IMG/VR virus record: IMGVR_UViG_3300010354_000065
Location: 1-64,000 of that record
Reading direction: 5' to 3' (one strand)
Origin: a virus
DNA length: 64,000 bases
The notes beneath the pieces were generated by a model. That model worked only from the letters and a program-made list of their open reading frames with translations. It did not search any database and was not told where the DNA came from. Shown here piece after piece: positions 1-64,000 of this stretch (positions are counted from its first letter, which is position 1; each line of letters starts with the position of its first letter). The translations under genes and the position numbers were made by a program.

Positions 1-20
1 GGACTGACTTGAAATGGCAT
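1..20 (-). CDS. gp18: Tail sheath protein, N-terminus only (runs off window)
   Basis: Reverse complement reads ATG CCA TTT CAA GTC AGT CC = MPFQVSP, the typical T4-like sheath N-terminus; GGAG-containing SD upstream; follows gp17 as in T4 gene order. Confidence 0.8.
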
Positions 21-73
21 GTCTATTCTCCCCTCTGAGGTTTTTTATTTGTAGAAATTAGGGTAATCGATGG

Positions 74-81
74 TATTTATA
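74..81 (-). promoter_or_regulatory. T4-type late promoter TATAAATA upstream of gp18
   Basis: Plus-strand tatttata = TATAAATA on the minus strand, in the gp17-gp18 intergenic region. Confidence 0.85.
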
Positions 82-99
82 TTTTTGGGGATTCTAATT

Positions 100-1773
100 T
101 CAATGGAATGCTGCTTCGTATTTTGCCATCATCCGCGAGTCATAGTCATCATCGCCTGCAAAAATCCACGAATCGTCACCTTTTTTTGCCGCAAGCATCA
201 TTGGATTATCAATACCGCCTCTATCAATAATACCAATAGGCATCATACTTTCTTCTAAAGCGTCTTCTGTTTCTTCTTCTAATTTTTGGCGCAGGTCGAC
301 ACTCGTTAGTTCTTTTACATATGTTTGTCCCATTGCCCATGCAAAAAGAACACAACACATGACCATATCGTCATGGCCCTCTTCTGCTTCATAGCTTTCG
401 CCAATATTTACAAAACGGAAGAGTTCATACAATATTCTATCATCATTGAGTATGAGCTTATCTGACTCCACTTGCGTCTTTAATCCCATACAACCAATAC
501 GTTTAACTGCTTTCGTTGTACGTACACCTAATCTTGCCTGTTGACCAAATCCTGGTGATATCATTTGTCCACTCCTACCATTATTGATAGTAGTCAGGAC
601 ATTTTCATACTCAAGATCATGCTGCAAAATATTTGCTATCTGCTCTCCAATATCATTTGTTTCCACTAACACATATGCATTGTTATAATGTTTTGCAAGT
701 TGGAAAACAATGTTTGGATACAACATAGAAGATATCATATTGTTCTTGTATGTTGCAGCTACTCTATATGGCAATTCTGAAACATCAAATACAACAAAAG
801 CCGAGTAATCTCCTTCAACCCCTCGAGCTGTATCTACAACTGAGAAATATTGACGGCCAGGTACAGGCTGTGCAAAAATTCTTGTATCAGGATTACTTAA
901 TATAGGTGTGGTAGCGCGTAGCATTCTAAGCTTTGTAGCGCTGATTAACGTATGCGACGAACCTACGAACTCACATTCAAATTCAACACGGAACTGATCT
1001 TCCGATGTGTTGCGTATAGTCTCTTGCTTCCACTTTTCATCGCGGCCTGGCATCTGACTCCAGTGCACATCGATACGTGTATAATTGTTTTTACCTTCTT
1101 CACTATCAACCCATAGCTTGTAAAACATATTCAAGCCATTAGGTGTAGATGTAATCAATACTTTCGACGTTGTACCGGAAGAAATGGTAGGATAGACAGA
1201 TGCAAAGAAGTCTTCCTGCATATTATTTTCAACGAATGCAAACTCATCGAGATATACTAAGTTGAAAGATCCACCACGAATAGCCGATGAAGATGTTGCA
1301 GAAGCAAGAATCTTTGATCCGTTTTCTAACTCAATATTTCCTTTGTTCCATTCAACGATACCTTGCTGAAGCCATTTAGGTAAGTGTTCGTATGCTAACT
1401 GAATACGTGAAAGGATCTCTCGTGCTTGCTGTAACTTATGAGCTAAGATAGCAACGCTGTAGTTTTGATGGAACAATATGTACCATAGCATCACACCAAC
1501 AATTGTTGTTGTCTTACCGCACTGACGCGGCATCTTACATATTACGAAACGGTCTTCAACCGCAGTCTCAACAATGTTGCGCTGATAATCATAGAGATTA
1601 AAGTTAACAAGACCCTTGTCAATGTTAACAATTTTTACATACTTTTCAACGAAGTAAACAGGATCTTGTGCACATTTCATCCATTCTTGGACCTGCTCAG
1701 GCGTCCAAGCATGTTTAACATTTGATCGTTTTAGGTTCTGATTACCAAGATACGATTCACTTAGCTTGCTCAT
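100..1773 (-). CDS. gp17: Terminase large subunit
   Basis: Walker A-like PRQCGKTT, Walker B LVYLDEFAF, TSTPNG motif, nuclease DTARG and HDDMV motifs. Confidence 0.97.
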   Translation of the reverse strand: MSKLSESYLGNQNLKRSNVKHAWTPEQVQEWMKCAQDPVYFVEKYVKIVNIDKGLVNFNLYDYQRNIVETAVEDRFVICKMPRQCGKTTTIVGVMLWYILFHQNYSVAILAHKLQQAREILSRIQLAYEHLPKWLQQGIVEWNKGNIELENGSKILASATSSSAIRGGSFNLVYLDEFAFVENNMQEDFFASVYPTISSGTTSKVLITSTPNGLNMFYKLWVDSEEGKNNYTRIDVHWSQMPGRDEKWKQETIRNTSEDQFRVEFECEFVGSSHTLISATKLRMLRATTPILSNPDTRIFAQPVPGRQYFSVVDTARGVEGDYSAFVVFDVSELPYRVAATYKNNMISSMLYPNIVFQLAKHYNNAYVLVETNDIGEQIANILQHDLEYENVLTTINNGRSGQMISPGFGQQARLGVRTTKAVKRIGCMGLKTQVESDKLILNDDRILYELFRFVNIGESYEAEEGHDDMVMCCVLFAWAMGQTYVKELTSVDLRQKLEEETEDALEESMMPIGIIDRGGIDNPMMLAAKKGDDSWIFAGDDDYDSRMMAKYEAAFH

Positions 1774-2146
1774 TTTGCTTCTTTATCAACTGTTGGAGTT
1801 CTGCTGTACTACCAACAAAAAGGTTGTTGTTGACAGTAGTAGGAGCAGGACCAATACCAGTCAAATCTTTTTTTCGTTTCTGCAGCTCGAGCAAGTCTTT
1901 GTTAGCATCAGCTACCGTCTTGAGTAACGTTGCAACTACTTCATATGCTCGCGGATGTTGAGACATACCCGCAACTGTTACAATATCAGCTAACGCATTT
2001 TGACCTTGCTCAATAGCGTCAATAAGGTTCTTGCGAGCAAACTCAAAATCATCTACAACTTGATTATCCTCAAAGCGCTGGACTGCTGGTAGCGTCGAAG
2101 GTAAGGGAGCTAAATCAAGTGTTTGTGCAATTGGATCATTATTCAT
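1757..2146 (-). CDS. gp16: Terminase small subunit
   Basis: DDFEFARKNL, HPRAYEV and NNNLFVGSTAELQ motifs; immediately upstream of gp17. Confidence 0.92.
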   Translation of the reverse strand: MNNDPIAQTLDLAPLPSTLPAVQRFEDNQVVDDFEFARKNLIDAIEQGQNALADIVTVAGMSQHPRAYEVVATLLKTVADANKDLLELQKRKKDLTGIGPAPTTVNNNLFVGSTAELQQLIKKQNEQAK

Positions 2147-2948
2147 TTGGGTTTGTTACCGTTACAATATATCCATAATTATCATCTGACTCAATCAAGT
2201 CAATTGAAATACTAGCTTCACTATTCGATGTCGGAGAACCGTTAGCCAATAGTCCGGGGCGTACATCAACACTTGCCAAATGAGTGTTTGGAGTTGTCGT
2301 ATAGTTGTATATATTAGTGTTCGCAAATTTTATAATGCCCTGCTTTCTCACAGGACCAAACATATACGCTTTCATTGTAAAATCTAATGTCCAAACAATA
2401 GCTCTACGGTTTAAAAAGTCACCTTCATACTCATCACTACACGAAACACGTTCCAAAACAACAGGAATATCAACTATATGGCCCATCTCTGGAATTATTT
2501 CGACAGTAGTTGTCCACTCTGGTGTAAAGAATGGTAGTATTTGTTCTACGATGTTTGCACCCTCATCTGCATGTTTAGTTATAATGTATAAAGTGAATGC
2601 TAAATCATATGGAACAGGATTGTACTGGTAGTTCAGTTGGTTCGGATTGTCCGGATCTTTTTTGACTCTTTTACCCAACGTGTTTAGTTTTCGTGATGTA
2701 GCATAACTTAGCGACGTCATCTCAAAAGCCATACGCGGTAGCGTTATGGCTGGCATCCTGTTAAGTTCAGGATCTCCAGTCACGCGAGCGAGTACTTTTT
2801 CTTTTGGTCCGTAAGAAATAGGAACTTTTATGGTTTCATACATTTCTGAATCAGGATCATATCTATTCAAGTAAACATCGTTGAATAGTGTTCCAAAAAC
2901 AGCTACATACTTCCTTATGACACTATGGTAAAAAACATGACCAAACAT
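2139..2948 (-). CDS. gp15: Tail sheath stabilizer / tail terminator
   Basis: FYH..IRKYV..FGTLFN, KVPISYGPKEK, LPRMAFE and EQILPFFTPE motifs; synteny. Confidence 0.93.
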   Translation of the reverse strand: MFGHVFYHSVIRKYVAVFGTLFNDVYLNRYDPDSEMYETIKVPISYGPKEKVLARVTGDPELNRMPAITLPRMAFEMTSLSYATSRKLNTLGKRVKKDPDNPNQLNYQYNPVPYDLAFTLYIITKHADEGANIVEQILPFFTPEWTTTVEIIPEMGHIVDIPVVLERVSCSDEYEGDFLNRRAIVWTLDFTMKAYMFGPVRKQGIIKFANTNIYNYTTTPNTHLASVDVRPGLLANGSPTSNSEASISIDLIESDDNYGYIVTVTNPNE

Positions 2949-3700
2949 TAGTATGTTCCTTCACTAAATGGATCACGTTCAGTGAAATCGATGATACCAT
3001 CAGCAACAACCTCTATTTCATCGTTGGAAGCTTCTGGTGCATTCTCATCAATGTCATACTTTTCTTGTAATAACGGATATCCGTCTTCCGTTGTAATAAA
3101 GTAGTTATCCTCAGTTTTAATACCAAATATACTCATCCCTAGTGAATAATTGTTCATTAAACGGTCTACTTCAGGTATACCAGTATCAAAAACCTCGTTG
3201 TTATATTCAAACAACTCACACTTTAAGTCATACATCTGTAACGAACCCATTTGATAAAACACAGGCTCTTGCTCAACAAATCTTATTTCAAATATCTTTT
3301 TGTTGAATGGGAAGTATATCAAATCTCCTTCTTGTGGACGTTCACGTTCGAGGTTAGTATCTGATAGATCCAATGTTGGAAAAGCTGCAACCACTTCATT
3401 AGAAAATGTACGTCGTGCTACGGTAAAAGTTATTTGATCTCGTATCTCAAGATTGAACTTTGAGAGAAACTCACCATCTCCAGCGAATCCCTCAACATTC
3501 TTTACATACATTTCAATGGGTATAGATGTCAGATATGAACGACCTTTATCTTCGTTAAAGATAGTATCAACACTACCTGTTTTTCTTGGTAAGTAGATAA
3601 CATCAAGACCGTATATCTTGATTGATTCAATAATCAAATCTTCAACGAGAGTTTGCTCTTGACTATTGAAAAAATTATTAAAGAAAAAGTTAGTCGCCAT
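2948..3700 (-). CDS. gp14: Neck protein
   Basis: EQTLVEDLIIESIKIYG, YLPR, RPQEGDLIYFP and DFTERDPFSE motifs. Confidence 0.93.
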   Translation of the reverse strand: MATNFFFNNFFNSQEQTLVEDLIIESIKIYGLDVIYLPRKTGSVDTIFNEDKGRSYLTSIPIEMYVKNVEGFAGDGEFLSKFNLEIRDQITFTVARRTFSNEVVAAFPTLDLSDTNLERERPQEGDLIYFPFNKKIFEIRFVEQEPVFYQMGSLQMYDLKCELFEYNNEVFDTGIPEVDRLMNNYSLGMSIFGIKTEDNYFITTEDGYPLLQEKYDIDENAPEASNDEIEVVADGIIDFTERDPFSEGTY

Positions 3701-3701
3701 G

Positions 3702-4445
3702 TTACCCTATCATATCTGCAACGGGTAATGAATAATTGAGAATCATATCTTTTTCCATTTTCTCAATTTCTTCTTTAGCATCGTTCATAATCTTTTCACC
3801 GTTGAATTGCAATCCACCTGGTAGCTGCATACCAATAAATTTTGTAAGATTTGAGCCCCACTGATACTTGATCTTTTGTGTACAATAATTTTGCAACCAG
3901 CGATCAGACCATATTTCAGAAAACGTATCTGGATCTAGAACTTCATAGGCTTCAACTAAAAGATAATCGCCTACGTTATAATTGTCCCACTTCGTGTCTA
4001 CGTATAAACGATCGCGGTGACGACTATATCTAATTGGTTGTTGTCCGACTAAGAACTCAGATATCAGCGCTAAATGTTGCATAGCCATATAGTAAGGTAT
4101 CATTGAATATGCTGTCAAAGTATATAAATCATTCAATGCTATTTGGTATCTGATATTAAATAAGTCGTCAGAACGAATAGAAGGATCCCCAATAGGGAAC
4201 ACACGTACAGCGCCTATAATATTTTCCGGCAATGTGATGTATTTGTTTGCTTTGTCTTCTGATGTTATAGCATGTTTATAATAAACTTTTTCTGTGCCAT
4301 CAAAATGATAGTCCCAATAGTAACGAAGAGACTCGTCGATACGATCTTCAACCTGATCATCATCAACGTTAATTTCTATAACAGGTTTTCCTAAAGCACG
4401 AAGACAATATTCTTTAAATTCTGCGCGTGAGGTTGGTACGGCCAT
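3702..4445 (-). CDS. gp13: Neck protein
   Basis: EYCLRALGKPVIEINVDDDQ and QWGSNLTKF..LPGG motifs. Confidence 0.94.
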   Translation of the reverse strand: MAVPTSRAEFKEYCLRALGKPVIEINVDDDQVEDRIDESLRYYWDYHFDGTEKVYYKHAITSEDKANKYITLPENIIGAVRVFPIGDPSIRSDDLFNIRYQIALNDLYTLTAYSMIPYYMAMQHLALISEFLVGQQPIRYSRHRDRLYVDTKWDNYNVGDYLLVEAYEVLDPDTFSEIWSDRWLQNYCTQKIKYQWGSNLTKFIGMQLPGGLQFNGEKIMNDAKEEIEKMEKDMILNYSLPVADMIG

Positions 4446-4464
4446 AGCTCCTCCTTTATTGTAA

Positions 4465-4472
4465 TATTTAGG
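4465..4472 (-). promoter_or_regulatory. Possible late promoter variant (CCTAAATA) for gp13
   Basis: TAAATA core about 20 nt upstream of the gp13 ATG, followed by an AGGAGG SD. Confidence 0.5.
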
Positions 4473-5100
4473 CTATTCGCGTACCACTCTCATTGTATAC
4501 ACGGAAGGCTGTGTTTTGTGTTGTATTGTCGTTGAATGTTAACTTATCGTTGCTAGTTATTTTAACTACTGAACCATTAGCAATAAACATCGAATTAACC
4601 TGCAATGAGCCACTGACATTTGCGGTTCCCTCAACACGAACTGTTGAGTCGGTGTTTTCTGTAAGAGTACCAAAGACAGCTTTACCGGTATTAGATATTA
4701 TTAAGCCAGGAGTAACACTTCCATCGTTATGTTGCGTGAATACTCTGAACAGCGCGTTTACACCAGCCCCACCAAAAACATCTATGTTCCATGTATTATT
4801 TGCTTGAGTGGTTATACTATTTGCGAGATTGTTTCCATACCCTAAAACAATTTGACCGCCTTCTGTAGCACCACCTACGGCAACTAGCTGAGGTGCTCGA
4901 GCATATGTATTTGTGGTTAGAGAAGAAAGTCGAGCACCTATTTCAATTAACGCAGAGCCATTTGACGAATACAAAACGCCATCAGGGAGATTGAGAGCTA
5001 ACTCTCCATCTGTTATGTACTGCGAGTTGGCTACATTTGTGGTATTGGGTGTTCTGCCAGCTACAGTTGAACGTTTAACCTGAATTAGAATATCCGACAT
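4468..5100 (-). CDS. Fibre/whisker-like virion protein
   Basis: N-terminal IQVKRS...DGELALN module typical of phage fibre proteins; beta-rich and S/T/N-rich. Confidence 0.6.
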   Translation of the reverse strand: MSDILIQVKRSTVAGRTPNTTNVANSQYITDGELALNLPDGVLYSSNGSALIEIGARLSSLTTNTYARAPQLVAVGGATEGGQIVLGYGNNLANSITTQANNTWNIDVFGGAGVNALFRVFTQHNDGSVTPGLIISNTGKAVFGTLTENTDSTVRVEGTANVSGSLQVNSMFIANGSVVKITSNDKLTFNDNTTQNTAFRVYNESGTRIA

Positions 5101-5108
5101 TGAACTTC

Positions 5109-5519
5109 CTATCCGTTATCAGCCATTATTTCTTCAGCCTTTTTCTTCATCTTTTCAGCTTTTTGACGTTGTGCTTCTTTTTCTAAGGTTAACTTATTAA
5201 TCTGTTTCTGAAGCAAATCAATTTTTTCTTTTTGTTCATTATTAACTTTTACAGTTTGCTGAAGCTCTTTTTCTTTCTGCTGCAACATAATGATATCTTT
5301 TTTCTGATTTTCAATGAGCTGATTCATTGCTTTGTTTTGTTCTTCAAGTGAATCTGCTTTTAATTTATATTCGTGCAAAGCTTTTTCAAACTCGGTAACT
5401 TGTTGTAACTTTCTTTCTGTTACAACTAGCTTTGCATCAAGCATAATATTTTTTGCCATAATCTCATTAATTGTCTCGCGTTGCTTTTCAACATAAGCAT
5501 TAATCAATTCAACTTCCAT
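5109..5519 (-). CDS. Coiled-coil hypothetical protein
   Basis: 136 aa E/K/Q-rich helical ORF with a GAGG SD, inside the late operon. Confidence 0.6.
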   Translation of the reverse strand: MEVELINAYVEKQRETINEIMAKNIMLDAKLVVTERKLQQVTEFEKALHEYKLKADSLEEQNKAMNQLIENQKKDIIMLQQKEKELQQTVKVNNEQKEKIDLLQKQINKLTLEKEAQRQKAEKMKKKAEEIMADNG

Positions 5520-5535
5520 AATAACCTCTCAAATT

Positions 5536-7650
5536 TTAAAAAGCTCCACCATCCAAAGTGCTGTAAATAAGAGCTGATCCATTACTTTGTAACACTTGTC
5601 CTGCCGTTCCTAAAGATAAGGTTCTGAACCCGTTACTACTATTTGCTACAAGTATTTGCTCTGCTGTTAAAGCACTCAATCCTGTACCACCCGAAGTTCC
5701 TGCAAGCGGAGTAGACAACGTCAAGGTGTTAGCTACAATAGCAACGTTTAAAGTACTGTTTGCTGTTAGAGCTATAGTAGTAGAATTAGCTATTAAGCCA
5801 GTTAATCCGGATCCGCCAGTTTTTAAGAATGTCTGTAATGTAGCAAATGCAAAAGTAACATTGGCCGTGTCTACTGTTGTAGTCGGTGATACTTCTAATC
5901 CCTCAAAAAGCTTCCACGTACCAGAATCGCTTGCATCTCTAAACAAACCAGTATGTTCGTGAGTACCTGCATCGCCAGCTTCATAACTACCAAACAAACC
6001 AATGTCAAGCACGTCAGACAACGTATTGTTGGCTGCCAACTGAATCATTGGGTCTGTAATTGTAATATTATTTGCACTAACAGTTGTAAGAGTACCTGTT
6101 ACTGTTAAGTTACCACTTATTGTTGTATCACCAACGGACAGAGAATTGGCCGTTAAGTGGCCGGTAACATTAGCAAAACCAGTAACAGTTGTATTACCAG
6201 CTGCAAGAGTGGTACCTATAGTTGCTGCACCACCAACCTGCAAAGTGGTTGTAACATTAGCAAAACCAGTAACAGTTGTATTACCAGCTGCAAGAGTGGT
6301 ACCTATAGTTGCTGCGCCACCAACCTGCAACGAAGATGTTACGTTAGCGAAACCTGTTACTGTTGTATTGCCAGTAGCAAGTGTATTGTTTATCGTCGCA
6401 GCTCCATTGACAGTAGCTGCACCAACAACATTGAGAGTCGATGATACGTTAGCAAATCCTGTGATGGTTGTGTTACCAGCAGCGAGCGTTGTTCCTACTG
6501 TTGCTGCTCCTCCAACTTGTAGAGTTGTTGTGACGTTTGCAAAACCAGTAACAGTCGTGTTGCCTGTACCCAACGTATTTGCTATTGTTACGGCACCGTT
6601 TACCGTTAATGTACTACGTAAATTAACAGCTCCACCTACATTAGCAGTAGAGGAAATATTTGCGAATCCTGTGATGGTTGTGTTGCCAGTAGCAAGTGTA
6701 TTCGCTATTGTTACAGCACCGTTTACTGTTAAGGTATCACGTAACGTTGTTGCGCCGCCAACATTTGCTGTCGAGGAGATATTGGCAAATCCGGTGATTG
6801 TAGTATTACCACCAGCTACTGTGCCATCAACCTTTAAACTTGATGATGTAAGTATTGAATTGACCGTAGCATTACCAATAAACAACGCACTTGTATTGAC
6901 AGTAACATTTGAACCGACAACCGCTGACGTCGAAACGTTTGAGGTATAGCCTCTGAATTCACCAGCAACCTGTACTATAGAACCATTGACAATGGTACCT
7001 GTTACAGTTAGTTGTGACGAATTAGATGTTACGTTGACAGATGAGTTGCCAATACTAATACCGCTTGTACTGACGTTTACATTGGCACCAGCATTGAATC
7101 CTGTTGCATTAACAATATTTGTCGTACCATTAAGTACAATCGATCCAATTGCTAATGAATCTGTGGTTGTATCGTATGTGAATTGCGCATCGCTAGTCAA
7201 ACCGCCAGACGAGTTACCAAAAGCAACCTGTGTCGCTCCAACAACTCCAACACGTGTATCAACATAGGTTTTGACCGCCCATGAAGATACAAGCTCGGTA
7301 TTTGATCCGCCTGCTGATGCTCCAAGCTGAGACGAATTTGCAAATAGTGATATGGATGTTACGTTTGTTGTTGTACCATCATTGCCAACAACAAGCTTGT
7401 TTGTACGCCACTCTGTGACGTAACTATTTCCATTAGTTATGACAACAGCATTGGCTGTAAGTGCTCCTGGTGTTCCTGTATTTGATTGATGTAACCAAAG
7501 ATAGTTACCCCCACCAATACGTATAACATTACTTGCATTACCACCAATGAACAATGAATTTGAATTAAACGAATACGCTAATTCACCTTCCGCAAGAGAC
7601 ACTGGTATTGCTGTCTCATCACTTCGTTTGATCTGAATTAAGTTAGACAT
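5536..7650 (-). CDS. Fibre protein with ~30-aa GNTT(V/I)TGFANV repeats
   Basis: IQIKRS..EGELAYS N-terminal module, tandem beta-repeats, C-terminal LDGGAF. Confidence 0.7.
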   Translation of the reverse strand: MSNLIQIKRSDETAIPVSLAEGELAYSFNSNSLFIGGNASNVIRIGGGNYLWLHQSNTGTPGALTANAVVITNGNSYVTEWRTNKLVVGNDGTTTNVTSISLFANSSQLGASAGGSNTELVSSWAVKTYVDTRVGVVGATQVAFGNSSGGLTSDAQFTYDTTTDSLAIGSIVLNGTTNIVNATGFNAGANVNVSTSGISIGNSSVNVTSNSSQLTVTGTIVNGSIVQVAGEFRGYTSNVSTSAVVGSNVTVNTSALFIGNATVNSILTSSSLKVDGTVAGGNTTITGFANISSTANVGGATTLRDTLTVNGAVTIANTLATGNTTITGFANISSTANVGGAVNLRSTLTVNGAVTIANTLGTGNTTVTGFANVTTTLQVGGAATVGTTLAAGNTTITGFANVSSTLNVVGAATVNGAATINNTLATGNTTVTGFANVTSSLQVGGAATIGTTLAAGNTTVTGFANVTTTLQVGGAATIGTTLAAGNTTVTGFANVTGHLTANSLSVGDTTISGNLTVTGTLTTVSANNITITDPMIQLAANNTLSDVLDIGLFGSYEAGDAGTHEHTGLFRDASDSGTWKLFEGLEVSPTTTVDTANVTFAFATLQTFLKTGGSGLTGLIANSTTIALTANSTLNVAIVANTLTLSTPLAGTSGGTGLSALTAEQILVANSSNGFRTLSLGTAGQVLQSNGSALIYSTLDGGAF

Positions 7651-7874
7651 TAAAAGCTTCCCCCGTCTAAATCTAGTTGCTTAACAACATATTTGTCTGT
7701 CGTTGGATCATAAACAAGGGTTGCATTTGCAGCCGTATTTGCACTATCAGGCACCACATCTATTAAAGTATCTAGGCGTCTGTTGAGATCAGCTAGCACT
7801 TCATTTTTCAGCGTTATGGTATTTACCGGCTGGATAGCTCCACCACTCAATCTTACCTTTATCGCAGCAGTCAT
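7650..7874 (-). CDS. Small virion-associated protein
   Basis: 74 aa, ends in LDGGSF like the adjacent fibre; translationally coupled. Confidence 0.55.
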   Translation of the reverse strand: MTAAIKVRLSGGAIQPVNTITLKNEVLADLNRRLDTLIDVVPDSANTAANATLVYDPTTDKYVVKQLDLDGGSF

Positions 7875-8197
7875 CTCGTTACCCTTGGCGTTACAGTTAC
7901 TATACCTTCAATTACTCTTGAAGTAATGTTATTAGACGTAAGGACTACATCATAAACATATCTTCCAGCAACAATATTCGCAGTCTGCGTATCTGTCAAA
8001 GAAAGTACAACCTCACCTAGGCTTTCATTTAATGTAACAGTAAAAGCTACCGAGTTAGACGAAGAGTAAGTCTTCCTCATCTGCGCGTTAGCTGTAAATC
8101 CTGTTAACGACACCTGATTGTCATCCACATCCGTCAACATAATAGTTGTGGAATAATCTGTGCCTTGATCAATAATTAGGTTTGCTTTTATAGCCAT
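7871..8197 (-). CDS. Conserved T4-like virion structural protein (Ig/BppU-like)
   Basis: ANLIIDQGTD, AQMRK, GRYVYDV and RVIEG..TVTP motifs; has its own late promoter. Confidence 0.7.
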   Translation of the reverse strand: MAIKANLIIDQGTDYSTTIMLTDVDDNQVSLTGFTANAQMRKTYSSSNSVAFTVTLNESLGEVVLSLTDTQTANIVAGRYVYDVVLTSNNITSRVIEGIVTVTPRVTR

Positions 8198-8224
8198 ATG
8201 ATAGACTGTTTAGTTGTTCGTTGG

Positions 8225-8232
8225 TATTTATA
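8225..8232 (-). promoter_or_regulatory. T4-type late promoter TATAAATA
   Basis: Exact consensus 28 nt upstream of the ORF start at 8197. Confidence 0.85.
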
Positions 8233-8244
8233 TAACCCAAAATG

Positions 8245-8835
8245 TTATGGTTTCCCTATCACCATAAACCGATTTTTACGACCTAAACTCTTCCTTGCTC
8301 TAAAAAAAACACGGTTTAAACCTAGTTTACTTACAAAGTCGTCTGTTGAGTGTGAGACGTTTACATGACCAGGGTCTTTCTCCTCATCACACGACTGCAA
8401 TACAAATAAAGTGTTTGGTCCTTCTTTAAGCATCTCTTTGTACCACATCATATGTTCACAGGATGTGTTTATGACAATGTCAGCATTAAAATGTATGTAA
8501 TTTGTTGTCGCATCAAAGTGATGAAAACTTATGTTTTTTTGAGTATGCAACTGAGTCGCAACATTTAAACACCGTTTATCAATATCATTAAAGTGTATAT
8601 GAGAAGGGTTAATGTACTCGTTTAACAAAGGCACCAAATAACTCCCATACCATCCACCCAGTATAAGTATGGTAGGAGCTTGTTTATAATTTTGTTTACT
8701 TAGCGCTTCCACTAGCCACGTCTTTGATTCTAGTTGTGTTTGACTAAACGAATTAGCAAAATCAAACACATCTAACCCTGTCGAAACACCTTCTCTTAAT
8801 ATGTTTGAAATTTTAGTCAAGTATTGAATATCCAT
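8245..8835 (-). CDS. Class I SAM-dependent methyltransferase-like protein
   Basis: ILILGGWYG motif I, acidic DID at the end of beta2, DIVINTSCEHM. Confidence 0.7.
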   Translation of the reverse strand: MDIQYLTKISNILREGVSTGLDVFDFANSFSQTQLESKTWLVEALSKQNYKQAPTILILGGWYGSYLVPLLNEYINPSHIHFNDIDKRCLNVATQLHTQKNISFHHFDATTNYIHFNADIVINTSCEHMMWYKEMLKEGPNTLFVLQSCDEEKDPGHVNVSHSTDDFVSKLGLNRVFFRARKSLGRKNRFMVIGKP

Positions 8836-9574
8836 GGAACCACTCGTTATACTATGTGTGAAGCTGGGATCAAAATATCATAGCCAGCTGGTGAATAATT
8901 TATATATCATGTGTGAAAAGACCATTACTCGTCCGTTCACAATGTTTTGTTATACAGACAACTACGAAGGCATAGACAAAAGAGTAAATATCGTCGAATA
9001 CGTAGAAAACAATTTTGACATTTTAGTGTATAATAAAATGTTTTTGTTTAGCAAAACGTTTAACGATCACTTACCTGACGGAGATAGATTATATTTTGAT
9101 TTAGATCTGATCATTAAATCAAACATAGATGATATAGTCAGTTACCAACAAGGTGATTTAACACTCATTGAGGCTGAATGGCGGCCGAGATGGGATTACG
9201 GGTTTCCTGTATTTCACCATCCATTCAACAGTAGCTGTATGACATGGAAAACAAAAAACGTTCAAAAAATATGGGATTATGTAATAAGAGACCCCGAACA
9301 TTTTATGACAAAATACAGATGGGGGATGGATTCTTTCTTATTTTACGAGAAGGAAAGTATAGGAGTTAATATACAATACTTTCCCTGCCGTAAATTTTAC
9401 TCTGCTTTATTTGGTATTGATATAGCAGAAAACTTGATATATGATCCGATCGAACTTGCATATAGAGAAAGCAAATTAAAGCATGTTGCAGACAAGATAC
9501 CCATTGTGTTGTTAAATGGACCAACAACACCAGATCATTACAACCATCTCTTCAAAAAGTATCACGCATCCTGA
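8834..9574 (+). CDS. GT-A fold glycosyltransferase
   Basis: CVKLGSKY N-terminus, FCYTD, LYFDLD (DxD) and NSSCM motifs. Confidence 0.75.
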   Translation: MEPLVILCVKLGSKYHSQLVNNLYIMCEKTITRPFTMFCYTDNYEGIDKRVNIVEYVENNFDILVYNKMFLFSKTFNDHLPDGDRLYFDLDLIIKSNIDDIVSYQQGDLTLIEAEWRPRWDYGFPVFHHPFNSSCMTWKTKNVQKIWDYVIRDPEHFMTKYRWGMDSFLFYEKESIGVNIQYFPCRKFYSALFGIDIAENLIYDPIELAYRESKLKHVADKIPIVLLNGPTTPDHYNHLFKKYHAS

Positions 9575-10194
9575 ATATCCTCACACATACTAGTCCACAT
9601 TCCTTCATGAGGGATGATATAACCAAGCGTGAGTCTTTCTTCTTCATGTGCACTAGCGCAATGCCAGTAAATTTTATCAGGCTCATGCCATGGACCATAG
9701 TAACCAACTTTGCAAGTCCACCCTGGCGAATCTTGCATTGTCACTATCTCCTTTGTGATTGGATCTTGGTACCTAAAAAAACCAGTACCCTTCTCTGACC
9801 ATGAAAGGAGGATATTATATCCAGGTGCGTTAGCATTGTGGTGCCAACCCATATATCCACCCTTCGGATATAACATCTTCACCGCGTTGTTTCTTGATCC
9901 AGACCAATTCAAAAGATCGTGATCTAATTTAATTAATGCTTGAGCTACTGATTGATGAGGTGGAGTAAATCTCATTAGGTCAACGCCACGTGTTTTTTCC
10001 GGAAAACCATCAACCTTTTTACCTTGCATATGAAGTAAGTACTCCGTACCACAAGCATATTCAGGCGTAACAGGCCCGTCCTTTCCAACGCCAGCATCGT
10101 ATGGATATTTTGAACGATCTACCTTTAAGAGCACCTGCAACCAATCATCTAAGATTTGTTTAAGCTCTGGATTGTTTATTTGGATCTCTTTCAT
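9562..10194 (-). CDS. Cupin / 2OG-Fe(II) oxygenase-like protein
   Basis: YPKGGYMGWHHN ... YWHCA ... R pattern of a double-stranded beta-helix oxygenase. Confidence 0.6.
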   Translation of the reverse strand: MKEIQINNPELKQILDDWLQVLLKVDRSKYPYDAGVGKDGPVTPEYACGTEYLLHMQGKKVDGFPEKTRGVDLMRFTPPHQSVAQALIKLDHDLLNWSGSRNNAVKMLYPKGGYMGWHHNANAPGYNILLSWSEKGTGFFRYQDPITKEIVTMQDSPGWTCKVGYYGPWHEPDKIYWHCASAHEEERLTLGYIIPHEGMWTSMCEDIQDA

Positions 10195-10931
10195 TTTTTT
10201 GTCAGCCCTATGTTTTCATGTTTTGATGGGATTGTATGGTGCCAAAAAACTATTTCACCTTTGGCTTCTTTTGGCATGTAACCGTTTACAAAATTCCATC
10301 TTGCATCATCTTTAAACACGTCTACTTTCACGTCCAACTTGTCTACTGTCATGAGCTTCCAAAAAGTGAATTGATCCCATTGAGCAAACGATTTCCGACA
10401 CTCTTCCTCCGGGTAAGGCCATGGCTCTTTTCTCTGTGCCTTATAGTCAACCCACCATCTTCTCATAAATTCTAAAGTTTTGGGATTAGATCTATACATG
10501 AAAAAACCACCATGATACAACATTCGTCCTTGAGGGATTGTTGTACCACCTGGCCACCTATCTTCCTTACCATTGTAGGGGCGTATTTTAGTTATCAATA
10601 TGTCACAATCTTCGGGCATCTCATCCCATATCTTTGATACATCCGAATGCATACACTCCATATCCGCATCAACATACACAGTCAAATTTGTGTAAGGAGT
10701 TTTTGATAACGCATATAGTTTAGTACGTACATGACTGGGAACATCTTCAAAGATGACAATATCAAAAGATGATCTATCAGCGTGTTTTTCTAGCTCCGTT
10801 GTAGTAAACAAGGTTACATGAGCTTCAGGATAGTTATCTTTTATAGTTGCAGCAAGAAAGTTTGCTGAATCCAAATATTCTTTTAGTTGCGAAGCAACAA
10901 TCAAAAAACCATTACGAAGATCCATTTTCAC
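10191..10931 (-). CDS. GT-A fold glycosyltransferase
   Basis: KLYALSKTPY, TVYVDAD (DxD), HGG, WDQF and RWN motifs. Confidence 0.75.
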   Translation of the reverse strand: MKMDLRNGFLIVASQLKEYLDSANFLAATIKDNYPEAHVTLFTTTELEKHADRSSFDIVIFEDVPSHVRTKLYALSKTPYTNLTVYVDADMECMHSDVSKIWDEMPEDCDILITKIRPYNGKEDRWPGGTTIPQGRMLYHGGFFMYRSNPKTLEFMRRWWVDYKAQRKEPWPYPEEECRKSFAQWDQFTFWKLMTVDKLDVKVDVFKDDARWNFVNGYMPKEAKGEIVFWHHTIPSKHENIGLTKK

Positions 10932-11380
10932 TCCGATGTAGTTGCTGCTTCTTTTTGTGCAACATCAAGAAGCAATGCTGATGCCCAAGCCATTGCTTCG
11001 ACGTCACTTTTTGACTTTCTGATCTTTGACTTCAACTGTCTGTTATCAGAATTTTTAATAGAATCAATCTCAAAAATTTTTAACTTAGCAGCAAACAGCT
11101 CTTCTTGTTGCTTACGTTGTTGTTTTGCTAGTTCTTCTTGATGTTTTCGATCTCTCTCTGCATTGATCTCTTGAATTTTCTTACGCGTGTTAGCTTCTAA
11201 TTGCTCGTCCGTAAACTTTGCCTTGATCTCAACAAGATCTGGATTTGTTACATCGGACTCCGATATTGTTGCTTGTGCAACACGGCCATCATCATAATGA
11301 AATTCAGCAGAGATGACAGTTCTTGCATTGTTAATCCAATGCGGATTTGCGATTGTACGTTTCATGCTGTTCTTACCCAA
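10928..11380 (-). CDS. Hypothetical protein (possible fibre chaperone)
   Basis: Coupled to the end of the 1796-aa repeat protein; helical C-terminal half. Confidence 0.5.
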   Translation of the reverse strand: MGKNSMKRTIANPHWINNARTVISAEFHYDDGRVAQATISESDVTNPDLVEIKAKFTDEQLEANTRKKIQEINAERDRKHQEELAKQQRKQQEELFAAKLKIFEIDSIKNSDNRQLKSKIRKSKSDVEAMAWASALLLDVAQKEAATTSE

Positions 11381-14300
11381 AGTTTAATTGATTGAATTGT
11401 CTCCGGAGTTGACATAATGGTCAACCCTGACCAGGCTGCTAGATATTGCCCTAATGCACTATTATATAGGCCAGTAAATAAAGAAGAAAACGAAGATACT
11501 GTACCTGTGAATGTTTTTGAGTATGATCCTGAAAAGCCAAGGATAGAAGTTCCTGTGTATGCGCCAGCGTAGTTTCCGGAATATGCCTGAGCGTACGTTG
11601 CTCCTGCATAAAGAGAGCTTGTAAACAACTTTCCATAAACACCAGCATATGTACCCGAGTATACATTAGTATACACTGGAAGTTGGTTATACAAGCCTGT
11701 AAAGAAATTTGAGAAGCTTCCGGTAAATAACCTACTATATGTGCTTGTGAACAAAGATCCAAAAGCCCCTGTAAACGCGCCGGTGAATTGTCCTACATAT
11801 GTACCACTAAATGCTCCGGTGAAATTTCTAGAGTACGCACCCGTATAGATTGACGTGTATCCCCCTGTAAATTGACCGGTGAAAGTCTGATTATAAGATC
11901 CACCAAACACACCGCTGAATACTTGATTAAAGGATCCAGCATAAACTCCTGTGAAAGTCTGGTTGAATATACCAGTATACGCGCCTGTAAAATTCTGGTT
12001 AAACACCCCTGTATATGCACCACTGAATGCACCAGTAAATGCTTGACTGTAAATTCCTGTATAATTACCAGTAAACGCTCCTGTATAGACTCCTGTAAAG
12101 AATCTACTAAACACCTGTGAATAAACACCAGTGAAAAAGCCCACATACCCTCCAGAAAACGCACCCGTATAATCAAAGGTGAAATTTCTTGAGAAGGCTT
12201 GGTTATAAACTCCTGTGAACGTTTGATTGAAAATACCTGTATAATTTCCAGAGAATGTGTTTGCGTATACGCCTGAATATATTCCAGTGAAGTTACCCTG
12301 ATAACTTCCTACATAAGCTCCAGCATACACACCAGTGAAAGCTCCAGTGTATCCTCCACTGAAAGCCCCCGTAAAGTTTCCTTGATATCCCCCTACAAAC
12401 ACTCCCGTGAAGGCTCCTGTGTATGCTCCAGCGTATGCTCCTGTAAATGAACCAAGATAACTTCCTGCATATGCGCCAGCGTATATGCCTGTAAAGGCAC
12501 CAGTGTACCCGCCTGAATAATTTCCTGTGAAGTTACCAGCGTACCCTCCAACATATGCGCCAGCATATATTCCTGTAAAGGCACCTGTGTATCCGCCTGA
12601 ATAATTTCCTGTAAAACTACCTTGATAGTTTCCTGCATATGCACCAGCATATATTCCTGTAAAGGCACCTGTGTATCCGCCTGAATAATTTCCTGTAAAA
12701 CTACCTTGATAGTTTCCTGCATATGCACCAGCGTATATCCCTGTAAAGGCACCAGTGTACCCGCCTGAATACGACCCGGTGAAAGAACCCTTATAACTTC
12801 CTGCATATGCACCAGCATATATTCCTGTAAACGACCCTACGTAACCACCCGAATAAATGCCTGTAAAGGTTTGTTGATACACTCCCGAATATAAACCAGT
12901 AAATGTTTGATTATATCCGCCAACGTATGCACCAGCGTACGAACCCACATATGACCCACTATACCCACCTGAATACGTACCGCTGAAAGCCTGTTGATAC
13001 ACACCTGCATATGTTCCTGTGAAATTACCAGCGTACCCACCTGAATATATTCCACTAAATGTTTGTGCGTAAGCTCCTGAATATATACCGGTAAAATATC
13101 CTATGTAACCACCTGAATACGTACCAGTGTAAACTCCAGCATAAATGCCTGTATAAGAACCTGTGTACGCACCTGTAAATGCTCTTGTATACCCACCAGA
13201 ATACGTACCAGTGAAATACCCTACGTAACCACCTGAGTAAATACCGGTAAAATATCCTATGTAACCACCAGAATATATTCCGGTGAATGCTCGAGTGTAT
13301 CCCCCAGAGTATAAACCAGTGAAGTACCCAACATAACTACCTAAGTACGTACCAGTGTAAACTCCGGCATAAATGCCTGTATAAGAACCTGTGTACGCAC
13401 CTGTAAATGCTCTTGTGTATCCACCTGAATATATTCCCGTGAATGTTTGGGCATACGCACCCGCGTAAGTTCCAGTAAAGTTACCTTGATATGATCCTGA
13501 GTAAAACCCTTGGTATGCCCCAGTGAATAATCTACTATACGTACCAGAATAACCACCAGTAAAGTTGCCTTGGTAATTTCCCACATACGACCCTGTAAAG
13601 AATCCAGCATAAACAGCTGTGTATGGTCCTACGAAAAGGTCAGAATATACGCCTGTATAAGATCCTGTCCACACTCTTGTCCAGCTTGACCCATATACAC
13701 CAATGTAGTTACCTGCATAGCTTCCGGAAAAAAATTGTCCTGTATAAGGATCTTGACGTGTTCGTGTATATGCTCCAGTAAATAGACGCGTGAAGGCTCC
13801 TTGATAATACCCAGTAAACCATGTTGCATAATAACCAACATAATATGCTGAATAATAACCAAGATATGATACGCCTGTCCACGGACTAGCAAAATAACGA
13901 GGTCGCGATCCCAAATAACCACCGGCGAAATACCCTATGTAACTACCTGCAAACGTTGGTGTGTAGGTGTTTTGATAGTTGCCTGCGTAAAATCCTTGGA
14001 AATTTCCTTGATACAATCCTGTAAAGACTCTTGAAAATCCTCGTGAGTATGTACCCGCATAAGCACCTGTAAACAGTCTACTGTATGTGCCAGAATATAT
14101 GCCAGTAAAGTTACCTTGATAGCTGCCTGAATAAAAACCAGCGTACGCACCTGTAAACAGTCTACTATATGTGCCAGAATATATGCCAGTGAAATACCCT
14201 ACATATCCTCCTGCATAAGCGCCGGTAAAGGTGTTGTTATACGCGCCAGAATATGTCCCAGCATAAGCGCCAGCATAGTATCCTGTGTAACCACCAGAGT

Positions 14301-16752
14301 ATGCACCCGTGAATGACTGCGCATACGCTCCTGCATATGCCCCAGTAAACGTTTGATTGTATGCGCCAGAATATGCACCGGTGAATGTTTGAGCATACGC
14401 ACCTGCATATGCACCAGTAAACGTTTGAGCATACGCTCCTGCATATATTCCCGTGAAAGTATTATTATATGAGCCAGAATATGTCCCAGCATAAGCGCCA
14501 GCATAATATCCCGTATAACCACCCGAATATACCCCAGTAAAGGTCTGTGCATATGCACCTGCATATCCACCTGTAAAGAAACCCACATAACCGCCGGTGT
14601 AAGCACCTGTAAATACACGGCTGTATACCCCAGCATATACACCGGTGAAATTACCTACGTAGAAACCAACGTATGCCCCCGTATACACACCTGTATATGT
14701 TCCCGAGTACGCGCCAGTATATGATCCAGAAAAAACTCGCGTGTATCCCCCTGAGTATGTTCCAGTAAATGATCCAACATACCCACCCGCATATGCGCCG
14801 GTAAACGTTTGATTGTATACGCCCGTATAGTTGCCTGTGTACGATCCCGTGAACAATCTACTATACGTACCAGCAAACGTTCCTGTAAATGTTTGGTTGT
14901 AGATACCAGTGTAGTTACCTGTGTAGCTACCAGTAAATAAACTACTATATGTACCAGCAAACGTTCCTGTAAATGTTTGGTTGTAGATACCTGTGTAGTT
15001 ACCCGTATACGAACCTGTAAACAATCTACTATACGTGCCAGCAAAATTTCCCGTAAACGTCTGATTGTAAATACCAGTGTAATTGCCTGTATAGCTACCT
15101 GTAAAGATCTGCGTGTATGTACCGGCAAATGTTCCTGTAAACGTCTGATTATAGACGCCGGTGTAGTTGCCGGTATAGGAGCCTGTAAATAAACTACTGT
15201 AAGTACCAACAAAACTACCAGTAAATGCTCGACTATACACACCTGTATAATTACCAGAAAATATAGTACTAAAGGTATTTAAAAATGTTCCTGTAAACGT
15301 TTGATTGTATATACCGGTGTAATTACCTGTATACGAACCTGTAAATAAACTACTGTATATGCTGGTGTAAGCCCCAGTGAAGAAACCTACATATCCACCA
15401 GTGTAAATTCCTGTGAACGCACCCGTATACCCACCGGTGAATTGACCGGTAAAGGCACCGGTGTAAGCTGCGGTAAATATCCTGCTATAAATTCCCGTAA
15501 ACGTTTGCGCATAAACACCACTGAAAGCACCAGTGAATCCACCTACATAATCTCCGCTGAAAGCCTGGTTGTATGTGCCCGCATATATCCCTGTAAACGC
15601 TCCTGTGAATTGTTGGTTGTATATACCTGTGTATATGCCTGTGAAATTGCCAACATATATCCCTGAATAAACACCCGAGAACTGTCCTGTATATGCTCCG
15701 GTGTATGTCCCTGAGAACGTTCCCGTATATCCGCCTGTGTATGCTCCTGTAAATGTTCCTGTGAAGCCTTGGTTATATGCGCCAGTATATGTTGTTGCAT
15801 ATTGTCCTGTAAATGTGCCTGTAAACTCGCTTGAATAAGCTCCGGTAAAGTTTGCAGAGAAGACATTGGTAAATTCACGTGAAAAAGTTGCACCATACGT
15901 TCCTGTGAAATCCCCAGTAAACTCACGAGAGAAAGCTTGTGTGTATGCACCAGTCCACGTAGCCGTGTAAGCTTGAGCGTTATAAGTTTGTGGTCTTATC
16001 TGTGAACGGGTATCATCAAACCCGCTTCCTGCCTGAACCCAAGTACCACCCGATGAAGGCATTGTTGTTGATAATTGATACGTACCAATACCCGTGCTTA
16101 CCATATAGTTTCGAGCGCGGTGAGTCAAAGACTGAATATTGGTATTTGACATCTCGCGCAAAGCACCAGAGTCCCATTTTAGTGGGCGTACAGATCCTCC
16201 TGAACCCTCAGAAGTTTTTTGCCAAAGAAAAGTCTCATTATCAAAATATGGTCGTTCAGTATTTTTTAACCGACCACGCGCTACCCAAGTACCTGTTGCT
16301 GGAGCCGTTGGCTGAAGAACATATGCTCCGACGCCTCCGTTAACAATGTAAGATACAGCTTTGGATATGATTGTGGTGTCGATGTCGGTGTTAGCCATTT
16401 GCTGAACACCATTCAAAGTACTATTCCAGCACACAGGACGAATCATTAACGGATCCGTTAGCGGACCACCGCCAGTTCTCTGATATATTGACGTATTTGA
16501 ATAAACTAGGTTTGCTTCGGATACTGGATGATCACCTATTTGTTGATCATAATAACTATCGGACCATGTTCCTATCAACGTTGAATTTGCTGGTATAAGA
16601 TCCCCAGGATTTTGAACAATTAATGATCCAATATCCTCTGACGAAGCAAAATCAGTACCAATAACATTGGACACAAGTCCGTCGATGTCCGTGTTAGACA
16701 TCTCCTGAAGACTGGACGTAGTTGTATTATAATAGAGCGGACGGAGCGGCAT
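11362..16752 (-). CDS. Giant (Y/F)-(T/S/A)-G-x tetrapeptide-repeat virion protein, 1796 aa
   Basis: About 1500 aa of aromatic-x-Gly-x repeats between an N-terminal RP..EM..DI repeat domain and a C-terminal LWVRTA. Confidence 0.8.
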   Translation of the reverse strand: MPLRPLYYNTTTSSLQEMSNTDIDGLVSNVIGTDFASSEDIGSLIVQNPGDLIPANSTLIGTWSDSYYDQQIGDHPVSEANLVYSNTSIYQRTGGGPLTDPLMIRPVCWNSTLNGVQQMANTDIDTTIISKAVSYIVNGGVGAYVLQPTAPATGTWVARGRLKNTERPYFDNETFLWQKTSEGSGGSVRPLKWDSGALREMSNTNIQSLTHRARNYMVSTGIGTYQLSTTMPSSGGTWVQAGSGFDDTRSQIRPQTYNAQAYTATWTGAYTQAFSREFTGDFTGTYGATFSREFTNVFSANFTGAYSSEFTGTFTGQYATTYTGAYNQGFTGTFTGAYTGGYTGTFSGTYTGAYTGQFSGVYSGIYVGNFTGIYTGIYNQQFTGAFTGIYAGTYNQAFSGDYVGGFTGAFSGVYAQTFTGIYSRIFTAAYTGAFTGQFTGGYTGAFTGIYTGGYVGFFTGAYTSIYSSLFTGSYTGNYTGIYNQTFTGTFLNTFSTIFSGNYTGVYSRAFTGSFVGTYSSLFTGSYTGNYTGVYNQTFTGTFAGTYTQIFTGSYTGNYTGIYNQTFTGNFAGTYSRLFTGSYTGNYTGIYNQTFTGTFAGTYSSLFTGSYTGNYTGIYNQTFTGTFAGTYSRLFTGSYTGNYTGVYNQTFTGAYAGGYVGSFTGTYSGGYTRVFSGSYTGAYSGTYTGVYTGAYVGFYVGNFTGVYAGVYSRVFTGAYTGGYVGFFTGGYAGAYAQTFTGVYSGGYTGYYAGAYAGTYSGSYNNTFTGIYAGAYAQTFTGAYAGAYAQTFTGAYSGAYNQTFTGAYAGAYAQSFTGAYSGGYTGYYAGAYAGTYSGAYNNTFTGAYAGGYVGYFTGIYSGTYSRLFTGAYAGFYSGSYQGNFTGIYSGTYSRLFTGAYAGTYSRGFSRVFTGLYQGNFQGFYAGNYQNTYTPTFAGSYIGYFAGGYLGSRPRYFASPWTGVSYLGYYSAYYVGYYATWFTGYYQGAFTRLFTGAYTRTRQDPYTGQFFSGSYAGNYIGVYGSSWTRVWTGSYTGVYSDLFVGPYTAVYAGFFTGSYVGNYQGNFTGGYSGTYSRLFTGAYQGFYSGSYQGNFTGTYAGAYAQTFTGIYSGGYTRAFTGAYTGSYTGIYAGVYTGTYLGSYVGYFTGLYSGGYTRAFTGIYSGGYIGYFTGIYSGGYVGYFTGTYSGGYTRAFTGAYTGSYTGIYAGVYTGTYSGGYIGYFTGIYSGAYAQTFSGIYSGGYAGNFTGTYAGVYQQAFSGTYSGGYSGSYVGSYAGAYVGGYNQTFTGLYSGVYQQTFTGIYSGGYVGSFTGIYAGAYAGSYKGSFTGSYSGGYTGAFTGIYAGAYAGNYQGSFTGNYSGGYTGAFTGIYAGAYAGNYQGSFTGNYSGGYTGAFTGIYAGAYVGGYAGNFTGNYSGGYTGAFTGIYAGAYAGSYLGSFTGAYAGAYTGAFTGVFVGGYQGNFTGAFSGGYTGAFTGVYAGAYVGSYQGNFTGIYSGVYANTFSGNYTGIFNQTFTGVYNQAFSRNFTFDYTGAFSGGYVGFFTGVYSQVFSRFFTGVYTGAFTGNYTGIYSQAFTGAFSGAYTGVFNQNFTGAYTGIFNQTFTGVYAGSFNQVFSGVFGGSYNQTFTGQFTGGYTSIYTGAYSRNFTGAFSGTYVGQFTGAFTGAFGSLFTSTYSRLFTGSFSNFFTGLYNQLPVYTNVYSGTYAGVYGKLFTSSLYAGATYAQAYSGNYAGAYTGTSILGFSGSYSKTFTGTVSSFSSLFTGLYNSALGQYLAAWSGLTIMSTPETIQSIKLWVRTA

Positions 16753-16758
16753 TTTGTA

Positions 16759-19620
16759 TCAAGCTGTTCTAACCCATAATGTATATGTAGTCGTTGTCGT
16801 AGTACCGGTTACCGTCAACCCCGAATATGCTCCTGTAAATAAACGTGTAAATGTGTTTGCATAGTTGCCACTGAAAGCTCCCGAGTAAGCTCCTGAATAG
16901 CTTCCTGTAAACTGTCCAGTATATACGCCAGTAAACACTCGCGAGTATATACCAGTGTATGATCCCGTAAACTGACCGGTATAAGTTCCGCTGAATACGT
17001 TAGAGTATATACCGGAAAATTGACCAGTGTATGCTCCTGTCCAAGTGTTCAAGAATCCGCCAGTATAGGCACCTGCATAGGTTCCCGAGAACGCTCCTGT
17101 ATATGTGCCTACGTATCCACCCGAAAAGCTTGCAGTGTATGATCCTGTAAAAGCTGTTGTATACCCACCAGTAAATTGACCAGTGAACGCTCCTGTATAG
17201 GTTCCGGAAAAGGTTGCTGTGTAAGAACCAGTAAATGATCCCGTATAGTTACCGGTAAACGAACCAGTAAAAAATCTTGAATAGGCGCCTGTATATGTTC
17301 CCGTATACCCACCCGTGTAAGCGCTTGTGTAGCCTCCGGAGAAAGCTCTAGTATATCCACCGCTGAAAGTTTGATTGTAGGCTCCACTAAACGTACCAAT
17401 ATAAGAAATGCTTGCGTACGGTCCTTGGTAACTTCCTGTAAAAAATCCCGAATACACGCCAGTGAATTGACCAGTATACGTGCTTGCATAATTAGCTGTG
17501 AAGTTGCCTACAAAATCTCCTGTAAATATTCTTGACCAACTGTTATTGTAAATTCCTGTGTATGAACCAGTGAATCCTCTTGTAAACTGATTGGAGTAGA
17601 ATCCTTGGTAGTTTTGCAAATATTCACCAGTAAAGCCTCTTGTAAAGCTTCCAGTGAAAAATCCTTGATAGGACCCTCCAAATGTGTTCTGTCGCGAACC
17701 ACCATACGTGTTCTGTCGCGAACCACCATAAGAGCCAGCATAAGCTTGTCCACCATAATAGCCTGTATAATACACAGCGTTATATGGGTTCTGATAACTT
17801 CCTACGTAGGCTCCTGCACCGGCATAATATCCAGTATAATACGTATTGTTGAAGGGGTTCAAATAAGAACCGGAATATATTGGTACCACATAGTTGCCTG
17901 TATACGATCCAGCGTACGTGCCAGTGTATGATCCAGCATATGTACCGGTATAATTTCCAGTAAACGTGCCACTGAACTCTCTTGAAAACGCTCGCGAATA
18001 CGTACCAACCCAGGCGCCGGTATACAATCCTGTGAATGCACCACTGAATCCACCCGAGTAAGTACCTGCATATATTCCCGAGTAAGCAGCTGCATAACTA
18101 CCTGTAAAACCGTTATTTGAAAAAACGCGTGAGAATGTAGGTGTTACAAGGCGTGAAAAAGCCTGGTTATAGACGCCAGTAAAAAAGTTTGAGTAGCTTC
18201 CTGCGTATGATCCTGTCCACACCGTACCAAACGCTCTTTGAAAGGCACCAGTAAAAAATCCTACATAACCTCCTGTGAAAGCCTGGTTGTAGGATCCCGC
18301 AAACGTTTGATTATATGCACCAGCAAATACTGAACCTTGGTAAGACCCAGAATATGTTGCAGTAAAGTTCTGATTATACGTACCAGCAAACGTTTGATTA
18401 TACGCACCAGCAAACGCCGAGCCTTGAAAAGATCCAGCGAAAACTCTTGAGAAAGCTTGGTTATAGGTGCCAGCAAACGTTTGATTATATGCACCAGCAA
18501 ACGCTGAACCCTGATACGTTCCACCATACTGTCCCGTAAATAAACGAGAGTACGTACCTCCATATACCCCGGTATAAGCTCCTGAATATATGTTTTGATA
18601 TACACCGGTGAATGTTTGATTGAATCCACCCGTGAAATTGCCTACATATGGACCTGTAAATGCCTGATTATATGTGCCAGCGTATGCACCGGTAAATTTT
18701 GTAACGTCTAAGAAGTTACCTGTAAAGCCTTGGTTAAATGTACCTACATACGCTCCAGTAAACGCTTGAGTATATGCACCTGTAAACGCACCGGTAAATG
18801 TACCCAAATAACTACCAGCATATGCTGTATCAACCAGTCCGTTTGAAGTATCGGTAAACGTACCACGAGCTACCCATGTTCCCGGTGTTGGTGTAGTCGT
18901 AGATATTTGATATCTACCAATTCCTGAATTACTAATATAATCACGAATAGCCGGAAGCAGAGATTGTATTTCTGCATTTGTCATCTCCGTTAAGCTATTA
19001 GCAGCTCCTTTGAGAGGACGCTTTGTACCTGTACCTGTATTTGTAGTACGTTGATAAAGGTTGTATGTTGTAGTTAATGTTGTATTACTTACACTATCAA
19101 CATACGTATCTACGATAGAAGATTTAACAACCCAAGTACCAGTTCCTGGTGCTGTTGTTCCAAGCCAATATGCACCTTGAGCTCCTGCTGAAACTTCAGC
19201 AACTACTTTACTAAGGATGTCATCACGAATTTCGTTATTTGAAAACTGCTTTACTTGCTGCACACCACCTATGACCTCTACCTTAAGAGGCCGAGTCATC
19301 GCGTTGAAGTTAGTCGTTAGCGATGTATCTAAGTTTTGATATAGAGTCCACGTTGTTGATGAAGAAGTAACAGGATGTGTACCAATTGGAGGTAAACTTG
19401 TTGGATATACATCAACAACTGTACCGCCAGTGACATTGTTCCACGTTGGTGCTGTTGTTCTTAACTCAAGAACATTACCATAACCAGAGACGTTTGAAGA
19501 ACTATAAAATTGATCAGTTATTAACGGAACGATATGATTGAGGATGTCTGCATCAGACATCTCTTGTACACCATCGCTCGTACTCGCCGTAACATATCTT
19601 GCTCTAAGTGGTCTTGCCAT
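16759..19620 (-). CDS. Paralogous (Y/F)-(T/S/A)-G-x repeat protein, 953 aa
   Basis: Same N-terminal domain architecture, repeat type and LWVRTA C-terminus as the 1796-aa ORF. Confidence 0.8.
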   Translation of the reverse strand: MARPLRARYVTASTSDGVQEMSDADILNHIVPLITDQFYSSSNVSGYGNVLELRTTAPTWNNVTGGTVVDVYPTSLPPIGTHPVTSSSTTWTLYQNLDTSLTTNFNAMTRPLKVEVIGGVQQVKQFSNNEIRDDILSKVVAEVSAGAQGAYWLGTTAPGTGTWVVKSSIVDTYVDSVSNTTLTTTYNLYQRTTNTGTGTKRPLKGAANSLTEMTNAEIQSLLPAIRDYISNSGIGRYQISTTTPTPGTWVARGTFTDTSNGLVDTAYAGSYLGTFTGAFTGAYTQAFTGAYVGTFNQGFTGNFLDVTKFTGAYAGTYNQAFTGPYVGNFTGGFNQTFTGVYQNIYSGAYTGVYGGTYSRLFTGQYGGTYQGSAFAGAYNQTFAGTYNQAFSRVFAGSFQGSAFAGAYNQTFAGTYNQNFTATYSGSYQGSVFAGAYNQTFAGSYNQAFTGGYVGFFTGAFQRAFGTVWTGSYAGSYSNFFTGVYNQAFSRLVTPTFSRVFSNNGFTGSYAAAYSGIYAGTYSGGFSGAFTGLYTGAWVGTYSRAFSREFSGTFTGNYTGTYAGSYTGTYAGSYTGNYVVPIYSGSYLNPFNNTYYTGYYAGAGAYVGSYQNPYNAVYYTGYYGGQAYAGSYGGSRQNTYGGSRQNTFGGSYQGFFTGSFTRGFTGEYLQNYQGFYSNQFTRGFTGSYTGIYNNSWSRIFTGDFVGNFTANYASTYTGQFTGVYSGFFTGSYQGPYASISYIGTFSGAYNQTFSGGYTRAFSGGYTSAYTGGYTGTYTGAYSRFFTGSFTGNYTGSFTGSYTATFSGTYTGAFTGQFTGGYTTAFTGSYTASFSGGYVGTYTGAFSGTYAGAYTGGFLNTWTGAYTGQFSGIYSNVFSGTYTGQFTGSYTGIYSRVFTGVYTGQFTGSYSGAYSGAFSGNYANTFTRLFTGAYSGLTVTGTTTTTTYTLWVRTA

Positions 19621-19621
19621 C

Positions 19622-20911
19622 TCATGGTCCCAGGCGTGTTCCGCTTACATCGTAAATCCCAAAGTTGCCTGCATGAGCAACGTTTCCTGCTTTATATTTA
19701 AACTCCGCCTGATTAAACTGCAGCACTGCTGTTGTAGCAGTTGAGTTAACAGATTGAAACAAGAAACCCCCGTCTCCTGCTGTTGCATTCGCTTCATATG
19801 TTGTAACAGTTAAACGCGTATTTGTTGTATTACCGGCTAACGAAACGTGTGCATTATGTGTTGCGTTTCCTGACAGAAAACGAATAGCTGCATTAGCACT
19901 CGTTATTACTGTATTACCATTTATTGAAATTAGATCAGAGGTTGGTGATGCATTTTTAAAACCCACACGGTTGTTAACACCGTCTAAGAACAACAAGTCA
20001 GTATCAAACGTTGCGTTTGCTGCAAAAGTTGCAACACTTGTTACGTTAACAAAGCCTGTAATTGTTGTGTTACCAAGTCCAGCAGTATTATTTACTAGAA
20101 ATGCACCGTTTACTGTAGCTGCACCTGTTAAACTTGTAGCGCCTAACACTCTTAAAGAACCAACGTTCGCTAAACCTATTGATGTATCAATATTACCGGC
20201 TGTAGAAAATCTTATTCTCTGTGGAGTTAAAGTGTGCCCCGTTTCTGTCACACCTGCTGTTAGATCAATAGCTGATCCATTGTAAGTAGCTGACAGCTTG
20301 AAAGCTGTTGTGTTTGAGCTAACAACAAAATAACTGCTTCCGTTTGTCAATCCTGTTACAGCTGTGTTTCCTGTTGAAACAACATATCTAACAAGATCGC
20401 CATCGCTGAAACCATGAACTGCTGTCGTTGTAATAAAGTCTGTTGTGTTAGCAACACCAGTTAAGGCATTAAATGTCGCTGACGAACCGACAACATTTGC
20501 AAATCCCGAAAAGGTAGTATTACCGACAGCTAAAGTATTTGCAATGGTAACAGCACCATTTACATCCAACGTACCTCTTAAATTAGTTGCTCCACCAACG
20601 TTTGCTGTAGAAGATACATTAATGAAACCTGTTATTGTTGTGTTACCTGCCGCTAACGTATTACTTACGTTAACAGCCCCAACAAAATCCCCACCCATTG
20701 CGTTGATAGTCCAACGCGCTGTACTGTTACCAAGAGAGTATGTGTTGTTTACAGGTAGAACATTACTTTGCAGATTTGCAGTGATAGAAAGATACGTTCC
20801 GTTGATATCAACGTTACCATTGAAGCCTGCAGGGCCGGCAATGTTAGCGGTACCTAGAGCAAGAAAGCCGTTCTCGACCTTAAATTGTACATTGCTTGAC
20901 GTATCAGCCAT
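19622..20911 (-). CDS. Fibre-like virion protein
   Basis: GNTTITGF repeats plus one HGF..GD.VRY..GL..G..YFV module shared with the gp7-like protein. Confidence 0.65.
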   Translation of the reverse strand: MADTSSNVQFKVENGFLALGTANIAGPAGFNGNVDINGTYLSITANLQSNVLPVNNTYSLGNSTARWTINAMGGDFVGAVNVSNTLAAGNTTITGFINVSSTANVGGATNLRGTLDVNGAVTIANTLAVGNTTFSGFANVVGSSATFNALTGVANTTDFITTTAVHGFSDGDLVRYVVSTGNTAVTGLTNGSSYFVVSSNTTAFKLSATYNGSAIDLTAGVTETGHTLTPQRIRFSTAGNIDTSIGLANVGSLRVLGATSLTGAATVNGAFLVNNTAGLGNTTITGFVNVTSVATFAANATFDTDLLFLDGVNNRVGFKNASPTSDLISINGNTVITSANAAIRFLSGNATHNAHVSLAGNTTNTRLTVTTYEANATAGDGGFLFQSVNSTATTAVLQFNQAEFKYKAGNVAHAGNFGIYDVSGTRLGP

Positions 20912-20919
20912 TACTTACC

Positions 20920-23025
20920 TTACTTGATGAACTGTATAAACATTTTAACAGACGAGTTAGCAGTTGTCTGTTGGAATTTTATTGCAAGAGCTGTTGTATT
21001 TATCGCAGTAGAAAAGTTACCTAAATTAGCTGTTGCTGGAGCAGCAACGGTACCGTAAATGGTAAGCGTTACATCGTTTGCTGAAGCAGAGTGAGCAAAT
21101 ATCATCTCTTGTGTTGATACGTTAGCTCCACTGAAGGATGTTACTGTAGCTGTTATTTTTGCAGCTCTGTATCCAACCGGTTTCGTTAAAACAAGAACGT
21201 CTACTGGGGACGCTGTTGTTGTACCAAGATTTGAGTTAGCGACAACGTGTAGAACAACGTCTGATTGCAGAGTGGTGTTTCCACCAACACTTAATGCACC
21301 ACCAACATTAGCGGTTGATGAAACGTTGATAAACCCTGTTACGGTTGTATTACCTGTTGCTAATGTGTTATTGATAGTAGCTACACCATTAACAGTTGCA
21401 GCACCAACAACATTCAGCGTCGAACTTACGTTAGCAAAACCAGTTATTGTTGTATTACCGACAGCAGCGGTGTTATTAACTGTAAATGCTCCATTAACCG
21501 TTGCAGCATCAACAACATTCAGCGTCGAACTTACGTTAGCAAAACCTGTGATTGAAGTGTTACCTGTTGCTAATGTGTTGTTAATTGTTGCAGCACCATT
21601 TACAGTTGCGGCGCCCACAACGTTTAGTGTTGTTGATACGTTTGCAAAGCCAGTAATAGATGTATTACCTGTTGCTAATGTATTGTTGATCGTTGCAGCA
21701 CCGTTAACTGTTGCAGCACCCACAACATTCAATGTTGAACTTACGTTAGCAAATCCTGTAATCGATGTGTTACCAGTTGCCAATGTATTATTAATAGTAG
21801 CTGCACCGTTAACAGTTGCAGCACCTACGACATTTAATGTCGATGATACATTTGCAAAACCTGTAATTGATGTGTTACCAGCTGCTAGTGTTGTTGATAC
21901 GTTTGCAAAACCTGTTATGGTAACGTTACCTGATGCAACAGTGTTTGCTACAGTAACAGCACCGTTAACCGTTAACGTACTACGTAGATTAACAGCTCCA
22001 CCAACGTTAGCTGTTGAGGAAATGTTTGCAAATCCAGTTATTGTTGTGTTTCCAACAGCTGCTGTGTTGTTAACCGTGAATGCTCCGTTAACAGTTGCAG
22101 CACCTACAACGTTTAATGTGGAAGATACGTTAGCAAATCCTGTTACAGTTGTATTACCAACCGCTGCTGTGTTGTTAACTGTCAGAGCACCATTTACTGT
22201 TGCTGGACCGACCACATTTAACGCTGTTGTAACGTTTGCTGTTGTTAGAGTCGTAATACCGATTACGTTTAATGTATTTGATAACGACGTAGCATTAACA
22301 ACTGTTAAATTGCCTGTGACCGAAACACTGTTGACACTTACCGTCAAAGCGGTTACAGTACTGTTGCCAGTGAGCTGAATACTATTAACAGAGGTATTGC
22401 CTTTTAGAGTGGTGTTACCCGTGATAGTGCTTACAGCTTGAACGCCAAACGCTGTTGCGTTAATATTTGTATTTGCATTTTGTAAGGATACATTTGAGGT
22501 AACTGACACGTTACCCGTTTGTATTGTCATTAGTGCGGTGTTGACAAATACATTAGAGCTATTTAAATACGCGTTTGAAGAGAGCTCTATTCTACCGCCA
22601 CTAAAAATAGTTGCGACTGTATTGCCTATCATGTAGGTAGAGTCAATAATTACATTAGCCTGCACATTGGCTAATGTACCTTCAACTATGAAGCTCTGTG
22701 TGTTAGAGTAAAAGTATCCTGTTGAATTATAAATTGCAACGTTACTAGAAAACGAAGTATTACTTCCAGTGAAATTTGCGTTTGATGTTACACCCAGATT
22801 GGCCGACGTGCTAACGTTACCACCACGAAGCGTTGTTCCAACGCCAATAGTATTTGCTGCAAATACACCTATTAGTTGCGAATTACCCGATACTTGAGCG
22901 CCACCAGCAGTGTTATTGGCTGTAAGAGCCTGAGTAGTGAAAGTGTCAGCCATCTGGTTGGTAATACCAATCCAGGTCGCAAAAGAGTCTGTCGATATAA
23001 CAACGTTAGCTATTGATCTTGCCAT
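20920..23025 (-). CDS. Fibre protein with ~36-aa GNT(T/S)ITGFANVSSTLNV repeats
   Basis: DSFATW...TNQ N-terminus, long tandem beta-repeat shaft, C-terminal knob-like domain. Confidence 0.7.
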   Translation of the reverse strand: MARSIANVVISTDSFATWIGITNQMADTFTTQALTANNTAGGAQVSGNSQLIGVFAANTIGVGTTLRGGNVSTSANLGVTSNANFTGSNTSFSSNVAIYNSTGYFYSNTQSFIVEGTLANVQANVIIDSTYMIGNTVATIFSGGRIELSSNAYLNSSNVFVNTALMTIQTGNVSVTSNVSLQNANTNINATAFGVQAVSTITGNTTLKGNTSVNSIQLTGNSTVTALTVSVNSVSVTGNLTVVNATSLSNTLNVIGITTLTTANVTTALNVVGPATVNGALTVNNTAAVGNTTVTGFANVSSTLNVVGAATVNGAFTVNNTAAVGNTTITGFANISSTANVGGAVNLRSTLTVNGAVTVANTVASGNVTITGFANVSTTLAAGNTSITGFANVSSTLNVVGAATVNGAATINNTLATGNTSITGFANVSSTLNVVGAATVNGAATINNTLATGNTSITGFANVSTTLNVVGAATVNGAATINNTLATGNTSITGFANVSSTLNVVDAATVNGAFTVNNTAAVGNTTITGFANVSSTLNVVGAATVNGVATINNTLATGNTTVTGFINVSSTANVGGALSVGGNTTLQSDVVLHVVANSNLGTTTASPVDVLVLTKPVGYRAAKITATVTSFSGANVSTQEMIFAHSASANDVTLTIYGTVAAPATANLGNFSTAINTTALAIKFQQTTANSSVKMFIQFIK

Positions 23026-23239
23026 TTGTATTTCCGTTAATTAACTGTTTCAGTAAATCCTTAAACTCTCTTACGTCTTTTTGAAGATCAGAAACTGTTT
23101 CTTCAAGCTGCTGCTGTCTTAATACAAACGCTCTTTCACTTTTAAAACGCTCGTAGCCAGCCTTATCAATATTTAGAATTGCTTTTGAGCTGGGATCCTT
23201 GACATAGTTTGGATCATCGGTACCTAACAGTTGCCTCAT
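23006..23239 (-). CDS. Small conserved T4-like protein with C-terminal coiled coil
   Basis: YVKDPSSKAILN motif, positioned after the DUF4815-like genes. Confidence 0.6.
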   Translation of the reverse strand: MRQLLGTDDPNYVKDPSSKAILNIDKAGYERFKSERAFVLRQQQLEETVSDLQKDVREFKDLLKQLINGNTNGKINS

Positions 23240-25269
23240 GCCGAGACCGCCACTGCTTGAAGATCGTCAACAAAAGGTATACTTGTATTATCACTAGACA
23301 ATAATACAACCTTAACAGCAAAGCTGTCATAAGATTGGAACTTTGCTAACTGTCCATTAAAATACGTAAGCATATTGAAATTTTGCTTATCTAGATATGC
23401 AGTGTTTTTATCTGTTACTTTATCTACGTAGAAACCGGACTCTAGATTTGTAACGGTTGTATTAGAAATGGCTTTTGATAAAGTTAAAGATGACGTGTTA
23501 GCAGCAATAACCGTATCAACGATATAAACCATACTATTGCCTGAATGATACACTCTTACAACATCATCGACTGTAATATCGGTATTAACAGTTCCTGATG
23601 AACCACGAATAAGACCGTTTGCATTAACAGCAAAATTACCTGATATTTTTGTGCCTGGCGGGGAAAATGGAACATCATACCCCAAATCTCTGAAATCATT
23701 TATGTTTGAGGGGTTTGATGTAACCCCTATGGAAGCAGAGTTTAAAGATAATTCTGTCCAATTCTTTTTATCAAACGCCTCGTTGTCCGCGGAGTTGTAA
23801 AACTTTGCATATACCTTTACGTCCGAATTTGCTGGTTTAAATGCCTTAAGATATACTTTTAAATCTTCAGCAAATTGGTTATCAATTAATTGAACTTGAT
23901 TTCCAACATACCGCGCTTGTGCTACACCGCGGTTTACAGCTTCATTTGTGGTGCTATTGTTTATGTTATAACGTTCTACAAACACATCAAGGTCTTCTTT
24001 ACGGATGAAAGGACTTGTATAAGGGTTAGAAGAGCTCAGTGTCATTTCACCATGAAATGATTTGAATGGTGTTGCAGCTGTTACTTCGTTTGTACGAGAT
24101 GCAAGAGAGGCATCATAAGTATTAATATACTCGCGCTTACCTAATTTTGTTTCTACTTTACGGCTCGTGCTTACTGAACCGCCAACATTAGCAAAATTAG
24201 CTGTCAAGGAAATAGATGTTTGTGGGGGTGTTGTAGCGTTGTAATTAGGTACCACATTGTTGACTCTCGTGTTTGCAATAGCTGTTATGTTAGCTGTTGC
24301 CCCGGAGTCCAATCCACGAATAGTAGTTCCTGTTGTAAGATATAGAGTAGATGTTGCTGTTGAATCTTGAATAACAAACCTATCGTTTATTGTAGAATAT
24401 TCAAACAACCTACCAGTTACAGTTTTGTAGTATTGAGCACTCGCAACAGTAAAACTTGGTGGCTGCGTTAGTACAAGGTGTGTTGCATTAGTAACGGAAT
24501 TTACTGTACGAATATTTACATTGCTACCACCATCTGTGATAACGATCTTGTCACCAACAACTACGTCAGTGGTAAAGAGTGTGCTCGTACCAACCAAATT
24601 TGTTGAAACAGCTGATACGTTAACATTGCCTGTTAAAGCAGATCTTTGTTGAAAGACTTCTTCACCACCTAAAAATGTACCTGACACAGAACTAACTGTA
24701 AGAAGCTCATATGGACGGTTTTTAATCTTTATTGTTTTTGTCAAAGAGCTAAACTTTGCAACTCTGATTTGGAAATTTAAATCTGTATCTGTAAGAGGAG
24801 TTAAAACATAACCGTTTGTTATTTTGTAAGCATTACCATCAACAATACCAGACGAAACTTGTGTTATTGACGTTGATGAAACTGAAGTTTTGCCTGCTTT
24901 ATTAGCAAATACCTGAAAGTCAGTATCACCACCATCAAACTTAATTAAAAAACAATATTTTCTGTCCGTACTAACACATAGCGGCTTTGAAAAAGTAAAT
25001 GTCGTTGCTGTAGCTCCTGTTGTACTCACGGAAATATCATCATATTCTTTACGCGCTGTGTCTAAAGGAATGCTAGACAAATCAGGAGTCCCATCTTCTT
25101 TAACACTACAAAGAGCTAACGTAACACCTGGACTCTCAATGCCCGTCGTTGTTTTACCAACTACTGGCTTTGCTCTGAAGTACAGATTTATAGAAGCAAT
25201 AAAACATACTTCTGCGTTTTGTACAGCAGCTTTATCAAGAAAAAACGTTTGTCCTAAATCGTAGCTCAT
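23236..25269 (-). CDS. Virion structural protein, C-terminal part of a DUF4815/VrlC-like protein
   Basis: LGQTFF..FIASINLYF, TDLNF, DLKVYL..KP..VKVYAK and FAVKVVL..P.V.DL motifs. Confidence 0.7.
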   Translation of the reverse strand: MSYDLGQTFFLDKAAVQNAEVCFIASINLYFRAKPVVGKTTTGIESPGVTLALCSVKEDGTPDLSSIPLDTARKEYDDISVSTTGATATTFTFSKPLCVSTDRKYCFLIKFDGGDTDFQVFANKAGKTSVSSTSITQVSSGIVDGNAYKITNGYVLTPLTDTDLNFQIRVAKFSSLTKTIKIKNRPYELLTVSSVSGTFLGGEEVFQQRSALTGNVNVSAVSTNLVGTSTLFTTDVVVGDKIVITDGGSNVNIRTVNSVTNATHLVLTQPPSFTVASAQYYKTVTGRLFEYSTINDRFVIQDSTATSTLYLTTGTTIRGLDSGATANITAIANTRVNNVVPNYNATTPPQTSISLTANFANVGGSVSTSRKVETKLGKREYINTYDASLASRTNEVTAATPFKSFHGEMTLSSSNPYTSPFIRKEDLDVFVERYNINNSTTNEAVNRGVAQARYVGNQVQLIDNQFAEDLKVYLKAFKPANSDVKVYAKFYNSADNEAFDKKNWTELSLNSASIGVTSNPSNINDFRDLGYDVPFSPPGTKISGNFAVNANGLIRGSSGTVNTDITVDDVVRVYHSGNSMVYIVDTVIAANTSSLTLSKAISNTTVTNLESGFYVDKVTDKNTAYLDKQNFNMLTYFNGQLAKFQSYDSFAVKVVLLSSDNTSIPFVDDLQAVAVSA

Positions 25270-25310
25270 TACTAGCCTTTGTTTTAAATATGTTTAAATA
25301 AACGATATCT

Positions 25311-25796
25311 TTACCACGTAGACACCTGATATCCTGTATCAACAACAGGAGTGGTAGCAACTTCAACCGGTGCTTGATATGGTTTGTTAATTATTTGATA
25401 TTCATTCTCTGGTGGAATATAAACTGATATTTGAAGCTGTGTTGTGAAAAAAGAGTCTGATGTCTCTTCAAAACCAACACCAAGAGAAGACTGGCTTTGA
25501 TTAACAACACTCAATTCTTTTGTACCAGCAATTGATGCAGCAATTCGCTGCCCTTCAGCTACAGTCGTTGCAGCTGTTGATGCACCACTCTGATAATAAA
25601 AATCAAATGTTACTTTCCCATCACTATCTGTTACTATAGGATCGCCCAAGTTACCGTTGAGTGGCTTGATTTGTGTAGATGGAACAAGATTTCGTTCAAA
25701 GTAACAATAGTGAGTTGTCAATGGCCTCATACCATAAAGAGTTACAGTAAAAACCTGATCTCTTACTGTAAAATATAAATTTGTTTCGGTTGCCAT
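25311..25796 (-). CDS. Virion structural protein, middle part of a DUF4815/VrlC-like protein
   Basis: GMRPLT.HY.YF and IVTDSDG motifs typical of the middle region of this family. Confidence 0.55.
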   Translation of the reverse strand: MATETNLYFTVRDQVFTVTLYGMRPLTTHYCYFERNLVPSTQIKPLNGNLGDPIVTDSDGKVTFDFYYQSGASTAATTVAEGQRIAASIAGTKELSVVNQSQSSLGVGFEETSDSFFTTQLQISVYIPPENEYQIINKPYQAPVEVATTPVVDTGYQVSTW

Positions 25797-25821
25797 GCTA
25801 CTATATTTTCCTTGTTAGATT

Positions 25822-28800
25822 TTACCAAAACTTCCACCACGGTCTGCTTGGAGCAGGCGGTGGAGGTGGTGGTGCATCCTCGGTAATAATACGCTCACCA
25901 CGAGATTTTATTGAAAAGGAGGCTGGTGAAACAGAACCCGAACCAATAAATCTTACATCCTGGCCATCGCCGTTAATTGCAATATTTTTAACACTTTGAT
26001 TTACTAATACTTCTGTTGTATACGGTAGCATTGCAAATCCGTTAACCACACAAGCATTAGTGTCTGTATCCGTTAAATCAAAATCAGACTCAATATTTAG
26101 CTGGGAAAACGAAGGTTGAAGAATACCTCTTTCGCCTGCTATATTAGTTGTAAACTCACGGTGTGTTGCATCTGACTTTGTATAATCACTGAATGGGTCA
26201 ACAAAGAAAGCGTTTTTAAATCGATTTGTGGTTATAGTGACCCCACTCGGTATCACTAGTTCTTTTATTTTTTGTTCAATGAAATTAAGACTTACTTTGT
26301 TTTCAACAATATCTAGTCGCTTGTCAATTAAACCAATATCCCTCATTGTGTAAACACGGTTCTGAGCATCGTTAATGTTCTTGGTTACATCAAGGGTAAT
26401 CAACGAGCTACCATATCGTTGTGATACTAACGTGTCTTGTGATATGATTTCTTTACCCGCAAATTCCGTTGTTTGTGTGTTTAGAATCGAAGGAAGAGAT
26501 GGGTATGGGGGAATAGAAAGAACAGCAAGCGTTACTGTGTGGGGCGGTTCATCAGGAGTGACAGGATCATTTAGAGCTGGTGTTCCCTCCAAGACTTTGA
26601 AACTTCCATTACTTGTTACAACAACACGATCTTTTCTTCTGTTATAATAAGAAGCCTGGAAGGTTATTGTTGAATCTGGAGCAGGAAAGTATTTTGCTGC
26701 GCTGCTTAGGTTAAACGTATTTGACGGATTGACTGTAGCACCAGCAACGGTTGTAGATACGTTAGCTGTGTTTGCCGCATAAGGACGGAAATCAAACGTA
26801 TTACGGACATCAACATACTTGCCTTGGCTTGTATACAACTCAGGTATCTCTAAAAGATTCACTGTCGATGTTGAACTTGCTAAGTTCGCTGTATCGTTTA
26901 TGTCATATGAATCAATGGTAAATACACCTTCACCTCCACCATTAGTAAACACGTCAATCTTAGCTAAAATAAATTGATTTGTATTTACAGCAAGTGTTGA
27001 TGGTGTTGTTTTTAGCTTCAACTGTGCTAAACGGTAAACGTTTTCATCATCAGCAGAATCAACAACGAAATATTTTGTAACATCAGAAACTGTCGTATTC
27101 GTTGTTGTACCAACGTTGGTCGCATTTCCTAAGTAAATATTTTTTATACGAACGGCGCCGGGTAATCCTAAAGACCATGGGCCAGTATTACTACCTGCGT
27201 TGTTACTTGTGTGAATTTTAACAAAAACGTCGCGATTAATAGTCTTTGCGACAGGCGTTGTAGTAACAGACTTCACATTGTATGTGACAACTGCATTAGC
27301 TGCAACGTTAGTAGAGACCCCTAAGCTTAGAGTTGCTGTCTTACTTGTTCCTGATATTGTTATAGTGCGTGATGTTCTACCAAACGACACAGGATACAGA
27401 GCTGGGAAATAAAGGGTAGCATTAGCAGCAGTCATTGCTGTTGGTGCTGTTGTCAGAAACGCATGTGTATTATTTGCAACCGACTTAATTTGCAAATGTT
27501 GGTTAGCTGTCGAATTGGCACATCTTATAAAATCACCAGGTGCAATATCAGAAATAAAGGTTGTACCAGTACCGACAATGAGAGTGTTTGCATATACCGC
27601 TATACTTGTGCCGGTTATGTTAGCACTCGCTTCAAATGGCTCCGTGGGGATAGCTATGAAATCTTTTTCCTGTGTAGCCGACAAAGCACCATCACTATAA
27701 GGGAATTCAAAACCAGATCCAAGAGGACCAATTGCTAAAGTTCCTCCTGTACCAAACGTAGGAGCTTCATCAGACACTGTTCTATACGTATATGATATGT
27801 TATCTAACGAATTTACTGCATTTGCTTTGATTGGAAACAGCATCTGATTACGAGACACATCATAAAGCTTCGAAACGTTTGCTCCAATAGTTGCATCTTG
27901 TACGCGAACCACGTCAGCAATTGCATCTTGCGTAGCTCCATTAGAGTATAGAGCTTTAACGTCACGGAACGAGTATCCGGAATTCATATCAATATCAAAT
28001 AAGTAAGCTCTATAAGTGGCTTCTTTTGTCCCAGGATCACCTGAATCTAATACCAAAGAACGAATTCTTGCAGTTCCAATTTTACTACCGGCTGGAGTGA
28101 TCGTTCCATTTGTAGTGGTTATATTATTAAGACCCGTAATGATTGTTTTTGCAGTATCATACAAATCAATACTTGCACCAGTTTTAAAATCAAACACACC
28201 AGCAAGCTCGTTAACTATTGCATAATTACCATAGTTAACGGTGATTGATTGAGATGCTAGATTTGTTGTCGTTGAAGAACGAGCAACATTAAGATAATTA
28301 TTGTAGCTTGTGGCTACCCTATATCCTTCAATATAAGCAATACCTGGATCAATCACTACATCAACATAGCTCGTGTTGGGAGTGGCCTTTTCTTTTGTTG
28401 TGACGTTAAAACGATCAATTACATAATTACCGCTCGTCTCGGAGGTACGACGCGCAAGCTCATCTGCGATTGTTGTAAAGACTGTTGTCCTGTTTTCTTT
28501 ATAGGGTAGTCCGTTTTTCCACTCAGCGAGAGCAAAGAAATCTACATTTGCTGCTGCTTGATCTATTGTTAATGTTGTCAGTACAGGAGTCAGTTGTAAA
28601 CGATCTGCTCCTGGTGCTGTAAAGTTTGTTGTTCCTGATGCATTATCTAAAAGAGATTCATCCTCATTGCTATCAACATAGTTTTCTATTGTTTTAAAAC
28701 CAACCGTAATGTTGTTTGGTGTTGTTGTATACTTGTCAATAATAATACTCTGCTTATCAACACGCAAGAAATGTCCCTTCTGGTATATGATACCTTCTGA

Positions 28801-29838
28801 AACACCAAAAGCATAACCAGTACCAATAGCATTAACCGTAGAATTAGCGACTGTTATTTTTGCTTTATAATTCTGAGCAAGTAAGTCGAGGTTTTGAACC
28901 GTTGCTGTTGTATTTGAAGATTTAACAGTAATCCATGGCAAGAATACATAATCTTCTCCATTATCACTGAGAGTTAAAGCTTGTACAATACCACTTGTAT
29001 CAGTTGTGAGTAATGCTGAAGCGCCTGATCCAATTAACGAAACTACGTTCGCTGTTGCACCAGAAGTTGCACCAACAACGGTGTAAGGAGATTCGAAAGT
29101 CCATGCAACTGCATTAACGGCTGTGTTCGTCAAGTCCTGATTACGAGGAGCAACACTAAGGACTGTAGTACATGCAATTGCTGTTGTGTTGATAGCTTTA
29201 ATAACACCTTGAGCACCAGTCGTTGACTGTGTGATAACTTCGCCGTTAGAAAACGTACCTGTTACGTTTGCCAACTTGAGAGCACTTTGAATTACAACTG
29301 TGTCTGAATTAGAAAATCCTACACCACCGTTCAAAACATTTATCTTGAACAATGGGTAATTTTCACCAAACACTGTAAGCTGTTCATTGGGTGAAAATGA
29401 AGTGTACACAGCGCTGCTGTTTGCAGGATCTGGGTCTGAGCTGTTTGTATAACGGACATAAATTGTTTTTAAGTCTGGATTACTTGATTCAAGTCCATCT
29501 TTATAGTCTAAAACTCGAGCTGTCAAATTAAGACTGCTTTTCACAAAATAGTTAACATAGCTTGAAGGCAACGAAGGTTGTCCATCTACCTGTACATCAA
29601 GTATTTTGACATATGAATATGTTGGGAGATAATTAAAGTTAACGCCACTTAGTATGGTGCCTGATTTGAAAACATGACTGCCAAATCTTTCTATTTGATT
29701 TTGCAGTAATGATTGTAACTGATTCAGTTCACGAGTTTGTACAGCTACACCAGGTTTAAAAAGGATTCTATAAAAATCCTTTTCTTCGTTTAAATCATCG
29801 TAATAAGGACTTACGTTGAGTGAATTTTCTAATGGCAT
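25822..29838 (-). CDS. Large virion structural protein, DUF4815/VrlC-like N-terminal part
   Basis: PYYDD..KDFYRILFKPG.AVQ.RELNQLQ, APGADRL, LARRT.ETSGNY, YTMRDIG and RFKNAFFVDPF motifs. Confidence 0.85.
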   Translation of the reverse strand: MPLENSLNVSPYYDDLNEEKDFYRILFKPGVAVQTRELNQLQSLLQNQIERFGSHVFKSGTILSGVNFNYLPTYSYVKILDVQVDGQPSLPSSYVNYFVKSSLNLTARVLDYKDGLESSNPDLKTIYVRYTNSSDPDPANSSAVYTSFSPNEQLTVFGENYPLFKINVLNGGVGFSNSDTVVIQSALKLANVTGTFSNGEVITQSTTGAQGVIKAINTTAIACTTVLSVAPRNQDLTNTAVNAVAWTFESPYTVVGATSGATANVVSLIGSGASALLTTDTSGIVQALTLSDNGEDYVFLPWITVKSSNTTATVQNLDLLAQNYKAKITVANSTVNAIGTGYAFGVSEGIIYQKGHFLRVDKQSIIIDKYTTTPNNITVGFKTIENYVDSNEDESLLDNASGTTNFTAPGADRLQLTPVLTTLTIDQAAANVDFFALAEWKNGLPYKENRTTVFTTIADELARRTSETSGNYVIDRFNVTTKEKATPNTSYVDVVIDPGIAYIEGYRVATSYNNYLNVARSSTTTNLASQSITVNYGNYAIVNELAGVFDFKTGASIDLYDTAKTIITGLNNITTTNGTITPAGSKIGTARIRSLVLDSGDPGTKEATYRAYLFDIDMNSGYSFRDVKALYSNGATQDAIADVVRVQDATIGANVSKLYDVSRNQMLFPIKANAVNSLDNISYTYRTVSDEAPTFGTGGTLAIGPLGSGFEFPYSDGALSATQEKDFIAIPTEPFEASANITGTSIAVYANTLIVGTGTTFISDIAPGDFIRCANSTANQHLQIKSVANNTHAFLTTAPTAMTAANATLYFPALYPVSFGRTSRTITISGTSKTATLSLGVSTNVAANAVVTYNVKSVTTTPVAKTINRDVFVKIHTSNNAGSNTGPWSLGLPGAVRIKNIYLGNATNVGTTTNTTVSDVTKYFVVDSADDENVYRLAQLKLKTTPSTLAVNTNQFILAKIDVFTNGGGEGVFTIDSYDINDTANLASSTSTVNLLEIPELYTSQGKYVDVRNTFDFRPYAANTANVSTTVAGATVNPSNTFNLSSAAKYFPAPDSTITFQASYYNRRKDRVVVTSNGSFKVLEGTPALNDPVTPDEPPHTVTLAVLSIPPYPSLPSILNTQTTEFAGKEIISQDTLVSQRYGSSLITLDVTKNINDAQNRVYTMRDIGLIDKRLDIVENKVSLNFIEQKIKELVIPSGVTITTNRFKNAFFVDPFSDYTKSDATHREFTTNIAGERGILQPSFSQLNIESDFDLTDTDTNACVVNGFAMLPYTTEVLVNQSVKNIAINGDGQDVRFIGSGSVSPASFSIKSRGERIITEDAPPPPPPAPSRPWWKFW

Positions 29839-29848
29839 GTGTTATCTC

Positions 29849-31639
29849 TCAAAACTGCAGAATTAATTTGATGGTTTCTGACTGTGAACTCGATCGCGAA
29901 ATTGGTGACTCATTTTCCAAGTAAATTATTTCACCAGAATGTTTTACTAGATCAGGGGCGTATGCAAACAAAAGATTAGCGGTCGCGCTTGAGTTTACCC
30001 CGATAAGTGTGTTGCCTGTATTTAGAACACCCTTCACATGCGTAACATACAAGTTTGAGGATGTATTGCTGTGAAATACAGCATTGGCTAGTTGTAAATC
30101 AGTTTGATACACCGTCTCATCTTGCTGGAATGTTCCTGTTATAGGAAGGAACGTGTATCGATACCTTTGATCAAAGGTATTGAAATTTTTCACCTGACCG
30201 TTTATCTGATACGAACTAACAGTACCTGAAGCATTGGATGAAGCGCCGGAAACAATTTGTGAGGTTACAAATATACCATTTACATTTGTTAATGTAAGTG
30301 TACTGATTGTATCCCATTCTGTAACAACACCTGTTGCATTAGAAACGTTTTGAGACACTGTCTCGCCAATTGTAAATGAACCGCTTGGTGAAGAAAGTGT
30401 TAAAGCAACATTTGAAAATAAAGGATCTTTAAGAAGTCCTAATGTTCTATAATCATTTACAACGGGGATAGTACCTACTTCACTATTAGCAAATGTTACA
30501 CTTATACACAACGACGTACCAAGCAATTCATACTCTGGATTTGACCCATGACCACCTTTTGGACCCATATCAACTCGCAATATTGCAGCATTAGATGTGC
30601 CACCTGTATTACCAGTAACTGTTGCTGATGCCCACGTGTAGTTCCGACCACGGTTTATAATTTCTATGCGAGAAATTGTGTTTGCAGCTGATGTGTTTAC
30701 TATAGCACGTGCTTCTGCATGATCCCCATCACCATCTATAACTACTGCTGGTGTTATTTCATATGTCGTACCTGCATTTGGATTGGTTGCAAATGCGCTT
30801 GCAAGAACAATAGTCTTTGAACCGCCTATCACATAATAATCAACAATACGTCTACCTTGCCCTGCACCCGCACCCCCAGTGAGGTATATGTAACTTCCTG
30901 TGTAAAAATTGTTTGCAGAGGAAGCATTGTTAGCAATGTAGTATAAAGTGTCATCACCACCAATACGAACATCGTCTGATTCAAATGTTCCATTTAAAGA
31001 AGTGTTATAATTTGAACCACGATATGTTACGCCTATAACATCAATAGCACCCGCTACAGCATTACCTGTAACAGCAGAGTTAGCAAACACAGGAATCAGA
31101 TTCGCTGTCCCAAACTTTGAAAGATTTGAGTTTGTAATACTATACATATACTTCCATTGATATCCATCATTGGTAGCATAATATTCATCGTTGGCTGATG
31201 TTTGATTTATATCTGGTGCATTCACCGATACTGCGTTACCGTTATTATCCAAACATTTGAAAACGTGGTGTGAGGATCCTCCATCTACTACAACAAAATA
31301 TTGTTTTTCTGTTAAATCTTCATTACTTCTGTATGCAGCATATTGTGTGTTTGAAGTCCAATTATAACGTGGTATCATAACAGCTACATCGCTTGCTGCT
31401 ACTCGTTTACCAAAAACCATTTCTTCAAAAGGATCAGTGAGTGTGTTTTCTAAAGTATTTGACAGACTTGGTATAACACCATCGCCGCCCGTATAGGGTA
31501 CATGTCGTGCTGCAAAAACATAATAAACGCTATTCGCAGTCTCGTTAATAGACTCTTTGAACTGGTTTACGTTATGCAAACGAAAATAATTTGTAATTAA
31601 TTGTGTTGACATATTTCGCTTAGGTGTTTGAGGTTTCAA
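29849..31639 (-). CDS. gp8: Baseplate wedge subunit
   Basis: VFKCLDN, DGYQWKYMY, PKGGHG and SGEIIYLEN..PI.R..Q.E.IKLILQF motifs. Confidence 0.85.
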   Translation of the reverse strand: MKPQTPKRNMSTQLITNYFRLHNVNQFKESINETANSVYYVFAARHVPYTGGDGVIPSLSNTLENTLTDPFEEMVFGKRVAASDVAVMIPRYNWTSNTQYAAYRSNEDLTEKQYFVVVDGGSSHHVFKCLDNNGNAVSVNAPDINQTSANDEYYATNDGYQWKYMYSITNSNLSKFGTANLIPVFANSAVTGNAVAGAIDVIGVTYRGSNYNTSLNGTFESDDVRIGGDDTLYYIANNASSANNFYTGSYIYLTGGAGAGQGRRIVDYYVIGGSKTIVLASAFATNPNAGTTYEITPAVVIDGDGDHAEARAIVNTSAANTISRIEIINRGRNYTWASATVTGNTGGTSNAAILRVDMGPKGGHGSNPEYELLGTSLCISVTFANSEVGTIPVVNDYRTLGLLKDPLFSNVALTLSSPSGSFTIGETVSQNVSNATGVVTEWDTISTLTLTNVNGIFVTSQIVSGASSNASGTVSSYQINGQVKNFNTFDQRYRYTFLPITGTFQQDETVYQTDLQLANAVFHSNTSSNLYVTHVKGVLNTGNTLIGVNSSATANLLFAYAPDLVKHSGEIIYLENESPISRSSSQSETIKLILQF

Positions 31640-34600
31640 TGCTATTTATAGCAGTCATAGCAAGGTTTGCTAACGACAATGTGTTAACCTTGCCAAAAGC
31701 TCTTGTTCCTGCAACGTGTGTTATTTGTTTTAAAACATCAAAGTATCTGTCAAAAGGAACTTTTGTTTGTACTTCATAGCTATATTCCTGATAATACTCG
31801 TTGTCTTGTAGCTTTTTATCATCACTTATAAAACCTCTTGTTGATGAATAGTATCCTGCTCCCACCCCTTGTTGACCCAATTCCACAATAGCAGTAACAC
31901 TAAACACCGAACCCTCTTTTGTTAGAGTAACTGTTTCTTGATCAAGATATCCAAACCCTGAATCAGCAACAGCCAACTTTTTAACGACATTATTAGCAGT
32001 TTGCACATTAGCTTCTATGGCAGCATTGAGGCCGACAGGAATTGTGTTCGCATCCTCGACTATTGAAACAACATTGGCTGTTGTACCCGATGTTCTTCCT
32101 ATGATAGCATTGTTCAATAAGAACGTGTTTTCTAAGTTTATACGTTTTAACTTTAATACGCTAGAGTTAGCAGATTTAACTAACGCACGTGCCGTTGTAG
32201 CATATGTTGTAGTTGTTACGGCAGAAACGTTTGATGTAGAACCTGAAGATAAGCCTTTGAGCAGCGTGCTCGATCCTGTTGTATTAACAAATGTACCCGT
32301 TGTATTAATTAACTTTACGCTGCCGCTACCTGCACTTATAGCTGCTTCTTGAACAAAGCCAGAAGCCGTTGCAGTTGCAGGAGAAGTACCTTGATATACA
32401 AACTCATTAATAACAAACGTTGAAGTTGATATACCATTAGCAGCTGTTCCGGAGAAGGTATTAACAGTTAACTGTATAGCAGGATTACTATATGACTGTT
32501 GTATTTGTTCGCCAACAACAAAAGCACCCACCGTGTTAGAAACTTGCATAACATAATCACGTGCGTTATACCCAACAACAAACGTGTCAACAACAGTGAC
32601 GAACGGATCAACGTTGTATTCTGAACCCGGATTAACAGCCACAATTGAAGCAATAGAACCTATTGTCGTTGAATCAAATCTCAACGCATCAAGTAATATT
32701 GTATCTAATGAGGTACCAGGAAATTTGACAAATCCTAAACCTCTAAACATGGGCTCATTGTAACCAACGTTACTATAAGAAGAATTAGCTCCCGTAAGTA
32801 TTTTCAGTGGACCATATAAACGATGTCCTGTCTGAGTTAACCCTTTTGTTAATGCAACCCGTGATCCCGTATAGGAGGTCTTTAGTGCTACGTGAGTAGC
32901 ATTAGCCTGATCAATGTAGTAAACAGTATTGTTTGATAAACCACCGACAGCTGTATTACCTGAATCAGTGTAGTAAAGTACGGCTGTGTTTGGTACAAAG
33001 TCGATAGCGGTCGTGATTGCTATTGTATTATTAGAGCCAGTTACTCCGGCTCTTGTAAGAGAATGTCCAGTCTGTGTGAGTCCAGCTGTTATATTAATTG
33101 GCGCACCGCCAGAAGTTAATGATAACTGCAGCGTTGTCGATCCTGGTGTTGTGTTTATAACGTAATACGTAGATCCATTTGTCAACCCAGACACTGCTGT
33201 GTTTGTTGGATGAACAGCGTACGTAACAGTTTCGTTGTTACTAAATGGGTGTTTTGTTAGAAGAGTGATAACTTCTGTGGTGTTCGCAACACCGGTGTTT
33301 GCATTGAAGTAAATGGATGAGGGTAGTAATACACCTGTTCCACCCGTACCCCCTGTAACATCCGTATTGGCATTGAAAGTGGTGTTGGTCCCATACCCAC
33401 CAGCTGAGACGTTTGAACCTCTTCCATTCAACATTATCCCACTGAAAGCAACATTGCCTGTGTTACGACTTTCAATAAAGTCTGGTGATAATAACACGTT
33501 TTCCGTGTCAGTTAACAAACCAATCTGGAAACCTGCACCTGTACCGGTACTAACGTTAGCAACACGAGCATAAGTGTTCGAAACATCTCCGACAATGTAC
33601 GTGTATGGTGATCCTATAAATCCATTAACGCCTATATCAACAACACCTAAGAATCCTGTTGCATATGTAAATGTATGGCCATCTTCATTGCGATTGCTTG
33701 AAGATATGTTAACAGGAGTGCCATTTCTTGTCGTTGCTAGTTGAAATGTCGCTGCTGTAGTATTAACTACGTAATAGGGGCGACCATTTACTAGTCCGTC
33801 AATAGCCGAATTTCCTGTCGCAACGCTGTAACGAACAACATAGTTATTTTCAAACGTGTGATTGCTTATTGTGATTGTATCGTTTGTATTTGATACGTCT
33901 GTTTGAGCATTGAAGGAAAAAGACGTGTAGGTTGCGTTTGAACCTGTCGTGTTACCTGTAGCTGTTCTATCCGTATAACCACTAATAACAGCTGTGCCAT
34001 ATGTTTTGATTAAATCATGCCCGGTTTCATTGCCACCTCTTGTCATTGATATAGTAGCACCACCTGGTGTAGACGACAAATAAAGAGATGTAGACCCTTG
34101 CACCGTATTGACAACGTAATAAGCTACACCAATTTGTAGTTCAGCAATTGCTGTATTACCACTACGCACATGATAACGTACAAGATCGTTGTTACTGAAG
34201 TCATGAGCTTCAGTTGTGTTGATTCTGTTTCCACCAGATGTATACAATCCCGTATAAGAAAGTGTATAATTACCGGTAAAACCACCATAAACTCCAGTAA
34301 ATGAAGCTGTGAATCCACCTGTGAATGATGGCGTGTACGTGCCTGTGAAGGATCCGGTGAACAATCCAGCAAAAGCTTTCGTATAAGCATCGCGTGTGTA
34401 CACGCCTGTGAATGAATTATACGTTCCTGAAAAACTTGGAGCAAATGCTCCTGTAAATGACCCAGAGCTAGTAAATGTCGTTGTGAAAAACCCTGTATAA
34501 GTTGTGTTATAAGAGCCCGAAAAGCTTTGATTGAAAACACCTGTGAAGGTTGGTGTGAACGCACCTGTAAACGACTGAGAGAAGGTACCGGTAAAAAGAC

Positions 34601-37037
34601 GTGAATATCCACCAGTGAAAGCTCCGTATACCCCCGTAAACGTTCCCGTAAACGTCCTGCTAAAACCTCCTGTAAACGTTTGCGAATATGAAGCATTGAA
34701 CGTACCTGTGTAGAGATTATTATAAGTTCCCGAGAACACATTGTACAGACCTGTATATTGGCTTGTAAATACCTTTGTGTAATCTCCAGTAAACACCTGT
34801 GAGAAAGTACCTGTCCACTCATTGGTAAACGTACTACTATAATTTCCAACATATACGGCACTATACGTGCCTGTCCAAGCTGATGTATATGAGTTAGTAT
34901 ACACAGAAGAGAAGGTAGTACCAAGATTATACGTTCCTGCGTATGTACTTGTATATGCAGAGGTAAAGGTACCCGTGTAGTTACCGGTAAAGGTTTGTAA
35001 ATACGCACCCGTGAATCCCTGACCTATGAAATATGATACACCACCTGTGTAAGGAGAAGGGGTTCCTGTAAAAACAGGATAATTTAAATATGAACCGCTG
35101 TAGGTCGTTGTATATACTGCAGAAATGTATTCTTTGACATTGAATGCGCCGGTAAACACACCATAAGAAACACCGCTGTACGGGTTAACGTACGACCCCG
35201 GATAAGTGCCCTGATAGCTTCCTACAAACGATCCCGTAAAGTACCCAGCATAATAACCGACATACGCTACACCATTGAAAGGGCTAACGCGTGAGCCTGT
35301 AAAATGACTCACATATGCACCAGCGTACGTTCCTTGATATGTTCCTACAAATATACCGGGAACTGCTGATCCTGTGAAACTTTTTGTAAACGGTGCTGGG
35401 CCTGCATATGATGCACCTGTATAAGGATGCACGTAATTGATTGCTGAAGGAGCATACGCTCCTGTGTAAGAATTTACATAAAGACCTAAAAACCCAGCTG
35501 TTGTATATGTGCCAGTATATGCACCCGTGTAGGCCAATCCTGAATATGGAACAGAACCATAACTTCCTACAAAATTACGGGTGAAATTTGAAATACCGCT
35601 CGTTGTAAAGGCTCGAGAAAATATACGTGAAAACGATCCACCGTAAGTAGATGAATACACTCCGGAAAATGAACCAGAAGCAAAACTTGCCGTCCACGCT
35701 CCTGTGTATGTACCACCATATGTTGCTGTATATAAATTACCATAAGCACCGGAGAAGTTACCTGTGTAAATATTACTAAAATAATTAGTAAAGTTGCCTG
35801 TGTAGGCACCGGTGTATACTTTAGAGTAAGATGCAGTGAAGGTGTTGTATGCAAATCCAACTAAAGAAGCATTGAATGATGATACATCCGGATCTTCTGA
35901 ACGGATAGCAAATGTTGTATCCTGTGCTGCAATGTTCCCAACATTCGGAACAACAATTAAATACCCAGTCGTATTTGTTGTCTTGTTTGAGACAGCTATT
36001 GTAGCGTTCGCAACAACGCTTCCGTTAGCTGCATAGTTTTCTACAACAGCACCTGCATCAAAAAAGAAGTTATTTCCTTTTGCGGATATGTAAGCAATGT
36101 TCGTTAACGGCTGAGTTACTGTCTCAAATTGGCTAAACGTGTTTATAGAACCATTGCCATTAATGATATTCGTTAATGTTAAAACTTTTTCTGAAACAAT
36201 AACATTAGCGTGGTCTATACTGTATCCCCAACCACCACTCGTCAAAGCATTAATATAAATGAACGATACTTTACCTGTCTCATTTGAAACTTCTGTAACG
36301 CGTGCTTTTCCTTGTTTACCGTTAGAAGACGATACACTAAAAATATCTCCAACAGCAAATTCAGCACCGCCATCAAGCACCGTTAGAGATGTCATTGATC
36401 CAATAACAGTTGGGGCATTTTCAAACGTTGTGTCTGCTGTTGATGTTATTAGTTCGCCAGTTTGAAATTTACCACGTAGATTACTTAAATAGGCTACTTG
36501 CTGATACTTACCAGCAATACGACGAGTTACAAGACTTTCTAGAAAGGCTTTTGCTCCGCTTCGGGATCCAACTATTTCTTTGCCTACAAACGCTTGAGTG
36601 CGTTCACTAACAGTCAGCTCAAGGTAAATTGGTTTGACCCATGTACCATCAGAACTCTTAAAAATATCCTCACCAGGAAAAGTAACTGTTGCTTCTTCGT
36701 TGAACAGACCTTGAATTAAAAGCTGAACACCGCGCTCTGTGCCTTTTGATTTGTAAATATCAGAAGCATGCTTGATTAAAAACTGAGAGTTTGCTTCTGA
36801 ACTTAGAGGAACTCCCGCAAGATATTTGTTTGTAAAATACTTTACAAAATCAGGCGAGGTTGCATCAATATTTCTATAGTCTAGTAAGTTTCTGGAAGCG
36901 TTTAAAGCTTCTCCCTCAGACTCCATCCACCTGTAATATTCTTTAACAAAACTAACAAAGCGAGGACCTTCATCCCTATAAAAATCAGGGAAGTGGGCTT
37001 CAACTAAAGGGAAAACTAATTCTTCTATTTGTTTCAT
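31620..37037 (-). CDS. gp7: Baseplate wedge initiator-like protein with an inserted aromatic-x-Gly repeat and four beta-modules
   Basis: PDFYRDEGPRFV.FVKEYY.WME, YKSKGT and LQDNEYYQEYSYEV..HVAG motifs; lies between gp6 and gp8. Confidence 0.75.
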   Translation of the reverse strand: MKQIEELVFPLVEAHFPDFYRDEGPRFVSFVKEYYRWMESEGEALNASRNLLDYRNIDATSPDFVKYFTNKYLAGVPLSSEANSQFLIKHASDIYKSKGTERGVQLLIQGLFNEEATVTFPGEDIFKSSDGTWVKPIYLELTVSERTQAFVGKEIVGSRSGAKAFLESLVTRRIAGKYQQVAYLSNLRGKFQTGELITSTADTTFENAPTVIGSMTSLTVLDGGAEFAVGDIFSVSSSNGKQGKARVTEVSNETGKVSFIYINALTSGGWGYSIDHANVIVSEKVLTLTNIINGNGSINTFSQFETVTQPLTNIAYISAKGNNFFFDAGAVVENYAANGSVVANATIAVSNKTTNTTGYLIVVPNVGNIAAQDTTFAIRSEDPDVSSFNASLVGFAYNTFTASYSKVYTGAYTGNFTNYFSNIYTGNFSGAYGNLYTATYGGTYTGAWTASFASGSFSGVYSSTYGGSFSRIFSRAFTTSGISNFTRNFVGSYGSVPYSGLAYTGAYTGTYTTAGFLGLYVNSYTGAYAPSAINYVHPYTGASYAGPAPFTKSFTGSAVPGIFVGTYQGTYAGAYVSHFTGSRVSPFNGVAYVGYYAGYFTGSFVGSYQGTYPGSYVNPYSGVSYGVFTGAFNVKEYISAVYTTTYSGSYLNYPVFTGTPSPYTGGVSYFIGQGFTGAYLQTFTGNYTGTFTSAYTSTYAGTYNLGTTFSSVYTNSYTSAWTGTYSAVYVGNYSSTFTNEWTGTFSQVFTGDYTKVFTSQYTGLYNVFSGTYNNLYTGTFNASYSQTFTGGFSRTFTGTFTGVYGAFTGGYSRLFTGTFSQSFTGAFTPTFTGVFNQSFSGSYNTTYTGFFTTTFTSSGSFTGAFAPSFSGTYNSFTGVYTRDAYTKAFAGLFTGSFTGTYTPSFTGGFTASFTGVYGGFTGNYTLSYTGLYTSGGNRINTTEAHDFSNNDLVRYHVRSGNTAIAELQIGVAYYVVNTVQGSTSLYLSSTPGGATISMTRGGNETGHDLIKTYGTAVISGYTDRTATGNTTGSNATYTSFSFNAQTDVSNTNDTITISNHTFENNYVVRYSVATGNSAIDGLVNGRPYYVVNTTAATFQLATTRNGTPVNISSSNRNEDGHTFTYATGFLGVVDIGVNGFIGSPYTYIVGDVSNTYARVANVSTGTGAGFQIGLLTDTENVLLSPDFIESRNTGNVAFSGIMLNGRGSNVSAGGYGTNTTFNANTDVTGGTGGTGVLLPSSIYFNANTGVANTTEVITLLTKHPFSNNETVTYAVHPTNTAVSGLTNGSTYYVINTTPGSTTLQLSLTSGGAPINITAGLTQTGHSLTRAGVTGSNNTIAITTAIDFVPNTAVLYYTDSGNTAVGGLSNNTVYYIDQANATHVALKTSYTGSRVALTKGLTQTGHRLYGPLKILTGANSSYSNVGYNEPMFRGLGFVKFPGTSLDTILLDALRFDSTTIGSIASIVAVNPGSEYNVDPFVTVVDTFVVGYNARDYVMQVSNTVGAFVVGEQIQQSYSNPAIQLTVNTFSGTAANGISTSTFVINEFVYQGTSPATATASGFVQEAAISAGSGSVKLINTTGTFVNTTGSSTLLKGLSSGSTSNVSAVTTTTYATTARALVKSANSSVLKLKRINLENTFLLNNAIIGRTSGTTANVVSIVEDANTIPVGLNAAIEANVQTANNVVKKLAVADSGFGYLDQETVTLTKEGSVFSVTAIVELGQQGVGAGYYSSTRGFISDDKKLQDNEYYQEYSYEVQTKVPFDRYFDVLKQITHVAGTRAFGKVNTLSLANLAMTAINSIETSNT

Positions 37038-38821
37038 TCTTTGACACCAACAGCTGTAACAACCACATCCAGCGGGTCAATAGCCAGTATTGTATTTGTT
37101 TTACTTTGTATGTTTTTTGAACTTGTCTTAAAACGAAGCTCAATATAATTACCCTCATAAGCACTTATATTGAAAGAATCACTTACTGTTAATTGACCTG
37201 TTTCGTAGTTTATACTGCCAACAGATTTCAGTACACGTATGGTCAGAGCCTCTTGTAGTGCAATGTAAACGCTTCCTAGAGAATCATCAATCAGAACACA
37301 CCTTGAGCCATCATAAGTGAACGATGAGCTCGTGAGAGTGTGTCCAAAATGGGTTTCTGATGTGGTTAACTTTTTACCTGTCTCTGTTTGCAATTTGTTA
37401 CTAACAGTTGTTGTGAAAGGATATCCCTCATTTAACCTAGGCGTAATACGTTTAATAAGTGTCAATTCCGTGTCATTGCTTACTACGCTTGCGTCTGAGG
37501 CATCAATTGCTTTGACGAGGTTACTGTAATGTAAAGTCTTTTTGAAATCAGATAAGTTTTGTTGGTTGAAACCACTGATGGCTGCTTTAGCGCTTGTTTC
37601 TATATCACTTGATGTTTTGTTCGTAATATTTGTGTTGAAATAAACAGTTGTTTGTACATCAACATAGAGGAATTCAGGATCGACAAACACCACTTGCATA
37701 CTCAATGGTGTTTTATCTTTAATGTAGTTATGGTAAGCCTGTTTACGTAACTCCGGAGCTCCATCAGCTTCAGCTACATCAACACAAACAAACACTTTAC
37801 CATATTGAGGAGGCGTAGCTTCCTCACCACCATACACACTTATTGCTTGAATATCCGAAAACTGTGCTTTTAATAACGTCTCATAATCTGAAGCGGTAAC
37901 CGCTCTGTTTTGTGATTGAAATGAACGAGGTGCGTTATATCTAATAGATTCTGTAGTCTCAGCTACAGAACCTCCACTAGCAGAAGTAACTGTTGTCACC
38001 GACACATTAGAGTGTCCATCTATTGGACCATCTTCTTGAAACACTCTTGCTCCGTTTGGTAGTTCACCTGAGCATGCACGATATTTCACAACAACAGTAG
38101 ACCCGTCTTTCGGACGTCTGCCGAAAACATTATCACCAAAAATTATTTCATATTGTTGATTTTGTGCTGCTTGTAAAAAGAATACTCGTGATGATTCTGT
38201 AATATTATACAGTTGCGAAGCAAATGTGTATGTTAAAGTAGTCTGACCACCATCCTCGTACACAGTGACATCAAGAGAAGAAGTATCAATAGTTGGATTT
38301 GATAATACAAATCGCTGTGAGGTGTTTGAATAATTTAAAACAAAAGCTTCTGTTTTTATTGCGCCTTCATAAACATCCATTGTCTGTACAAAACTTGCTC
38401 CGTTTGCGGAAAGTACGTACGATTCGTTTGTGACGAAGGTATAATTATTTGAACCCACTCGTGAGCTAAAAGATGTATACTTTGGAACATACACCGAAGC
38501 AGCACCTGAAGATGGCGTAACATTTATTGTTATTGTTGCTTTAGCCGAGTTAAACGAGCGTGGTGTATAGTTTAATTCTTTCGCATGAGAAACAACGCTG
38601 TCCCGGAGCTGGGCCGTGTCCAAAAACATCTCACTTGCTACCATATTAGTGTAGAAAGCATTTAAATATGCATTGTATGCGAGGACGTCTAACAACACAT
38701 TCATATTAGACCCTTCATAATTCAGGTCTTTGAACTGTGTGTTATTTTTTAAGAATGTTTTTAGATTGTTTTTTAGACTTGCAAAATCTAAACCAACCAA
38801 GTCTATGTTTGTGTTGGCCAT
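37034..38821 (-). CDS. gp6: Baseplate wedge subunit
   Basis: LDF..LKNNLK.FL, EGSNMNVLLDVLAYN, NRAVTASDY and PPQYGKVF motifs. Confidence 0.95.
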   Translation of the reverse strand: MANTNIDLVGLDFASLKNNLKTFLKNNTQFKDLNYEGSNMNVLLDVLAYNAYLNAFYTNMVASEMFLDTAQLRDSVVSHAKELNYTPRSFNSAKATITINVTPSSGAASVYVPKYTSFSSRVGSNNYTFVTNESYVLSANGASFVQTMDVYEGAIKTEAFVLNYSNTSQRFVLSNPTIDTSSLDVTVYEDGGQTTLTYTFASQLYNITESSRVFFLQAAQNQQYEIIFGDNVFGRRPKDGSTVVVKYRACSGELPNGARVFQEDGPIDGHSNVSVTTVTSASGGSVAETTESIRYNAPRSFQSQNRAVTASDYETLLKAQFSDIQAISVYGGEEATPPQYGKVFVCVDVAEADGAPELRKQAYHNYIKDKTPLSMQVVFVDPEFLYVDVQTTVYFNTNITNKTSSDIETSAKAAISGFNQQNLSDFKKTLHYSNLVKAIDASDASVVSNDTELTLIKRITPRLNEGYPFTTTVSNKLQTETGKKLTTSETHFGHTLTSSSFTYDGSRCVLIDDSLGSVYIALQEALTIRVLKSVGSINYETGQLTVSDSFNISAYEGNYIELRFKTSSKNIQSKTNTILAIDPLDVVVTAVGVKE

Positions 38822-39249
38822 TATCGGATCCTATTTAAAACTAGCTCAAGAACAACGGGCTCGGAATTATTTATTACACGGAAAACTATAGTTACATATG
38901 CCTGATGCTCATCGACCTCAAGGTTTGTTATAACATCTAAAACGTTTGCTCGGGGTTCGTAGTTCTCAATGGTTTTTTTAACGTAGTCAGATACTATTTG
39001 CTCTGTCGCCGGTCCAGCATTCTCAAACAACAAAGCTCTTATGTCGCTTCCTAACGAATTATTAAAGAGGCGGTCTCCTCTATTTGTTAACAAAAGATTA
39101 CGGATAGAACTCTTCACAGCATCCTCGTTTACAAGACGAGCTATGTCTCGTGTTGTTTCATAAGAAACAAAATCAGTAAAAAAGTCAGAATATAATTCTT
39201 GTTTTAACCTTATAGGGGTAAATGCTTGTTTTTGAGTAACTAACGCCAT
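38821..39249 (-). CDS. gp25: Baseplate wedge / sheath initiator
   Basis: AVKSSIRNLLLT..G.R.F...LGS and IENYEPR motifs. Confidence 0.92.
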   Translation of the reverse strand: MALVTQKQAFTPIRLKQELYSDFFTDFVSYETTRDIARLVNEDAVKSSIRNLLLTNRGDRLFNNSLGSDIRALLFENAGPATEQIVSDYVKKTIENYEPRANVLDVITNLEVDEHQAYVTIVFRVINNSEPVVLELVLNRIR

Positions 39250-39264
39250 TACTTTTCCTTACTG

Positions 39265-40086
39265 TTAACCTGAAGGACCGCCTGTTGAACTGGGTCCACC
39301 CTGTACGCCTGTGTGGGTGTGAGTAGACAGTCCCACTCCTGCCCCAGTTATTGTTCCTGATGCTGTTATGCTTGATGGTGTTGTTATACTACCTGACACT
39401 TTCAGTTGTCCGTTAATTTGCACTATTGGTGTTGTTATAGTTACCGATTGTGGCGAAGTTACAGATATAGAACCACGTGCTTCAATATTAATATTGCCTT
39501 GTACAAAAAGCGTTTTATCTTTCACTACTATTTCGAAATCATCTCCAACGATTTTGCTTACTTTCCTACCATCTACGTTAATCTCTTCATACGTTCCAGA
39601 GCGATGATAGTTATGAATACGCTGTGCGTTGGGTGTATCATCTACCTCAAACACATGCCCAGATTCTGTTCTTACAACCTTATTGTAAGGAAATTTGGCT
39701 GCAAATGCTGAAGGTGGCTCTGGTCCAGTCTGTTCTTTATTTATTAACGGCTGATCAGATGCAAGTTGTGGAATATCTCCGATCCCTGGAATTGATCCAA
39801 ATATAACAGGTATATTTGCTTCACGGCCGTCTAAGAAAAACCCTAAAACAGTTGACCCCACTGCTAATCCTGTTGCAGATATACCAACTTGCTTTAGGCT
39901 TGCACTAATAGGCGGTAAAATGACAGTCGCCCAGGGCAAATTCTCTGTTGGAGCATTTGCTTTGTTTTCATCATGGAGATTGTAAACCCTAACACGAACT
40001 CTGCCTCTTTTTTCAGGATCGTCACGGTCTTCAACTATACCAATAAACCACTTGAAACCCTCTTCACCTATAATTTTTGTTGTCAT
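39265..40086 (-). CDS. gp5: Baseplate central spike (OB-fold plus beta-helix, no lysozyme domain)
   Basis: WFIGIVEDRDDP..GRVRVR, PYNKV..TESGHVFEVDDTP..RI and C-terminal HTH motifs. Confidence 0.9.
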   Translation of the reverse strand: MTTKIIGEEGFKWFIGIVEDRDDPEKRGRVRVRVYNLHDENKANAPTENLPWATVILPPISASLKQVGISATGLAVGSTVLGFFLDGREANIPVIFGSIPGIGDIPQLASDQPLINKEQTGPEPPSAFAAKFPYNKVVRTESGHVFEVDDTPNAQRIHNYHRSGTYEEINVDGRKVSKIVGDDFEIVVKDKTLFVQGNINIEARGSISVTSPQSVTITTPIVQINGQLKVSGSITTPSSITASGTITGAGVGLSTHTHTGVQGGPSSTGGPSG

Positions 40087-40087
40087 C

Positions 40088-41332
40088 TTATGATCCTAGC
40101 TGCACGCAATCAAAAACAATCCGATGTTTTGATGCATTTTGAAACGTAATCATATGTCTGAGTCTTACAATTAAGTAATCACCAGTACGAACTTTATCTA
40201 ACTTCTTTTGAGCTGATAAACCATCAATTTCAGGCATGTTCAATCGGACCACGTGGCCTACAGCTAATCCACTGTCTCCTGGCACCATAACACGTGTTAC
40301 ATCGTCATTTAACAACAATGAGAAAGAGTTTTTACCTGCTAGATTTTCCAAGACAAAAATAGGGGGACGTGATGTATCTTTCACACCAAAAAGAATTTGT
40401 GGTACGTTTTGTGCAAACTCATTCATCCATTCGCCTGAGTTTGGCCTGGCTTTCTTTTTATCAGGGGCAAACGAGGAAAACATTTCCTCTAAATTAAAAT
40501 CTATTGTCTCAATATTTTTTGTTGCAAGATCAAACATTTGGGTTTTCATTCGGTAAGCACCCTGTTGAAGCTTACGATAAGATTCGCCGTTATAAACTAG
40601 CTGATAATCTAAAATAGCTCGAAATGACTCCACCTCTTTTTGAGGAGATCCCATTGGATTCTGTTTGAAAGTAAAATCGCGTCCGGTTGACTCAACTTCT
40701 TTGAGGCCCCTCTCGAATAACCCTTTTATAGTTGTGAAATTGAACCCATATTGATTTTCAAAAAAGACATAAGGAGACATTTTATGTTCCGCGCCAACAG
40801 CTCGTTGTCTCAAAAAATCTATTGCTGCAAGGGGCTTTAGTTTTGGAAAGTTTAAAAGTTCGTTGCCAACAGTTGGCTCTTGATAAAATTTCTTTTTTGT
40901 AGAGAGAGAATTAACCAATATTCTTTGAACCATGTCGCTTATCAAACCGCTCATGTGAGAACGTATAGTTGAAGTGTTATTCAAATGCTCTTCACTTACA
41001 CAATGTAACGTGTATGTGATACCTTTGCTGTTTCTGAAAGGTTCGACATTTGTTACTTGAAAACATCTAAAAATAAATGTTGAAGGCTCTGTAATACCAG
41101 GTGTCTCGATTGTCAACTCTACCTTCTCTTCACCTATTATAGGTAACTTTGTTAAAAGATCGAGAGCATCAACAACTTCAATGGTAGCATACAGGGTTGG
41201 TTTCGTAACGTCTTCGTAAATATCAATAGTCAGTAACTGACTCATATCAAATATACCACCATCCCCTTTATGGGTTTGAATGGAGAGGTTTATTACCTTT
41301 ACATCATTAGTCTTATAACTATATTGTGTCAT
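40088..41332 (-). CDS. Baseplate hub protein (gp27-like)
   Basis: IYED, LPIIGEEKV, YVFFEN..GFNF, PGDSGL.VG and GDYLI..LRH motifs; lies between gp53 and gp5. Confidence 0.7.
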   Translation of the reverse strand: MTQYSYKTNDVKVINLSIQTHKGDGGIFDMSQLLTIDIYEDVTKPTLYATIEVVDALDLLTKLPIIGEEKVELTIETPGITEPSTFIFRCFQVTNVEPFRNSKGITYTLHCVSEEHLNNTSTIRSHMSGLISDMVQRILVNSLSTKKKFYQEPTVGNELLNFPKLKPLAAIDFLRQRAVGAEHKMSPYVFFENQYGFNFTTIKGLFERGLKEVESTGRDFTFKQNPMGSPQKEVESFRAILDYQLVYNGESYRKLQQGAYRMKTQMFDLATKNIETIDFNLEEMFSSFAPDKKKARPNSGEWMNEFAQNVPQILFGVKDTSRPPIFVLENLAGKNSFSLLLNDDVTRVMVPGDSGLAVGHVVRLNMPEIDGLSAQKKLDKVRTGDYLIVRLRHMITFQNASKHRIVFDCVQLGS

Positions 41333-42177
41333 GACGTCATCAAATCCTTCATATCCTTTTCAATTTGATTGACGTATGCACTGCTCAAAAGAACAATATG
41401 TCTCTTTGCCTCATTCAATTCAAACTCAACATCGTATTGACTCACTGATGTCCAATATGTTTGCTCTTCGGGACTTATAGGCGTTGCTATAGTACTAACA
41501 CTAGTTATAGTAGCGTTAGCAGCTGCATCAGTCGTCATATGATAAACAGCCGTGTTTGCTTGCCAGGTTCCGGATACATGCTTTATAACAAGGTTGGTAC
41601 TATTGGCAAAAGAAATACTACCTGTTACAGATGATGACTGTTTAATCATATCATTTTCTGTGAAAGTGCCAAACGTTCCTGTCAGCGACACAATCTTATT
41701 GGTTTCAACAGCGTCAGAAAGTTCTTTACGCTCATAGTTGATAACACGGTTATTGTAACTAAGGATAGGAGCCCAGTATTGTTTTTGTACTGTTCCCAAA
41801 GCGTCATACGCTGAGGTTGAAATAACTCGGTCGTCTGTTTCGTGATTCACACGATAGTACGCAATCTGCTGTTGTGCATTTGCAATGCTACCGTATTTGG
41901 CAGTGATAAAACTCTCAAAAATATCCTGTGATTTTGGCCACTGATGCAACGGATCGGTAATATTATTGCTAAGATATATAATCCAATCGTACGTGGAATC
42001 GTTGTAATACTGTTCAGCTATTTGATCTGCTCGTTGACCGTCTTGTACTTGATATGGCAAAAATAAAGCAAGATTTTTTGCAACACTTTCCTCAAATCTG
42101 ATGCGTGCAATAATATTTGTAGCAACTGTGTTACTATGAAAGAGCGTAGGGAAGTATTTAAAAAAACCTGACATCAC
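41329..42177 (-). CDS. gp53: Baseplate wedge subunit
   Basis: FKYFP, G.RADQIA..YY, WIIYLSNNI.DP..QWP and NEAKRHI motifs. Confidence 0.88.
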   Translation of the reverse strand: MMSGFFKYFPTLFHSNTVATNIIARIRFEESVAKNLALFLPYQVQDGQRADQIAEQYYNDSTYDWIIYLSNNITDPLHQWPKSQDIFESFITAKYGSIANAQQQIAYYRVNHETDDRVISTSAYDALGTVQKQYWAPILSYNNRVINYERKELSDAVETNKIVSLTGTFGTFTENDMIKQSSSVTGSISFANSTNLVIKHVSGTWQANTAVYHMTTDAAANATITSVSTIATPISPEEQTYWTSVSQYDVEFELNEAKRHIVLLSSAYVNQIEKDMKDLMTS

Positions 42178-43373
42178 GGAGCTCCATTGAACGTACTATT
42201 ACCTGGTGGTAGATTTGCATCTGCAACTGCACCAGCTCTCTGATTAACATTAGCTTGCTCATCAGCTTTTTTCTTTGCTTCTACTGCCTTCTTTACATTC
42301 TCAGCACTAAACGCTTTGTCCTCTTTATCTTCCTCGCCTTCATCTCTTCTCGTGTAAGGTTCAATTTCTTTAAACGACATAGACACGTCAACAATTACAG
42401 GATCACCTGTCTTGAAGAAAGCAGGACCGTTGGGGGAATAGTTGACAGCCATGCCGGTCATAACACACTTTTTAAATTTGTATGGAACTTCTTTATTAGG
42501 ACCAAAAGAGATTTCACAAGTATCAGGAAAGCTAAAAGCAGTGTCTGCACTTCCTTTAATAAAACTAGGCAACATGGCTTTTTTCAATTGCTTAATTATT
42601 TTCTTAACTGTTTCGAGCTCAGCCCTCGAATTGGGAGCAAACCTGTATTGAAAGGAATGAGTTCTTAGCTCCACGTTATTAAAAATCACTGCTTGATATG
42701 GATTTGGTGTAAGACCTGATGCAATTCTTGCTACATCTTTAGCAACAGATTTTTGACCCAGAGCAGCTGCACCTGCTGCTGTGATAGCACCTACAGCAAC
42801 ACCCGCCATTGTAACGTCATCTGCTCCTCCCCTAACGCCACCTCCCGGTGCACCTTGTAATTCTCGAGTCCTTCTTATAAGTTGATCAGCCCCTGCACCT
42901 GCAAGTCCCAACTCAGCTGTATCATACCCTACTGTAAACACTTCGTTTAAATTACTTGGCATCGGTAAAACAATAGTCGCTGTGTATTGTTCTTTGGGTT
43001 TGTCTGTAGCGAGTATACGTTGATATGTTGCAAACTTGAACATAGTGAAATATTTTAAGTCTGTTGGATAAGTTAATGCGCTGGCAGGAACAGTAGGCTT
43101 TAAACTGGGAGGGGGTCCAGGATCTGCCTTTTCTGGGGCTATTCTTGGCAACCCATTAGTTGGGAATTGGGTTTGTATTTGGGCGGCGGGACTTTTTTCA
43201 AATAACCCACTTGCTGCTTTTGATAGTCCTGCTACACCTTTGTTAGCTACATCCTTCAATCCGTTCAGACTGACTTTATTTGCCAACGACGCCAGGCCAC
43301 CTTGAAGGTTGCTAAATTGTGCTTGTGCACCTGCTGTAATATCCGAAATTAAACCTGAACCTGGGAAAGACAT
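42174..43373 (-). CDS. gp48: Baseplate tail-tube cap
   Basis: IVLPMP, NPY..IF..V.LRTHSF...APNSRAE and CVMT..VNYSPNG motifs. Confidence 0.85.
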   Translation of the reverse strand: MSFPGSGLISDITAGAQAQFSNLQGGLASLANKVSLNGLKDVANKGVAGLSKAASGLFEKSPAAQIQTQFPTNGLPRIAPEKADPGPPPSLKPTVPASALTYPTDLKYFTMFKFATYQRILATDKPKEQYTATIVLPMPSNLNEVFTVGYDTAELGLAGAGADQLIRRTRELQGAPGGGVRGGADDVTMAGVAVGAITAAGAAALGQKSVAKDVARIASGLTPNPYQAVIFNNVELRTHSFQYRFAPNSRAELETVKKIIKQLKKAMLPSFIKGSADTAFSFPDTCEISFGPNKEVPYKFKKCVMTGMAVNYSPNGPAFFKTGDPVIVDVSMSFKEIEPYTRRDEGEEDKEDKAFSAENVKKAVEAKKKADEQANVNQRAGAVADANLPPGNSTFNGAP

Positions 43374-43380
43374 ATAAATA
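43373..43380 (+). promoter_or_regulatory. T4-type late promoter TATAAATA, 5 nt before the gp4 ATG (likely leaderless mRNA)
   Basis: Exact consensus at the divergent gp48/gp4 junction. Confidence 0.85.
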
Positions 43381-43385
43381 TTCCT

Positions 43386-43829
43386 ATGAGTTACAAAGGA
43401 TTTTTTAAACCTTCCAACCCTGCTAAGTATCGAGGCGATCCTTCTAACATCGTATATCGTAGTAGTTGGGAGTTAAAATTTATGAAGTATTTAGACGCTC
43501 ACAAAGACGTCTTAGAATGGTCTAGCGAGGAATTCGCTATTCCTTACCGTTCTCCTTTGGATAATCAAATACATAGATACTTCCCTGACTTCAAGCTAAA
43601 AAAAAGGAATCCTGAGGGTGTGATGGAAACTCTTGTGGTGGAAATAAAACCGGAAAAGGAAACTAAGCCGCCTAAACCTCAAACCATGAAGACAAAACAG
43701 TATCTTCGTGAAGTGTATACGTGGGGTATCAACAGCGCTAAATGGAAAGCAGCTAGGACATTCTGTGAAGATAGAAAATGGAAATTTATTATAATGACGG
43801 AACACGAACTAGGGATTAAATCACTCTGA
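43386..43829 (+). CDS. gp4: Head completion nuclease (TnsA-like)
   Basis: NPAKYRGDP, YRSSWE, HRYFPDF, EIKP and N.AKW.AA motifs. Confidence 0.95.
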   Translation: MSYKGFFKPSNPAKYRGDPSNIVYRSSWELKFMKYLDAHKDVLEWSSEEFAIPYRSPLDNQIHRYFPDFKLKKRNPEGVMETLVVEIKPEKETKPPKPQTMKTKQYLREVYTWGINSAKWKAARTFCEDRKWKFIIMTEHELGIKSL

Positions 43830-44428
43830 TGGCTACACAACCTTTTACCGAAGCTCTGCAAAACGTACCTAACCCTACACAGGTGCAAAACAACTCACGT
43901 ACGTGGCTACGAGAGCAGATGCAGAACTTCAGCTCGACAACAGACCCTCGTAGGTTATTAAGAGCGGCACCAGAGCAAAAAGAAAGTAGACTTGTTTCAA
44001 AGTTGACTGTGGGCCGTATGTATTTGTTTTACTACGATCCAAAAATGAAAGAGGAATTACCATATTATGATAGGTTTCCTCTTATCTTCCCTTTTCAAAA
44101 GGTCGATGACGGTTTTTATGGTATAAACATGCACTACCTGCCGCACGTCCTGCGTGCACGTTTAATGGACAGCTTGTATTCATTAGCCAACAATGCAAAC
44201 AACGATGATAGCACGAAACTAAAGCTATCTTACCAAATACTCAACTCTTCGAGCCGATTCAAGTACTTTAAACCTTGTGTCAAGCACTATCTAAATAACC
44301 ACGTAAGAAGTAGGTTTCTCTGGGTACCAGCAGAAGAATGGAAGACAGCATTGTTTTTACCATTAGAGAGATTTGCAAAAGCAAATAAAAATAAAGTGTG
44401 GCAAGACAGTAGGAGATCGGTAAAATAA
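43829..44428 (+). CDS. gp2: DNA end protector
   Basis: GRMYLFYYDPK.K..LPYYDRFPL, G.N.HYLP and KPCVKHYL motifs. Confidence 0.95.
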   Translation: MATQPFTEALQNVPNPTQVQNNSRTWLREQMQNFSSTTDPRRLLRAAPEQKESRLVSKLTVGRMYLFYYDPKMKEELPYYDRFPLIFPFQKVDDGFYGINMHYLPHVLRARLMDSLYSLANNANNDDSTKLKLSYQILNSSSRFKYFKPCVKHYLNNHVRSRFLWVPAEEWKTALFLPLERFAKANKNKVWQDSRRSVK

Positions 44429-45277
44429 ATGGGATTACTTAACACAGGTATGAATGCTCTTGGCACCTTTTCAGTGCTTAAGGGCCTTCTCGGTAAAAAA
44501 AAGCAAGGACCTTCCGGACGTTTTAACACGTTTATGTCCGAACTTCGTGCCGGCGGAGTAGCAAGGTCTAACTATTTTGATGTTGTGTTTGGCGTACCCT
44601 TAGTTTTTTACGATGATGAGCCCAATCTTGTCCCTTCAGCACAAAAACTCTCCCTTTTTGCTGACAGCGTATCAATGCCAGGTTTGAATATTCAAACAGA
44701 CTCGATAAAACGGTACGGAATTGGTCCTACGGAAAATGTTCCGTATTCAACACAATTTAACGACATTACAATCAACTTCATTGGTGATGGTAGAGGAGAG
44801 GTCTACAAATTTTTTTACAATTGGATGCACGGAATTGTCAGCGCTGATAAATTTATTCCCGCGGGAAAGCTCTCTCCTGGAGGGCTTGCACCGTATGAGG
44901 TAGAGTTTAAGAACAGATATGAGACAATCATATCAATCACTACATATAACGAACAAAACGATACTGTGCTTGAATATAAACTATACGGTGCTTTTCCAAA
45001 AACAGTTCCGGATATCCAGCTTTCTTGGAAAGACGCTGATGGATACATGCAGTTTGGAATAACCTTTTGTTATATGTACGCCGAGCTTACAAATGCTTCA
45101 AAACAATTTCAAGCTGGACCAAACGGCGTTAAAGGACTATCCCTTTTACAAAAGGCTCTCAAACTTGGTACTGCTTTGCAGACTCTCAAATCATTGAAGA
45201 GACCACGAAGCATCCAAGACGCACTTGCCTCTTCCACATCAATCAAAAATATTGCCTCTGGCTCTGGTTTATTTTAA
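44429..45277 (+). CDS. gp54: Baseplate-tail tube initiator (gp19-fold)
   Basis: ARSNYFDV, SVSMPG, FFYNWM and L.GAFPK.V..I.L.W motifs. Confidence 0.75.
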   Translation: MGLLNTGMNALGTFSVLKGLLGKKKQGPSGRFNTFMSELRAGGVARSNYFDVVFGVPLVFYDDEPNLVPSAQKLSLFADSVSMPGLNIQTDSIKRYGIGPTENVPYSTQFNDITINFIGDGRGEVYKFFYNWMHGIVSADKFIPAGKLSPGGLAPYEVEFKNRYETIISITTYNEQNDTVLEYKLYGAFPKTVPDIQLSWKDADGYMQFGITFCYMYAELTNASKQFQAGPNGVKGLSLLQKALKLGTALQTLKSLKRPRSIQDALASSTSIKNIASGSGLF

Positions 45278-45292
45278 TTTTAGGAGTTTATT

Positions 45293-46003
45293 ATGAGATT
45301 GCCAGTGATACAACATCCTGTGTTTAGTCTTACGTTACCATCAACACAACGAACAGTACACTTTCGTCCTTTCCTCGTTAAAGAAGAAAAGATTCTTCTT
45401 GTAGCGCAGTCTAGTGGAGATCAGACTGACGTACTTCGTGCTGTAAAACAAGTGATTACTAATTGTATCACTGACGAAAACGTTAACGTTGACGACTTCA
45501 CCACATATGATCTCGAGTACTTCTTTATTAAACTAAGATCAAAATCAATCCAAAACATTATTAAACTCGTATACCGTGACAATGAGGATGATCAGCTATA
45601 CGATGTTCATGTTGATCTTGAGGAAGTTGAGGTAAAAAGGGGATCAGAGGTTTCTGATACTTTTGAAATCAATGAGGGATGTAAGATAAAACTACGCCAT
45701 CCTCGTCTCGAGATCATTAATCAAGCCGACAGTCTTGAAGAAGGTGTAGACTTCAATTTCTTTATAATTCAATCGTGTATCGATAAGGTTATCGTAAACG
45801 ATATTGCACATGACCCAGGCCAATACAGTAAAGAGGAGCTTGCAGAGTTTGTAGAAAACTTACCTGTTCCTGCATACCAACATATTCAACAATATATTGA
45901 TTCAATGCCAAAGATCGAACACGAGATTAAATATACAAACTCAACAGGACGAGAAGTTAAAATTGTTTTACGGACATTAACCGATTTTTTCACGTTGGGC
46001 TGA
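45293..46003 (+). CDS. gp26: Baseplate hub assembly protein
   Basis: LPVI..P...LTLPS, FRPFLVKEEKILL, DLEYFFIKLRSKS, MPK and L.DFF motifs; AGGAG SD. Confidence 0.92.
   Translation: MRLPVIQHPVFSLTLPSTQRTVHFRPFLVKEEKILLVAQSSGDQTDVLRAVKQVITNCITDENVNVDDFTTYDLEYFFIKLRSKSIQNIIKLVYRDNEDDQLYDVHVDLEEVEVKRGSEVSDTFEINEGCKIKLRHPRLEIINQADSLEEGVDFNFFIIQSCIDKVIVNDIAHDPGQYSKEELAEFVENLPVPAYQHIQQYIDSMPKIEHEIKYTNSTGREVKIVLRTLTDFFTLG
45985..45991 (+). promoter_or_regulatory. Candidate -1 ribosomal frameshift heptamer T TTT TTC linking gp26 to gp51
   Basis: X XXY YYZ pattern in the gp26 frame just before its stop; the -1 frame is open and continuous with gp51. Confidence 0.6.
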
Positions 46004-46044
46004 GCCATAACACCTTAGCAAACTATTATCAGTTCTTGTTTGCT

Positions 46045-46173
46045 ATGGCTCAGCATCATAAATATTCGCTATCTGAGCTTGAAAATTTGTATCCTTATGA
46101 ACGTGATCTTTATGGTGATATGCTCAAAGATTATCTCCAAAATGAACAACAAAGGCTTCAGCAGCGACAATAA
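46045..46173 (+). CDS. gp51: Baseplate hub assembly catalyst (not in the ORF track)
   Basis: MAQHHKYSLSELENLYPYERDLY matches the T4-like gp51 motif; the stop TAA overlaps the next ATG; no SD before the ATG. Confidence 0.85.
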   Translation: MAQHHKYSLSELENLYPYERDLYGDMLKDYLQNEQQRLQQRQ

Positions 46174-47804
46174 TGGCAACCTCTTCATCAGATTTAGTAA
46201 GCGAATTAAAAAAAGCGGCTCAACAAAAATTAACAACCTCGTTTCTTGGAACGGGTATTGTTGGCCGCACTATCGCAAAGAGAATTGCTGACAAAAACAA
46301 AGACAGGGACAACCCTGTCAGCAAAGCTATGTCTGAACAAAACGCTGTTCAGAATCAAGTCAATTCAACCGCTGTAAGAATAGAGCCAATTGTACGTAGT
46401 ATTGCTCGCACGATCAATATGCTTGCTAGAGTGTGGGCAAAGCATGTTTATGCTAAACAAGAAGCATTGCGTCTACAACGAGAAAGATTGACGAAAGCGA
46501 GAGCTTTAGCTGAGGAAGAGGAAAATGAACGTAAACAAGCTGAGCAACAAGCCGTAACAAAAGAATCTATTTCCGGAACCCGAACCGAAGAAGGCAAGGG
46601 AATACTGGGATCTATTTTAGGATACACCAAGTCAACAAGAAGCCTTATGTTCAAGGCTTTCAAAGAACTTGGTGCTCTTTTACTCAAAGTGGGAATAGGC
46701 GGGGCCGCAGCAGCGTATGCGATGAGCGTTGCTAATGCACAGGACGAAGGCAATCAACCTCCACCATCAGCAGAAACGCAACCATCATCAGCTCCTGGAG
46801 CTCAATTACAAAGTGCAGCTCCTGTAACAGGACAAGTACCACAAGAGTCAACACCACCTACACCATCAACTAATTTAGCCGTCGGTACCACACCAACCGC
46901 GTCGACATTGACTCCTGCACTTACTCCTGATATAAAACCAGGAGTTGTAGGTGGTTCAATGCCTGACAATCCTGCTAAGTATCTTAAACCAAACCCTCCT
47001 CTTGACGCAAGTGGAAAACCAATTCCATTTACTCCAGGACCACAATCGTATCCTTCAGTAAATATTCAACAGGGTGTTCCTTATACTCCAACACCTCCTG
47101 TAGTACCCGGGCATCACCTATGGCCACCTAAACCTTCAACACCAGGTGCGCCTTCAGCATCTGTTGTTAGTCAGCCACAGCTGTCATCAAATGCTGATAA
47201 CACACGAGGTACGACAGAAACTACAACTAACGAACCAAACCCAACAGACATGAGACTGGCTAGAGGAACACAGACTCCTCCGATGATGAGTGCAATGCCA
47301 GGTACTACGCCGCCTTCAACCACAATGGCAGCTGCACCTCAGCCAGAACAAGGTATGCAAGCAGCGGGACAATCAAGCATGCCACCAAGTATACAACAGT
47401 TTGTCTCGCAAGTACAGCAGAGTACAAGAAGTACAACAAGCCCACCTAATACAGCTGATAATATGGGCCGTCCTGGTGCTTCTCTTGCGGGAATTCCGAC
47501 TTCTACATCCGGAAACGATGTAACAGGTGGACTGTCTGGTGTTCCTCAAGGCTCTCCTAGCACAATTGGCGGTCTAAGCGGCATCATTGGATCATCAGCT
47601 AGTTCTGGTAACCAATTGTCTTCACTTTCTACCTTAATTGATTCCCTTGTTGAAAAAGGTATACAAAGCATTGCTCCAATTTTTAATTCTTCTCCAACAA
47701 CAAATGCAGATTTGATGGGTGAAGGAACGTCGCCTTTGTTACCTTCTCCTGTAGCCAACCGAGGATCCTTAGATATTGGCACAACTTTCGATGCACATGC
47801 GTGA
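46173..47804 (+). CDS. Pro/Ser/Thr-rich hub- or tape-measure-associated protein
   Basis: Helical N-terminus, long low-complexity C-terminal half, located after gp26/gp51. Confidence 0.5.
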   Translation: MATSSSDLVSELKKAAQQKLTTSFLGTGIVGRTIAKRIADKNKDRDNPVSKAMSEQNAVQNQVNSTAVRIEPIVRSIARTINMLARVWAKHVYAKQEALRLQRERLTKARALAEEEENERKQAEQQAVTKESISGTRTEEGKGILGSILGYTKSTRSLMFKAFKELGALLLKVGIGGAAAAYAMSVANAQDEGNQPPPSAETQPSSAPGAQLQSAAPVTGQVPQESTPPTPSTNLAVGTTPTASTLTPALTPDIKPGVVGGSMPDNPAKYLKPNPPLDASGKPIPFTPGPQSYPSVNIQQGVPYTPTPPVVPGHHLWPPKPSTPGAPSASVVSQPQLSSNADNTRGTTETTTNEPNPTDMRLARGTQTPPMMSAMPGTTPPSTTMAAAPQPEQGMQAAGQSSMPPSIQQFVSQVQQSTRSTTSPPNTADNMGRPGASLAGIPTSTSGNDVTGGLSGVPQGSPSTIGGLSGIIGSSASSGNQLSSLSTLIDSLVEKGIQSIAPIFNSSPTTNADLMGEGTSPLLPSPVANRGSLDIGTTFDAHA

Positions 47805-47811
47805 GGGTTAA

Positions 47812-50688
47812 ATGGCAAGTATTCCTTCACTAGTATTACGCGAATATCTTGAAAGTAACATGGGCCTCTTCGGTGAGGCTATGAAAAATGCTCGCATACG
47901 CCGCGAGCAGCGACAAGAGATACAAAAGCAAGTCGATATTATAGAAGAAAAAACACAAGAGATAAAAGCTGTTCGTTCTTCACTCGCGGTAACTTATAAG
48001 AACTTTCAGCAAATTGATCGCGATCTGAAGATTTTAGCTAGAGCTATGGCCGCCCACATCGGGCTTGAAGACGAAGACTTTAATTTACAAAAGTCGTATG
48101 ACTCTCCTCGTGGTAAAAAGAAATCATTGATCCCTCAAGGTCTTGAACAACAGATTAAAGAAGATGAGGATAATTTAAGCGGTCTTCTCCGCTTTTTCAG
48201 GCTTCCTGGTCGTACACCTCCAAGACGTAGGCCACCAACAAGAAAGCCGCCGAGAGGAGTAGCAAGACCACCAAGAGTACCACCAAGAGTACCACCAAGA
48301 GTACCACCAAGAGTACCACCAAGAGTACCTCCCGGTCAAAGACCTCCCCTTGGAACGGGTAAACCTCCAGTAAGAGTTCCTCCAATTGTAGGTGGTGTTC
48401 CGAGCGAAGATGAAATAAAAAGAGCTCGGGCTGCTACTGCTGCGCTTGATGCCGAGCAAAAAAGAATTACCGATCTACAAGAAAGAGTTAGAACTCAACA
48501 AGCTGCATTACAACAAGAACGAGCAAGATTTGCTGTTGAAACGGAAGAATTTAAAAAGCAAACCGTACAACTAGAACAACAACGTGCAACTCTACAAAAA
48601 CAAATTGCTGAGCTTGAAACAAAACGAGCGGGTGCCGCTATGGCTCTTGAAAGAGTCGCTGCTGATGCGGAGCGTAGCCGTACAAACGTAGCACGATTAC
48701 AGGCTGAAATATCAAACGTCGAACAAGAAAGATTAAAGCTCGAACAACGAAGAACACAAGCTCTCGTGGATGCACGTAACGCGTCTCTTGATGCTGCAAA
48801 AGCAAGATATGCAGAGATACGTGCTAATTGGGAAAGTTACAACAAGACCGCTGACGAGCTTGGTCGACCAAGACGAAGCGTTGACAGTTTGATTGCTCAA
48901 CAAGAGCTGGTTAAACCGAATCTCGAAGCTTCTGATCGTCGTGTAAATGCTGAGTTTGATAGAAAAGTAGCAGAATTTGACTCAAAAATTAATAGCACTA
49001 ATGCAGCAATTGCAGCAGAACGACAAGCCCTGGCACAACATGCTCGCGTATATGAGCATATTAATAACAACTTAACACGTGCAGAGGTGCAACAAAACGC
49101 GGTTCGTAATCAAGTGGCAGAGACTGTACAACGTCAGGCCGCAGCAAGCGAAGCTATAAGAACTGCTCCTGATAGAGAAATGTCGTTGATGGCAAGAGAA
49201 AGGGCTCTAGCAGACAGTGCGAGGTATGCCGAAGAACTAGCAAGAAGACCACCAGCTATTCTTCCTACACCACCAGCCGCTGTACCACCAGCCGCTGTAC
49301 CACCAGCAGCAGCTGCTCCTCCTGTTAAACCGCCACCTCCAACAAGAGTTGTCCATGTACCTCTCAATGGTCAAGCGTTAGCCGCTGCACAAGCCTTTGC
49401 AAAGAACGCTATTGTACAAAAACTTGGTGCAGCAATTTACAAAAAGCTGCCTGTGATTGGTATAGGTATTGTAGCTGGCATTGCTGTTTGGCAATTAGCA
49501 CAAGGTAAAGTTACACAAGCTGCAATATCAGTAGCAGAAGGTTTTGATCCTACTTTTGTTGGTGTCACTGCGGCTACATTAAAGTATCAAGTAAAACTTG
49601 AAACATACTTCAACTCACATAAAATTGATTATCACGTTGAGAAAATAATAAATCCAGAACTGGCTGAACAACGTTGGGACGAAGTTACCAAAATTGTCGA
49701 TGCGCAGTGGGCAAAGGTTCAAGAGGAACTGGCCAACACTTGGAAGACATTCAAAGAAGGCCTTAAAGAACAATGGCGTCGTGACCTTGATAAAGGGTTA
49801 CTGAACGTTCTTCGCGAAAGTATCACATCACAGCCAACAGAAGGTAGAGAGGTAGATAGGTTAGGGCGACGTCGTGGCAGAGGTCGTAATGTTACGCCTT
49901 ATGTGGCAGGCGATGGTCAACCTGCTCCTCCTACACCTGTTGACATCCCCACTATAACGGGTCGAGCAATATCTGTTGCAGGTGCGATCAGAGAGGCTTC
50001 AAAACTAATAGGTGTTGATGAAGCATTAATGCTTGCCATGGCAAGGCAAGAAAGTGGATTCGTTGCTGATATAGTCAACCCCGATTCAAAAGCAACAGGT
50101 CTATTTCAGTTTTTAGATAGCACATGGCGTGAAATAACGTCGAAGAATCCACAATATGCAGAAATCTTTGCAAGAGGTCCTAAAGATCCTTTTGCAAACT
50201 CCATCGCTGGTGCCATTTTTCTTAAAAACAATATTCAAGCTTTAAAGTCAAATGGGCTTGAGGTTAATCATCGTAACCTCTACGCTGCCCATTTCTTTGG
50301 TGCTACTGGAGCAGCAGCGCTGCTTAGAGCTAATCCAAACAAAATAGCAGCCGACGTAATCAAACCACTGATACCAAAAGGTCCTGAACAAAACTTAAAC
50401 ACTTTTTATATTGGTGGAGATAAATCAAAACCAAGAACTGTTGGTCAATTACTAGAACTTCTACAGATTAAAGTTGGTAATTACGTTCCTGAGTACTCAC
50501 GTGAATTGCAGCAAGGTGGTTCGGGTGAGGAAATTGTTGGTAGAACGCTAGCTTTAAGAGCAGCAAAACAACAGGGGCAGCAAAGACCTGCCCCTGTTGT
50601 ACAACCATCACACACTACCACATACGTTCCTGTTCAAAATGGCCCTGGAGCCAGTCGTTCAGAGAACATTCCTATGGTAGGAAGGTAA
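47812..50688 (+). CDS. Tape-measure/hub-like protein with a long coiled coil and a C-terminal SLT lytic transglycosylase domain
   Basis: LMLAMARQESGF, ATGLFQFLDSTW and LYAAHFFG motifs. Confidence 0.75.
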   Translation: MASIPSLVLREYLESNMGLFGEAMKNARIRREQRQEIQKQVDIIEEKTQEIKAVRSSLAVTYKNFQQIDRDLKILARAMAAHIGLEDEDFNLQKSYDSPRGKKKSLIPQGLEQQIKEDEDNLSGLLRFFRLPGRTPPRRRPPTRKPPRGVARPPRVPPRVPPRVPPRVPPRVPPGQRPPLGTGKPPVRVPPIVGGVPSEDEIKRARAATAALDAEQKRITDLQERVRTQQAALQQERARFAVETEEFKKQTVQLEQQRATLQKQIAELETKRAGAAMALERVAADAERSRTNVARLQAEISNVEQERLKLEQRRTQALVDARNASLDAAKARYAEIRANWESYNKTADELGRPRRSVDSLIAQQELVKPNLEASDRRVNAEFDRKVAEFDSKINSTNAAIAAERQALAQHARVYEHINNNLTRAEVQQNAVRNQVAETVQRQAAASEAIRTAPDREMSLMARERALADSARYAEELARRPPAILPTPPAAVPPAAVPPAAAAPPVKPPPPTRVVHVPLNGQALAAAQAFAKNAIVQKLGAAIYKKLPVIGIGIVAGIAVWQLAQGKVTQAAISVAEGFDPTFVGVTAATLKYQVKLETYFNSHKIDYHVEKIINPELAEQRWDEVTKIVDAQWAKVQEELANTWKTFKEGLKEQWRRDLDKGLLNVLRESITSQPTEGREVDRLGRRRGRGRNVTPYVAGDGQPAPPTPVDIPTITGRAISVAGAIREASKLIGVDEALMLAMARQESGFVADIVNPDSKATGLFQFLDSTWREITSKNPQYAEIFARGPKDPFANSIAGAIFLKNNIQALKSNGLEVNHRNLYAAHFFGATGAAALLRANPNKIAADVIKPLIPKGPEQNLNTFYIGGDKSKPRTVGQLLELLQIKVGNYVPEYSRELQQGGSGEEIVGRTLALRAAKQQGQQRPAPVVQPSHTTTYVPVQNGPGASRSENIPMVGR
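48268..48327 (+). repeat. Five perfect copies of the 12-mer CCACCAAGAGTA (PPRV)
   Basis: Directly visible in-frame tandem repeat. Confidence 0.95.
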
Positions 50689-50693
50689 GTTGT

Positions 50694-51626
50694 TTACTCT
50701 CCATCAGCAAGACGCTGGAACATTGCCATGTCCTCGTCTTCTTGGTCATCCCAAGGAAGATCGGCTTTAGGAATAGGCTTCGCAGCTTTAGCAGGAGCCG
50801 CCTTTGGAGCAGCACTACGCATTTCCGGAGCCTCTTCCCACATATCCTGCTTTGATGCTGGCCGCTCTGAAGCACCAACTCCAAGTGCAAGCACCTTATT
50901 GAGGCGACTCTTCACCTCATCATAGGTCTTAAAGTTACTACGCTCAAGGAAAGCAGCCAGCGGATACTCCTTTTTCCACACTGCCTCAAGTTCATCATCA
51001 TCCTCCAACAGAGCAGAAGGACTATCAAACTCAGATTTATCGTAGTTTGAGTAACCATCAACCTTACGAATCTTCAGTTTGAAGTTAGCACCACTCCAGA
51101 GATCAAATGGGTTGAGAGGAGTCTCATCCTCGAACTCAGGATTCATAGCAGCGTTTAGCTTATCAAAGATTTTCTTGCCATACTTGAACAAGAACACCTT
51201 ACCTTCGTTGTCAGGATTAGAAGGATCTTTCACAACATATACATTGCTAATGAAAGACAGCTTACGCTTACGCTTACGAACCGTATCTTGGTTCTCTTTG
51301 ATGTTGGTATTCCACAACTCACTATTGTGTTCGCAGACGGGGCACTTCTCATTAACAGAAGTCAAGCACCCATCAATCAACCAACCACCAGGACCCTGGA
51401 AGGCGTGATCAAACAAACGGACAAAAGGAACGTCTTCACCACCAGGAGCTGGAAGAAAACGAATAACAGCATAACCGTTACCAGCTTTATCCACTTCTGG
51501 ACGCCAAAAGCGATCGTCGTCTTGAGGTTTGTTAGAGGGAGCTGCTAGCTTTTCTACGGCGCTGTGAATGTTTGCAAGAGAAGAGGCGCCACTAGCTTTT
51601 TTGAGCGATTTGAAATCGATTGTCAT
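50694..51626 (-). CDS. gp32: Single-stranded DNA-binding protein
   Basis: DDRFWRP..DKAGNGYAVIRFLP, CPVCE, GKVFLFKYGKKIFDK, NYDKSEF and acidic tail. Confidence 0.97.
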   Translation of the reverse strand: MTIDFKSLKKASGASSLANIHSAVEKLAAPSNKPQDDDRFWRPEVDKAGNGYAVIRFLPAPGGEDVPFVRLFDHAFQGPGGWLIDGCLTSVNEKCPVCEHNSELWNTNIKENQDTVRKRKRKLSFISNVYVVKDPSNPDNEGKVFLFKYGKKIFDKLNAAMNPEFEDETPLNPFDLWSGANFKLKIRKVDGYSNYDKSEFDSPSALLEDDDELEAVWKKEYPLAAFLERSNFKTYDEVKSRLNKVLALGVGASERPASKQDMWEEAPEMRSAAPKAAPAKAAKPIPKADLPWDDQEDEDMAMFQRLADGE

Positions 51627-51692
51627 ACGTATATCCTTGTATAAAATGTGTTGAATGTATAAGTCGTATCCACAGTATCATAACGATACAGG

Positions 51693-51700
51693 TATTTATC
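51693..51700 (-). promoter_or_regulatory. Late-type promoter GATAAATA upstream of gp32
   Basis: One mismatch to TATAAATA, in the gp59-gp32 spacer. Confidence 0.6.
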
Positions 51701-52303
51701 TTACAGCTTTATGTTGAACTTGTCAACAAGAACTTTTTTAAAGGTCTCTTTTTCATAATGCATGAAGGGATGATACTTCTTGCATTTTTGCCTTACATCA
51801 GGCCATATTACCTGGTCGGTAATCTCTTTATTCCACATCGGTGTAAAGCGAAGAATGTCATTAAGTATAATGAAAGTCTCGATGTGAATTTCTTTTCTTA
51901 GTAACATCTTCAGCGCTTGGGGGTGTTGCCCATCGACAACAATAAAATTATCAATAATAGAATCGCCAAATTTGTCAAGATCGTTTGTAAACACATATGT
52001 AAGTGATTCCTTTACACGAAGCCATTCCTTGTAAAGCTTTTCGGATTCCTCATTACGAAGAAGGTCTCCTACCCATACATCTTGCTTGCCATACACAAAT
52101 AAAGCAACAAGGAAATTAGTCAGGTCCTTATGTTTTGAGAGTTTGTGAAAAAAATACTTGTCGTTGCGAGAGTCAAATTTGTCTCTACGTGCTTTGACAG
52201 CGCCGTTGTATTTAAAAAAGTCATAACTCTTTGTCGTGAAATGACTCTTTAACGCAAGATAGTGCTTGTAAGCTTCAAATGCGTCCATTCTCAATGTAAA
52301 CAT
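51701..52303 (-). CDS. gp59: Helicase loader (start may be the internal MDAFEAY ATG)
   Basis: YLALKSHFT..YDFFKYNG, R.DKYFF.KL, IETFII and KY.PF motifs; upstream of gp32. Confidence 0.92.
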   Translation of the reverse strand: MFTLRMDAFEAYKHYLALKSHFTTKSYDFFKYNGAVKARRDKFDSRNDKYFFHKLSKHKDLTNFLVALFVYGKQDVWVGDLLRNEESEKLYKEWLRVKESLTYVFTNDLDKFGDSIIDNFIVVDGQHPQALKMLLRKEIHIETFIILNDILRFTPMWNKEITDQVIWPDVRQKCKKYHPFMHYEKETFKKVLVDKFNIKL

Positions 52304-52539
52304 TATAAAGGTAGTTTGTCCGTTTTTGGAAAGTAGTTGAGAGCTTCTGCTTCGTCTTGTATACGTGCTTTCATTTTTGCACTGGAGCGAATCAAACTGC
52401 CTGCTGTCTCGATCTCCATGCCTGTTTGTTCACAATACAAAAGCACAGCTTCCATAAAATCAATTCTTTTTTCAAATGCCAACTGCTCAATCTCACGCTG
52501 AAAGTCTTTTAACGATTTAACTGGATTGAATTCTGTCAT
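52303..52539 (-). CDS. gp33: Late promoter transcription coactivator
   Basis: F..EIE, DFMEAV..YCE..G.EIE and K..I..EA..LN motifs; start moved to the ATG at 52539, which has an AGGA SD. Confidence 0.88.
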   Translation of the reverse strand: MTEFNPVKSLKDFQREIEQLAFEKRIDFMEAVLLYCEQTGMEIETAGSLIRSSAKMKARIQDEAEALNYFPKTDKLPL

Positions 52540-53143
52540 TATTTCCTGTGTAGCGTTCGAAAGTGGGTTTAGCTCCTTCTTTGTATGGAGCATAAAAAAC
52601 TCGCTGGCGAGTGTTTCTGTAGTAAACTTCATAATCTAATTCCCTAAAGTCATGGAGATGTTTCAAATCATTTTCACTTAAATTTCTGTACACATAAACA
52701 CGGTCAGATTTTTGGTTAAAAAGACTGAGTGTACGTTTTTCTTCGCTGTTGTATGCAACAGCCATTCCTTCAACCTTATCGCCAAGAAATTTTCTCAGAA
52801 AAGGAGCAATGACGACGGCAGCGATGGGTTCTATTTTCTTTGTATGCTTGATGTAGCGTGTACCAATAGCCCAGCCATTATATAGGGTCAGTCCAAACGA
52901 AGCTACAACAGCATCATCGCGCTCGACAATGAAGAATCCTAAATCAAACCGTTGTGCTCTGATTGTGCGTGTAAGAGCTTCTTCTGTGTAGTTTTTCTTT
53001 AGCCGCTCCCCTTCGTAGCTACTCCACAAATTCCATATACGATTTACGTTCTCTTTATCAAAGGTGGTAAGGATTGTGAATTTGTAAGACTGTCCTAGAG
53101 CTTCAAAATACTCAACCTTGTTTTTGGAAATATCGTTGGTCAT
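52517..53143 (-). CDS. Hypothetical protein (possible GNAT-like fold)
   Basis: 208-aa ORF coupled to its neighbours; no diagnostic motif. Confidence 0.45.
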   Translation of the reverse strand: MTNDISKNKVEYFEALGQSYKFTILTTFDKENVNRIWNLWSSYEGERLKKNYTEEALTRTIRAQRFDLGFFIVERDDAVVASFGLTLYNGWAIGTRYIKHTKKIEPIAAVVIAPFLRKFLGDKVEGMAVAYNSEEKRTLSLFNQKSDRVYVYRNLSENDLKHLHDFRELDYEVYYRNTRQRVFYAPYKEGAKPTFERYTGNNDRIQSS

Positions 53144-53759
53144 AATATCTGTCTAAATCCTCAGGGAGAAGGTTCAAGTTTTGATAGATCAGTTGATGTC
53201 CAAGATTATCATACTGTTCTAATCCCGTCCAAGGTGCGCCTACTGCGACTGTATACTTCTCTTCGCTTGTAAAATTATGCATACCATGTGGCCAACTACC
53301 GTCCATTATGAATGGATCTTCAGTATCAAACAAACGGACGTGTCCGTATTTCAAAACGAAGTATAAACTGTCTGTTTTGCCTTGTAGCACAACGCGGAAT
53401 TTGTGTTGTCTTGTACCAAATGCTTGTGGTGAACAGTCAATATGTTCATGATTACGTTGACCTGGTTGTGTCTTCAAAATGCTTATCCGCGTCTTCATCC
53501 CCATCCACGGAAAGACGTGTGTTTCAAACCATTCAACAAGAGTAGGAGAAGCAAAAGGCGTCCAAACATATTCTTCTTTTGTTCGAAAGTTAGACGCCCC
53601 CTGTTCCCCTGTCTTACCGCCCATTGTCATGAGTGGCATCATGTTTGTATGTCTGTAGGCATCATAAAACCATGCCTTCTCATTGACAGCCTTTACCTCT
53701 GCAAGTGCTTTTTGTTTGTCAAGAGCAGGAAATTTCAACGAAGCCGCAAGAATATTCAT
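53112..53759 (-). CDS. 2OG-Fe(II) oxygenase / Asp-Asn beta-hydroxylase-like protein
   Basis: TQPG...HEHID, HKFR and DGSWPHGM.N motifs. Confidence 0.7.
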   Translation of the reverse strand: MNILAASLKFPALDKQKALAEVKAVNEKAWFYDAYRHTNMMPLMTMGGKTGEQGASNFRTKEEYVWTPFASPTLVEWFETHVFPWMGMKTRISILKTQPGQRNHEHIDCSPQAFGTRQHKFRVVLQGKTDSLYFVLKYGHVRLFDTEDPFIMDGSWPHGMHNFTSEEKYTVAVGAPWTGLEQYDNLGHQLIYQNLNLLPEDLDRYYDQRYFQKQG

Positions 53760-54226
53760 GCTGCCAGTACCTCTTTCAAACGATCAGCCGCATACGAAGC
53801 AGCAAATGCGTTTGGTTTTACCATAGGAACAATATTACACGTTCCTTTAATGTAACCAATAGCTTGCTGCACAACGCAGCTAGAACCGTACCGTTCATCG
53901 GGGTTAATGTCCAAATGTACCTCAACATGACGGTCCTCTAACACATCAATTAAGCTCTGAAATAACTCAGATACTTTGTACACTTCATTCATTAAACGGA
54001 CTGCGGGTTTGTTCTTTTTTTGATCATAATCTGGCTCTCTTTGAACTTCACCGAATATTTTACAACCATGCCGACCATCCACGTGCACAACAACTGCAAG
54101 TGTATAATCTGCATACCAATTACGACCTTCTTTGAAGCGAACAGAATCTGCCCCAATGTAAATCTTTGTAGATGGTGATTGTTTTCTAATGAATTCTTTT
54201 ACTTCTTCAATGTTCATTTTTTGCAT
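53756..54226 (-). CDS. RNase H-like YkuK (DUF458) family protein
   Basis: IYIGADS, RLMNEV, VHLDIN and KP.AFAASYAAD motifs. Confidence 0.85.
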   Translation of the reverse strand: MQKMNIEEVKEFIRKQSPSTKIYIGADSVRFKEGRNWYADYTLAVVVHVDGRHGCKIFGEVQREPDYDQKKNKPAVRLMNEVYKVSELFQSLIDVLEDRHVEVHLDINPDERYGSSCVVQQAIGYIKGTCNIVPMVKPNAFAASYAADRLKEVLAA

Positions 54227-54240
54227 AAAGCACCTCGCCG

Positions 54241-54314
54241 TGGAGCGGGTGAAGGGAATCGAACCCTCGTCGTAAGCTTGGAAGGCTTCTGCTCTACCAT
54301 TGAGCTACACCCGC
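54241..54314 (-). tRNA. tRNA-Gly(UCC)
   Basis: Cloverleaf, loop CTTCCAA, U73, encoded CCA. Confidence 0.95.
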
Positions 54315-54484
54315 TTATTAATTATAACCCAAAATAATATTATCCCCAATATCAGTATCCTCATCAACAAAACAATCTTCTGTTGAAAGTATATCACAGT
54401 ATTCGTTTTTTCCAATCCCCGTATTATCTTCAACTTCTTTTTTTTGTTTTATTGTTTTGGCAGCTGTAAAGCTTTGATTGAATT

Positions 54485-55069
54485 TCACATGATTCCTTTT
54501 TGTTTGCTTATTGAAGAAAAATAATCTTCAAAAGAAAGATTTTCTTGAAATCTCAGTGATGCTATTGTTCTTTCTTTTGGTCCTGTTGACGCACGATGAA
54601 AGGAATCAACTTTAACAAAGTGTGGACGCTCAAAACAAAGACGATCAACAATAAAAGGACCTTTAACCCATTCAGGATGTGTATGACCATATCCAGGGTC
54701 GGGACGTTTTATTTCAATAACTTCCCCCTCAGCCCACTCCATAAAACAATCAACACAACCTTCAATGGGTATATTATACGCTGTGCTTTTTCCAAAAACC
54801 CTCCCATCTTTCATACTATATAAATCTTTATGCCAGTTTTGTGTGAAAAAAGGAGGTCTTGTAAAAAGATGTAACGCAAACAATTGAGGAAGTTTGTAAT
54901 ATGACAGCTCATTATTAATTGTGGCACATACATCTGATGGTAAGTCTGAAGCAAATAATACGTTGGCTTGACGTTGTGGTGTTGGTGCAGCCTTTATTGA
55001 TTCAAGCTTTTTTTTACAAAAAGCCTGCACAGCAGGAACAAATTCAAAATTAAACGAAAAATAATACAT
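54485..55069 (-). CDS. 2OG-Fe(II)/cupin oxygenase-like protein
   Basis: WHKD, YNIPI, FHRA and R.IASLRF motifs. Confidence 0.65.
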   Translation of the reverse strand: MYYFSFNFEFVPAVQAFCKKKLESIKAAPTPQRQANVLFASDLPSDVCATINNELSYYKLPQLFALHLFTRPPFFTQNWHKDLYSMKDGRVFGKSTAYNIPIEGCVDCFMEWAEGEVIEIKRPDPGYGHTHPEWVKGPFIVDRLCFERPHFVKVDSFHRASTGPKERTIASLRFQENLSFEDYFSSISKQKGIM

Positions 55070-55215
55070 TTATTTTTGTAGTCTGGAAAGAACAAAATCA
55101 AACTTTTCTAACGATTTCAAAGCCAGTTGTTTTATTCTAGATTCAAAATTAAAATTGAAAGGAATACTATTTAACATTTGGAAGCATGAAGTATGTTAGG
55201 TTACTGTTATATATC

Positions 55216-55290
55216 TGGCCCGGCCGGAGGGAATCGAACCCCCATTCGCGCTTTAGAAGAACGCTGTCCTATCCATTGAACGACGGCCAG
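55216..55290 (-). tRNA. tRNA-Arg(UCU)
   Basis: Cloverleaf, loop CTTCTAA, CCA. Confidence 0.93.
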
Positions 55291-55294
55291 AAAA

Positions 55295-55385
55295 TGGTGC
55301 CCGGAGCCGGGATCGAACCGGCACGCCGCTTTCGCTAAACGAGAGATTTTAAGTCTCTTGTGTCTACCTATTTCACCACCCGGGC
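55295..55385 (-). tRNA. tRNA-Leu(UAA)
   Basis: Long variable arm, loop CTTAAAA, A73, CCA. Confidence 0.95.
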
Positions 55386-55390
55386 TATAC

Positions 55391-55481
55391 TGGTACCTCT
55401 GGCGAGATTCGAACTCACATCAGCCGCTTATCTGGCGCTACGGGGTATAAATCCGCTGTTTTACCATTAAACTACAGAGGT
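55391..55481 (-). tRNA. tRNA with UAU anticodon (Ile by anticodon) and a long variable arm
   Basis: 7-bp acceptor ACCTCTG/CAGAGGT, loop TTTATAC, about 20-nt extra arm, TTCGAAT T-loop, CCA. Confidence 0.85.
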
Positions 55482-56008
55482 TTTGAAACATCAAACACTA
55501 ATGTTATTCTATCTTCGTTATTTAAATTTTGTGTACCGTGCATTTTTTGCGTGTTAAAACAAAATAACGTTCCTGGTGTAATATCGCGACTACTATCCCC
55601 TACAAAATATCGATATCTTCCTTTTATACACAAATGATACCGCTCTATTGTATGAAAATATTTTCCAGGATCTTTATGTAACGGAACCTTTTGTAATGGT
55701 TGCAGTTTAAGAAAAAAAGATCTTTGCAGGTTTACTGTGTTTTGATGTAACCAATCTAATGTTGAGGGAAATAATCCTTGAGAAAGATCTTCAACTTCTG
55801 TACTATTAAAAAAATTATCCGCTGACCTATTGGTGGTGTCAACATCACCAGGCCCAAAAAGTCTTAAGGTTTCTGTTTTTCGAAAAGCGTACAACAAATC
55901 CCCATAGTGTCTCCACAAATGAGAAGCTCGAGGGTGGACTACTTCATTTAAAATACATGATACATCGATGTTGGTTTTTTTTATTTCTATTTCAAAAGAG
56001 GGGTCCAT
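55472..56008 (-). CDS. Aspartyl/asparaginyl beta-hydroxylase-like oxygenase
   Basis: LHKDPG.YF, RYHL, PG.LF.FN..KMH and RITLVFD motifs. Confidence 0.8.
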   Translation of the reverse strand: MDPSFEIEIKKTNIDVSCILNEVVHPRASHLWRHYGDLLYAFRKTETLRLFGPGDVDTTNRSADNFFNSTEVEDLSQGLFPSTLDWLHQNTVNLQRSFFLKLQPLQKVPLHKDPGKYFHTIERYHLCIKGRYRYFVGDSSRDITPGTLFCFNTQKMHGTQNLNNEDRITLVFDVSKPL

Positions 56009-56835
56009 GTGTCTATAACTTCCTTCTTTAATTTTTGGTTGCCAGTTGCATTACACGTGTCGCACGGGACGCCACCCTTTGTTCTATTATGAAACATTAG
56101 CTTTTTACGAATACTATTCATCTCTTCAGAAAGCCACAGCTTGTGAAAAGGTGTCGTGTTTACATTACCAAACTTTCCTGCTGCCCTTGCCCAATCATTA
56201 CAACATAACAGTAAACTACCGTCCCAGTCAACGAAAGCTTTTGTATGGGGGAGAAAGCACGGCTTATTTAAAACGTCTTGAGGAATCCCATCTGTTTTAA
56301 CCGTACCAGCTCTATTTGTAAAAATTTGTATTGGAAAAGTGTACTTGGCGGAAAGGTGAATTGGTATACGATCCACAAAAGGCGCGACTTTACGCTTCCA
56401 TTGTTTGTATTGCTCTTCACTATCATACACATCTACAAAGATACTAGTTACTCCTGCATCGATGAAATCCTCAATGGTGTACCAATCATCATCAAGAATC
56501 TTATCTCCATTGGTATAAATTTGTATATCGCGGATTTTACCTTTTGCGACTTTTATATGCTCAAGAATATTTTTGTTGAGTGTTGGTTCTCCCATACCAG
56601 AAAAAACTATTCTACCTTTGTAGTTATTTTTGTACAAATCCTCTACAAGAGCAGTAATAGTATCCAGAGACATATGTAAGTTTTGATTAGGATAAATTTC
56701 TGGATCAACACGTGGACAAAACGCACAAGTTCTATTGCATAGCTCTGTTGGATTTACTTCAACCACGGTCAGACCAATAAGAGGATCTGTTGGTTCAAAG
56801 TGTTCGAGGGTACGTATTTTATGCATTTCTTTCAT
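55987..56835 (-). CDS. Radical SAM protein with SPASM/twitch domain
   Basis: CNRTCAFC (CxxxCxxC), SGMGEP, TNG and C-terminal PC...CCND...PCDTC. Confidence 0.92.
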   Translation of the reverse strand: MKEMHKIRTLEHFEPTDPLIGLTVVEVNPTELCNRTCAFCPRVDPEIYPNQNLHMSLDTITALVEDLYKNNYKGRIVFSGMGEPTLNKNILEHIKVAKGKIRDIQIYTNGDKILDDDWYTIEDFIDAGVTSIFVDVYDSEEQYKQWKRKVAPFVDRIPIHLSAKYTFPIQIFTNRAGTVKTDGIPQDVLNKPCFLPHTKAFVDWDGSLLLCCNDWARAAGKFGNVNTTPFHKLWLSEEMNSIRKKLMFHNRTKGGVPCDTCNATGNQKLKKEVIDTWTPLLK

Positions 56836-56850
56836 ATGTTCACTCTTTTA

Positions 56851-56942
56851 TGGCAGTGAGAGTGGGATTCGAACCCACGGTCCCGATTTCTCGAGACGAC
56901 GGTTTAGCAAACCGTTGATTTAAGCCACTCATCCATCTCACT
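56851..56942 (-). tRNA. tRNA-Ser(GCU)
   Basis: Long variable arm, loop TTGCTAA, G73, CCA. Confidence 0.95.
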
Positions 56943-56949
56943 TTTTATT

Positions 56950-57039
56950 TGGTGGAAGCGGTGAGATTCGAACTCACGGACCCTTTCGGATCGTCTGTTT
57001 TCAAGACAGGTGCAATAAACCGGACTCTGCCACACTTCC
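56950..57039 (-). tRNA. tRNA-Ser(UGA)
   Basis: Long variable arm, loop CTTGAAA, CCA (discriminator A). Confidence 0.93.
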
Positions 57040-57046
57040 ATTTTTT

Positions 57047-57121
57047 TGGCATCCCGCGAGGGATTCGAACCCCCACCCACGGTTTTGGAGACCGTCATGC
57101 TGCCGTTAACACCAGCGAGAT
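57047..57121 (-). tRNA. tRNA-Trp(CCA)
   Basis: Loop CTCCAAA, G73, CCA. Confidence 0.93.
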
Positions 57122-57133
57122 GTGTTGTATGTA

Positions 57134-57208
57134 TGGTGCATCGTGAGAGGATTGAACTCCCGACCTTCGCCTTGTAAGGGCGCAGCTCTACCGCTGAGCT
57201 AACGATGC
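57134..57208 (-). tRNA. tRNA-Val(UAC)
   Basis: Loop CTTACAA, A73, CCA. Confidence 0.95.
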
Positions 57209-57224
57209 ATATATATTTTCATTT

Positions 57225-57776
57225 ATGAAACACGAATATTCTGAAGTTATTGATTTTCAATACGATCGCAATCTTCTTTACAAGACTGTAAAAGAGATAG
57301 TCGAAGAAAACAACCTTTTTAACAAGGCTGTTCCAATTTCTGCATTTAAAAATTTACAGAAGATTAAAATATTATCAGCTCTTAATCTTAAATTCAGAGA
57401 TACCCTTTTTGACATATACATGAATAGTGTAACTGTTGCCTGTTTACAACCCAAACAAAGATCCGCTATACACGTTGATAGAGATGTTGACAACACATTT
57501 ACAACGAAGGCATTGAATGTACCTGTTACAGAATGTAGCAATGTTGTAATGAACTGGTATAAGGTAAAACCAGGTGGTGTTATCAAAACTATTAGGTCTG
57601 CTCGTGGGTGGGAAATACCTGGTCTTTCTTTAGATCAGAGCGTAATAATACACTCACAAACAGCTAACAAACCTTTTTTGGTGAATCCTTCTACATTTCA
57701 CGACATAATTAATAATGGAGACAAACCAGAATTAATTATTAGTATTCGAACAGGAAACGAAAATTGGAGCGGGTAG
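57225..57776 (+). CDS. 2OG-Fe(II)/cupin oxygenase-like protein, antisense within the tRNA array
   Basis: IHVD, LNVPV, MNWY and FHDI.N motifs; paralogue-like to 54485..55069 and 60894..61517. Confidence 0.65.
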   Translation: MKHEYSEVIDFQYDRNLLYKTVKEIVEENNLFNKAVPISAFKNLQKIKILSALNLKFRDTLFDIYMNSVTVACLQPKQRSAIHVDRDVDNTFTTKALNVPVTECSNVVMNWYKVKPGGVIKTIRSARGWEIPGLSLDQSVIIHSQTANKPFLVNPSTFHDIINNGDKPELIISIRTGNENWSG

Positions 57777-57842
57777 TGGGATTCGAACCCATCACTTCGA
57801 GTTTGGAAGACTAGCGTGCTAACCGTTAAACACTATACCCGC
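57765..57842 (-). tRNA. tRNA-Gly(UCC), second divergent copy
   Basis: GCGGGTA acceptor, loop CTTCCAA, U73, CCA. Confidence 0.9.
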
Positions 57843-57845
57843 AGA

Positions 57846-57919
57846 TGGTAGGGGCACCGAGAATCGAACTCGGGTTTGCTGGTTAAAAGCCAGCTACTTT
57901 ACCACTAAGTTATGCCCCC
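57846..57919 (-). tRNA. tRNA-Lys(UUU)
   Basis: Loop CTTTTAA, CCA. Confidence 0.93.
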
Positions 57920-57924
57920 GAAAA

Positions 57925-57998
57925 TGGTACCGGATACTGGTAACGATCCAGTGTCGCACGATTATCAGTCGTGTGCTCTACCTTTGAGCTAATCCGGT
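57925..57998 (-). tRNA. tRNA-Ile(GAU)
   Basis: Loop CTGATAA, atypical T-loop ATCGTTA, CCA. Confidence 0.9.
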
Positions 57999-58000
57999 AT

Positions 58001-58074
58001 TGGCAGAGGGTATTGGAATCGAACCAATAATAACGGAATCAAAATCCGTGGTTATACCATTTAACTAACCCCCA
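58001..58074 (-). tRNA. tRNA-Gln(UUG)
   Basis: Loop TTTTGAT, G73, CCA. Confidence 0.92.
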
Positions 58075-58083
58075 ACAAAACTA

Positions 58084-58159
58084 TGGTACCGCCTTCTGGG
58101 ATCGAACCAGATTCCACGGTTCTTCAGACCGTTGCTATGACCACATCAGCTAAAGCGGC
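58084..58159 (-). tRNA. tRNA-Phe(GAA)
   Basis: Loop CTGAAGA, CCA. Confidence 0.92.
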
Positions 58160-58169
58160 TTATGATAAT

Positions 58170-58245
58170 TGGGCAGGAGAACGGGAGTTGAACCCTGTCT
58201 TACTGTTTCACAGACAGTCGTGCGCACCGGTACACTATTCCCTGC
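58170..58245 (-). tRNA. tRNA-His(GUG), irregular acceptor and T stems
   Basis: Loop CTGTGAA, G-1:C73 pair, CCA; bulged stems. Confidence 0.8.
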
Positions 58246-58251
58246 ACTGTA

Positions 58252-58327
58252 TGGAACCACCTGAGAGAGTCGAACTCCCGCCTCTTCGTTCGTAGCGAAG
58301 TGTTCTGATCCATTGAACTAAGGTGGT
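58252..58327 (-). tRNA. tRNA-Arg(ACG)
   Basis: Loop CTACGAA, CCA. Confidence 0.93.
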
Positions 58328-58331
58328 GGAT

Positions 58332-58408
58332 TGGTGCCCAAGGAGGGATTCGAACCCACACTGTATGGCTTCTAAGACCATTGCCTCTACCAATTGCGCT
58401 ACTTGGGC
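58332..58408 (-). tRNA. tRNA-Leu(UAG) with a short variable loop
   Basis: Loop CTTAGAA, 5-nt variable loop, A73, CCA. Confidence 0.9.
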
Positions 58409-58423
58409 TTGCTATATACTTTT

Positions 58424-58957
58424 ATGCACAATCGCCAAACTTTTATACACACACAACGACTTGAGCAAGCAACCGCGAATATTAAAGATGACTTCTTTAG
58501 AATATACGGCGGTGTTGATAAGCTCAAAATTATAAAGTCACCCAAGCAAGACAAAGGAGTCTCCGCTGAGTGGGTTGGATCATTTGCATACTTTCAAAAA
58601 CGTAATCCTCAATGGGACCCTCTTTGTCAGTTTCGCTCACGTTTTCTCAAACCTTTTGTTGAGTCTTTTCCTCAAAACCACCTATTTGGTATATGGTTCA
58701 GTGCTATATTACCAGGTGGAGTTATACAGTGGCACACTGACAAATATGACGAGGGGGAAGACTATATCAGAGTACACTTGCCTCTCATTGTACCACAAGG
58801 CGACATAGGTATCACTGTAGAAGAGACAACATATAAATGGGACGAAGGTAAAGTGTTTTGTTTTGATCCTTTTGTAATGCATACCGCATGGAATAAAACA
58901 AACAACCTTCGTCTAAACTTAAATTTTAATTTTTCCAAAAAAGCTTTTATTTGTTGA
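58424..58957 (+). CDS. Aspartyl/asparaginyl beta-hydroxylase-like oxygenase, antisense within the tRNA array
   Basis: FS.ILPGG.I.WHTD, RVHLPLIVP, WDEG..F.FD..HTAWN and R motifs; start moved to the ATG at 58424 to avoid the tRNA-Leu overlap. Confidence 0.85.
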   Translation: MHNRQTFIHTQRLEQATANIKDDFFRIYGGVDKLKIIKSPKQDKGVSAEWVGSFAYFQKRNPQWDPLCQFRSRFLKPFVESFPQNHLFGIWFSAILPGGVIQWHTDKYDEGEDYIRVHLPLIVPQGDIGITVEETTYKWDEGKVFCFDPFVMHTAWNKTNNLRLNLNFNFSKKAFIC

Positions 58958-59125
58958 AAGCACTCCAGTCTGTTTAAGGATCCGGTGATCCCCTCTTATC
59001 TTTGCTATACGCTCAAAAGCCCTAGTGCCACCACAGCACATCGAGGGACTCGATAGAGGTCGGTATTACCTTTGGAGTCAGGCAGCTGGTTAGGCTTTTT
59101 GCTCACAGGCTTTCAACAAATAAAA
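58945..59125 (-). ncRNA. Unknown structured RNA closed by a perfect 17-bp stem
   Basis: 58945-58961 and 59109-59125 are perfect inverted repeats; begins just after the CCA of tRNA-Ile2. Confidence 0.55.
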
Positions 59126-59127
59126 CA

Positions 59128-59205
<78 letters not shown>

Positions 59206-59212
59206 AATAGGA

Positions 59213-59409
59213 TTTGCAAGTAGTGCCACCACGTTATTGGCACCATTCACCCGATTATACTAGTCCGGACGGGAGTCGGTAAGTCACTTGAAATACTCAA
59301 CACAGTGTCCCTTATTTTTTGCTAGGGATTCGCGCCCCCCACTGCTTTACTCTATTTGGCTCTTCGAAGTAACCTTATAGAGTGTCTTTCTCCTGCTGAC
59401 ACTTGCAAA
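59213..59409 (-). ncRNA. Unknown structured RNA between tRNA-Asn and tRNA-Ile2
   Basis: About 200-nt non-coding spacer closed by the 9-bp inverted repeat TTTGCAAGT/ACTTGCAAA. Confidence 0.5.
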
Positions 59410-59412
59410 ACT

Positions 59413-59489
59413 TGGCTGGCCTGGTAGGGATCGAACCCACGACATCTTGATTAACAGTCAAGCGCAACTACCAACTGTGCTACAGGCCA
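59413..59489 (-). tRNA. tRNA-Asn(GUU)
   Basis: Loop CTGTTAA, U1-A72, G73, CCA. Confidence 0.95.
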
Positions 59490-59500
59490 ATATTCAACAT

Positions 59501-59574
59501 TGGTGCCCCCACCATGAATCGAACAAGGAATTGATGCTTACAAGGCAACTGTTATACCATTTAACTATAGGGGC
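59501..59574 (-). tRNA. tRNA-Thr(UGU)
   Basis: Loop CTTGTAA, CCA. Confidence 0.92.
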
Positions 59575-59592
59575 AAATCTTTTCTACTTATT

Positions 59593-59668
59593 TGGTCTCC
59601 GACACTGGACTCGAACCAGCACCTTCTGCACCCCAAATGCAGTGGACTACCTATTATCCCAATCGGAG
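59593..59668 (-). tRNA. tRNA-Pro(UGG)
   Basis: Loop TTTGGGG, C1-G72, A73, CCA. Confidence 0.93.
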
Positions 59669-59672
59669 GTAT

Positions 59673-59746
59673 TGGTAGCAGGTCGGGGTAACGCTCCCCG
59701 CTCGGATGGGCTTATGAGACCCACCGGATCACTTGATCTACCTGCA
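59673..59746 (-). tRNA. Initiator-like tRNA-Met(CAU), atypical
   Basis: U1xU72 mismatch, GGG/CCC in the anticodon stem, loop CTCATAA, short D-arm, T-loop AGCGTTA, CCA. Confidence 0.8.
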
Positions 59747-59753
59747 ATTGTTT

Positions 59754-59828
59754 TGGTGGACCGCTGGAGAATCGAACTCCAACCTCCGCCGTGCAAAGGC
59801 GGCGTGCTCCCATTATCACTAGCAGCCC
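59754..59828 (-). tRNA. tRNA-Ala(UGC)
   Basis: G3.U70, loop TTTGCAC, CCA. Confidence 0.95.
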
Positions 59829-59831
59829 TTT

Positions 59832-59906
59832 TGGCGGTTTCAAGGGGTAACGATCCCCTTCTTCATGCGTGACAGGCATGCGTGCGTCCATGAACACTTT
59901 GAAACC
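59832..59906 (-). tRNA. tRNA-Asp(GUC)
   Basis: Loop CTGTCAC, G73, atypical T-loop ATCGTTA, CCA. Confidence 0.9.
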
Positions 59907-59982
59907 TTATAGAAGCACATTACTGTTAACCTTGCCTCAACTCTTGTGTTAAGGATCCAAAGGATAATGTGCTTTTATAAGG
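59905..59982 (-). ncRNA. Long hairpin (17/18 bp) abutting the 5' end of tRNA-Asp; processing stem or small RNA
   Basis: 59905-59922 pairs with 59965-59982. Confidence 0.5.
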
Positions 59983-60159
59983 TGTAGGCTACGTTTCCAC
60001 ATCGCCCCTACTTGAGTTGACACCCTGTCGTCACCTTTGCTTCTTCGGCTGTGTGAATCATCCTAGCAGTTCCTAAGTTGTTTAGACTTGCTAACGGTGT
60101 ACTGCCACCGGGAATCTACGTTTATCCATCGCCTCTGTCACGCCGAGGAAGCGGGATTA
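59983..60159 (-). ncRNA. Unknown structured RNA with a duplicated GGCGATG-N3-AAACGTAG motif
   Basis: Non-coding spacer between tRNA-Tyr and the Asp hairpin; 18-nt motif at 60116-60133 and 59989-60006. Confidence 0.5.
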
Positions 60160-60252
60160 TGGTGGAGGTCCACGGATTCGAACCGCGAATGTTTACCACG
60201 AGGGACCGGATTTACAGTCCAGTGCAGCACACGCCATAGCTGCAAGACCTCC
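60160..60252 (-). tRNA. tRNA-Tyr(GUA)
   Basis: Long variable region, loop CTGTAAA, A73, CCA. Confidence 0.92.
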
Positions 60253-60259
60253 TAAAAAC

Positions 60260-60337
60260 TGGAGTACCGGGTCAGATTCGAACTGACGGTTGTAGAGTTT
60301 TGCAGACTCTTGCATTGGGCCACTCTGCCACCGATAC
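60260..60337 (-). tRNA. tRNA-Cys(GCA)
   Basis: Loop CTGCAAA, U73, CCA. Confidence 0.94.
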
Positions 60338-60340
60338 ATT

Positions 60341-60495
60341 TACCATTTGTTTAATGCTATCGCGCCAATTTGTCAACAAAGTAGCTAACTCTGACAAGCG
60401 AATAGCGGTTGTATCAGGACCTGTTCCTCGCACAGTTAGGCCCGCATAGTCTATGCGTCCATAGACGATACCCTGATAGCATTAAACAAATGGTA
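60341..60495 (-). ncRNA. Unknown structured RNA closed by a perfect 21-bp stem
   Basis: 60341-60361 and 60475-60495 are perfect inverted repeats; internal hairpins GTCTAT/ATAGAC and CTGT/ACAG. Confidence 0.6.
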
Positions 60496-60566
60496 CACCT
60501 AGGGAGAATCGAACTCCTCGTTTCCGCCTTGAAAGGGCAGCGTCCTAGCCGTTAGACGATAGGTGC
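60491..60566 (-). tRNA. tRNA-Glu(UUC), first gene of the array
   Basis: Loop CTTTCAA, CCA. Confidence 0.95.
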
Positions 60567-60584
60567 ACGTAACCATCTACAAAT

Positions 60585-60596
60585 TGTAAAAGAGCA
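60585..60596 (-). promoter_or_regulatory. boxA-like antitermination site TGCTCTTTTACA
   Basis: 11/12 match to rrn boxA TGCTCTTTAACA, located between the promoter and the first tRNA. Confidence 0.7.
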
Positions 60597-60630
60597 AAGT
60601 AGTCAATGTTGTTAACTACTCAATATGAAC

Positions 60631-60659
60631 ATTATATGACAAAACAAACATCTTGTCAA
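60631..60659 (-). promoter_or_regulatory. Perfect sigma70 promoter TTGACA-17-TATAAT driving the tRNA array
   Basis: -35 at 60659-60654, -10 at 60636-60631, 17-nt spacer. Confidence 0.92.
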
Positions 60660-60689
60660 CAGTCCATTTTTGGTTAAATAACCACAAAC

Positions 60690-60723
60690 AAAAAACCCCG
60701 GTTTCTTTCGATTCCGGGGTTCC
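60690..60723 (-). terminator. Intrinsic terminator (attenuator 3:4 hairpin)
   Basis: GGAACCCCGG-AATCGAAAGAAA-CCGGGGTTTTTT, followed by GTTTGT. Confidence 0.85.
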
Positions 60724-60750
60724 TGGTTTGTAGATACTTGTGCTACAGCT

Positions 60751-60858
60751 TCAGGTTCCCCTCACTCCAATCCATGTATTATAGGCGCATGGGCGAGCGA
60801 CGGTCAACAGACCGGGCTGCTTGCGCTCAATAAACGATGATATGTGAAGGTGAACCAT
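60751..60858 (-). CDS. 35-aa leader peptide MVHLHISSFIERKQPGLLTVARPCAYNTWIGVRGT
   Basis: GAGG SD 6 nt before the ATG; TGA embedded in the antiterminator arm; 30 distinct codons. Confidence 0.7.
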   Translation of the reverse strand: MVHLHISSFIERKQPGLLTVARPCAYNTWIGVRGT

Positions 60859-60893
60859 TTTTTTCCTCATAGTACTACTATATATGTCTTCTT

Positions 60894-61517
60894 TTAGTCG
60901 ACAATACAATCCTCAAAAATTTTTTTTGCCTTGTCCCACTGTAGCCTTTGTTTGGTTTCTAAGTCACCGAGCACCACGCACGCAACGTATCTCGGATACT
61001 TACTGTTATGGACAGCATGAATCCTACCAACGTTAACAAGGCTTGGTGTACCAATAGATGCTGAGTAGGCGTGAATAAGATCTTCTCGTGGTGCGTAAGA
61101 ATATTGTGTGTTAATAACTGTTGTGTTTGTTTTAAGAGTGGCACCTGGCCGTAGCTCGTACCAATCCATTGTGCTATTTTCACCACCTCTCATCCAGTTG
61201 AGTTTTACAACATCGTTAATTTCCGGACTATCTGAATGAGGCTCTAAAGTCCGGCCTGGTGGAGTGTAGAAGTACTCACCAGCAATAACAAACAAGCTTC
61301 TTAGACTCAACCATCCTTTAAATTCATCATCCATATCTGCTTTGTGAAAGCGAGTATGGTAGTGCAGCTGCGTATTGGGAACCGGATATTCAGGAAATGT
61401 AAATGATACCGGTATTTTCAGATGATGGTGATACTTGTTTATAAAAGAGGCCATTTGACTATTGAACGATGAAGGTCGATCAAGAACACGAGACGTCGGT
61501 ACGATGAGTTGTTCCAC
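60894..61517 (-). CDS. 2OG-Fe(II)/cupin oxygenase-like protein (start probably MASF at 61454)
   Basis: FYTPPG..LEPHSD, KLNW, MDWY and LVNVG.IHAV.N..R motifs. Confidence 0.7.
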   Translation of the reverse strand: MEQLIVPTSRVLDRPSSFNSQMASFINKYHHHLKIPVSFTFPEYPVPNTQLHYHTRFHKADMDDEFKGWLSLRSLFVIAGEYFYTPPGRTLEPHSDSPEINDVVKLNWMRGGENSTMDWYELRPGATLKTNTTVINTQYSYAPREDLIHAYSASIGTPSLVNVGRIHAVHNSKYPRYVACVVLGDLETKQRLQWDKAKKIFEDCIVD

Positions 61518-62107
61518 GCACTATGTTCACATTGATTGTCAAAAGCAAACACGTTGTCCCAATGAATAAAGATTGTCCGCTCAATTTCAAATGTGATATC
61601 CCCTTCAGGTACTATTAGAGGGATATGACATCTCACGTACTGTTTACGTCGATTTTCAATTCCAGTATGACGACCTATACGACTATGAGCTTCCATAATG
61701 CTATATGTCGCGATCGGACAAGCAATCTGTCCACCTTCAACTCCATCTGGATAAAGATTGTCAAAATGATCAACAAGCTTCCAGGCAGCAGGATATTTGT
61801 CTCGGTTCGTAGCCGATTTGGTATTAACACCAGGATCCGTATACCGTAACCCCTCAACTTTCCATGCATCACCTGCAGCTGCATTACCAGCTGTCTTCCA
61901 CTGACCAACGGTTTTCATTTTATATTTTGGATCAAGCTCGCGTTCTTCAGGTGTTGGTTGTTTGTCACTAAAATTAGGAAAAATTTTCAAAAAATCCGCC
62001 GTCATTCCTTCACGAAAAGTATTGAAAAAATCAGTGAATATGAATTCGTCTGCTAGTTGATACTTCATGTCGATCTCTCGCTTGTCTATAAAATATATGA
62101 TTACCAA
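61439..62107 (-). CDS. Aspartyl/asparaginyl beta-hydroxylase-like protein (start probably MKYQ at 62068)
   Basis: YS...HS.I.RHTG.EN, RCHIPLIVP, FDNQ.EHSAWN and RLVFLID motifs. Confidence 0.8.
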   Translation of the reverse strand: MVIIYFIDKREIDMKYQLADEFIFTDFFNTFREGMTADFLKIFPNFSDKQPTPEERELDPKYKMKTVGQWKTAGNAAAGDAWKVEGLRYTDPGVNTKSATNRDKYPAAWKLVDHFDNLYPDGVEGGQIACPIATYSIMEAHSRIGRHTGIENRRKQYVRCHIPLIVPEGDITFEIERTIFIHWDNVFAFDNQCEHSAWNNSSYRRLVFLIDLHRSIVKWPLL

Positions 62108-62585
62108 TTTGTGTAGTTCTATACAGCCGCCACTTTGGATTTATAGCCACACTGTGAAAGTATGTAGCTCCTTTTGTAACATCATCAATTAGCTCATGGT
62201 AAAGTAAGACTAAAATAGAGAAGTCCACAATATCATGATACAACTGCGTGTGTTTGATAGCGTTCCGTCGCTTCGTAATAGAAGGATCACACAACCAGCT
62301 GAATTGGCATACGCCGTTTTGCTTTTGATGAACAACATTACATATTGTACTTGGGAATTTGTACGACAAGACCCTGTTGATAGTCACAAAAGCAACTGCT
62401 AACTTACCATTTACTGACTCAGAAGCCGCCTCGAAGTAAATATTTTCAGCAAGACACGTTACTTGTCGTTGTGATTCTTTACTTAACTCATGAAAACTCG
62501 GTGAGAGTGGCAAGTTTGAAGGAATTGCCGCGGCTGCTGAGAGTATAAATGTTGAAAGCAGAAATCCTGTCAGGATAGCTCTCAT
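62031..62585 (-). CDS. SleB/Hydrolase_2 family cell-wall hydrolase with a signal peptide
   Basis: CLAENIYFEA, VA.VT.NRV, C.VV.Q, CQFSW, GATYFH and IGNHIFY motifs; hydrophobic N-terminus. Confidence 0.92.
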   Translation of the reverse strand: MRAILTGFLLSTFILSAAAAIPSNLPLSPSFHELSKESQRQVTCLAENIYFEAASESVNGKLAVAFVTINRVLSYKFPSTICNVVHQKQNGVCQFSWLCDPSITKRRNAIKHTQLYHDIVDFSILVLLYHELIDDVTKGATYFHSVAINPKWRLYRTTQIGNHIFYRQARDRHEVSTSRRIHIH

Positions 62586-62604
62586 TTATCTCTCCTTTTA
62601 AAGA

Positions 62605-62901
62605 GGTGGGTTATTCTGTTACGAGGAAACCCACCGAAACCCTAAGCCGTGTTTAGGCGGCTAATGCGAAACGTTCATCGTTTGCGTTTACTTAATTTAC
62701 TTTTAACGACTCTCTGTGTCGGATCGTCCATATTTCTACTCTTTGCCCTGTCGAAACCAGGTCAGGCCCATCAAAAGCATACACAATTCCTCACCTTGTA
62801 GGAGTCTCATATTTCAGAGCCGATCCCTGTATGCTTTTGGTGGACCTGGGCGGAATCGAACCGCCGTCCAGAACACCTTTCGATCTACTTCATACGATCG
62901 T
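62605..62901 (-). ncRNA. ssrA: Circularly permuted (two-piece) tmRNA; acceptor piece about 62901-62838, coding piece 62769 to about 62605
   Basis: The T-arm and CAGGTCCACCA precede GGGCCTGACCTGGTTTCGAC; 7-bp acceptor stem with G3.U70; tag ANDERFALAA* at 62685-62653. Confidence 0.93.
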
Positions 62902-62905
62902 AAAA

Positions 62906-63280
62906 CTACTTATCTACCTTCTGATGATACGGCACAGTCATTTTTCTTTCTGTGCTTGTCTTCATATGGCTATGTGCCTTCGCACTATTCCGGATTATAT
63001 CATAAGATACGTGATGAGTAAACCCATCTTTGTCTTCATGAGAAGACGCTGCCTGTACAGTATGTGTTTTATAATTGCCATACGACTTTGTATGAATCCG
63101 GTAATGTAGATTACCACTACCTCCATGCGCAAGGTCATGGTTTGTAATAATGCCATGCTCTTTACTCTGCTTGATGTGTTTCACAGCTGTCTTTGGAATA
63201 TGCTTTGCAAGCTCATGACCAGACATCCACTCGGATGTAGTCTTGTTTTCTTCCGTAATAAACTCTGTAAAAGTTAACAT
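62906..63280 (-). CDS. His-rich protein with an MLTFTEFITEE N-terminus; candidate internal head protein
   Basis: N-terminus resembles T4 internal-protein capsid targeting/gp21 cleavage sequences; AATAAATA upstream. Confidence 0.55.
   Translation of the reverse strand: MLTFTEFITEENKTTSEWMSGHELAKHIPKTAVKHIKQSKEHGIITNHDLAHGGSGNLHYRIHTKSYGNYKTHTVQAASSHEDKDGFTHHVSYDIIRNSAKAHSHMKTSTERKMTVPYHQKVDK
62907..62914 (-). promoter_or_regulatory. Late-promoter-like GATAAGTA immediately upstream of the tmRNA acceptor piece
   Basis: Two mismatches to TATAAATA; would place the start at about 62901, where pairing with the coding piece begins. Confidence 0.4.
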
Positions 63281-63300
63281 GCAGCGTCCTTTGTTTGTAA

Positions 63301-63308
63301 TATTTATT
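63301..63308 (-). promoter_or_regulatory. Late promoter variant AATAAATA
   Basis: 21 nt upstream of the ORF start at 63280. Confidence 0.6.
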
Positions 63309-63999
63309 TAACAAAGAATTTTTGCACAATCCATCCACAAAAATCCCATTCACCGGGTTTGTTTGCATACGCAAAATTATACTCATACGGACGAGCGTGG
63401 TGATTATTATGTAGACCTTCACCTAAAGTCAACGCATTCCAAAGTTTATTGTTGATACTGTCATCTTTGGTATCAAAATTCTTGTATCCCCACATATGAC
63501 CTAAGCTAAGTTGCGTTCCTGCAACAAATTGAACATACCCACATGGAATGACGTAGCAGAACAAAAACAAGTAAGGGTCAATAATAAGCAAGAGCACACA
63601 ATACAATGCAATAGTTGGCCAATACCAATTATGAAAAAACGTGACCGGCTTTTTGGCAAGAAGATCACGAATATGTTTGGTCTGTATTGCCTTTGTTTTT
63701 TCTTGATCAACAAAACTAAAAAACGATCGCCAAAAACCTAGCTGCTTAGGACAGTGTGGATCAAGATCGGTATCGCTGTGAGCGTGGTGATAGCGATGGA
63801 GAGCAGAATAGTGTATCGCTGTATGTGTTGTTCCCAACGTAGCAAGCAGCGCCATCAACCACTCACGTTTCGATCCAGTCTGAAAACTACGATGACTGAA
63901 GTACCGATGTTGTCCAATTGAGTGTCCTACCTTAGAAATCAGCAACACTGCCACTACGGTTACGAGCACGTACCAAAAACTTACATTAACTGCAAGCAT
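63304..63999 (-). CDS. Membrane fatty-acid desaturase (delta-9 type); N-terminus may extend beyond the window
   Basis: Three His boxes: HRYFSH, HRYHH and GEGLHNNHH; hydrophobic segments. Confidence 0.92.
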   Translation of the reverse strand: MLAVNVSFWYVLVTVVAVLLISKVGHSIGQHRYFSHRSFQTGSKREWLMALLATLGTTHTAIHYSALHRYHHAHSDTDLDPHCPKQLGFWRSFFSFVDQEKTKAIQTKHIRDLLAKKPVTFFHNWYWPTIALYCVLLLIIDPYLFLFCYVIPCGYVQFVAGTQLSLGHMWGYKNFDTKDDSINNKLWNALTLGEGLHNNHHARPYEYNFAYANKPGEWDFCGWIVQKFFVK

Positions 64000-64000
64000 A

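Follow-up and report, generated by a model that had tools for sequence, protein, structure and literature searches.

Leader-peptide attenuators are known from amino-acid operons, with trpL, hisL, leuL and pheL as examples and thrL and ilvL as multivalent forms (PMC1183508). The phage element described here resembles them in having a short open reading frame (ORF) before an intrinsic terminator, with the 3' end of the ORF and its stop codon located in a strand that can pair with the 5' arm of the terminator. As in these attenuators, a ribosome at the stop codon would favor the terminator and a delayed one the antiterminator, and the sequence of the peptide would be unimportant. Unlike them, the phage element lacks a regulatory codon run and samples 19-20 kinds of amino acid instead, it precedes tRNA genes rather than genes for biosynthetic enzymes, it has a strong promoter between the terminator and these genes, and it has no sequence or Rfam relationship to the known leaders.

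In pyrBI attenuation, it is the coupling of ribosome and polymerase that decides, and a ribosome close behind the polymerase blocks the terminator hairpin, giving read-through. For the phage element, too, the signal would be how far the leading ribosome lies behind the polymerase and not a specific codon, but the outcome would be inverted: a close ribosome would mask the antiterminator and cause termination. With T-boxes the element would share a transcription-termination switch that reports the charging status of tRNA. T-boxes differ by binding one specific uncharged tRNA directly, by working without translation and by controlling synthetase or amino-acid genes.

The nearest published case is a stress-induced tRNA array in a cyanobacterium. 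The trn operon of Anabaena sp. PCC 7120 is a long array of extra tRNA genes that is turned on when translation is impaired (PMC8421152; PMC10272220). It is chromosomal or plasmid-borne and is reported to be controlled by the protein repressor TrcR (PMC10272220). PMC8421152 makes no mention of a leader, attenuator or terminator for this operon. Our literature search found no published account of leader-peptide control of tRNA genes or of a leader that samples all amino acids. By analogy with the rnTrpL small RNA and the peTrpL peptide of Sinorhizobium (PMC6614838; PMC7968998), the terminated phage leader transcript could possibly be a stable, functional RNA as well.

The DNA analyzed, below called the window, covers 64 kb from the start of an IMG/VR record that is 74.8 kb long and has an estimated completeness of 44%. 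The source is an uncultured T4-like lake phage, and the window codes for a large terminase, a gp6-like baseplate wedge protein and other T4-type tail proteins. Many freshwater metagenomes contain DNA near-identical to it. The phage genome has a G+C content of around 40%, with 0.30 at third codon positions (GC3), and is thus only moderately AT-rich, less so than the original prediction implied.

All coordinates given here refer to the minus strand of the window. The tRNA array (54241-60566) comprises 25 tRNA genes for all 20 amino acids; the predicted coverage is correct, whereas the predicted count of 26 is not, the 26th ARAGORN match being a permuted beta-type tmRNA (62562-62930) upstream of the element. 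The beta-type tag of this tmRNA suggests that the host is a freshwater betaproteobacterium. The element itself (60690-60870) lies between a 186-aa cupin-like ORF, which has conserved H, D and H residues and MASFINKYHH as its true start, and the first tRNA of the array, tRNA-Glu(UUC) (60491-60566), which is there whenever the cassette is. Additional promoter-like sites occur inside the array. No further leader-terminator cassettes were seen within the array of the window, nor was a second copy of the element found elsewhere in the window.

Every feature listed in the original description is present in the sequence. At its 5' end is a sigma70-like promoter, P_up (TTGTCG-16-TATAGT; 60877-60904), with nine of 12 consensus matches. 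The -10 box of P_up sits within a block, (C/G)ATATATA-N-T, that is common to all clades of relatives, and a -35 box is found 16-17 nt before this block in the members read (the window and clades 2 and 3); the corresponding promoters in relatives are TTGTTT-17-TATAAT, TTGACA-17-TATACT and TTGTCA-17-TATACT. A Shine-Dalgarno-like GAGG motif (60865-60868) stands 6 nt 5' of the ATG at 60858, which opens an ORF of 35 codons plus TGA (60751-60858; TGA at 60753-60751) encoding the predicted peptide. Such motifs are present at about half of the long ORFs of this phage. Within the family the motif varies: the window and L101 (AGGA) have a good one, L085 has it at a spacing of 12 nt, clade 2 has a weak one, and L102 has none.

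The RNA over the ORF is predicted to form a rod-like fold (60754-60856), where segment 1 (60856-60844) pairs with segment 2 (60765-60754). This helix 1:2 belongs to the minimum-free-energy fold of the window. The core of segment 2, GGGGAACC (60754-60761), can pair alternatively with segment 1 or with AGGAACCCC, and the stop codon follows it immediately in all DNA members of the family. Between the stop codon and the terminator, a small hairpin of UGUAG-loop-CUACA (60729-60747) would form the apical part of the 2:3 structure; clade 3 has a different 4-bp hairpin at the same location. The intrinsic terminator (60690-60725) consists of segment 3, CAGGAACCCCGG (60725-60714), a loop, segment 4, CCGGGG (60701-60696), and a T-tract (60695-60690). 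It is thus a G+C-rich hairpin, CCCCGG with a 12-nt loop and CCGGGG, followed by T6 and lengthened by A:U pairs. A simple terminator scanner missed it because of the scanner's loop limit of 8.

About 30 nt past the terminator lies a second sigma70 promoter, P2 (TTGACA-17-TATAAT; 60631-60659), which matches the consensus at all 12 positions, as predicted, and is conserved in all clades. Its leader contains TGCTCTTTTACAA (60584-60596), which has a single match in the window and which we take to be similar to rrn boxA; this boxA-like motif is conserved in the alignment of relatives and also in L083, a relative that has no cassette. An internal promoter-like site, TTGACC-18-TATAAT (60807-60778), is restricted to clade 1 and was dropped as a family feature. 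CATATATANT was dropped as a general phage promoter motif, since its two matches correspond to the chance level.

Relatives of the element were reached via homologues of the flanking ORF, of which 31 were found at the protein level, followed by an alignment-based scan of metagenome and viral loci. Clade 1 contains the window, L084 (99.5% identical) and L085 (86%), and clade 2 contains L089, L090 and L092, the last with the same peptide as L089. A pattern built from the two invariant strands of the element led to the third clade, L101 and L102, which share one peptide. A pattern for the terminator only gave 69 loci, among which nhmmer assigned just L101 and L102 to the family. Two additional called peptides, P0033 and P0036, came from a profile search of 1.84 billion proteins, bringing the family to seven distinct members, counted as leader peptides. 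Three pattern matches in genome contigs were chance matches in unrelated bacterial DNA. Among GenBank phages, the DNA search matched tRNA-Glu only and the flanking-protein search gave no match, and viral contigs gave no match to the flanking protein alone or to the two exact patterns.

Every DNA member shows the same order: promoter-like block, ORF, GGGGAACC with the stop codon, small hairpin, and a terminator of the form AGGAACCCCGG...CCGGGGT6-7. The terminator is always followed by a second sigma70 promoter, the boxA-like motif, tRNA-Glu, and then tRNA-Cys or further tRNAs. As the original prediction had expected, the relatives retain a short ORF whose start and stop do not move, whose amino acids are highly diverse and whose peptide is poorly conserved.

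Several properties suggest that the ORF is real. Its frame is the only one of the six that is stop-free in all members, ATG and stop codon do not shift in the alignment (the P0036 peptide being one codon longer at its end), and the three aligned indels within the ORF are each of 3 nt. The homologous ORFs have 34-35 codons, and gene callers predicted the ORF in three metagenome assemblies. The match between its codons and the anticodons of the phage's own tRNAs (0.74-0.91) is uninformative because it is the same as in ordinary phage genes (0.76).

All 20 amino acids occur in the peptides of four distinct members (L085, L089, L090 and L101), and 19 of the 20 in the window, which lacks Asp, and in P0033 and P0036, which both lack Val. 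For 34-35 codons, draws from phage codon usage give a probability of 2e-4 for 20 amino acids and 0.004-0.005 for at least 19. Sliding windows of real genes give 1-3e-4 and 0.003-0.004, and all stop-free six-frame windows give 2-3e-4 and 0.003-0.005, respectively. Mononucleotide shuffles of the ORF's own bases are less restrictive, with 0.002-0.004 for 20 and 0.024-0.039 for at least 19 (0.024 for the window), and only 15-23% of these composition-matched shuffles have an open frame. The balanced base composition of a structured RNA thus lifts the chance level around tenfold. A census covered 1.47 Mb of fetched DNA with 6,876 ATG-initiated ORFs that were 28-45 codons long. The only ORF of up to 35 codons outside the family to contain all 20 amino acids, one of 32 codons in L073 and L076, is an out-of-frame stretch in a protein gene and was attributed to chance.

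The original prediction had emphasized codon diversity, and its tally of 30 different codons and of 19 amino acids, with Asp missing, is correct. As a signal the 30 codons do not hold up: the probability is 0.006 against genome usage but 0.05-0.12 in composition-matched sequences (0.12 for the window). Amino-acid coverage is the stronger signal. It also persists while the sequence changes. When the positions that differ between clades were filled with random bases, all 20 amino acids survived in 0.5-1.2% of cases for clades 1 versus 2 and in 3-7% for clades 2 versus 3. Single-copy residues relocate, as seen from E-R-K in the window versus K-H-E or K-L-E in all others and from the single His and single Asp, which occupy different positions in clades 2 and 3; the single-copy Lys and Gln codons show synonymous changes between these two clades. 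There is no run of one codon kind. Each amino acid is used around one to three times (up to five), most of them once or twice, and the leader therefore shows no enrichment of codons for one sensed amino acid. In our view, this persistent coverage is good evidence, short of conclusive, that the frame is translated and that selection acts on amino-acid breadth.

This coverage is what separates a leader peptide from a non-coding RNA. In the latter case the locus would be a stand-alone small RNA gene, with P_up producing a structured RNA of ~170 nt (rod, hairpin and terminator) in which the open frame is incidental; the product would act as RNA, possibly like the stable non-tRNA RNAs of the T4 tRNA region. 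Such a gene would account for a locus with its own promoter and strong terminator that is followed by an independent promoter for the tRNAs. It would also suit the variable Shine-Dalgarno motif, the GC3 of 0.42-0.56 in the ORF compared with 0.30 in phage genes, and substitutions that are spread flatly over the three codon positions without three-base periodicity. Nucleotide conservation is above that of synonymous sites of the neighboring gene, and the element is more conserved than its neighbors in the sequences compared: one DNA variant has 0 differences in 60690-60870 versus ~24 in 140 nt of the flanking gene, and L084 is 99.5% identical in the element versus 82% in the flanking protein.

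The fold is significant, too. Compared with shuffles, the whole element of the window has a z-score of -5.3. For the ORF alone, z is -4.0 in the window, -1.4 in L085, -4.6 in L089, -4.2 in L090 and -3.5 in L101, and a rod is found in each clade. In an alignment of seven sequences, 13 of the 55 consensus pairs are compensatory, and the covariation score of 0.218 exceeds that of shuffles (0.113; none of 500 reached the observed score) and of slid partners (0.035-0.095). These data are supportive rather than strong, as the same alignment served to derive the structure and contains no more than three clades. The compensatory pairs are located in the outer rod helix, the apical hairpin and the lower stem of the terminator, outside its invariant core. 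What a small RNA gene leaves unexplained is the single always-open frame with fixed start and stop, the indels in threes, and the 19-20 amino acids in every member despite relocating single-copy residues. Furthermore, a cmscan search of Rfam over 53000-64000 (E up to 1) returned only tRNAs, the tmRNA and chance matches, with nothing at 60690-60870. We consider a stand-alone RNA gene unlikely, although it is the alternative to be taken most seriously.

If the frame is translated, the 34-35-residue peptide might itself be the product, and the terminator would merely end the transcript of an ordinary small-protein gene. The conserved ORF, start and stop agree with this, as do its calling as a gene in assemblies, the peptide identity of 68% between clades 2 and 3 and the dN/dS of 0.35-0.48 between them. 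Clade 1, on the other hand, has only ~29-40% peptide identity with the others, so that identities in the family span 29-68%, and dN/dS within clades is 0.68 and 0.93. This drift and the even distribution of changes over codon positions indicate that conservation of the peptide does not follow that of a protein; what is seen fits a leader peptide or a non-coding RNA. The best-conserved residues coincide with RNA helices and with the invariant switch strands, and the invariant complementarity between the ORF end and the terminator would have no explanation in a protein gene. A small-protein gene is accordingly improbable.

The preferred explanation, a leader peptide coupled to a switchable terminator, requires two alternative RNA structures, and both can be formed. 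Folding confirmed that helices 1:2 and 2:3 and the terminator, all proposed originally, are possible. GGGG (60761-60758) and CCGGGG (60701-60696) compete for CCCC (60719-60716), and the 2:3 structure further includes pairing of CCUG with CAGG and of UGUAG with CUACA. Both GGGGAACC and AGGAACCCCGG are invariant across the three clades. The covariation anticipated for the helices is present in the ORF-spanning rod and the lower terminator stem, and is lacking for 2:3 and 3:4 because their strands never vary. This invariance fits the double pairing constraint expected for a shared strand.

In the window, the 2:3 state has an energy of -49.4 kcal/mol and the terminator state -63.9 kcal/mol, and in the members folded the full-length RNA favors the terminator state over the 2:3 state by 4-14 kcal/mol. 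Because of this, the choice made by a switch must be kinetic, as in known attenuators. The nascent RNA of the window, L085, L089 and L101 was folded as far as the loop of the terminator, either free or carrying a ribosome footprint of 28 nt. In the absence of a ribosome, the probability of 2:3 is 0.93-1.0 in L085, L089 and L101 and 0.1 in the window, where 1:2 wins. With the ribosomal A site at codons 2-28 the probability of 2:3 is ~0.6-1.0, with the condition that for codons 18-27 of the window the 5' part is blocked. From codon 29-30 through the stop codon it is 0, so a ribosome at the ORF end excludes the 2:3 structure. Helix 1:2, part of the original scheme, appears dispensable: three of the four members default to 2:3 without a ribosome, and in clade 3 GGGGAACC has no 5' partner and lies outside the rod, whereas in clades 1 and 2 it also pairs with the first codons.

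Alternatively, the rod could be a sensor for a ligand, a protein or a tRNA, as in a riboswitch or T-box. GGGGAACC would then alternate between the base of the rod and the arm of the terminator, and translation would play no part. A closed structured domain followed by a shared strand and a terminator is the layout of many transcriptional riboswitches, and the shared strand here is invariant. The Rfam search (E up to 1) gave no match to T-boxes or amino-acid leaders, however, the internal pairings of the rod shift register between clades, and few of its single-stranded positions show the conservation expected of a binding pocket. The location of GGGGAACC outside the rod in clade 3 and the properties of the ORF are not explained either, which makes a sensor of this kind very improbable.

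Upstream of the cassette, clades 1 and 2 have the cupin-like ORF, L101 has an ORF of 238 aa, and L102 has the tmRNA itself. As these neighbors differ, the element is part of the array head rather than of the gene that precedes it. That it is only a strong terminator or 3' UTR of an upstream operon, immediately flanked by a gene upstream and a promoter downstream and serving to shield P2 from incoming transcription, with the remainder being neutral, is the least probable explanation and hardly credible, because the same cassette stands behind three different neighbors, has its own conserved promoter-like block and keeps ~110 nt 5' of the terminator conserved, folded and open-framed, while close relatives do without any terminator there. 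In these relatives, L083 (flanking protein 93% identical), L086 and L082 (on the same contig as L088), both the element and tRNA-Glu are missing; where the flanking ORF ends, a plain promoter equivalent to P_up leads directly to tRNA-Cys and runs the array.

The original prediction that the leader gates the array was not supported. In every member a perfect or near-perfect P2 and the boxA-like motif lie between the terminator and tRNA-Glu, and the region between terminator and genes is therefore not promoter-free. Because of P2, the array does not depend on read-through, which could only add to the output of P2. In public RNA runs, contigs cover tRNA-Glu and its P2 leader only, and none covers the element. 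RNA contigs over tRNA-Glu from two metatranscriptome studies begin at 60612 and 60616, which is 15-19 nt past the -10 box of P2 and a few nt beyond the expected start site, while DNA contigs extend further; these contig ends hint weakly at use of P2 in nature. Read-through might become important, for example, once the early sigma70 promoters have been turned off or under stress that lowers the activity of P2.

Judged from its sequence, the logic of the element would be that of a leader-peptide attenuator lacking two defining features, the regulatory codon run and a promoter-free downstream region, and the earlier interpretation as a whole appears partly supported. That the element is a ribosome-mediated attenuator that samples overall decoding capacity is the explanation we favor, at slightly short of an even chance. 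It is based on what the sequences show: a conserved ORF with its amino-acid coverage, a rod, alternative strands that never vary, a terminator, and a location at the array head. That we rate it at less than one half is mainly because P2 and the boxA-like motif separate the terminator from tRNA-Glu. The variable Shine-Dalgarno motif, the three members with 19 amino acids, the existence of only three clades, meaning few independent events, and the cassette-less relatives that use a plain promoter were also counted against it. That the ORF is translated, that the switch operates and in which direction, and what triggers it physiologically (tRNA cleavage, loss of tRNA during infection, or starvation) we infer.

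Such an attenuator would be a self-contained cassette at the 5' end of the array, comprising a promoter, a translated ORF of 34-35 codons and a switchable intrinsic terminator. The sequence of the ORF would matter little as long as (nearly) every amino acid is present, and the transit time of the ribosome would then report the supply of all aminoacyl-tRNAs. Pairing of GGGGAACC with the 5' arm of the terminator, AGGAACCCC, would produce the antiterminator. A ribosome following RNA polymerase closely enough to have reached the last six codons or the stop codon would cover GGGGAACC, allowing the terminator to form and transcription to end. With no ribosome, or with one that lags at any hungry codon, the antiterminator would form first, and the polymerase would continue through P2 and the boxA-like motif into the tRNA genes, supplementing the output of P2. 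The rule for the family would be simpler than the trp scheme, with the terminator being used only if a ribosome is at the ORF end when the terminator is made.

More tentatively, and with rather less than an even chance in our estimate, the peptide may be seen as a 'pangram' leader that serves as a gauge of ribosome speed, by which a shortage of any single aminoacyl-tRNA, whether caused by anticodon nucleases, by loss of host tRNA during infection or by starvation, would call up a complete replacement set of tRNAs. Attenuation would then be general and not amino-acid-specific.

Why phages carry tRNA genes and how the expression of these genes is timed are questions of long standing. A drifting ORF that keeps 19-20 amino acids would need explaining even without the switch model. 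If the model is true, attenuation would be extended from one or a few amino acids to all of them and applied by a virus to tRNA genes. The phage would gauge the overall decoding capacity of its host with one small ORF and answer with its own tRNAs, an on-demand repair of the translation apparatus that would be relevant to tRNA-targeting defense systems.

The leader cassette, which comprises a promoter, a 34-35-codon leader ORF and a putatively switchable terminator, and the tRNA-Glu gene were compared across the region 60491-60870 of the window (minus strand) and its counterparts L083:3618-3843, L086:3402-3455 and L082:3603-3671. Both elements are present in the three clades of cassette-bearing loci, and both are missing from L083, L086 and the contig that carries L082 and L088. 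Their distribution does not follow how similar the flanking protein is, since L083, at 93% identity, lacks the cassette as well as tRNA-Glu. In clades 2 and 3, the genes for tRNA-Glu (L089:932-1006, L092 about 1290-1370 and L101:12752-12826) have an unusual D-arm region, …TTCGACTTCAGGTGAGGTC…, and the L092 copy was overlooked by ARAGORN despite being nearly identical to that of L089.

Downstream of P2, the sigma70 promoter between the cassette terminator and tRNA-Glu, lies a boxA-like motif, TGCTCTTTTACAA (60584-60596, minus strand), about 20 nt upstream of tRNA-Glu and overlapping the small palindrome TACAA-T-TTGTA. The motif is similar to the boxA of rrn antitermination. It is kept in all relatives, at the equivalent position in L085, L089, L090, L101 and L102 and also in the cassette-free L083 (3665-3680). 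Within the leader ORF itself, a near-consensus sigma70 promoter-like site, TTGACC-18-TATAAT (60778-60807, minus strand), was found in the window and L085 and is missing from clades 2 and 3. An RNA of about 80 nt could start from this site, beginning near segment 2, the 3'-end strand of the ORF that is able to pair with segment 1 or with the terminator arm.

The flanking protein (60894-61454, minus strand) belongs to a family of 180-190 aa (P0001-P0031) in which H, D and H residues are invariant and for which no match was found in Pfam or PHROG. The family may represent cupin-type or oxygenase-like enzymes. The gene adjoins a phage tRNA array in most loci fetched, usually directly upstream. At 62031-62930 (minus strand), a permuted tmRNA is directly followed by a gene for a SleB-like cell-wall hydrolase, a pair kept in well over 70 viral contigs (loci L002-L081), with tag peptides that are variants around ANDE(K/R)FALAA.

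Inside the array, the G+C-rich non-tRNA stretches flanking tRNA-Met (58945-59411, minus strand) contain no cassette of leader-like ORF and terminator. Between tRNA-Glu and tRNA-Cys lies a 150-nt spacer (60338-60490, minus strand) that is kept in L083 (3690-3842), where tRNA-Glu is absent, and that holds inverted repeats and a further promoter-like site, TTGACA-17-TAAACA. Given this additional site, several promoters seem to lie within the tRNA array.
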